This document shows, piece after piece, positions 1-2,486 of a stretch of DNA of 2,486 bases. The DNA is from Dictyostelium discoideum. Its lineage: Eukaryota. The stretch spans positions 1 to 2,486 of the forward strand of contig CH709176.1 of assembly GCA_000004695.1 (NCBI GenBank). The letters are read 5' to 3'. The notes under the pieces were generated by a model. That model was not told the DNA's origin. It was given only the letters and a program-made list of their open reading frames with translations, and did no database searches. Numbering within the stretch: the first letter of the stretch is position 1; each line of letters begins with the position of its first letter. Position numbers and translations under genes: made by a program.

Positions 1-120
1 TTTTACATTTATTATCAGAGTTAAATTATTCTATTTGTATTCTTTTCAATTTAATTTGTTTTTTTTCTTTTTTTTTATTATTTTAATTTTTTTGTTTTTT
101 TTTAATTGTCACCTCCGACA
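1..120. repeat. T-rich low-complexity tract on the + strand, with interrupted oligo(dT) runs
   Basis: Seen directly: runs such as ttttttttctttttttttatt, tttttttgttttttttt; essentially no G/C until position 110. Confidence 0.8.
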
Positions 121-123
121 AGT

Positions 124-147
124 ACACAGCGAAGAAAAAACCACCTT
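124..147 (+). repeat. Direct repeat R, copy 1 (ACACAGCGAAGAAAAAACCACCTT)
   Basis: 24/24 identity with 2435-2458. Relatively GC-containing for this window, so chance recurrence is very unlikely. The 3' end (CCACCTTTAAA) is itself a member of the NNCCTTTAAAAT motif family. Confidence 0.85.
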
Positions 148-167
148 TAAATTCGCTTTAAATTAAA

Positions 168-185
168 TTTAAATTTGCTTTAAAG
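168..185 (+). repeat. TTTAAATTTGCTTTAAAG motif, copy 1 (+ orientation)
   Basis: 18/18 identical to 835-852. The 13-mer core AAATTTGCTTTAA also occurs reverse-complemented at 726-738 and 2457-2469. Confidence 0.8.
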
Positions 186-199
186 TCCTGAATTAAAGC

Positions 200-271
200 A
201 ATTTTAAAGGTAATTTTAAAGGTAATTTTTAAGGTTACTTTAAAATTACCTTTAAAATTACCTTTAAAATT
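200..271. repeat. 72-bp near-perfect palindrome made of 12-bp tandem units (ATTTTAAAGGTA x2-3 on the left arm, TACCTTTAAAAT x3-4 on the right arm)
   Basis: Arms 200-224 and 247-271 are exact reverse complements (25 bp). The 22-bp spacer 225-246 is itself symmetric except for 3 central pairs. The right arm continues with a further 11-mer variant to about 285. Both arms are flanked by GTCCTGA (185-191 and 309-315) in direct orientation. Confidence 0.9.
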
Positions 272-293
272 ACCTTTAAATTACCTTTTTAAT

Positions 294-337
294 CGCTTTA
301 AAAGCGAGGTCCTGAGTTAGAAGCCGTTAATTAACGG
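294..337. promoter_or_regulatory. Cluster of two short GC-anchored palindromes: CGCTTTAAAAGCG (294-306, near-palindrome) and CCGTTAATTAACGG (324-337, perfect 14-bp palindrome)
   Basis: Seen directly. CCGTTAA|TTAACGG is a perfect dyad. This is a rare GC-containing symmetric site in an AT desert, immediately next to the large palindrome. Its function is unknown. Confidence 0.5.
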
Positions 338-378
338 ATAACCCTTTTTAAATTTTTTTTTTTAATCCCCCTCAAAAA

Positions 379-447
379 TTACCAAAAGGGATTCGATCCC
401 CCGACCCTCTATCAAAGGGTAGTCTCATCAACCATTACACCATTTGA
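379..447 (-). tRNA. tRNA-like remnant or fragment, possibly derived from a tRNA-Ile(GAU). It carries an anticodon-arm-like and a T-arm-like stem-loop, but I could not build a complete cloverleaf
   Basis: Minus strand reads ...gagact ACCCT ttgatag AGGGT c GGGGG atcgaat CCC(tt) ttggtaa... This gives a 5-bp stem with a 7-nt loop that has T at loop position 2 and A at loop position 6, so anticodon GAT. It is followed by a G/C stem closing the loop ATCGAAT, one mismatch from the TTCGAAT T-loop consensus. This is the only GC island in the 5' kb. Against: the variable region would be only ~1 nt, no D-arm or acceptor pairing can be found, and GAU is an organellar or bacterial-type Ile anticodon. Confidence 0.25.
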
Positions 448-550
448 TTGCTTTGATGAAAAATTTAAAAATGATAGAATATTTTATCCCCATTTTTTTG
501 TTCTAAAATTAGATCTTTTTTATTAAAAACCTTAAATTTATGTTTAAAGG

Positions 551-615
551 AAATTTAAATTCACTTTAAATCTACTTTAAATCTACTTTAAATCTACTTT
601 AAATCCTATTTAAAA
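551..615 (+). repeat. 11-bp tandem array, about 5 copies of TC(T/A)ACTTTAAA, ending in the variant TCCTATTTAAAA
   Basis: Seen directly: tcactttaaa tctactttaaa tctactttaaa tctactttaaa tcctatttaaaa. The period is 11 bp. Confidence 0.9.
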
Positions 616-621
616 TTAATT

Positions 622-662
622 TAAAATAAATTTTAAAGGTATTTTTAAATATCTTAAAAATT
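622..662 (+). repeat. ~105-bp-spaced direct repeat, copy 1 (AAATTTTAAAGG(T/A)ATTTTTAAATATCTTAAAAATTA)
   Basis: 628-662 matches 733-767 with one mismatch (t640 vs a745). Copy 2 lacks one 12-mer unit further downstream. Confidence 0.75.
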
Positions 663-722
663 ATCTTAAAAATTACCTTTAAAATCACCTTTAAAATCAC
701 CTTTAAAATTGCTTAAAAATTT
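651..722 (+). repeat. 12-bp tandem array, 6 units: ATCTTAAAAATT x2, ACCTTTAAAATC x2, ACCTTTAAAATT, GCTTAAAAATTT
   Basis: Seen directly. The ACCTTTAAAAT units are the same 12-mer family as the right arm of the palindrome at 247-285. Confidence 0.9.
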
Positions 723-725
723 ATT

Positions 726-738
726 TTAAAGCAAATTT
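726..738 (-). repeat. AAATTTGCTTTAA core motif, reverse orientation
   Basis: TTAAAGCAAATTT is the exact reverse complement of the 13-mer core at 171-183 and 838-850. Confidence 0.7.
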
Positions 739-780
739 TAAAGGAATTTTTAAATATCTTAAAAATTACCTTAAAAATGA
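727..780 (+). repeat. ~105-bp-spaced direct repeat, copy 2
   Basis: See copy 1. Copy 2 continues ATTACCTTAAAAATGA, a one-unit-shorter version of 661-686. Confidence 0.75.
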
Positions 781-834
781 ATTTTTTAAACGCGGCTTTA
801 AATTCAATTTAAATCCAATTTAAATCAACTTTTC

Positions 835-852
835 TTTAAATTTGCTTTAAAG
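835..852 (+). repeat. TTTAAATTTGCTTTAAAG motif, copy 2 (+ orientation)
   Basis: Exact 18-mer match to 168-185. Confidence 0.8.
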
Positions 853-991
853 GTGCATTTTTCTTTGCTGTGTAATTTTTATTTAGTATATTGTTGATTA
901 ATTTCTCTGCCACTTGGTTGGAACGAAAAATTCGAAATGGATTGGATTGGAACAAATTGAAACAAATTGAAACAAGTTTAATTTAATGTTT

Positions 992-1053
992 AAAAAAAAA
1001 AAAAAAAAAAAATTTTTTTTTTTTCTTTTTTTCTTTTTTTTTTTTTTTTTTTT
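992..1053. repeat. Homopolymer junction: A21 (992-1012) abutting a ~41-nt T tract (1013-1053, C at 1025 and 1033)
   Basis: Seen directly. A(n)T(n) is self-complementary. Read on the minus strand, the T tract is an oligo(A) run of ~41 nt with two G interruptions, so this is two poly(A)-like tracts tail to tail. Confidence 0.9.
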
Positions 1054-1110
1054 CCATTGGGACCTATCATTGGATAATTAAATTAAATATAATTAAATCA
1101 GCAAATTTTA

Positions 1111-1128
1111 AAAAAGATCGAGTTATCC
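1111..1128 (+). repeat. Left arm of an 18-bp perfect inverted repeat (AAAAAGATCGAGTTATCC)
   Basis: Exact reverse complement of 1531-1548 (GGATAACTCGATCTTTTT). The arms are about 400 bp apart. Confidence 0.85.
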
Positions 1129-1530
1129 GGAATAAATTCAGTTTTTTCCAAAAAAGTTTTTTTTTGAAAAATTTTTCACTTTTCATATGTTTTTTTTTTT
1201 TTTTAATAAAACACATTATTTAAAACAAAAATTTTAAATAATATTAAACAATATTTGTTAACAACTATCGTAGAATTAAATTTGGTTGTATTTATTGAGA
1301 AATAAAGAAAAATATAAAAAAAATGAACTTCGAAAAAAAAGGGACTTCAAAAAAAAAAAACTACATATGAATAATCAATCCTTTATTTGAGCCCCGGTAT
1401 TTTTGATTTTTTGTCAATCATACTATTTATTTTATTATTTATTTTAATTGTGAATAAATAAAAAAATTAAAAAAAAAAAAAAATAATATGGCCAATAAGA
1501 ATTTTTTCGCGAAAAGATTGATCTTTTCTG

Positions 1531-1548
1531 GGATAACTCGATCTTTTT
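1531..1548 (-). repeat. Right arm of the 18-bp perfect inverted repeat
   Basis: See the left arm. The internal segment 1129-1530 contains the GC cluster GAGCCCCGGTA (~1390-1400), duplicated ACTTCGAAAAAAAA / ACTTCAAAAAAAAAAAA (1328-1360) and an A15 run (~1470-1485). Confidence 0.85.
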
Positions 1549-1689
1549 CAAAATAACTTTTTTTTGTTCAGAATTCAATTATTCACAGAAAGGTCCATTG
1601 TTGTTATATAGGATTATTTCAATAACAAATAAATTAATTGTAAATAAAAATAATTATTTGAACAAAAATCCAATGAAATTTCAGAATTT

Positions 1690-1713
1690 AAAAAAAAAAA
1701 AAAAAAAAAAAAA
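1690..1713 (+). repeat. A24 homopolymer
   Basis: Seen directly; followed by GTGTATATATATTTAA. Confidence 0.95.
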
Positions 1714-1793
1714 GTGTATATATATTTAATTTGTTTTTTATTTAAATAATTTAATAGTAAAAAATGATAAAATCAAATTTTATTATTAATATT

Positions 1794-1817
1794 TTATTAT
1801 TATTATTATTATTATTA
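1794..1817 (+). repeat. (TTA)8 microsatellite
   Basis: Seen directly: ttattattattattattattatta. Confidence 0.95.
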
Positions 1818-1835
1818 TAATCGGATTTTTTGACA

Positions 1836-1860
1836 GTGGGAGAGTTTGGGACACTGGGGA
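1836..1860 (+). other. G-run island (GTGGGAGAGTTTGGGACACTGGGGA) immediately after the microsatellite
   Basis: Three GGG(G) runs within 25 nt in an otherwise G-poor window; internally repetitive (TGGGAGA / TGGGACA / TGGGGA). Confidence 0.6.
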
Positions 1861-2039
1861 AATCAAAAAAAATTATTCAGCCAGTAATGGAATTCTGTAC
1901 AATTATTTGCCTTATTGTATTATTCACCCTACTTTTTTAAGCCTATAAAAATAAAAAAATTAAACCAAAATACATAATTATTAGAAAATTACCTGCCAAT
2001 TCAGAGTAAATATTTACGGTCTAGTGTAATGAATAATGA

Positions 2040-2290
2040 TTAAAAAAGAGATAAATTAAAGCAAATACAAACACGAATAAATTAAAAAAAAAATAAAAAA
2101 AAAAATAAATTCTTAGGTTTAAAAAAAAAAAAACTAAATTTGGTTTAAATTAATAAGATTTATTTATTTATTTTTTAAAAAAAAAAACAATTTTTAGGTG
2201 TACCAAGATTTATTTTTAAAAAAAAAAATAAAAAAAAATTAAATTCCAAAAAAAAAAAAAAGGAAAAAAATAAAAAAATAAAAAAAAATA
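2040..2290 (+). repeat. Strand-asymmetric A-rich low-complexity block with oligo(A) runs of 10-14 and degenerate ~50-90-bp direct repeats (TTAGGTTTAAA... / TTTTAGGTGTACCAAGATTTATTT... / TTTTAGGGACCTG...)
   Basis: The + strand is overwhelmingly A here, whereas 1-120 is T on the + strand. AAGATTTATTT recurs at ~2155 and ~2205, and TTAGG(T/G) recurs at 2113, 2195 and 2296. Confidence 0.7.
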
Positions 2291-2339
2291 AAATTTTAGG
2301 GACCTGATAAAATTTTATCTTTTACAAATATTTTAATCA

Positions 2340-2434
2340 CGATAATAACATTAGACTTTTAAAAGGATAAATACGTACGGATGCCCGAACGAACGTCAAT
2401 AGTTAACAGGTGGTACAATGGCCAAAGGATCAAC
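2340..2434. other. Most complex, GC-richer (~40-45%) segment of the window, immediately 5' of R copy 2; function unknown
   Basis: Contains CGTACG, GAACGAACG, GTTAAC, GGTGGTACAATGGCCAAAGG. A 33-codon ATG ORF (2381-2482, + strand) runs through it into the repeat but is too short and basic to call. Confidence 0.4.
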
Positions 2435-2458
2435 ACACAGCGAAGAAAAAACCACCTT
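2435..2458 (+). repeat. Direct repeat R, copy 2 (truncated by the window edge shortly after)
   Basis: Identical 24-mer to 124-147. The upstream flanks of the two copies differ (T-rich at copy 1, GC-richer complex sequence at copy 2), so the repeat boundary lies at or near ACACAGCG. Confidence 0.85.
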
Positions 2459-2472
2459 AAAGCAAATTTAAA
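2457..2472 (-). repeat. TTTAAATTTGCTTTAA motif, reverse orientation, adjacent to R copy 2
   Basis: TTAAAGCAAATTTAAA is the reverse complement of TTTAAATTTGCTTTAA. The longer stretch 2460-2484 (GCAAATTTAAATTTAATTTAAAGCG) is the exact reverse complement of 154-178. Confidence 0.8.
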
Positions 2473-2486
2473 TTTAATTTAAAGCG

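Follow-up and report, generated by a model that had tools for sequence, protein, structure and literature searches.

The window, by which we mean the whole 2,486-nt stretch of DNA analysed here, contains three copies of a 24-nt sequence, R (ACACAGCGAAGAAAAAACCACCTT). Two of these are exact (124-147 and 2435-2458), as the initial annotation had reported. A third copy (R', ACACAGCAAAGAAAAATGCACCTT), overlooked at that stage, lies on the minus strand at 850-873 with 3 mismatches (21/24), and it changed the picture: R and the inverted R' bracket a 750-bp non-coding module, module A (124-873). The features of the window are listed below.

124-147, plus strand: R copy 1, left terminus of module A; exact 24-mer, pairs with 850-873 in the MFE and centroid DNA folds
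148-185, plus strand: block X; TTTAAA core present four times at 11-bp intervals, the spacers being TTCGC, TTAAA and TTTGC
185-324, plus strand: 12-mer palindrome, with (AATTTTAAAGGT)n giving way to (ACCTTTAAAATT)n at 241/242
379-449, minus strand: weak tRNA-like relic in the middle domain; sub-threshold Rfam tRNA match
532-849, plus strand: right-arm arrays; units of 11 and 12 bp, all built on a TTTAAA-type core
791-852, plus strand: block X', an extended form of X; the two are in direct orientation
850-873, minus strand: R' (R copy 3), the inverted right-hand terminus of module A, 21/24 against R
874-2434, no strand: unique AT-rich non-coding interval, not a member of any repeat unit
2435-2458, plus strand: R copy 2, exact 24-mer; first terminus of a putative second copy, cut by the window end
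2457-2486, plus strand: block X, flipped with respect to R; 30/30 reverse complement of 154-183

Repeat R and the module between two of its copies

Matches to R with up to three mismatches were counted in 200 dinucleotide-preserving shuffles, and none was obtained (0/200). Neither the matching of R nor the inverted matching beside it is a chance event. The outer flanks of all three copies are mutually unrelated and the copies start at the same base, the A of ACACAG, as expected of an element terminus. R (plus strand, 124-147) and R' (minus strand, 850-873) are terminal inverted repeats, and the outer boundary is sharp in every copy. The flank comparison confirmed the earlier observation that the sequences upstream of the two exact copies are unrelated. 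Preference had been given to R as an element end or dispersed motif over the middle of a tandem unit, and the element-end view gained from the third copy, with three unrelated flanks, one common start base and two copies inverted around 750 bp. The other proposal, a repeat unit of about 2.3 kb, was not supported: positions 1-123 had no match to 2312-2434, and 874-2434 is unique, non-coding and AT-rich. As judged from the sequence, the 2.3-kb spacing of R is not a repeat unit. A circular or tandem 2311-bp unit was rejected on the same comparison of 1-123 with 2312-2434, and because the match following R is inverted and not direct. The 1561-bp interval between the copies shares nothing with module A beyond low-complexity repeats; a second, unrelated inverted pair (1105-1128 and 1531-1554, 23/24) lies within it. 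All three R copies fall inside 2.4 kb, and the 3' part of R (CACCTTTAAA) is also found as an array unit at 686 and 698.

TTTAAA occurs 48 times in the window, against about 10 expected, and 35 of these lie within 124-873 at a spacing of 11-12 bp. Arrays are present on both sides of a non-repeated middle (approximately 325-530), the 12-mers being mirrored and the 11-mers co-oriented. The arms of the 12-mer palindrome (195-241 and 242-288) are 87% complementary; a small palindrome, CGCTTTAAAAGCG, follows it within 185-324, and a direct repeat, GTCCTGAATTAAAGC (185-199) and GTCCTGAGTTAGAAGC (309-324), encloses the palindromic stretch. In the right-arm arrays the spacers flip between C-type and G-type orientation several times, which indicates that local flips recur here. 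In MFE and centroid DNA folds of 110-890 the R pair of module A base-pairs (z = -13 versus shuffles). GC skew is negative across both arms, and given this and the co-oriented 11-mers, module A departs from a clean foldback. An exact 18-mer, TTTAAATTTGCTTTAAAG, is common to X and X' in direct orientation (168-185 = 835-852). From one arm to the other, both R and the GGTAA-type 12-mers lying immediately inward of X are inverted, with X and X' direct between them; an inversion of X only is thus implied by module A alone.

The relic at 379-449 has an A-box-like TGGTGTAATGG, a B-box-like GGATCGAATCC and an anticodon-arm-like ACCCT-TTGATAG-AGGGT, with TTTTT two bases beyond its 3' end. The Rfam tRNA model matched it over its full length with 14.8 bits, below the gathering score of 29. 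Standard ARAGORN found no tRNA gene, and only the permissive metazoan-mitochondrial mode called Ile(GAT), at c380-448. A tRNA gene at 379-449 was rejected on the sub-threshold score and the absence of a call by the standard tRNA finder.

No open reading frame longer than 49 aa was present in the window under genetic code 11 and none of note under codes 1, 3, 4, 5 or 10; long reading frames under ciliate codes were discarded as low-complexity artefacts. Six-frame Pfam searches of 874-2486 returned no domain match, the window encodes no recombinase gene, and the putative element is non-coding. None of ten window ORFs (0/10) was present in an exact look-up of a 15-billion-protein collection. A degenerate R pattern had no match in viral contigs or prokaryotic genome contigs, and its two metagenome matches were dismissed as chance, as they lie inside phage ribonucleotide-reductase coding sequence (FWDTAKKNTPSD). 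A second pattern (309-337) had no match in genome contigs. The 18-mer AAAAAGATCGAGTTATCC in four viral contigs was likewise attributed to chance, the surrounding DNA being of ordinary GC content with little shared beyond the word itself. With blastn, the whole window had no match among plasmids and, among phages, only a low-complexity A-run match. Look-alikes of miRNA hairpins in Rfam on the 192-279 palindrome were all sub-threshold and were set aside. Full-text literature searches with strings taken from R, from the arrays and from the tRNA-like region retrieved no papers, and the literature on Dictyostelium 'thug-S' and on Dada transposons was of no help. Likenesses between R and three known signals (RSS heptamer/nonamer, Tetrahymena Cbs, poxvirus resolution sequence) were considered and dropped, as spacing or sequence does not seem to fit.

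The inverted block beside R

Positions 154-183 and 2457-2486 are exact reverse complements of each other. The inverted motif, given as 25 nt in the initial annotation, is real and extends to 30 nt, reaching the last base of the window; the match ends only where the window ends (2486). The tail of copy 2 agreed with the block of copy 1 at 28/28 positions inverted and at 22/28 direct. We also applied a scaffold null in which the phased TTTAAA cores were kept and the 5-nt spacers were drawn from the module's own pool, copy-1 spacers included; an exact inverted match arose in approximately 1 in 10,000 trials (p ~1e-4). The idea that an AT-rich motif family happens to occur in both orientations next to R is not compatible with these values, and the sequence comparison indicates that the orientation difference of the block reflects real shared ancestry. 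At the junction of R and block the copies differ by one T (CCACCTTTAAA vs. CCACCTTAAA), as previously described.

On the R side the flank is kept (24/24), and all 30 nt of the TTTAAA-bounded block are exactly reverse-complemented; the window stops short of the far flank of copy 2. The two sites bracketing the inverted segment have only CTTTAAA (7 bp) in common. The segment between the bracketing TTTAAA cores is 27 nt long with arms of 6-7 bp, two further TTTAAA cores sit inside block X, and X alone folds weakly (-3.8 kcal/mol). Copy 2 is visible for 52 nt only, and three module ends are available in the window. Compared with copy 1 it is identical in R (24/24) and, once flipped, in X (30/30); the right end of module A differs from R at 3/24 positions and carries two extra units. 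Copy 2 thus resembles a left-end-type terminus with X in the other orientation. Its junction type, R|T(T)TAAAGCAAATTTAAA, is that of the right end of module A read inward. An assembly artefact at the window end was considered and thought unlikely: the junction CACCTTAAAGCAAA is absent from copy 1 on both strands, and a near-identical junction, with one extra T, is present at the right end of module A.

Origin of the inverted block

We hypothesize, with a probability of about 45%, that R is the terminal sequence of a short, non-coding, repeat-built DNA element of foldback or MITE-like type, and that the flip of X is a fixed inversion rather than a programmed switch. Three R copies, their common outer boundary, an exact inverted block, no coding capacity and the pattern of orientations are the observations on which it is built. 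One complete copy would span 124-873, in the order R, X, 12-bp arrays with local palindromes, a non-repeated middle with a decayed tRNA-like sequence, arrays, X' and inverted R', and a second copy would begin at 2435, the window stopping 52 nt into it. The canonical end would be R-TTTAAA-GCAAA-TTTAAA..., the form that copy A has on its right side and copy 2 at its start; on the left side of copy A, inversion would have affected the 27 nt that separate two palindromic TTTAAA cores. The likeliest cause is an event between the self-complementary cores, either template switching during replication or mis-pairing in a hairpin, and the same process may have produced the many orientation switches inside the arrays. 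That the element was mobile, which of the two copies is derived, and that templates were switched are points we infer from sequence. Beyond 2486 the expected continuation is AATTTAAAGTCCTGAATTAAAGC..., collinear with 184 onward. Target-site duplications (TSDs) were scanned for lengths 2-10, allowing the terminus to move by as many as 4 bases; the types relevant here are 8-10 bp for foldback or Mutator-like elements and TA or TTA/TAA for MITE groups. No TSD of 3-10 bp was found around 124-873. The sole match was a 2-bp TA with the terminus taken as CACAG, which at 80% A+T carries no significance; copy 2 has CA at that place. The lack of such a duplication, the co-oriented 11-mers with negative GC skew on both arms, arms and spacer unlike those of documented spacer inversions, and the absence of a relative from the collections searched all count against this reading.

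It is somewhat unlikely, on our estimate, that no inversion separates copies 1 and 2 and that non-equivalent ends are being compared, of an element with inverted R termini and a directional interior in which X is direct at both ends. Copy 2 would then be an opposite-orientation module, in which case 791-873 and 2435-2486 would face each other across the 1561-bp interval as the inner portions of a large inverted repeat, or else a mini R-X-R' derivative formed by recombination within the 18-mer common to X and X'. Such an account needs no inversion across arms of 6-7 bp. It fits the sharing of the junction R|T(T)TAAAGCAAATTTAAA and of the closing ...AATTTAAAGC(C)GCG by copy 2 and the right end read inward, the co-orientation of all 11-mers in module A and the negative GC skew of both arms; the exact direct 18-mer could mediate a deletion, and a hypothetical R-X-R' folds as a near-perfect 82-nt hairpin. 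It would place AATTTAAAGGTGGTTTTTTCTTCGCTGTGT (mini element) or ...TTTAAAAAATTCATTTTTAAGG (right arm inward) after 2486, and AATTTAAAGTCCTG... in the 20-40 nt past 2486 would be contrary to it. Against it, copy 2 agrees with the left end at 24/24 in R and 30/30 in flipped X, whereas compared with the right end 3/24 positions differ in R, the two extra units are missing and the tail matches at 22/28. Further, X is still direct between inverted R and inverted 12-mers, so an earlier inversion of X in the family would be needed even here. We also think it unlikely that nothing mobile is involved and that the window is a locally evolved structural repeat region in which R was duplicated and inverted by local rearrangement. 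The region might consist of minisatellite-like TTTAAA arrays around a tRNA-like Pol III unit, or be an origin- or centromere-like AT-rich region, with the orientation differences of X as by-products of palindromic array turnover. The failure to find a TSD or relatives elsewhere, the clustering of the R copies within 2.4 kb, the double use of CACCTTTAAA as R 3' part and array unit, and the 11-12 bp phasing with frequent orientation switches, as in satellite-like turnover, are consistent with such an origin, and the pair at 1105-1128 and 1531-1554 suggests that short inverted duplications are common here. However, three sharp, identical outer boundaries beside unrelated flanks are more typical of insertions than of local duplication, and the 1561 bp between the copies has nothing of the module.

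The initial annotation had raised the possibility of flip and flop orientations of the segment next to R. The difference in orientation stood, as an exact 30-nt inverse; ongoing inversion by recombination or hairpins was not supported, in view of the 6-7 bp cores, the 27-nt length and the lack of a recombinase. A programmed flip-flop, in which a site-specific recombinase or every round of hairpin-primed replication inverts X and R is a replicon or element terminus, is in our judgement highly improbable. The exact inversion, its self-complementary bounds and its position directly beside a conserved terminal-like sequence would fit such a system, and the run of the match to the window end allows for a larger symmetry. 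But the arms around X are only 6-7 bp, and DNA stiffness makes a 27-nt segment far shorter than the length at which two recombination sites synapse. In addition, the window has no ORF above 49 aa and 874-2486 no Pfam domain, both sites are internal with unrelated DNA outside R and hence not at a molecule's end, and X folds at only -3.8 kcal/mol. The two orientations occur at two different loci and thus give no sign of switching at one. We consider it likewise highly improbable that the 27-30 nt block is a switchable subterminal segment of a small mobile or self-replicating element of an AT-rich eukaryote or organelle, with flip/flop ends arising through hairpin or template-switch copying at the phased TTTAAA cores and orientation changing at an appreciable rate at each locus.

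Comparison with known systems

Foldback elements consist of a terminal domain, a tandem-repeat domain and a non-coding middle domain (PMC4079207). Module A resembles foldback transposons (Drosophila FB, Tetris, Galileo-like; PMC4079207, PMC3573991) and MITEs in its inverted conserved terminal domain, short tandem repeats and non-coding middle, and also in the lack of an ORF, strong single-strand foldback potential and structurally variable copies. It differs in being far smaller (750 bp, with a 24-nt conserved terminus and 11-12 bp units), in that no 8-10 bp TSD was found around it, in its co-oriented rather than mirrored 11-mer arrays, and in having no sequence similarity to anything in the collections searched. 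Spacer inversion through template switching between short inverted repeats is a documented, reversible class of mutation, with arms of >9 bp and spacers of a few bp (PMC8604942). X is similar to these changes (PMC8604942, PMC7202029) in being an exact reverse complement between short inverted repeats, with flanks in place, in hairpin-prone DNA; changes of this type are reversible and recurrent. In contrast, the arms of X are 6-7 bp palindromic cores and its spacer is 27 nt, and its inversion is deduced between paralogous ends, not from one locus across strains.

Other systems are more distant. Parvovirus flip/flop palindromes and poxvirus telomere hairpins share with X the reverse-complement isomers beside a conserved terminal sequence, but they depend on a physical DNA end, on extended self-complementary arms and on an enzyme that nicks or resolves; X has none of these. 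Hin/Gin/Cin, fimS and shufflons likewise have a segment in both orientations between inverted sites; their segments are hundreds of bp, their sites 13-30 bp and a recombinase gene is adjacent, unlike the 27 nt, 6-7 bp and missing gene of X. Entamoeba tRNA arrays carry tRNA-type sequence within AT-rich short-tandem-repeat spacers of non-coding DNA. Module A is alike in that AT-rich short tandem repeats lie to either side of its tRNA-type sequence, but this relic scores below threshold (14.8 bits), no tandem repetition of the unit is seen and inverted R copies delimit the flanks.

If the fixed inversion in a repeat-built element is correct, the locus would add one more small non-autonomous element of this kind to those of an extremely AT-rich genome, and it would show cleanly, in a natural sequence, a short inversion with palindromic hexamers at its bounds. 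Its use would lie in repeat annotation and in illustrating template-switch mutagenesis in phased palindromic arrays, with no new biological principle. Only coexistence of both orientations of X at one locus would, if true, give it greater weight, by pointing to an unusual replication or transposition intermediate. Phased 11-bp TTTAAA arrays were also located in viral contigs, at 34 loci, of which 0 were related in sequence; among them is L011, a giant-virus contig dense in genes whose intergenic repeat is a simple one.

Three copies of R and the module that two of them delimit

In the 2,486-nt window (G+C 20%) the 24-bp repeat R, ACACAGCGAAGAAAAAACCACCTT, was found as exact matches at 124-147 and 2435-2458, and a search allowing up to three mismatches located a third copy, R', on the minus strand at 850-873 (ACACAGCAAAGAAAAATGCACCTT). 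No match to R appeared in 200 dinucleotide-preserving shuffles. The direct repeat reported in the initial annotation is thus exact, and its suggestion that R marks an element end is supported by a more structured arrangement than was described there, with three copies, two of them bracketing a module (module A, 124-873). The outer flanks of the three copies are mutually unrelated, and similarity starts each time at the same A of ACACAG. Positions 1-123 did not match 2312-2434, which rules out both the proposed 2.3-kb repeat unit and a circular overlap of the window.

The inverted 25-mer next to R proved to lie within a longer reverse-complement match, exact over 30 nt, between 154-183 and 2457-2486 and halted only by the window end. 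The tail of copy 2 matches the block beside copy 1 at 28/28 positions inverted and 22/28 direct. Since TTTAAA is self-complementary and phased here, we built a null model in which these cores were kept and the 5-nt spacers were drawn from the module's own pool; the exact inverted match arose in about 1 in 10,000 trials. Together, the shuffles and the core-preserving null show that the observation is correct and not due to chance.

TTTAAA occurs 48 times in the window against about 10 expected, and 35 of these cores lie within 124-873 at 11-12 bp spacing. Nothing in the window has coding capacity: no ORF exceeds 49 aa, genetic codes 1, 3, 4, 5, and 10 gave no ORF of note, ciliate-code reading frames are of low complexity, and Pfam scans of 874-2486 in six frames were empty.

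Features of module A and the following interval
124-147: R, left terminus of module A
148-185: block X, four TTTAAA cores with spacers TTCGC, TTAAA, and TTTGC
185-199 and 309-324: direct repeat (GTCCTGAATTAAAGC and GTCCTGAGTTAGAAGC) bracketing the 12-mer palindrome plus CGCTTTAAAAGCG
195-241 and 242-288: arms (87% complementary) of a near-perfect palindrome, formed where the 12-mer array reverses at 241/242
After the 12-mer palindrome stretch, before the middle: two small palindromes
Non-repeated middle: holds a weak tRNA-like sequence (minus strand)
532-849: 11- and 12-bp arrays
791-852: block X', a longer version of X
850-873 (minus strand): inverted R'
874-2434: 1561 bp of unique AT-rich DNA with long homopolymers, up to copy 2

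The hairpin array appears to have been inserted, or to have expanded, between the duplicated flanks at 185-199 and 309-324. In single-stranded folds of 110-890, R paired with R' in the MFE and centroid structures alike (z = -13).

Orientation of the block beside R

Sequence read inward from each copy
Copy 1: R TTTAAA TTCGC TTTAAA TTAAA TTTAAA TTTGC TTTAAA G...
Copy 2: R -TTAAA GCAAA TTTAAA TTTAA TTTAAA GCG (window end)
Copy 3 (reverse complement): R' TTTAAA GCAAA TTTAAA GAAAAGTTGA TTTAAA TTGGA TTTAAA TTGAA TTTAAA GCCGCG ...

Copies 2 and 3 have the same junction type, which makes copy 1 the odd one out. Between the arms of module A both R and the GGTAA-type 12-mers just inside X are inverted, whereas X and X' are in direct orientation and have an exact 18-mer in common (168-185 = 835-852). 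A direct X between two inverted neighbors indicates that X alone was inverted, with palindromic cores as its bounds. Spacers in the arrays switch between G-type and C-type orientation many times, so small flips recur at this locus. GCGAA inside R (129-133) is the reverse complement of TTCGC, the first X spacer in copy 1 (152-156), and the corresponding spacer of copy 2 (GCG...), where the arrangement is flipped, would instead be a direct repeat of GCGAA; at 5 nt this correspondence may be chance.

Copy 2 agrees with copy 1 at 24/24 positions of R and 30/30 of the flipped X, while the right end of module A differs at 3/24 positions of R and carries two extra units. These identities are consistent with a left-end-type terminus at copy 2 that kept the canonical orientation, the left end of module A having flipped. 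Alternatively, copy 2 could correspond to the right end, as part of either an entire module turned the other way or a mini R-X-R' element arising by X/X' deletion, which at a hypothetical 82 nt would be a near-perfect hairpin. Co-oriented 11-mers and negative GC skew throughout both arms favor a directional interior. The identity pattern, in which copy 2 matches the left end in R and flipped X, speaks against this alternative. Past 2486, a local inversion would give AATTTAAAGTCCTGAATTAAAGC... with the left end otherwise collinear, the mini element predicts AATTTAAAGGTGGTTTTTTCTTCGCTGTGT, and the opposite-orientation module would go on like an inward reading of the right arm, ...TTTAAAAAATTCATTTTTAAGGTAATT.... 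The three continuations should open alike, with AATTTAAAG or a close variant, before diverging into TCCTG..., GTGGTTTT..., or right-arm-like sequence.

The exact match and the orientation pattern of module A indicate that a block of 27-30 nt has truly been inverted, one of the possibilities raised in the initial annotation; flip and flop states in the sense of a programmed inversion are unlikely. The sites measure only 6-7 bp, a 27-nt DNA segment cannot loop for synapsis, and the window holds no recombinase or any other gene. Moreover, X by itself folds weakly (-3.8 kcal/mol) and both sites are internal, away from any DNA end. The two orientations occur at two separate loci, not one. Most likely the flip is a mutation that became fixed in phased, hairpin-prone repeats, and the mechanism we favor is template switching of the polymerase from one short inverted repeat to another, which would have inverted X. 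Such spacer inversion is a documented and reversible class of mutation (PMC8604942), although in the documented cases the arms exceed 9 bp and the spacers are very short, compared with arms of 6-7 bp, a spacer of 27 nt, and two further internal cores here.

Module A as a possible mobile element or local repeat region

In foldback elements a terminal domain is followed by one of tandem repeats and then by a non-coding middle (PMC4079207), and module A has a matching architecture. No TSD was found at the module ends, only a 2-bp TA if the terminus is CACAG, where copy 2 has CA. R and other unique strings of the window had no true relative in the material searched, which comprised viral, prokaryotic-genome, and metagenome collections, plasmids, phages, the protein collection, and paper texts. 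Given the matching architecture but the failure to find a TSD or relatives, we describe the module as working like a small foldback/MITE-type element and do not claim membership; a purely local, non-mobile repeat region is a serious rival.

The tRNA-like sequence in the middle (379-449, minus strand) matched the Rfam tRNA model over its full length at 14.8 bits (threshold 29). Standard ARAGORN called no tRNA gene in the window; mitochondrial mode alone called Ile(GAT) here. Near-consensus A-box-like TGGTGTAATGG and B-box-like GGATCGAATCC are separated by about 30 nt, and TTTTT lies two bases beyond the 3' end. The sequence may represent a tRNA gene in decay or else a Pol III-type unit borne by the module.

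Other features of the window and TTTAAA arrays elsewhere

Additional features
536-546: ATTTATGTTTA, matching WTTTAYRTTTW, the ARS consensus of budding yeast, at 11/11 positions, just ahead of the right-arm arrays
946-975: ATTGAAACAA, three copies
992-1053: A21 run adjoining 41 nt of T-rich sequence, with a 24-nt perfect palindrome, A12T12, at 1001-1024
1105-1128 and 1531-1554: inverted pair unrelated to R, ATTTT(A/G)AAAAAGATCGAGTTATCC, 23/24 identical, enclosing 402 bp, AT-rich
1690-1713: A24 run
1780-1818: (TTA)13

The inverted pair at 1105-1128 and 1531-1554 may bound another small element; no convincing TSD was seen for it, only AA/AT dinucleotides. Viral-contig matches to its 18-mer core were dismissed as chance, lying in ordinary-GC DNA unlike the window. 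The ARS-consensus match at 536-546 is probably chance, with three such matches in the window against roughly one expected by a rough estimate. Homopolymers as extreme as these are atypical of bacteria or phages and suggest an AT-rich eukaryote as the source. Taken with the base composition and the lack of genes, the long A/T runs give the impression of nuclear or organellar DNA from such a eukaryote, one of very high A+T content.

Arrays of at least five TTTAAA cores, phased at exactly 11 bp with variable 5-nt spacers, also occur in several ordinary-GC phage contigs (viral contigs L010, L015, L017, L018, L020, L024, L026, L028, L031-L035, and L039), unrelated in sequence to the window. One group of these contigs has conserved flanks in common, and the arrays look like phased sites for protein binding, all facing one side of the helix.

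Follow-up and report, generated by a model that had tools for sequence, protein, structure and literature searches.

The window, that is, the whole 2,486-nucleotide stretch of DNA that was analysed, is AT-rich, and its base composition and homopolymer runs are eukaryote-like. No gene was detected in its 2.5 kb: no open reading frame exceeds 49 amino acids, the frames present are of low complexity only, and no Rfam family was found. Of the 18 possible products of at least 30 amino acids, 14 were looked up exactly, and none matched a recorded protein. A reading in terms of bacterial promoters and terminators or of an RNA family was rejected, as were the Rfam miRNA matches, which proved to be generic hairpin matches to the palindrome at 193-288 and scored far below the gathering scores. 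What the window does contain is a unique 23-nt repeat of about 40% GC, here called R (CACAGCGAAGAAAAAACCACC), in three copies, together with short tandem arrays and a degenerate tRNA-like unit (Table 1). The latter surfaced only with relaxed ARAGORN settings, the default settings yielding no tRNA in the window, and it reached 14.8 bits against the Rfam tRNA family, for which the gathering score is 29; a true tRNA gene at 379-449 was therefore rejected.

Table 1. Coordinates of the repeats, arrays and tRNA-like unit in the window.
Feature	Position	Strand	Remarks
R copy A, ACACAGCGAAGAAAAAACCACCT	124-146	+	the 751-bp module's left inverted end; TA just upstream
11-mer array adjoining R copy A	146-185	+	TTTAAA-TTCGC, TTTAAA-TTAAA, TTTAAA-TTTGC, TTTAAA-G; holds the 18-mer at 168-185
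Palindromic 12-mer array	193-288		(AATTTTAAAGGT)x3.8 facing (CTTTAAAATTAC)x4.3; 87% complementarity between arms 195-241 and 242-288
Degenerate tRNA-like unit	379-449	-	central non-repetitive part of the module; downstream T runs
11-mer array, TTTAAA-TCTAC and variants	543-619	+	
12-mer arrays with internal palindrome (arms 623-695 and 713-785)	620-785		degenerate reverse-complement motif at 724-741 sits at the centre
11-mer array, spacers TTCAA, TCCAA and TCAAC	785-852	+	last unit is the 18-mer at 835-852
R copy B, variant CACAGCAAAGAAAAATGCACC	852-874	-	right inverted end; abuts the 18-mer; followed by TA
R copy C	2435-2457	+	24/24 identical to copy A; preceded by CA
Array adjoining R copy C	2455-2486	-	holds the reverse-complement 18-mer at 2455-2472, abutting R; broken off by the window end

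Searches for related DNA gave no informative match. In blastn comparisons of the whole window, plasmids yielded nothing and phages only a 72-nt A-rich chance match. The R pattern had no match in IMG/VR, and its matches in GTDB genome contigs (19) and JGI metagenome contigs (35) were all single, showed likeness to the window never beyond 22-37 nt and were dismissed as chance. The tRNA-like string was likewise absent from IMG/VR, where the 18-mer described below had five single matches, all discounted as lying within unrelated GC-clamped phage hairpins. Literature string searches with substrings of the window returned nothing relevant.

The two outer copies of R around the main array block, R(+) on the left (124) and R(-) on the right (874), are the inverted ends of a module of 751 bp that is non-coding and hairpin-prone, with 29 nt at 123-151 matching the reverse complement of 846-874 at 26 of 29 positions (90% identity). 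Folded as single-stranded DNA, the segment 115-885 reached -134 kcal/mol versus -68 for shuffled sequence (z = -13.9), and the closing stem of this fold pairs R(+) with R(-). TA stands on both sides of CACAGC...GCTGTG; because TA is its own reverse complement, it may equally extend the inverted repeat by two more base pairs. Copy C lies 1.56 kb beyond the array block, with unrelated sequence between, and 2435-2458 repeats 124-147 exactly. Only 1.5 modules are visible in the window. A tandem repeat or circular overlap of the whole window (R to R, 2311 bp) was ruled out because the sequences upstream of copies A and C are unrelated.

The arrays are built on TTTAAA, which occurs 35 times in 146-851 versus 2.6 expected, with successive spacings of 11 or 12 bp or multiples of these; outside this block the count is 11 versus 7.2 expected. 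The spacers found at 11-bp spacing (TTCGC, TTTGC, TTCAC, TCTAC three times, TTCAA and TCCAA) belong to one family, and the three 11-mer arrays (146-185, 543-619 and 797-851) share the + orientation. Into this family falls the 18-mer, TTTAAATTTGCTTTAAAG, which consists of TTTAAA, TTTGC, TTTAAA and G, that is, two palindromic cores with the spacer TTTGC, and is a dimer of the 11-mer family TTTAAA-T[TC][CT][GA][CA]. To get from this 11-mer family to the 12-mer unit TTTAAA-ATTACC takes one inserted base and 1-2 substitutions. The preliminary description had called the motif distinct from the 12-mer arrays; as an 11-mer dimer only 1-2 mismatches from array units, it does not have that distinctness.

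The occurrences of the motif were largely as first described. The 18-mer is exact at 168-185 and 835-852, both on the + strand, and its 13-mer core, AAATTTGCTTTAA, has four exact copies, two on the + strand (at 171 and 838) and the expected reverse-complement pair on the - strand (726-738 and 2457-2469). Over its full length the reverse-complement 18-mer carries one mismatch at 2455-2472 and two at 724-741, with the exact 13-mer inside the latter. The octamer GCTTTAAA, put at about eight occurrences, was counted seven times (five + and two -). The core is the only non-tandem 13-mer with at least four copies in the window, and the 18-mer at up to three mismatches has 20 matches versus 0.23 expected from dinucleotide shuffles; the recurrence is non-random, as had been claimed, but a shuffle is the wrong null for a motif that sits in phased TTTAAA arrays. 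At up to two mismatches the 13-mer has 29 sites, 25 of them within arrays, and the near-matches include the common array units AAATTACCTTTAA and AAATCTACTTTAA. Three of the four exact 13-mers lie within 22 nt of R, at array edges and in longer R-containing repeats, which bears out the proposed linkage of the motif to R; the proposed placement at array edges holds for these three but not for the copy at 726-738, which has no R adjacent and marks the centre of the internal palindrome.

Longer duplicated segments surround these copies. The 18-mer and R make up a 39-nt unit, 835-873 being 90% identical to the reverse complement of 2435-2472; both components are retained in copies B and C, and the sequence immediately beyond diverges. 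Copy B is an inverted variant of R, with three mismatches over 852-872, that directly adjoins the 18-mer at 835-852. This adjacency was absent from the preliminary description. In copy C the 18-mer also abuts R; in copy A it stands 22 nt off and flipped. In addition, 2457-2486 repeats 154-183 exactly in reverse complement (30 nt). Between the copies at 124 and 2435, 27 nt that lie between two TTTAAA cores are exactly inverted, the borders of this inversion being the short inverted repeats CTTTAAA and TTTAAAG: when 152-178 is reverse-complemented, 120-192 equals 2431-2486 except for one T, with a gain in alignment score from 31 to 49. This inversion accounts for the appearance of the motif in both orientations.

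We regard the anatomy of the locus, the relationships among its repeats and the inversion as established, and we lean towards reading the 18-mer as a variant unit within a short tandem repeat that is based on TTTAAA and accompanies R, rather than as a stand-alone site. Its copies would stem from segment duplication and one small inversion, which would make it an ordinary repeat feature. On balance, we take the ends to be composite, about 40 nt in which R abuts CTTTAAAGCAAATTTAAA, present in three copies, two of them inverted around the module; the third, at 2435, would open another module at the window edge. The invariant core of the 11/12-bp tandem-repeat family is the palindromic hexamer TTTAAA, the arrays may have expanded by slippage, and the flip may have arisen by template switching or hairpin-associated inversion. 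Motif orientations would then have two sources, namely the inverted module ends and flips of asymmetric spacers between palindromic TTTAAA cores. Because the 13-mer at 726-738 has no neighbouring R, the repeat-unit reading requires that this copy be array homoplasy. A further point against this reading is that the 90% conservation of R and the 18-mer could reflect selection for binding rather than recent duplication. Also against it, the 11-mer arrays at the two ends of the module run in direct orientation, and a genuine terminal inverted repeat covers only about 29 nt. If the reading is correct, the eye-catching dispersed k-mer would simply result from tandem-repeat structure, segmental duplication and small inversion, and would matter little as such.

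The original proposal was that the 13-18-mer is a discrete recognition site at the edges of the array blocks and distinct from the 12-mer arrays. Spelled out, it would be a protein target independent of the arrays, with a boundary, nucleation or recombination role. The four exact 13-mers, a number that no other non-tandem 13-mer attains, the position of three of them at most 22 nt from R, and the retention of R and the 18-mer in copies B and C next to diverging sequence all fit such a site. However, the motif is only 1-2 mismatches away from general array units, its copies are embedded in duplicated segments of 30-39 nt, its spacing to R is inconsistent (copy A against copies B and C), and the copy at 726-738 is away from any boundary; with 29 near-matches, the motif showed neither independence from its flanks nor distinctness from the background repeats. 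The 39-nt duplication, the 30-nt inverted match and the 27-nt inversion suffice, so that a discrete site is unneeded, and we judge it distinctly unlikely. Pure minisatellite turnover goes in the opposite direction: 146-851 and 2457 onward would simply be slippage arrays, the TTTGC spacer and R would be local duplication accidents, and there would be no module, no mobility and no function. Array periodicity and unit variants match what slippage would produce, small inversions between palindromic cores such as the one seen here point to mutation, and no coding or RNA gene is present. R itself is difficult to accommodate in these terms, being a unique 23-mer of about 40% GC found three times, twice as inverted ends at precisely the points where the array block stops; and since its third copy lies well past the block, beyond unrelated DNA, local slippage is insufficient. 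We therefore consider pure minisatellite turnover unlikely.

A different kind of alternative assigns the window to an extrachromosomal, rDNA-spacer-like or plasmid element, in which R and the arrays, placed on either side of a Pol III-type A/B-box unit, would act in replication (as an origin or in fork pausing) or in TFIIIC recruitment. Tetrahymena rDNA 5' spacers carry roughly 430-bp tandem domains; the window has none, and that comparison was dropped. The extrachromosomal rDNA palindrome of D. discoideum contains tRNA-like A/B-box loci at 25439, 26202, 26963 and 27726, in duplicated non-coding segments, recognized by an A box (TRRYNNARYNG) 30-60 bp upstream of a B box (GTTCRANNC) and a +1 G that precedes the A box by 7 nt (PMC5391098); as to function, Spaller et al. 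only speculate on replication or TFIIIC recruitment for Dictyostelium (PMC5391098). Similarly, the tRNA-like unit of the window has an A box, TGGTGTAATGG, that fits the consensus, a B-box-like GGATCGAATCC after a gap of 33 nt, T runs downstream and no other tRNA identity; it lies in gene-free, AT-rich DNA with repeated modules of about 750 bp (751 bp, against a spacing of about 763 bp between the published loci), and the string AGGGTCGGGGGATCGAATCCCT is similar to AGGGTCGCGGGTTCGATTCCCC, a target in D. discoideum rDNA (PMC3159450). Unlike the published loci (PMC5391098, PMC3159450), however, the unit has a B box (GATCGAATC) one base off GTTCRANNC, with no exact B box anywhere in the window, and an A instead of the +1 G; the likeness to the rDNA target does not extend beyond sequence that is generic to tRNA T arms. 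The published D. discoideum rDNA primers all fail to match the window, and since these include the primers for the B-box loci and for the three cRT-PCR loci, the window is not one of those loci. From these comparisons, an assignment of this kind appears very unlikely. In a fuller version, an AT-rich protist would have an extrachromosomal or rDNA-spacer-type replicon for which R and the phased arrays provide a functional cis-architecture, and we consider this highly improbable as a whole: R and the 18-mer would serve as an end or boundary to which protein binds, the TTTAAA arrays would form a scaffold, prone to cruciforms or coated with protein, that surrounds the Pol III/TFIIIC A/B-box unit, that unit would pause forks or set the origin, and the 27-nt flip would be a recurrent, possibly programmed inversion rather than a one-off mutation. 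If the source were an extrachromosomal rDNA-type element, the module of R, arrays and A/B boxes would gain in importance as a possible cis-element acting in replication or in TFIIIC recruitment.

Phased repeats in AT-rich DNA also recall the iteron arrays of plasmid and viral origins, with which the window shares direct short units phased at about one helical turn and adjoining inverted repeats. The units differ in being 11-12 bp long and in conserving no more than a 6-bp palindromic AT core, and the window has a eukaryote-like character, no initiator gene and no plasmid or phage match. In an iteron-type origin, an initiator gene or DnaA boxes would be expected beside the iterons. The window showed no such origin: it contained no coding sequence, only partial TTATCC strings and no TTATCCACA.

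Among mobile elements, the module compares best with two classes. Within the repeat-unit explanation that we prefer, the most likely biology, though still less likely than not, is a MITE-like dispersed repeat, with R and the first TTTAAA serving as its terminal inverted repeats. Like Stowaway and Tc1-mariner MITEs, the module is AT-rich, non-coding and shorter than about 800 bp, ends in imperfect inverted repeats of about 29 nt, has strong hairpin potential and has a further copy of its end sequence nearby; the TA at both flanks may be either a target-site duplication or part of the inverted repeat; unlike them, it is dominated internally by phased 11/12-bp tandem arrays, and its third R is preceded by CA and has no TA flank. 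If it is MITE-like, the sole plausible sequence-specific protein target would be R and the 18-mer as one unit, and if an AT-rich protist proved to have a new MITE family made up of R-bounded modules, this would matter more than the k-mer itself. Foldback (FB-type) elements share with the module a unique outer end followed by short tandem arrays and a non-repetitive centre, as well as high self-complementarity. Their inverted ends of tandem subrepeats, however, have no counterpart here: the 11-mer arrays at the module's ends are direct rather than inverted, the arms are unequal (about 180 versus about 330 nt), and the truly inverted part amounts to R and one TTTAAA.

Hairpin-associated small inversions and quasi-palindrome template switching are established in non-coding DNA, for example in plastid spacers. 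The flip described here resembles them in being exact, in separating otherwise identical copies and in its short inverted-repeat borders, and spacer flips within the arrays likewise yield local palindromes; it differs in being deduced from two paralogous copies in one window rather than from orthologous alleles. An exact inversion between 6-bp palindromic cores provides a clean small case of arrays producing local palindromes.

The 18-mer TTTAAATTTGCTTTAAAG is in overwhelming excess over dinucleotide shuffles in the window (2486 bp, GC ~20%), with 20 matches at ≤3 mismatches observed vs 0.23 expected, and its core AAATTTGCTTTAA is the sole 13-mer that has at least four copies and has all of them dispersed, none tandem. 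Exact-match positions confirmed the motif coordinates and counts of the preliminary description, the count for GCTTTAAA being seven (5 + 2). The motif had also been described as distinct from the arrays, and this part of the description does not hold. Of the 48 occurrences of the palindromic core TTTAAA in the window, 35 fall within the block of tandem arrays at 146-851, vs 2.6 expected from base composition; outside the block there are 11, vs 7.2 expected. Neighbouring cores within the block are separated by 11 or 12 bp or by multiples of these distances. The 11-bp spacing carries the spacers TTCGC, TTAAA, TTTGC, TTCAC, TCTAC (three times), TCCTA, TTCAA, TCCAA and TTTGC, and the 12-bp spacing carries ATTACC, ATCACC, GGTAAT, GCAAAT and similar spacers. 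Because the 18-mer is made up of a TTTAAA core, TTTGC, a second core and G, and because both the commonest 12-mer unit, AAATTACCTTTAA, and the 11-mer AAATCTACTTTAA are among the 29 sites with ≤2 mismatches from the 13-mer, it is one variant unit within this repeat family. In IMG/VR, the 18-mer was found singly in unrelated phage contigs (L055, 4485-4502; L059, 10672-10689; L056, 35-52; L058, 461-478), where it makes up the AT portion of GC-clamped hairpins, e.g. CTCCC-TTTAAATTTGCTTTAAA-GGGAG; the motif itself is thus a quasi-palindrome of two TTTAAA cores with a 5-nt loop between them.

The proposed link of the motif to R, a 23-base repeat, and to the array-block ends is real. An inverted copy of R seems to have been overlooked earlier, and the 18-mer at 835-852 directly adjoins it. 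The segment 835-873 aligns over 39 nt (90% identity) with 2435-2472 in reverse complement, 123-151 aligns over 29 nt (90% identity) with 846-874 in the same manner, and 2457-2486 is the exact reverse complement of 154-183 (30 nt); therefore, three of the four exact copies belong to longer R-containing repeats. Starting at R, copy B (852-874) and copy C (2435) both run R-CC-TT(T)AAAGCAAATTTAAA, and copy A (124) runs R-TTTAAATTCGCTTTAAATTAAATTTAAATTTGCTTTAAAG. When only 152-178 of copy A, between the TTTAAA at 146 and that at 179, is flipped, 120-192 equals 2431-2486 to the window end, minus one T, and the alignment score of A vs C rises from 31 to 49. Thus, A and C are copies of a single sequence at least 57 nt long, differing by an exact 27-nt inversion (152-178 vs 2458-2484) with the 7-bp inverted repeat CTTTAAA/TTTAAAG at its borders. 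Since TTTAAA is identical to its reverse complement, spacers between cores can flip in any TTTAAA-based array, and this inversion is a clean example. Spacer flipping also accounts for two internal palindromes of the module, the 751-bp non-coding segment that runs from R(+) (124) to R(-) (874). Hairpin-associated small inversions are an established phenomenon, by analogy with which the inversion and palindromes would be mutations produced by template switching or by hairpins; at 27 nt, the inverted segment is below the length that ordinary recombinase-mediated switching requires.

Coordinates of the repeat copies, palindromes and tRNA-like unit
Feature	Position	Strand	Remarks
18-mer TTTAAATTTGCTTTAAAG	168-185; 835-852	+	exact
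18-mer TTTAAATTTGCTTTAAAG, reverse complement	2455-2472	-	1 mismatch
18-mer TTTAAATTTGCTTTAAAG, reverse complement	724-741	-	2 mismatches
13-mer core AAATTTGCTTTAA	171, 838 (+); 726, 2457 (-)	+/-	exact, n=4
R (CACAGCGAAGAAAAAACCACC)	125-145; 2436-2456	+	repeat copies
R variant	852-872	-	inverted copy, 3 mismatches
Palindrome	193-288		(GGTAAT)n facing (ATTACC)n, 87% complementarity
Palindrome	centred near 704-720		contains fourth 13-mer copy
Perfect small palindromes TCGCTTTAAAAGCGA, CCGTTAATTAACGG	291-305, 324-337		just inside left array, beside GGTCCTGAGTT; assigned to non-repetitive centre (305-540)
Degenerate tRNA-like Pol III-type unit	379-449	-	in module's non-repetitive centre (305-540)

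The two R copies at 124 (+) and 874 (-) lie precisely at the outer limits of the array block, and in the single-stranded DNA fold of 115-885 they pair as the closing stem (minimum free energy -134 kcal/mol vs -68 +/- 4.8 for shuffles; z = -13.9). On balance we favour a reading in which R and the 18-mer together form the composite end of a repeated, non-coding module of 751 bp; on this reading, a MITE-like nature would be the likeliest biology, if only tentatively. CACAGC...GCTGTG carries TA at either flank, compatible with a Tc1-mariner/Stowaway-type target duplication or equally with two extra paired inverted-repeat bases; the third R has CA before it. The module is not a classical foldback element, since the 11-mer arrays at both ends share the + orientation. 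Pure minisatellite turnover, which would suit the 11- and 12-bp periodicity, is unlikely beside the R-bounded ends. The discrete recognition site first proposed is only partly supported: its link to R and the block ends stands, but the motif belongs to the arrays as one of their units, and duplication of R-containing segments together with one exact inversion explains its copies; a true independent binding site seems quite improbable.

It is very doubtful that the Pol III-like unit lies within a functional architecture of rDNA-spacer or plasmid type. Its A box, TGGTGTAATGG, is followed 33 nt downstream by a B-box-like GGATCGAATCC and then by TTTT and TTTTT (T runs at about 360-378, -); the unit falls below the tRNA threshold (Rfam tRNA 14.8 bits vs a gathering score of 29) and is detected by ARAGORN at relaxed thresholds only. 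It resembles the tRNA-like A/B-box loci that lie within otherwise gene-free DNA of the D. discoideum extrachromosomal rDNA palindrome, on duplicated segments ~763 bp apart by listed positions (PMC5391098), and the rDNA target quoted in PMC3159450 (AGGGTCGCGGGTTCGATTCCCC) is similar to AGGGTCGGGGGATCGAATCCCT of the window. However, the B box of the window is one base off GTTCRANNC, the +1 G is absent and the published D. discoideum rDNA-locus primers have no match in the window, which is therefore not one of those loci. The feature is a new case among kinds of repeat organisation already known, and would gain weight if its source were an extrachromosomal replicon.

No ORF from a start codon in the window exceeds 49 aa, and the longest stop-to-stop frame (78 aa) is low-complexity. 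An Rfam scan of the window gave no family above threshold, bacterial promoter and terminator scans stayed at chance level, and searches of phages, plasmids, IMG/VR, GTDB genomes and JGI metagenomes yielded neither related DNA nor the window itself. Exact look-ups of the ORF products (14 of the 18 possible ones of ≥30 aa) matched no record. AGTCCTGAATT, which resembles the GGTCCTGAGTT near the small palindromes, comes after the 18-mer, at 184-194. Another, unrelated inverted-repeat pair, AAAAAGATCGAGTTATCC (1111-1128, +; 1531-1548, -; ~400 nt between), is the closing stem in the fold of 1085-1570 (z = -4.1); GTTATCC is present at 334-344 (-) too. Simple sequences comprise A21 directly against a 41-nt T-rich run (T12-C-T7-C-T20) at 992-1053, A24 at 1690-1713, a 76-nt A-rich tract at 2218-2293, (ATTGAAACAA)x3 at 946-975 and (TTA)x13 at 1780-1818. 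Such a composition is what AT-rich eukaryotes typically show, rather than prokaryotes or phages, and may resemble that of dictyostelids. The sole strongly G-skewed spot is a G-rich island at 1836-1860, with the short direct repeat ACAGTGGGAGA ... ACACTGGGGAA.

Follow-up and report, generated by a model that had tools for sequence, protein, structure and literature searches.

A palindrome at the orientation flip of a repeat module within a 750-nt non-coding block, a possible foldback or MITE-like element

Introduction

Foldback elements, represented by FB of Drosophila, TU of sea urchin and elements of plants and nematodes, carry inverted ends composed of short tandem repeats whose unit changes inward, with a varying number of repeats and a non-coding central loop, and terminal inverted repeats (TIRs) built of tandem repeats occur. 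Subterminal repeats are the transposase-binding sites in the En/Spm, Ac and P elements, and the terminus of En/Spm reads CACTACAAGAAAA. A MITE family is defined by a high copy number and a clear target-site duplication, and hairpin RNAs derived from MITEs are known. Phased short repeats in two orientations together with an extrudable AT-rich dyad are also features of many replication origins.

In the present study, we analysed a window of 2486 nt, the term being used for the whole stretch of DNA, which has a G+C content of 20% and a longest ORF of 49 aa. A first-pass annotation had drawn attention to a palindrome at 200–271, and this palindrome was found to lie in a 750-nt non-coding block (124–873) bounded by an inverted 22-nt terminus, ACACAGCGAAGAAAAAACCACC. 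The anatomy of the block is closest to that of the foldback-type elements. Long inverted ends made of short tandem repeats are present in both, the unit changes inward in both (here from 11-mers to 12-mers), and a conserved outermost terminus, a variable repeat number, a non-coding central loop and a strong hairpin potential are likewise shared. However, the repeat units of FB and of the block have no sequence in common, and each arm of the block contains an internal head-to-head flip. Furthermore, Drosophila FB has a 9-bp target duplication, whereas the 9-bp flanks of the block differ from one another.

The terminus of the block, CACAGCGAAGAAAAAA, starts with CAC and contains AAGAAAA, loosely recalling the end of En/Spm, a member of the CACTA/En-Spm elements (CMC supergroup). 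The 11–12-nt motif of the block occurs in both orientations, head-to-head pairs included, within approximately 180–330 nt of the ends, as do the subterminal 12-bp TnpA-binding repeats of CACTA/En-Spm. In contrast, the CACTA termini read CACTA/G and the terminus of the block reads CACAG, the 3-bp flanks of the block, GTA (left) and TAA (right), differ and so form no 3-bp target duplication, and the block contains no transposase. The resemblance may nevertheless provide a lead. On the features compared, membership of the Drosophila-type FB or the CACTA family fails, as the terminus is CACAG instead of CACTA and neither the 3-bp nor the 9-bp flanks match. The block also resembles MITEs in being 750 nt long, AT-rich and non-coding, in having TIRs and in folding well, with TA flanks possible.

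Results

The left terminus, ACACAGCGAAGAAAAAACCACC, occupies 124–145 on the plus strand, and the right terminus (852–873, minus strand) is identical to it at 19/22 positions, with 3 mismatches. A third terminus copy, at 2435–2486 on the plus strand (22-mer at 2435–2456), lies 1.56 kb from the block and is 22/22 identical to the left terminus, with an unrelated upstream flank. The 22-mer was thus detected at three sites (124 +, 873 − and 2435 +), compared to 0.00 expected from shuffles. When the three copies were aligned, similarity continued inward and stopped exactly at the outer edge, ending sharply also at the left terminus, and the outer flanks were unrelated. The block is a small, non-coding sequence of 750 nt in a window whose longest ORF is 49 aa, and its terminal inverted repeats have a sharp boundary to unrelated flanks (19/22 and 22/22 copies). 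The third terminus is followed by 11-mers of the right-end type in fewer units, and this copy runs off the end of the window. The unit number of the 11-mers consequently varies between the third copy and the block, as expected for a family with repeat-built ends. Because the flanks of the copies at 124 and 2435 are unrelated, a circular contig and a 2311-nt tandem unit were both rejected as explanations of the third copy.

The segment GCTTTAAATTAAATTTAAATTTGCTTTAAAG beside the left terminus (154–186) recurs inverted beside the third terminus (2454–2486), with 97% identity over 33 nt, which suggests inversions between palindromic GCTTTAAAG units.

A comparison of the left and right flanks of the block revealed no matching 3-, 8- or 9-bp sequences. 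TA is found at 123–124 if the left end is taken as CACAG and at 873–874 if the right end is taken as CTGTG, making TA/TA the sole candidate for a target duplication, which is weak in DNA of 80% A+T; CA precedes the third copy. In the minimum-free-energy fold of 118–880, the termini were paired (z = −11.7), and the inverted arms 120–304 and 701–877, built of 11–12-nt units, exhibited approximately 72% identity over approximately 185 nt.

Within the block (120–880) lie 35 of the 48 TTTAAA cores of the window, spaced at 11 or 12 nt, and the resulting arrays fill 146–303 and 543–851 with continuous 11–12-nt phasing around a non-repetitive core. The arrays are organized in three homologous modules, M1, M2 and M3, each consisting in the same order of four to five 11-mers (TTTAAATnnnn), 12-mers of the AAAGGTA type, an orientation flip and 12-mers of the TACCTTTAAAAT type. 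M1 (146–304, plus strand) abuts the left terminus, and its outer array (146–191, plus strand) is made of 11-nt units on TTTAAA and ends in a GTCCTGA at 185–191. M2 (554–722, plus strand) is a direct copy of M1, with 11-mers, AAAGGTA-type 12-mers, the flip and (T/C)ACCTTTAAAAT 12-mers, and M3 (852–700, minus strand) is a copy of M1 in inverted orientation, lying directly against the right terminus and with its dyad centre at approximately 750–757. When the three modules were aligned, mean column identity was 78% and the flip fell in the identical aligned column. The palindrome under study is the orientation flip of M1 and is no stand-alone site, the short-repeat module to which it belongs being present in three related copies. 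The distance from dyad centre to terminus is 112–118 nt for M1 (from 124) and 117–123 nt for M3 (from 873).

The first-pass annotation had described the palindrome as an iterated-site architecture in head-to-head orientation whose 12-mer also builds a second array at 675–710. Allowing up to one mismatch, TACCTTTAAAAT had 11 matches in the window compared to 0.32 expected, all confined to 201–778 and thus inside the block, including those at 630–641, 735–746 and 767–778 and the second array itself, which was seen at 674–709. These matches support the description.

Direct similarity between 146–303 and 554–719 amounted to 77%, as strong as the inverted similarity, and further dyads are centred near 188, 606–618, 651, 704 and 750–757. 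M2 has no intact terminus, so that the block may be composite. Upstream of M2, at 505–553, TTAAAAACCTTAAATTTATG is similar to the inner terminus sequence GAAAAAACCACCTTTAAATTCGC but lacks the outer ACACAGCG; this segment may represent a truncated third end, and the block would then be composite.

A non-mobile, minisatellite-like TTTAAA array that grew by slippage, with local inversions or fold-back replication errors, and in which the 22-mers reflect local duplication instead of transposon ends, was considered for these data and appears rather unlikely. The uninterrupted phasing over 146–303 and 543–851, the equal strength of the direct and inverted similarities and the number of further dyads all agree with it, and, TTTAAA being a palindrome, a long dyad would arise from any inversion inside the array. 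However, slippage leaves unexplained a complex, GC-containing 22-mer that occurs in three copies with sharp edges and unrelated flanks, one of them 1.56 kb off, and it equally leaves unexplained why an ordered module of 11-mers, 12-mers, flip and 12-mers has been kept three times.

In the palindrome itself, the arm 200–224 (AATTTTAAAGGTAATTTTAAAGGTA) is the exact reverse complement of 247–271, as the first-pass annotation had stated and a direct pairing check bore out, and 33/36 pairs are complementary over 200–271. The spacer had been described as symmetric save for three central pairs. Three exceptions were indeed found, at 230/241 (T.T), 234/237 (G.A) and 235/236 (T.T), but only the latter two are central, together forming a 4-nt loop (234–237), whereas 230/241 is an internal mismatch 5 bp further out. 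Because the arms are 12-mer arrays, the dyad also has an alternative register centred on 241.5, with 47-nt arms (195–241 and 242–288) and 87% complementarity. The M1 dyad as a whole constitutes the inner part of M1, in which (ATTTTAAAGGTA)2–3 faces (TACCTTTAAAAT)3–4; this imperfect dyad spans approximately 192–299 around the near-perfect core at 200–271 and has one additional 12-mer in its right arm.

Although the sister modules diverge from M1 by approximately 22%, the two 25-nt arms of M1 match without exception. By a rough estimate, arms that had each drifted by approximately 11% would stay perfect with a probability of approximately 0.79^25, or about 0.003, which points to recent homogenization of the arms. 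We favour such homogenization over selection, though the two are not separable here. The routes could be slippage among adjacent 12-mers, or intrastrand hairpin-templated repair or inverted duplication.

Folded as single-stranded DNA, 185–315 yielded −37.4 kcal/mol, compared to −11.7 ± 2.3 kcal/mol for 200 dinucleotide shuffles (z = −11.4), and folded as RNA it yielded −45.6 kcal/mol (z = −8.9). In a sliding scan of 100 nt, the M1 dyad was the top hairpin of the window (−33.1), followed by a runner-up at −20.5, with a median of −8.0. The palindrome had been proposed to be a strong hairpin or cruciform former, and the folds in both DNA and RNA form agree with this, the hairpin being the strongest in the window. 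The stability of the RNA fold also raises the question of whether the palindrome is transcribed as a precursor of hairpin RNA or small RNA, derived from an element, a reading compatible with that of a transposon. In Dictyostelium, the repetitive element thug-S yields miRNA-like small RNAs, which serves for the block as an analogy only (PMC4894637, PMC6161686). Sub-threshold matches to Rfam miRNA precursors were obtained, namely mir-3938 (42.4 bits; gathering score 94), mir-548 (36.9 bits; 90) and mir-556 (29.2 bits; 84), and these reflect the hairpin shape. However, every one of these scores is far below the gathering score, and the stem of the palindrome is repetitive and 83% A+T, so that we regard a hairpin-RNA source as very unlikely.

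The heptamer GTCCTGA occurs at two sites in the window, 185–191 and 309–315, compared to 0.04 expected, and, allowing a single mismatch and a single indel, the repeat extends to approximately 16 nt, GTCCTGA[A/G]TTA[-/G]AAGC. A 15-nt palindrome, TCGCTTTAAAAGCGA, at 293–307 adjoins the right copy. The first-pass annotation had read the pair as bracketing the palindrome in the manner of a target-site duplication or an integrated cassette. The pair is real, but GTCCTGA is absent on both strands from the sister dyads of M2 and M3, and the left copy is aligned to TTTAAATCCTA of M2, an ordinary 11-mer unit of the array. Nor does the stretch enclosed by the GTCCTGA pair possess separate termini. GTCCTGA was thus rejected as a target-site duplication or as the borders of a cassette.

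The core of the block (305–542) is non-repetitive and GC-richer and is a candidate foldback loop. It contains a perfect 14-nt palindrome, CCGTTAATTAACGG, at 324–337, just past the right GTCCTGA, and a degenerate tRNA-like sequence at 379–449 on the minus strand, with an A-box-like TGGTGTAATGG and a B-box-like GGATCGAATCC followed by T runs. Against the Rfam tRNA model RF00005, this sequence scored 14.8 bits, below the gathering score of 29, and ARAGORN called it at relaxed or mitochondrial settings only, the default finding nothing; a true tRNA gene was therefore rejected, and the sequence is best treated as a putative decayed, tRNA-derived one. Its position between the arrays, together with its A- and B-box-like motifs, recalls the tRNA-gene arrays of Entamoeba, in which short tandem repeats lie beside the genes; the sequence would then be a gene or pseudogene of the pol III (tRNA) type. 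Such an arrangement is nevertheless highly improbable here, given the low score, the negative result of ARAGORN at default settings and the unrelated flanks at 124 and 2435, by which the window does not represent a tandem unit.

Searches of the whole window with blastn returned no plasmid match and, among phages, a poly-A match only. In viral contigs, no exact match was obtained to the terminus, to the double 12-mer, to the tRNA-like core or to the core palindrome. A degenerate pattern of the terminus, searched across 185,579 genomes of prokaryotes and 241 million metagenome records, gave 31 matches, all ascribed to chance, as they lay in unrelated contexts, some apparently coding, and none beside TTTAAA arrays. 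No exact match to ten ORFs of the window was found in a collection of 15 billion proteins, and neither the 63-aa open frame of the core nor a 1181-aa concatenate of the higher-complexity six-frame translations matched the protein collection. Distinctive sequence strings of the window were not found in the relevant literature.

A scan for five TTTAAA cores phased at 12 nt picked out 33 viral contigs, AT-rich and unrelated, among them many giant-virus MAGs. Homology to these arrays was rejected because they are plain tandem repeats with other spacers. Since phased arrays occur in so many unrelated viral contigs, tandem arrays of TTTAAA 12-mers are per se generic simple sequence of AT-rich DNA, and what is specific to the block is the ordered module and the bounding termini. 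Both the comparable arrays in viral contigs and the lack of a dispersed copy in the viral, prokaryotic-genome and metagenome scans count in favour of the minisatellite-like array discussed above.

Outside the block, the window contains a run of A21 that leads into 41 nt of T-rich sequence interrupted by two C's (992–1053), A24 at 1690–1713 and, among 1780–1818 and 946–975, a (TTA)13 microsatellite as well as ATTGAAACAA in three copies. Such a composition, with its homopolymers and microsatellite, is characteristic of the intergenic DNA of AT-rich eukaryotes. The host genome appears very AT-rich and is probably eukaryotic. Judged by eye, its composition may be that of a dictyostelid, and the thug-S and DDT-S elements of Dictyostelium were considered as a possible lead.

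A second, unrelated inverted pair, 1055–1128 (+) and 1531–1602 (−), bounds approximately 545 nt of non-coding DNA. Its termini read CCATTGGGACCT... and CAATGGACCT..., with the core TTTT[A/G]AAAAAGATCGAGTTATCC conserved at 23/24 positions, and no target duplication was seen at the pair. It may be another small TIR element; the window thus carries other TIR-bounded non-coding blocks, which we counted in favour of a mobile element. A 17-mer of this pair had 4 matches, taken as chance by number alone. The hexamer GGACCT occurs at 4 sites compared to 0.21 expected, at 307–312 (−), 1060–1065 (+), 1591–1596 (−) and 2300–2305 (+). Two of them form the ends of the inverted pair just described, and the other two, one of which overlaps the right GTCCTGA, have no further similarity.

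Among the classes offered by the first-pass annotation were an origin or iteron set and a centromere or partition site, which might belong to a plasmid, virus or organelle. The block does contain phased short repeats in both directions and an extrudable AT-rich dyad, and phased short repeats, some of them head-to-head, are also found in iteron origins and parS-type partition sites. However, such sites lie on a plasmid or viral replicon next to a Rep initiator gene or ParA/ParB partition genes, whereas no gene of this kind adjoins the block, which has no plasmid, phage or viral match and a eukaryotic-looking context; inverted termini delimit its arrays and are seen again at another place in the window, and the A21T41 and A24 runs resemble eukaryotic intergenic DNA. 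With no replication or partition gene and no ORF of more than 49 aa in the 2.5-kb window, this class was not borne out, and we consider it extremely unlikely.

Discussion

The explanation that we prefer, though at about even confidence, is that the palindrome belongs to the subterminal arrays of repeats in a DNA transposon of the foldback or MITE-like type, non-autonomous and situated at approximately 124–873. Arrays at transposon ends were one of the three classes offered by the first-pass annotation and the only one to fit the context, the arrays being subterminal in a block bounded by the 22-nt terminus and a third terminus having unrelated flanks. Three termini with unrelated flanks, three modules, symmetric dyad distances, a 12-mer confined to the block and the lack of any ORF of more than 49 aa count for a mobile element. 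Counting against it are the lack of a further copy in the prokaryotic-genome, metagenome, viral, plasmid and phage collections, TA/TA as the only duplication candidate, direct similarity equal to the inverted similarity, the terminus of M2 that is not intact, the lack of a known transposase partner, the protein searches that matched nothing and the generic character of TTTAAA-based 12-nt arrays in AT-rich DNA.

Considering these results, we propose the following scenario. The block would be, or would have been, mobile, and the palindrome would mark the point at which the orientation flips within a subterminal repeat module of this small, non-coding element. From the outside inward, the element would consist of the 22-nt inverted terminus, 11-nt and then 12-nt units on the palindromic TTTAAA, a head-to-head junction lying approximately 115 nt inside either end, and a unique core that contains the putative tRNA-like remnant. 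By analogy with the subterminal repeats of known transposons, the phased 11–12-mers may be putative binding sites for a transposase supplied in trans, and the head-to-head junction may be part of the candidate transposase-binding array.

An extended form of this scenario, which we regard as unlikely, would assign the block to a foldback transposon family that has not been recorded before, in an AT-rich protist, the block being the first of its members to be seen. The phased TTTAAA 11–12-mers and the symmetric head-to-head junctions approximately 115 nt from the ends would make up a specific protein-binding array that organizes synapsis, and the tRNA-like core would give pol III transcription or targeting like that of a tRNA gene. 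The element family may already be catalogued, if the source genome is well annotated.

As it stands, the block is a well-structured, ordinary repeat element and is neither origin nor centromere nor integrated cassette. If it is mobile, it would bring a further family to the non-autonomous elements that have repeat-built ends and form hairpins, here in a compact, AT-rich genome. Elements of this kind cause assembly breaks, inversions and small-RNA production, and the phased subterminal motifs would be convenient handles with which to find the cognate transposase.

Follow-up and report, generated by a model that had tools for sequence, protein, structure and literature searches.

The locus

The window, meaning the whole stretch of DNA that was analysed, comprises 2486 bases with a G+C content of 20.2%. 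The longest open reading frame in any frame encodes at most 49 amino acids, and an exact-product look-up of six of the tiny ORFs found none on record. A whole-window Rfam scan reported no rRNA and, at E-values of up to 10, listed no tRNA; ARAGORN at default settings likewise predicted 0 tRNA genes. Runs of A and T of 15-24 nt are present together with many short tandem arrays. Among these, an A21 run abutting a T-rich run of about 40 nt (992-1053) and a (TTA)13 microsatellite (1780-1818) are of a composition typical of extremely AT-rich eukaryotic intergenic DNA. Dictyostelid intergenic DNA has a similar composition, and we read the window as non-coding DNA from a very AT-rich and probably eukaryotic source, perhaps a dictyostelid-like one.

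Two features are central: a damaged tRNA-like sequence of 71 nt on the minus strand and a foldback-type repeat of about 750 bp that encloses it. The tRNA-like sequence and its parts are as follows.

379-449, minus strand: degenerate tRNA-like sequence, 71 nt (full-length alignment to Rfam RF00005; ARAGORN at -ps88 or lower and in -mt mode)
449-443, minus strand: 5' strand of the acceptor stem (RF00005 alignment)
432-442, minus strand: A-box-like TGGTGTAATGG, 9/11 of TRGCNNAGTGG, at tRNA positions 8-18
440-422, minus strand: D arm (RF00005 alignment)
404-420, minus strand: anticodon arm ACCCT/TTGATAG/AGGGT with 5/5 pairs, U33 and A37 (sequence and Rfam alignment)
413-411, minus strand: anticodon GAT, read from the sequence
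386-409, minus strand: variable-loop and T-arm segment GAGGGTCGGGGGATCGAATCCCTT, the sole nhmmer hit in the window (E = 0.0073)
about 387-402, minus strand: T arm (RF00005 alignment)
389-399, minus strand: B-box-like GGATCGAATCC with A in place of T54, one mismatch from the consensus GGTTCGANTCC
386-380, minus strand: 3' strand of the acceptor stem (RF00005 alignment)
379, minus strand: discriminator A (RF00005 alignment)
374-378, minus strand: TTTTT run beginning directly after the discriminator base and resembling a Pol III terminator; a weak feature, T runs being common at 80% A+T

A near-complete cloverleaf

When positions 340-480 were scanned with Rfam, the tRNA family RF00005 aligned end to end (model positions 1-71) over 379-449, and no second tRNA was found beside it. 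The initial annotation had described an anticodon arm with GAT on the minus strand, a nearby T-arm-like GGGGG-ATCGAAT-CCC and a variable region that is too short. These observations hold: the arm lies at 420-404, the T-arm-like sequence lies at 402-388, and the variable region has only 2 nt. The same annotation stated that neither a D arm nor an acceptor stem could be paired, which proved to be wrong. The Rfam alignment pairs the acceptor stem AAUCAAA/UUUGGUA at 6/7 positions, with A1-A72 as the exception, and the D stem at 3/4 positions, with 12-23 mismatched, next to a G18G19-type D loop (AAUGGUU-type); the full 71-nt cloverleaf over 379-449 is obtained both with the Rfam tRNA model and with relaxed ARAGORN. 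The T stem is only 4 bp long where a standard cloverleaf has 5 bp, and the 2-nt variable region falls short of the usual minimum of 4 nt. Of the conserved tRNA nucleotides, U8, A14, the GG of the D loop, U33, A37, G53, Psi55, C56, A58 and C61 are in place, and T54 is replaced by A.

With its threshold relaxed to -ps88 or below, ARAGORN arrives at this cloverleaf too, and its -mt mode calls it Ile(gat) at 380-448. In standard mode the program uses a different register, in which the anticodon reads tga. In -mt mode two simple AT hairpins are labelled tRNA-Leu as well, so this mode is unspecific here. As a fold, the cloverleaf is poor: at -9.2 kcal/mol it is 7.8 kcal/mol worse than the minimum free energy structure (MFE, -17.0 kcal/mol), its ensemble probability is about 1e-7, and the fold of the tRNA-like sequence has a z-score of +0.22 against its own shuffles.

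With regard to the promoter-like motifs, no site in the window other than GGATCGAATCC comes within one mismatch of the B-box/T-loop consensus GGTTCGANTCC, and three sites lie within two mismatches where 0.37 would be expected by chance. The A-box-like motif taken alone is not significant (four matches against 1.5 expected), and the position of TGGTGTAATGG in the cloverleaf is the correct one.

The patch had also been called an isolated GC island. The contrast in composition stands (43.7% G+C against 19.5% in the rest of the window); the isolation holds only in part, as a second G+C-richer patch lies at 300-340. Within the latter, AGGTCCTGAGTTAGAAGCC at 307-325 on the plus strand is, by eye, identical at 16/19 positions to the generic variable-loop and T-arm sequence AGGTCCTGGGTTCGAATCC, and a related motif, GTCCTGAATTAAAGC, occurs at 185-199. 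Neither AGGTCCTGAGTTAGAAGCC nor GTCCTGAATTAAAGC was reported by nhmmer with the tRNA HMM.

Resemblance probably beyond chance

The RF00005 score of 14.8 bits is below the gathering score of 29, and the Rfam E-value is 1.1 for 141 nt and 4227 families. For the tRNA family alone, our own arithmetic from this value gives an E of about 3e-4 for the 141-nt stretch and about 5e-3 for the window. A sequence-only nhmmer HMM built from 73 bacterial tRNAs, none containing the search pattern, yielded a single hit in the window, the segment at 386-409 on the minus strand (E = 0.0073). ARAGORN at -ps88 reports this site alone in the real window, while in the controls 4/2000 dinucleotide shuffles of the island gave a hit and 400 block-shuffled windows gave 11 hits, or 0.03 per window.

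Comparison with real tRNAs points the same way. The 26-mer AGAGGGTCGGGGGATCGAATCCCTTT is identical at 25/26 positions to the variable loop and T arm of genuine bacterial tRNA-Arg(UCU) genes. More than 120 bacterial loci contain the 21-mer AGGGTCGGGGGWTCGAATCCC, all of them with T54; they are tRNAs for Val, Pro, Arg, Thr and Gly, and tRNA-Ile is never among them. In phages, BLASTN matched only the generic T arms of tRNA-Val. Since AGGGTCGGGGGWTCGAATCCC is found in bacterial tRNAs of several isotypes, it attests tRNA ancestry and leaves the isotype undecided. Three partly independent tests (Rfam, nhmmer and ARAGORN) agree, and together with the identity of the 26-mer they indicate that the sequence derives from a tRNA. 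The resemblance is real but modest. The general idea of the initial annotation, a degenerate tRNA-related sequence, is therefore supported at a sub-threshold level by Rfam, nhmmer and relaxed ARAGORN. That annotation would have taken the stems as coincidental had no covariance model given a hit in any mode; weak hits were obtained with Rfam, ARAGORN and nhmmer.

The opposing explanation, that a B-box-like 11-mer and a 5-bp hairpin came together by accident in a short G+C-richer patch, draws on the fact that every tRNA score is under its gene threshold, on an RNA fold no better than that of shuffled sequence, on the insignificance of the A-box-like motif alone and on the behaviour of ARAGORN at -ps80, where 3.9% of the island shuffles yield a 'tRNA'. 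Nevertheless, the three tests, each with a chance level of about 0.003-0.03 per window, single out the same 71 nt on the same strand, the motifs stand in the right order and spacing with conserved nucleotides in place, and the 26-mer is nearly identical to real tRNAs. Coincidence is accordingly an unlikely source of the resemblance.

The surrounding foldback-type element

The initial annotation missed the main context of the tRNA-like sequence, a foldback repeat at 124-873. The parts of this unit, and of a second copy, are given below.

124-304, plus strand: left arm, with the 24-nt tip ACACAGCGAAGAAAAAACCACCTT followed by 11-12-bp TTTAAA subrepeats and a hairpin at 195-288 (self-BLAST, tandem arrays)
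305-596, no strand assigned: unique core, with the tRNA-like sequence and, at 326-339, the perfect 14-bp palindrome CCGTTAATTAACGG (no inverted partner in self-BLAST; the outer arms pair around the core in the DNA fold)
597-873, minus strand: right arm, with the tip ACACAGCAAAGAAAAATGCACCTT (minus strand) matching 21/24 positions of the left tip (self-BLAST, tip comparison)
2435-2486, plus strand: start of a second copy, whose tip matches the left tip at 24/24 positions; the window ends inside this copy

Self-BLAST gives two inverted alignments, 120-270 with 877-723 (74% over 160 nt) and 201-304 with 697-597 (81%); in the second copy, 2435-2472 shares 90% identity with the right arm in inverted orientation. 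The unit of roughly 750 bp consists of inverted arms of about 180 and 275 bp around a unique core of about 290 bp, and arrays with a period of 11-12 bp occupy 145-184, 200-288 and 554-778. Folded as single-stranded DNA, 105-885 reaches -136 kcal/mol against -69 kcal/mol for shuffles (z = -13.5). As in foldback elements and MITEs, the terminal inverted repeats have conserved tips, there is no ORF, and the arms are made of short tandem subrepeats. As a candidate target-site duplication, the complete copy has TA at both ends if the tip is taken to start at CACAGC, a dinucleotide that is palindromic and could itself belong to the inverted repeat; the third tip (2435) is preceded by CA, not TA.

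Exact-match scans with the 24-nt tip returned nothing in viral, metagenome and prokaryotic genome collections, and those with the tRNA-like core returned nothing in viral and metagenome collections. BLASTN of 100-900 against plasmids gave no match, nor did a full-text literature search with sequence strings. As no related match was found in the viral, metagenome and prokaryotic collections, mobility and copy number are judged from one complete copy and one extra terminus. The transposon thug-S was considered as the identity of the element and rejected, because thug-S is described as a coding transposon with an intron. We know of no foldback-type family for which a tRNA-like core is a described feature. 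Galileo (PMC3573991) and Tetris (PMC4079207) are described examples for a foldback-type comparison. The present unit resembles such families in being non-coding and about 750 bp long, with inverted arms built from subrepeats, conserved tips, a unique core and another terminus nearby, and differs from them in having no known transposase relative.

Several further observations concern the element and its neighbourhood. In the left arm, 192-288 forms a near-perfect AT-rich hairpin whose arms (195-241 and 242-288) are 87% complementary. Hairpin repeats give rise to small RNAs in some protists, and this hairpin drew sub-threshold hits to miRNA precursors (mir-3938 with 42 bits against 94, mir-548 and mir-556), all with high bias. 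These hits are most likely a low-complexity artefact, and a miRNA precursor at 192-279 was rejected on the grounds that the Rfam scores are far under the gathering scores, with high bias, in a low-complexity AT hairpin. Just outside the right tip, 880-975 has about 30% G+C and includes three 10-bp tandem units, ATTGAAACAA, at 946-975; a weak B-box-like motif, TGTTCCAATCC, with two mismatches lies at 944-954 on the minus strand. Directly upstream of the third tip, 2340-2434 has about 40% G+C, matches no Rfam family and contains the A-box-like TGGTACAATGG at 2411-2421. A tRNA half beside the third tip was considered and dropped, no tRNA hit being found around TGGTACAATGG.

A second large imperfect palindrome spans 1013-1713, between a poly(T) tract at 1013-1053 and a poly(A) tract at 1690-1713. 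Its arms match at 83% (1030-1075 and 1668-1713) and 72% (1105-1205 and 1455-1554), its single-stranded DNA fold has a z-score of -5.8, and a search for a tRNA-like centre at 1260-1450 found none. It may belong to a different family of foldback-type elements.

A probable decayed tRNA gene copy

We favour, with moderate confidence, the reading that the core of the foldback-type repeat holds, at 379-449 on the minus strand, a tRNA gene copy that has decayed into a pseudogene or tRNA-derived relic. The likeness to tRNA and the damage are matters of observation, as is the inverted-repeat element, of which the window contains one more terminus. The history of deletions, the relic's transport as cargo between the arms and the eukaryotic, dictyostelid-like source are inferred.

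A working tRNA is most likely not encoded here. The score is half the gathering score, ARAGORN at default settings rejects the sequence, and to these are added A54, the 4-bp T stem, the 2-nt variable region, the mismatches at 1-72 and 12-23 and the poor fold. In real tRNAs, GGGTC forms the variable loop and GGGGG/CCCTT the T stem, a comparison that suggests a canonical 76-nt ancestor from which nucleotides were lost. About 5 nt would have been lost in all: some 4 nt where the anticodon stem meets the variable loop, for instance through slippage at GGU repeats, and one U out of the U run that separates the T stem from the 3' strand of the acceptor. T54 would have changed to A, and the 1-72 and 12-23 pairs would have become mismatched. 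In the course of events that we propose, a tRNA gene copy was captured between the arms of a non-autonomous foldback element, or already lay between them, and then decayed. The relic would have no role as a tRNA. It retains an A-box (9/11), a B-box (10/11) and a T5 run, so that putative TFIIIC binding or a short Pol III transcript may be possible.

The relic reading has points against it as well. All tRNA scores are below threshold, and the tRNA-like core is known here from a single copy. Further, the A-U-rich acceptor stem, still paired at 6/7 positions, fits an organellar-type ancestor or a retained structure better than a G+C-rich nuclear tRNA that decayed freely. Bacteria and organelles have GAU as an Ile anticodon, which is not the usual one in the nucleus. 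Indications of the parent isotype differ: GAU is read in the intact arm and tga in the alternative ARAGORN register, and the matching bacterial T arms belong to tRNAs for Val, Pro, Arg, Thr and Gly, not Ile.

Pseudogenes and relics of tRNAs are common in eukaryotes (PMC2888827). Like them, the present sequence is similar to the cloverleaf model over its full length and keeps conserved loop nucleotides, and its score is lowered by small deletions and stem mismatches. In contrast to them, it lies inside a terminal-inverted-repeat element rather than a tRNA cluster, it combines GAU with an A-U-rich acceptor, which is unusual for a nuclear tRNA, and its 14.8 bits are weaker than what tRNAscan-type pipelines normally report even for pseudogenes.

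Alternative origins and roles

The retained boxes invite a functional reading, in which the tRNA-like core would be the promoter or TFIIIC module of a working Pol III unit, much like the head of a SINE derived from a tRNA, or like an 'extra TFIIIC' site, with a predicted short non-tRNA transcript ending at T5. The spacing of the A-box and B-box is tRNA-like, the T5 run follows right after the 3' end, 44% G+C has been kept amid DNA of 20% G+C, which hints at constraint, and the pairing of the acceptor has been kept too. On the other hand, this DNA is rich in T runs, the match to the B-box consensus is weakened by A54, and the locus lacks the hallmarks of a SINE, namely a 3' tail and direct repeats at the flanks. 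Judged from motifs and composition, such a unit appears improbable.

A SINE in the strict sense, which the initial annotation had listed among the possibilities, does not fit the locus: there is neither a 3' tail nor a flanking direct repeat, T5 comes directly after the tRNA-like part, and the enclosing unit has terminal inverted repeats. With tRNA-derived SINEs it shares a tRNA-related segment with A-box-like and B-box-like motifs inside a repeated element. In SINEs, however, the tRNA head is 5', the 3' tail is poly(A) or a simple repeat and direct repeats flank the element, whereas here the tRNA part is central and the ends are inverted.

An organellar, NUMT-type source of the relic appears improbable. 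A mitochondrial or plastid trnI(GAU) could have moved to the nucleus and later been enclosed or captured by the repeat, a course suggested by the anticodon, which is the Ile anticodon of bacteria and organelles, and by the ARAGORN mitochondrial mode, which calls mtRNA-Ile(gat) at 380-448. The acceptor, A-U-rich yet paired at 6/7 positions, is as in AT-rich organelle tRNAs. Further, mitochondrial tRNAs of amoebozoans and heteroloboseans are edited at their 5' ends (PMC5041481; PMC4202320), which the 1-72 mismatch recalls. The weight of the mitochondrial call is reduced by the two AT hairpins that the same -mt run names tRNA-Leu, and the rest of the 2.5 kb is without rRNA, ORF or second tRNA.

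The two remaining readings are very unlikely. According to one, the element is a mobile foldback-type DNA element of an AT-rich protist whose conserved cargo is a tRNA-like Pol III unit, so that the G+C-rich core and the pairing of the acceptor would be under selection and the core would not be a relic.

According to the other, the window itself is organellar and holds a functional, if unusual, tRNA-Ile(GAU) beside an AT-rich, repeat-bearing control region. This is in line with the -mt call and with about 2.4 kb of non-coding, AT-rich and repeat-rich surroundings, and the mtDNA of Dictyostelium includes a non-coding stretch of some 2 kb (PMC3724811). Against it stand the 2-nt variable region, the 4-bp T stem and A54, the 7.8 kcal/mol by which the cloverleaf lies above the MFE, the lack of a neighbouring organellar gene at either end, the homopolymer runs of 20-24 nt and the repeated terminal-inverted-repeat element. 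A record of 2486 bases that ends in a repeat would also be more in keeping with a nuclear assembly in fragments than with an organelle of high copy number. The arrangement of trnI(GAU) and control region in organelles, for instance in insect mtDNA, is similar in the GAU within the loop UUGAUAG and in the AT-rich, repeat-bearing flanks; it differs in that rrnS, trnQ, trnM and nad2 are not nearby here and that the D and T loops are canonical and not of the reduced metazoan mitochondrial type. The idea of an organellar control region abutting trnI, raised initially, is thus not borne out: the window has no rRNA, no second tRNA and no ORF above 49 aa, no trnQ, trnM or nad2 follows the relic, and the relic lies between the arms of an inverted repeat.

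Two further tRNA-linked systems were considered and rejected. Dada DNA transposons insert in tRNA genes and split their target, so that a tRNA half lies beyond either end of the element, and they have no terminal inverted repeats (PMC3706591). The present element is alike in being of DNA type and physically tied to a tRNA sequence; here, unlike in Dada (PMC3706591), the whole tRNA-like sequence lies uninterrupted inside an element with long terminal inverted repeats, and no tRNA hit indicative of Dada-type halves was found in the flanks at 100-123, 874-960 and 2330-2434. A tRNA-miRNA unit of the MHV68 type does not agree with T5 directly after the tRNA-like part, and the mir-M7 hit at 1497-1561 has 20.9 bits against 91.

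Implications

For annotation, no tRNA gene should be entered at 379-449, and the repeat at 124-873 should be masked. In its present form, the finding of a probable decayed tRNA gene copy in a foldback-type element is of little consequence: relics of tRNAs are common, as are elements with inverted repeats, and this relic is most likely not a working tRNA. Its meaning would change with its relatives. If the relic matched the mitochondrial trnI of the organism, it would document a transfer from organelle to nucleus. If many copies of the element had kept the tRNA-like core, this would point to a DNA element that uses a Pol III/TFIIIC module. And should the core be conserved cargo after all, its roles may be those of a TFIIIC-bound 'safe-harbour' mark, a decoy for retrotransposons that target tRNA genes or a source of small RNAs.

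What the first reader, a model, noticed from the sequence alone, without database searches (positions are those of the whole stretch)
551..852. Second block of phased TTTAAA-core arrays (11-bp and 12-bp periods) with a superimposed ~105-bp direct repeat
There are five 11-mers (TCTACTTTAAA) and six 12-mers (ATCTTAAAAATT / ACCTTTAAAATC), and 628-662 is duplicated at 733-767. All units are 'GC-containing 3-5 nt + TTTAAA/TTAAAA'. This fits one DNA-binding specificity reading a short GC prefix with an AT core, iterated at near-helical spacing. The A/T-tract phasing also predicts intrinsic DNA curvature. Together with 148-345 this is a bipartite iterated-motif region separated by a GC island at 379-447.
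Basis: partly seen in the sequence, partly recalled or inferred. Interest (0 to 1): 0.6.

Follow-up and report, generated by a model that had tools for sequence, protein, structure and literature searches.

The report
Repeat-built arm of a small transposon
The phased TTTAAA arrays are real, but they most likely form the right arm of a roughly 750-bp non-coding mobile element bounded by terminal inverted repeats, which is a fairly ordinary kind of object, and not a curved-DNA or origin/centromere signal.

Summary
TTTAAA occurs 21 times in 551-852, against 4.7±1.7 in shuffles. The array runs 543-851 as 27 units with a mean period of 11.65 bp. A matching array of 14 units (11.62 bp) lies at 146-303. 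The 105-bp higher-order repeat is real: 628-662 matches 733-767 at 34 of 35 positions.

Both lie inside one 750-bp segment (124-873). It is capped by inverted copies of a non-repetitive terminus, ACACAGCGAAGAAAAAACCACC-TTTAAA (25/28 complementary). A third copy of that terminus, followed at once by 11-bp units, starts at 2435. DNA outside all three termini is unrelated. There is no ORF.

The best reading is a non-autonomous TIR DNA transposon (MITE- or foldback-like). Its arms are subterminal repeat arrays. The TIR's inner end, ACCTTTAAA, recurs 11 times, only inside the element. The core is conserved while the spacers are near random, which suggests multiple binding sites for a transposase. 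This function is inferred, not shown.

Predicted curvature equals that of shuffled sequence. No relatives were found in any searchable collection. Superfamily, target-site duplication and source organism are unresolved; composition suggests an AT-rich eukaryote, possibly a dictyostelid.

The parts
124..151 (+). Left terminal inverted repeat: ACACAGCGAAGAAAAAACCACC plus the first TTTAAA
   Evidence: It is inverted against 846-873 at 25/28 positions (I10, 29). The 21-mer pattern is found 3 times in the window against 0 in 200 shuffles. The termini pair in the ssDNA fold.
146..303 (.). Left-arm array: 14 TTTAAA-core units, mean period 11.62 bp
   Evidence: TTTAAA occurs 11 times against 3.1±1.4 in shuffles.
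195..288 (.). Near-perfect 94-bp palindrome inside the left arm: three AATTTTAAAGGT units facing ACCTTTAAAATT units
   Evidence: I12 (47-nt arms, 87% complementary, 0 nt between them). (exact 30-nt inverted repeat 200-229/242-271). The left arm folds at z = -9.4.
304..542 (.). Non-repetitive central region of the element, with no other copy in the window
   Evidence: only low-complexity matches elsewhere. It contains the palindrome CCGTTAATTAACGG at 324-337.
379..449 (-). Weak tRNA-like sequence (B-box-like GGATCGAATCC, followed by TTTTT on the minus strand)
   Evidence: ARAGORN calls it only at the relaxed -ps80 threshold. The Rfam tRNA model scores 14.8 bits against a gathering score of 29, E = 1.5. 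Inconclusive.
543..851 (.). Right-arm array (the finding): 27 TTTAAA-core units, mean period 11.65 bp, in blocks of alternating orientation
   Evidence: TTTAAA occurs 22 times against 4.8±1.8 in shuffles. The arm folds at z = -8.4.
586..825 (+). 105-bp higher-order repeat (about 9 units) inside the right arm. It accounts for most of the length difference between the arms.
   Evidence: TRF gives period 105, 2.3 copies, score 265. Segments 628-662 and 733-767 are 34/35 identical. In the arm-to-arm alignment the right arm carries extra blocks of 27 and 61 nt.
846..873 (-). Right terminal inverted repeat (reverse complement ACACAGCAAAGAAAAATGCACCTTTAAA)
2435..2486 (+). Terminus of a second copy, in the same orientation as the left end, followed at once by three 11-bp units. 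It is cut by the window end.
   Evidence: An exact 24-nt match 124-147/2435-2458. Flanks upstream are unrelated. Segment 2457-2486 is the exact reverse complement of 154-183.

Best explanation
Region 551-852 is most of the right arm of a roughly 750-bp non-coding DNA element (124-873). The element is bounded by 28-bp terminal inverted repeats and is most likely a non-autonomous cut-and-paste transposon with MITE-like or foldback-like architecture.

Each arm has three layers. A unique 22-bp cap (ACACAGCGAAGAAAAAACCACC) comes first. The first copy of the site ACCTTTAAA follows. Then comes a phased array (mean 11.6 bp) of units that keep the palindromic TTTAAA core and vary in the 4-6 nt spacer.

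Inferred mechanism: the units are subterminal binding sites for the transposase of an autonomous partner element. That protein would also recognise the inner half of the TIR. Many closely packed sites would load an oligomer on each end and help pair the ends.

The arrays themselves change by replication slippage and by hairpin- or palindrome-mediated template switching. Evidence for slippage is the local runs of identical units and the 105-bp higher-order duplication. Evidence for template switching is the blocks of opposite orientation and the in-place 30-bp inversion between copies.

Shown: the TIRs, the sharp boundaries, the second terminus, the phasing, the core/spacer contrast, the lack of coding capacity and the strong self-complementarity. 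Inferred: mobility, transposase binding and the source organism.
For: - Inverted termini 124-151/846-873 match at 25/28 positions.
- The terminus pattern occurs 3 times against 0 in shuffles.
- The third terminus at 2435 has an exact 24-nt match and then 11-bp units.
- The 100 nt outside the three termini are unrelated: alignment scores 12, 21 and 15 against shuffle means of 12.1, 16.8 and 15.7. The boundary at ACACAG is therefore sharp.
- No ORF of 50 aa or more exists anywhere in the window, and none of 40 aa or more lies within 124-873.
- The arms align in inverted orientation at 85% over 196 columns, score 169 against 51±7 for shuffles.
- The whole element folds as ssDNA at -132.5 kcal/mol, z = -15.5, with the termini paired.
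- ACCTTTAAA, the inner end of the TIR, occurs 11 times (7 forward, 4 reverse), all inside the element. Its order from each end inward is the same: terminal site, then 11-mers, then three inverted 12-mers, then direct ones.
- Core identity is 0.94 and spacer identity 0.33, against 0.28 for random.
- The mean period is equal in the two arms, 11.62 and 11.65 bp.
- Precedent: transposases bind TIRs plus subterminal repeats that resemble the inner TIR half in Lemi1/Emigrant and Sleeping Beauty, and subterminal repeats are also reported for the CACTA and hAT families (PMC1636448).
Against: - Only one complete copy and one 52-bp terminus are available.
- No relatives were found in the metagenome, viral, GTDB, plasmid or phage collections. 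Copy number, polymorphic insertions and an autonomous partner are therefore all untested.
- The target-site duplication is not established. TA/TA fits only if the terminus is CACAG, and the third terminus is preceded by CA.
- The arm-to-arm alignment scores almost as well in direct orientation (164.6 against 169.1). This is because the arms are internally palindromic, so only the 22-bp caps prove the inversion.
- A 6-bp all-A/T core is short for a specific binding site.
- An all-A/T core is partly protected by GC-to-AT mutation bias, so its conservation is weaker evidence of selection than it looks.
Confidence: 0.6

Rival explanations
1. The element is a transposon as described, but the arrays are functionally neutral. 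They would be a micro- or minisatellite that grew inside the arms by slippage, unequal exchange and palindrome-driven rearrangement. The TTTAAA core would persist only because an all-A/T palindrome resists GC-to-AT mutation bias and serves as microhomology for those rearrangements.
For: - Local runs of identical units exist: TCTAC x3, TTACC x3-4, TCACC x2.
- There is a 105-bp higher-order duplication.
- A 30-bp TTTAAA-bounded segment is inverted in place between copies.
- The two arms differ in length.
- Tandem repeats carried inside foldback and Helentron-type elements are well known. Papers on this were listed (PMC7492417, PMC4067079) but not read.
Against: - Spacers are near random (identity 0.33 against 0.28), while positions -3 and +3 of the core are kept in 35/41 and 39/41 units.
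- A/T positions within the spacers are not similarly kept.
- Both arms keep the same mean period.
- The best-conserved unit equals the inner end of the TIR.
Confidence: 0.25
2. This is the first reader's view: a chromosomal cis-element (replication origin, or centromere- or telomere-associated repeat). It would be made of iterated binding sites for a host DNA-binding protein, with intrinsic curvature from phased A/T tracts.
For: - The motif is iterated and phased with a conserved core.
- The sequence is very AT-rich and easily melted.
Against: - Predicted curvature of 551-852 does not differ from shuffles.
- TnAn motifs and an 11.6-bp period both argue against planar curvature.
- The arrays are capped by a unique inverted terminus that recurs 2.3 kb away with unrelated flanks. 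That pattern is typical of dispersed elements and not of a single chromosomal landmark.
- The arms are not more AT-rich than much of the surrounding window.
Confidence: 0.07
3. The segment is a composite and not a single element. Two separate ends of a larger element, or two solo arms, would lie in opposite orientation on either side of a decayed tRNA gene, either by nested or targeted insertion or by an inverted duplication.
For: - A tRNA-like sequence with a B-box-like motif and a T5 run lies in the centre.
- A third terminus is close by, which shows clustering of such ends.
- tRNA genes are known insertion targets in Dictyostelium for retrotransposons (PMC5633606; established knowledge).
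Against: - The tRNA-likeness is below every curated threshold (14.8 bits against 29). At the same relaxed ARAGORN setting, a false call appears inside the array.
- The two caps face outward, exactly as for one TIR element.
- The arms carry the same order of unit types from the end inward.
Confidence: 0.08

Closest known systems
MITEs with transposase-bound subterminal repeats (Arabidopsis Emigrant mobilised by the pogo-like Lemi1; also Sleeping Beauty inner repeats)
   Same: It is a small non-coding element with TIRs of roughly 20-30 bp. Its subterminal repeats match the inner half of the TIR and occur in both orientations. In those systems the transposase binds the TIR and then binds the repeats cooperatively (PMC1636448). 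A TA duplication is compatible with the complete copy.
   Different: Here there are 14 and 27 tightly phased units per arm, instead of two or three. The conserved part is only a 6-9-bp palindromic core. The TA duplication is unproven, because the third terminus is preceded by CA. No partner transposase is known.
Foldback (FB) elements of Drosophila and FB-like elements such as Tetris or nematode Tm1 (Tm1: PMC3169594, listed, not read)
   Same: The long inverted arms are built from short tandem subrepeats and capped by a unique terminal sequence. The two arms differ in length through subrepeat copy number. The centre is short and non-coding, and the hairpin potential is very strong. The description of FB elements is from my own knowledge.
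   Different: The 9-bp target duplication typical of FB is absent. The subrepeats here vary in spacer sequence and in orientation, whereas FB subrepeats are homogeneous direct units. The arms are about 200-330 bp, not kilobases.
CACTA / En-Spm elements
   Same: Subterminal regions carry many copies of a roughly 12-bp motif in direct and inverted orientation. In En/Spm these bind TnpA. The terminus CACAGCGAAGAAAA loosely resembles CACTACAAGAAAA (recalled from memory; a lead, not a test).
   Different: The terminus is CACAG, not CACTA/CACTG. No 3-bp duplication is present (GTA against TAA).
Dictyostelium discoideum DNA transposons (Tdd-4/5, DDT-A/B/S, thug-S/T)
   Same: The window's composition looks dictyostelid: about 80% AT, poly(A)/poly(T) runs of 20-40 nt and (TTA)n tracts. 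That genome has small DNA-transposon families, which are said to cluster with their own kind. Family names and genome fractions are in PMC5633606; the clustering is from my memory of Glöckner et al. 2001.
   Different: Tdd-4/5 are reported with 5-bp duplications, and their Ginger superfamily with Gypsy-LTR-like termini (the TGTNR pattern is stated for Ginger1; PMC2836005). Neither feature is met here. The published thug-S miRNA sequences are absent from the window.

Membership tests
Non-autonomous TIR (class II) element / MITE | Terminal inverted repeats at both ends | tested here: met
   124-151 and 846-873 match at 25/28 positions. The termini pair in the fold.
Non-autonomous TIR (class II) element / MITE | Small size and no coding capacity | tested here: met
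   The element is 750 bp. No ORF of 40 aa or more lies within 124-873.
Non-autonomous TIR (class II) element / MITE | Target-site duplication flanking the element | tested here: inconclusive
   Only TA/TA fits, and only if the terminus is CACAG. No duplication of 3-10 bp fits, and the third terminus is preceded by CA.
Non-autonomous TIR (class II) element / MITE | Multiple dispersed copies with unrelated flanks | tested here: inconclusive
   Two loci in the window have unrelated flanks. Genome-wide copy number cannot be tested, and there were no hits in the available collections.
Foldback elements | Long inverted arms made of tandem subrepeats, unequal between arms | tested here: met
Foldback elements | 9-bp target-site duplication | tested here: not met
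   The flanks are ...CCGACAAGT and AATTTTTAT....
CACTA / En-Spm | CACTA/CACTG termini and a 3-bp duplication | tested here: not met
   The terminus is (A)CACAG, and the 3-bp flanks are GTA against TAA.
CACTA / En-Spm | Subterminal repeat motifs in direct and inverted orientation | tested here: met
   Orientation blocks are shown. ACCTTTAAA occurs 7 times forward and 4 times reverse.
Ginger2/Tdd (Tdd-4, Tdd-5) | 5-bp duplication and Gypsy-LTR-like termini (TGTNR pattern, stated for Ginger1) (PMC2836005) | tested here: not met
   The ends read 5'-ACACAG on both strands. The 5-bp flanks differ.
Dictyostelium thug-S | Contains the multicopy thug-S miRNA hairpin (miRNA_can_D3 sequences, PMC4894637) | tested here: not met
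   No match with up to 3 mismatches. This tests only that part of thug-S.
Intrinsically curved DNA (phased A-tracts) | Predicted curvature above that of composition-matched shuffles, with phasing near 10.5 bp | tested here: not met
   Bend of 14.2 degrees against 13.0±1.7, with 24% of shuffles at least as curved. The period is 11.6 bp and the motifs are TnAn-type. The wedge parameters were recalled from memory and checked only on the A-tract and Hagerman controls.
tRNA gene (centre of the element) | Passes the tRNA covariance model or the ARAGORN default | tested here: not met
   ARAGORN at default settings finds 0 genes. Rfam RF00005 scores 14.8 bits against a gathering score of 29.
Replication-origin iterons / centromeric or telomeric repeats | Location at such a landmark, with an adjacent initiator gene or chromosome-end context | not testable with these tools
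   The source genome is not available. The window contains no gene.

The most novel reading that the evidence does not exclude
This may be a previously undescribed foldback-type DNA transposon family of an AT-rich amoeba-like genome. Its arms would be operator arrays: a palindromic TTTAAA site repeated every 11.6 bp with free spacers. Nine units (about 105 bp, the higher-order repeat) equal ten helical turns. Such arrays would be read by a transposase or host protein that polymerises as a helical filament along the arm. The element may also carry a tRNA-derived Pol III module in its centre.
Probability: 0.12. Interest if true: 0.55.

Novelty: new member of a known kind. Interest (0 to 1): 0.3.

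Why it matters
If the reading is right, the finding moves from 'possible origin/centromere/curved-DNA signal' to 'arm of a small mobile element'. This matters for annotation. Such arrays should be masked as transposon sequence, and the hairpins they form can give spurious miRNA-like hits (sub-threshold mir-548 and mir-3938 matches).

The one less ordinary aspect is the regularity. Forty-one units keep a 6-bp palindrome and an 11.6-bp phase while the spacers are nearly random. If a partner transposase exists, this would be a clean natural substrate for studying how many weak subterminal sites cooperate in transposon-end recognition.

Tried and rejected
- **Relatives elsewhere.** A metagenome scan with the degenerate terminus gave 35 loci. 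All are chance matches inside unrelated sequence of 36-63% GC, mostly one conserved gene, with no TTTAAA arrays. Exact terminus and 12-mer-array scans of the GTDB genomes and of the viral contigs gave nothing. blastn against plasmids and phages gave nothing except a poly(A) match.
- **Locating the source.** Exact look-ups of five small window ORFs found no gene on record.
- **Literature.** Sequence strings from the element appear in no paper. The key Dictyostelium repeat papers (Glöckner 2001, Eichinger 2005, Avesson 2012) are not held. The papers that mention thug or DDT give no structures.
- **thug-S.** Its published miRNA sequences are absent from the window.
- **Curvature.** Rejected.
- **tRNA gene in the 'GC island'.** It scores below thresholds.
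- **Known RNA families.** Only sub-threshold hairpin-type hits were found.
- **Superfamily by target duplication.** Lengths of 3, 5 and 9 bp all fail for the single complete copy.
- **Tandem duplication of a 2.3-kb unit.** Rejected. Similarity between 124... and 2435... starts exactly at the terminus, and the central region has no second copy.

Full report
**The window.** It is 2486 bp and about 80% A+T. It has poly(A)/poly(T) runs of 20-40 nt and a (TTA)13 tract. There is no ORF of 50 aa or more. ARAGORN at default settings finds no tRNA. No Rfam hit reaches a gathering score. This looks like intergenic DNA of an AT-rich eukaryote. The homopolymer style suggests a dictyostelid, but that is inference from composition only. 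None of the searchable collections contains the window or any relative.

**Checking the observation.**
- TTTAAA occurs 21 times in 551-852, against 4.67±1.66 (maximum 9) in dinucleotide-preserving shuffles. It occurs 35 times in 124-873 against 8.1±2.5. In the remaining 1.56 kb it occurs 11 times, against 15.5 expected.
- Spacings between successive T|A junctions in the arrays are nearly all 11-13 bp.
- The array really runs 543-851 as 27 units with a mean period of 11.65 bp. The upstream block 146-303 has 14 units with a mean period of 11.62 bp.
- TRF finds periods of 11, 12 and 105. Segments 628-662 and 733-767 are 34/35 identical.
- Minor corrections: exact TCTACTTTAAA occurs three times, not five, and four of 39 spacers lack G/C.

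**The units are not copies of one repeat.** When the units are aligned on the junction, the core is kept: T at -3 in 35/41 units and A at +3 in 39/41. The 5-nt spacers have 31 distinct sequences among 41 units. Their pairwise identity is 0.33, against 0.28 expected from composition. What is conserved is the hexamer and its phase.

- The repeat search shows that 120-175 is inverted against 822-877 (I10).
- The non-repetitive sequence ACACAGCGAAGAAAAAACCACC followed by TTTAAA (124-151) faces its reverse complement at 846-873, matching at 25/28 positions.
- The same cap occurs a third time at 2435, in the orientation of the left end, with an exact 24-nt match. It is followed at once by three 11-bp TTTAAA units before the window ends.
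- The 100 nt outside the three caps are unrelated; their alignment scores sit at the shuffle mean.
- The central region 304-542 has no second copy in the window.
- So both 'blocks' of the bipartite region are the arms of one 750-bp segment with sharp inverted ends, and a second copy begins 2.3 kb downstream.

**Anatomy of the arms.**
- From each cap inward the order is the same. First comes a terminal ACCTTTAAA site. Then come several 11-bp units. Then come three 12-mers in inverted orientation (TTTTAAAGGTRA), followed by 12-mers in direct orientation.
- ACCTTTAAA is the inner end of the TIR. It occurs 11 times, all inside the element.
- The arms align in inverted orientation at 85% identity over 196 columns, score 169 against 51±7 for shuffles. 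The right arm carries extra blocks (27 + 61 nt) that correspond to the 105-bp higher-order duplication.
- The direct-orientation alignment scores nearly as well (164.6). This is because each arm is itself palindromic, for example 195-241/242-288, which is 87% complementary with no spacer.
- As single strands, the element and each arm fold far better than shuffles: z = -15.5, -8.4 and -9.4. The sub-threshold Rfam hits to miRNA hairpin families at 192-279 reflect this.
- Between copies, the 30-nt segment 154-183 is present as its exact reverse complement at 2457-2486, behind an identically oriented cap. TTTAAA-bounded blocks therefore invert in place.

**Curvature.**
- I computed helix paths with a dinucleotide wedge model. 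I recalled its parameters (Bolshoy/Trifonov set) from memory and validated them only on controls. The model makes phased A6 tracts and (A4T4)n strongly curved and (T4A4)n straight, as in Hagerman's experiments.
- For 551-852 the mean 30-bp bend is 14.2 degrees, against 13.0±1.7 for shuffles, and 24% of shuffles are at least as curved. The left arm is marginal at 3.5%.
- For the whole element 124-873 the mean bend does exceed every shuffle (15.3 against 12.5±0.9). The highest 100-bp bin in the window-wide profile lies in the centre (421-520), outside the arrays.
- With TnAn motifs and an 11.6-bp period, any per-unit bend rotates by about 39 degrees per unit and cancels over about nine units.

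**Interpretation.**
- The best-supported reading is a non-autonomous TIR DNA transposon with MITE-like size and foldback-like arms. The arrays would be subterminal repeats.
- The closest documented behaviour is Lemi1/Emigrant. There the transposase binds the TIR and then binds cooperatively to subterminal motifs that repeat the inner half of the TIR. Sleeping Beauty behaves in a similar way, and the same paper notes subterminal repeats in CACTA and hAT elements (PMC1636448).
- I infer that the TTTAAA units, best represented by ACCTTTAAA, are multiple binding sites for a partner transposase. I also infer that the arrays expand, contract and invert by slippage and hairpin-mediated template switching. 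Mobility and binding are not shown.
- The neutral alternative is a satellite growing inside transposon arms, with an all-A/T palindromic core preserved by mutation bias and microhomology. It remains credible.

**Membership.**
- For the complete copy, only a TA duplication fits, and only with the terminus set at CACAG. The third terminus is preceded by CA.
- Duplications of 3, 5 and 9 bp do not fit. The CACTA, Ginger2/Tdd (PMC2836005) and FB criteria are therefore not met, although the arm architecture works like FB and CACTA subterminal regions.
- The published thug-S miRNA sequences are absent.

**The 'GC island'.** On the minus strand, 379-449 is weakly tRNA-like. It has a B-box-like GGATCGAATCC and a downstream T5 run. 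The Rfam tRNA model scores 14.8 bits against a gathering score of 29. ARAGORN calls it only at -ps80, where it also makes a false call inside the array. It may be a decayed tRNA-derived module, but this is inconclusive.

**Verdict.** The binding-site idea is plausible once recast as transposase-binding subterminal repeats. The curvature and chromosomal-landmark ideas are not supported. The object is a new member of a known kind, or possibly an already catalogued repeat, and is of modest interest. The notable feature is how strictly the core and the 11.6-bp phase are kept while the spacers vary freely.

Noticed in passing
window 1105-1128 and 1531-1554: An exact 18-bp inverted repeat AAAAAGATCGAGTTATCC (1111-1128/1531-1548) extends to about 24 bp as ATTTTRAAAAAGATCGAGTTATCC. 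It may mark a second, unrelated small TIR element of about 450 bp. No clear target duplication was seen.
   Followed up: partly
window 154-183 and 2457-2486: A 30-nt block of three TTTAAA units is the exact reverse complement in the second copy, although the adjacent 22-bp cap has the same orientation. This is an in-place inversion between palindromic TTTAAA sites.
   Followed up: partly
window 379-449 (minus strand): A weak tRNA-like sequence with a B-box-like GGATCGAATCC, followed by TTTTT. It is below the ARAGORN default and the Rfam gathering thresholds. It may be a decayed tRNA-derived module in the centre of the element.
   Followed up: partly
window 185-199 and 309-324; 324-337: GTCCTGAATTAAAGC and GTCCTGAGTTAGAAGC bracket the palindromic 12-mer block of the left arm, which may mark a duplication or nested insertion. 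They are directly followed by a perfect 14-bp palindrome CCGTTAATTAACGG. No counterpart exists in the right arm.
   Followed up: no
window 992-1053, 1690-1713, 1780-1818, 2218-2293: An A21 run abuts a 41-nt T-rich run. There is also an A24 run, a (TTA)13 tract and a 76-nt A-rich tract. This composition is typical of dictyostelid-like intergenic DNA and is the only clue to the source organism.
   Followed up: no
window 940-975 and 1316-1357: Small tandem repeats lie outside the element: GGATTGGATTGG followed by (ATTGAAACAA)x3, and a 17-bp unit AAAAAAAAGGAACTTCA x2.5.
   Followed up: no
window 1504-1515: A perfect 12-bp palindrome TTTTCGCGAAAA lies inside the possible second TIR element.
   Followed up: no
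window 192-279: Sub-threshold Rfam matches to miRNA hairpin families (mir-3938 at 42 bits against 94; mir-548 at 37 bits against 90) on both strands. They reflect the long AT-rich palindrome of the left arm. If transcribed, it would be a Dicer-type substrate.
   Followed up: partly

Follow-up and report, generated by a model that had tools for sequence, protein, structure and literature searches.

Several described systems resemble the locus reported here, among them MITEs (as defined in PMC10741241). MITEs, for example the Stowaway and Tourist types, are A+T-rich elements shorter than ~500-600 bp that code for nothing, end in inverted repeats and fold back stably; the locus shares each of these properties and, in a further likeness to MITEs, lies in a repeat-rich, gene-free stretch. 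Foldback (FB-type) elements have long imperfect inverted arms around a unique centre, and those arms are built of short tandem sub-repeats. Bacterial invertons carry a short perfect inverted repeat around a few hundred base pairs. Inverted-repeat DNA elements are also known in Dictyostelium, where they include the Tdd, DDT and thug families (PMC5633606).

The window (the whole stretch of DNA that was analysed, 2486 bp with 20.2% G+C) holds a palindrome that differs from MITEs in several respects: it has no clear target-site duplication, one known copy in the window and no known autonomous partner with matching ends, and its best-conserved inverted stretch is maybe ~50 nt inside, away from the tips. 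It cannot be filed as a MITE. With FB-type elements it shares imperfect arms of ~100-150 nt around a unique centre, but its arms lack tandem sub-repeats (the arrays within 1054-1602 are confined to a T-run, the centre and an A-rich stretch), and it is not an FB-type element by definition; the FB-type architecture, with arms of tandem units, is shown instead by a neighbouring element at 124-877. The likeness to Tdd, DDT and thug is one of candidate host type (extreme A+T, long homopolymer runs) and of composition only, and the palindrome is set beside these families by description rather than by sequence similarity. The features of the palindrome and its surroundings, with the strand where one applies, are:

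124-877, separate foldback-type element with clear inverted termini, unrelated to the palindrome
1013-1054, terminal T-run (tandem-repeat analysis)
1056-1059, candidate flanking repeat ATTG, left, just outside GGACCT; weak
1060-1104, plus strand, possible outer left arm, beginning GGACCT; suggestive only
1105-1110, plus strand, left outward extension, pairing with 1549-1554; paired in folds
1111-1128, plus strand, left core arm AAAAAGATCGAGTTATCC, a perfect 18-mer
1129-1207, plus strand, degraded inner left arm with T6CCA6, palindrome GAAAAATTTTTC, CATATG and T17
1208-1465, non-palindromic centre of 258 bp, with a tandem unit and a G+C cluster
1316-1357, 17-bp tandem unit, ~2.5 copies
1389-1399, G+C cluster GAGCCCCGGTA (from the sequence)
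1424-1446, central tandem unit (tandem-repeat analysis)
1455-1486, A-rich low-complexity periods, overlapping the A15 run
1466-1530, minus strand, degraded inner right arm with A15, ATATGGCC, palindrome TTTTCGCGAAAA and local hairpin GAAAAGATtgATCTTTTC
1531-1548, minus strand, right core arm, the left core in exact reverse complement
1549-1554, minus strand, right outward extension, partner of 1105-1110; paired in folds
1555-1596, minus strand, possible outer right arm, terminating AGGTCC; suggestive only
1597-1600, candidate flanking repeat ATTG, right, just outside AGGTCC; weak

The first-pass annotation described an 18-bp perfect inverted pair (1111-1128/1531-1548) around 402 bp, and this pair is indeed present and exceeds the level found in shuffled sequence. 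The two 18-mer arms enclose 402 nt (1129-1530) and, with up to three mismatches allowed, are the only copies of the 18-mer in the window. To judge the pair against its background, we scored it by information content. Each arm amounts to 35.5 bits given the window composition, against a mean of 23.5±2.3 bits for the best non-overlapping perfect inverted pair in 200 dinucleotide-preserving shuffles. More than 1000 low-complexity inverted pairs occur in the window, and a chance match within low-complexity A+T-rich DNA might thus be suspected. However, the 18-mer has 7 G/C in a 20%-GC window, 35.5 bits were attained in only 1/200 shuffles of the whole window and in 0/200 shuffles of the sub-window 881-2430, and collinear similarity of the flanks adds to the core pair. 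Because of the shuffle test, the chance reading is effectively refuted; the inverted repeat is real and non-random.

Pairing continues outward from the core to give a 24-nt inverted repeat (1105-1128/1531-1554) with a single mismatch (1110/1549) and five more pairs beyond it, and weaker similarity runs on outward from there. Inward, 1129-1207 and the reverse complement of 1466-1530 are identical at 46/59 positions (~68% in a MAFFT alignment of the inner arms), the partners being T6CCA6 with T6CGCGA4, GAAAAATTTTTC...CATATG with GAAAAAATTC...CCATAT, and T17 with A15. This similarity was significant only in the inverted orientation (p=0.001, as against 0.5 for the direct control). The direct similarity that had been noted just inside the arms therefore stands as a likeness but not as a separate direct repeat: T6CCA6 and T6CGCGA4 are alike in both orientations because they are near-palindromes.

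Further out, a local alignment of GGACCTATCATTGGATAATTAAATT (1060-1084) with GGACCTTTCTGTGAATAATTGAATT (the reverse complement of 1572-1596) matched at 19/25 positions, collinear with the core and at a distance from it of 51 nt on the left and 48 nt on the right. Its p value was <0.001 relative to shuffles and 0.011 under an empirical null, and the outer stretch is paired in the DNA fold. However, in a global outer alignment the direct-orientation control scored equally high, and for this reason the outer arms are suggestive only. The arms are thus ~100 nt, possibly 150 nt, and the foldback is larger than first described. They fade without sharp ends; the 18-mer is the best-preserved piece of a longer, old, imperfect palindrome and there is no sharply bounded module. 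Elsewhere in the 2486-bp window the arms recur neither whole nor in part. A U2-snRNA-like reading of the left arm was also considered and dropped, as a targeted cmscan gave no U2 match at E≤10.

With the core excluded, arm identity is 63% (MAFFT), at which the chance of an 18-nt perfect run is 0.011. Either the core is kept better than the remaining arms, or only a short repeat is genuine and the similarity around it is weak. A recognition sequence would be expected to leave just such a better-kept core. The main competing account holds that ~100-150 bp were copied in reverse to a site ~260-400 bp distant, through a process such as template switching or fold-back priming in replication or repair, and then drifted, never having been mobile and having no function; the 18-mer would be a conversion patch or the longest run that is still identical. 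Whilst the fading of the arms suits such a local duplication, the perfect run within 63%-identical arms is hard to reconcile with uniform decay.

The internal features that had been listed for the segment are all there: GAGCCCCGGTA at 1389-1399, ACTTC at 1327 and 1344, CATATG at 1184 and 1364, and A15 at 1469-1483. Inverted symmetry does not extend significantly through the centre at 1208-1465 (p=0.16), which contains no ORF.

The same annotation had proposed looking for a target-site duplication just outside 1111 and 1548. None abuts the 18-mer or the 24-mer, where the boundary shows a trivial AA or an overlapping AAT only, in A+T-rich sequence that makes this a low-power test. Its description of a foldback or MITE-like layout accordingly stands for the foldback, whilst for the MITE part there is neither a duplication at the 18-mer or 24-mer nor a further copy in the window. 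The candidate element ends may be ATTTTAAAAAAGATCGAGTTATCC or GGACCT. The latter occurs four times against 0.09 expected, in alternating orientations (307-312 minus, 1060-1065 plus, 1591-1596 minus and 2300-2305 plus), and GGGACCT occurs twice in the window. The palindrome is bounded by two of the four; around the other two, at 307 and 2300, the sequence bears no relation to the arms, and a search there for extra arm copies found nothing alike past the hexamer (p ~0.34-0.8). The ATTG just outside the bounding copies is 4 bp only and emerged from a scan of many candidate boundaries in A+T-rich sequence; otherwise, boundary pairs with matching inverted tips were A-run artefacts or trivial 3-bp matches.

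An exact 24-nt direct repeat, TTTA21 (989-1012 and 1687-1710), brackets the entire palindrome region. Its left copy adjoins a T41 tract (992-1053 region), giving a perfect A12T12 palindrome; the repeat and the tract alike are of low complexity and may mean nothing. Reading T41 as the minus-strand poly(A) tail of a retroposon and TTTA21 as its long target duplication was uninformative, homopolymers occurring about every 200 bp.

Under code 11 no ORF in the window exceeds 49 aa, codes 1 and 4 give stop-free stretches of 78 aa at most, and all of these frames are low-complexity K/F/N strings. When alternative genetic codes were tried, 1 and 4 gave nothing and code 6 meaningless low-complexity frames only. 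Exact look-ups of ten window ORFs in a protein collection returned no match, and two protein-space searches found no homologue for the stop-free stretches that span the right arm and the core of the 124-877 element. The palindrome itself, 450-540 bp and A+T-rich, has no ORF under codes 1, 4 or 11. Homopolymer runs (A21, A24, T20, T17 and A15), (ATT)n and short tandem units recur through the window. By its composition the window is unlike prokaryotic or viral coding DNA and looks like intergenic or repeat DNA from a dictyostelid-like eukaryote of very high A+T content.

This gene-free context bears on two functional readings. The first-pass annotation had offered a hairpin-bounded regulatory module as an alternative; the window offers no gene that it could regulate and no RNA family matches, and this alternative is unsupported. 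Judged from the sequence, the 18-mers might also be paired, inverted protein-binding sites, either for a recombinase inverting the 402 bp or as a transcription factor module. The preferential preservation of the core speaks for such sites, as does a TTATC/GATAA core inside the 18-mer, given that TTATCC/GGATAA was observed six times against ~1.3 expected. However, the window has no recombinase or other gene, the segment has no definable promoter-like payload, and inverton architecture is bacterial whilst this DNA is not bacterial-like, and we consider paired sites very improbable. The likeness to bacterial invertons is geometric only: there are no flanking genes here and the DNA is not prokaryote-like. 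Because the window holds no recombinase or other gene (there is no credible ORF in 2486 bp), the palindrome does not fit the definition of an inverton.

We also examined the folding of the region. Predicted single-strand RNA folds pair the arms on either strand with energies far below those of shuffles (z=-7.4 for the plus strand and z=-7.3 for the minus strand), the DNA fold of 1050-1605 likewise pairs them (z=-4.1), and arm pairing is seen in both the MFE and the centroid folds. Such low fold energy is an automatic outcome for any inverted repeat. In DNA, extrusion of a cruciform would not be expected for an 18-24-bp stem around a loop of at least 400 nt. In RNA, a transcript of 1100-1560 would be predicted to pair its arms, from which RNase III/Dicer could yield small RNAs. 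The modelled arms would form a near-perfect duplex of ~27 bp, lengthened by pairing of A/U runs, as the closing stem of both strand folds, and a precedent exists in Dictyostelium, where a miRNA derived from the DNA transposon thug-S has been reported (PMC4894637). The comparison extends to microRNA precursors derived from MITEs, such as mir-548 from Made1, which likewise come from an inverted-repeat element whose transcript would make a long duplex. They differ from the present case in that the loop here is ~400 nt, which is unlike known miRNA precursors, in that there is no family match, and in that the duplex here is a prediction. No Rfam family reached its gathering score (the best, mir-M7, scored 20.9 bits against 91). 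Between the two arms we found no conserved RNA structure (-2.85 kcal/mol, with zero compensatory pairs). Together with the automatic nature of the fold energy, these points make a hairpin RNA improbable.

The palindrome has a conspicuous neighbour. The element at 124-877 has the termini ACACAGC(G/A)AAGAAAAA..CACCTTTAAA, inverted and with T|A ahead of each, perhaps as a TA target duplication. The arms of this element (120-304 / 654-877) consist of 11- and 12-bp tandem units containing TTTAAA, and a third copy of its terminus begins at 2435 (2435-2486), with a 24-nt exact match. In that copy, 2457-2486 is the exact reverse complement of 154-183 (30 nt, CGCTTTAAATTAAATTTAAATTTGCTTTAA). The CGCTTTAAATTAAATTTAAATTTGCTTTAA 30-mer succeeds the shared 24-mer terminus in opposite orientations in the two copies, which points to a small inversion between copies of the element.

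The loop of the 124-877 element contains a tRNA-like relic on the minus strand (c379-449). It scores 14.8 bits for Rfam tRNA against a gathering score of 29, over the full length, and ARAGORN detects it in -mt or relaxed mode only. Its ATGGTGTAATGGTT and CTTTGA are reminiscent of tRNA-Gln(UUG). When GGACCT was considered as a tRNA-Gln acceptor end and the palindrome arms as tRNA relics, c379-449 was the only tRNA-like sequence to score. The 12-bp arrays at 192-279 form an almost loop-free hairpin of ~47 bp (195-241 / 242-288, 87% complementary). Its Rfam matches are below threshold (mir-3938 with 42 bits against 94, mir-548 with 37 against 90) and are structural mimicry, not membership.

Smaller repeats are scattered through the window. 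Short perfect or near-perfect palindromes include CCGTTAATTAACGG (324-337), GAAAAATTTTTC (1167-1178), TTTTCGCGAAAA (1504-1515) and GAAAAGATtgATCTTTTC (1512-1529), the last of which adjoins the right arm and repeats the 18-mer start, AAAAGATC. AAAGATC occurs four times in the window against 0.5 expected. The G+C-rich 8-mer ATGGCCAA is present at 1488-1495 and 2418-2425, and the 8-mer CGGATAAC is common to the core of the 124-877 element (335-342) and the left arm (1122-1129, minus strand). The shared G+C-rich 8-mers suggest a patchwork of very old duplications.

To look for relatives, we scanned metagenome, prokaryotic-genome and viral collections for the exact 18-mer; the window itself was absent from the matches. 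Single copies turned up in 28 stretches of metagenome DNA, 8 of prokaryotic genomes and 4 of viral DNA, mostly in coding DNA of 30-60% GC. On a uniform expectation ~17 matches are due in 596 Gb on both strands, and 8 were seen; the match counts are at or below chance. Nor did the flanks of the matched loci identify relatives, since those on AT-rich contigs (L014, L015 and L017, p ~0.03-0.6) resemble the window arms no better than do unrelated bacterial or viral loci (L002 and L034, p<0.005). Three further loci (L005, L010 and L027) with AAATTAAATATAATTA upstream of the 18-mer were attributed to chance, a paralogous repeat on the same contig being without the 18-mer. A blastn search with the whole window against plasmids and phages gave one low-complexity A-run match only, and a full-text literature search for 13-18-mers gave no match. 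Across the metagenome, prokaryotic-genome, viral, plasmid and phage collections and protein space, there was thus no demonstrable relative.

A separate observation concerns two ORF-free metagenome loci of 27% GC, on contigs including Ga0307513_10022901 and Ga0307510_10072308, in which a dispersed repeat of ~140 nt begins at the identical 18-mer (L014 1594-1734, with L017 being the same locus, and L015 120-264). The two repeats are 67% identical (blastn E=1e-13), with similarity in the downstream flank (p<0.0005) but not upstream (p=0.12), and L014 has a second, 16-nt copy of the motif, AAAGATCTAATTATCC, 35 nt downstream. Since possession of the exact 18-mer was what selected these loci, the repeat counts as a hint and a weak lead only; it is not evidence of kinship with the window, and kinship is not demonstrable. 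It is on this hint from an unrelated organism that a further reading leans, in which AT-rich eukaryotes would share an undescribed DNA-transposon or recombinase system with the 18-mer as its conserved recognition sequence, kept perfectly in both arms here whilst the arms around it decayed. We give that little credence, and equally little to its corollary, taken jointly with it, that the 402-bp segment may be a present or past mobilisable or invertible cassette.

From the inverted repeat, its degraded extension, the absence of coding capacity and the potential to fold back, all observed directly, we infer that the most likely origin of the palindrome, at a probability of roughly 0.4, is as the relic of a small non-autonomous foldback/MITE-like DNA element that was once mobile. 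The stretch 1105-1554 (possibly 1060-1596) is one old imperfect palindrome, with arms of ~100-150 nt around a unique centre of 258 bp. On the relic reading, a transposase recognising its inverted ends would have mobilised this small non-coding element in trans, and decay in place would have followed. The 18-mer (or the 24-mer with its one mismatch) may be the terminal inverted repeat that the element began with, or a site that the transposase once bound; alternatively, its identity may have been kept by conversion between the arms.

In favour of the transposon relic we count the non-chance repeat, the degraded extension of the arms (inner p=0.001, outer local p<0.001), their pairing, the size, the lack of an ORF, the better-kept core, the 4-bp ATTG at the outer boundary and, as a weak lead, the metagenome repeat of ~140 nt. 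The 124-877 element, whose terminal inverted repeats are clear and which has T|A flanks and a third terminus, also counts, since non-coding inverted-repeat elements nearby raise the prior for such a relic. Against it stand the lack of an abutting target-site duplication, of a second copy in the window and of relatives in the collections searched, and the outer alignment that scores in the direct-orientation control too. Moreover, a genuine outer similarity would put the 18-mer ~50 nt in from the tip of the element.

Several of these observations suit a non-mobile local inverted duplication, which would be expected to be single copy, as the palindrome is as far as visible in the window and the collections searched, and to have no convincing target-site duplication. 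Other palindromes and inversions abound, including CCGTTAATTAACGG, A12T12, TTTTCGCGAAAA, GAAAAATTTTTC, GAAAAGATtgATCTTTTC and the 30-mer pair 2457-2486/154-183. Such abundance indicates a mutational regime that generates inverted repeats, and thereby raises the prior for local duplication. The size, layout and repeat-rich surroundings suit the transposon relic equally, and we regard local inverted duplication as nearly as likely as the relic. There is no sign of present activity or function for 1105-1554.

The finding is an ordinary one, of little significance by itself. Its practical lesson is that the conspicuous perfect 18-mer is the core that survives from a palindrome once larger and better preserved. 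If the palindrome arose by local inverted duplication, it would illustrate the palindrome-forming mutational regime that is visible across the window. If instead it is a transposon relic, the repeat catalogue of an AT-rich, protist-like genome would gain one decayed inverted-repeat element of the non-autonomous kind, and this stretch would be marked as a transposon graveyard.
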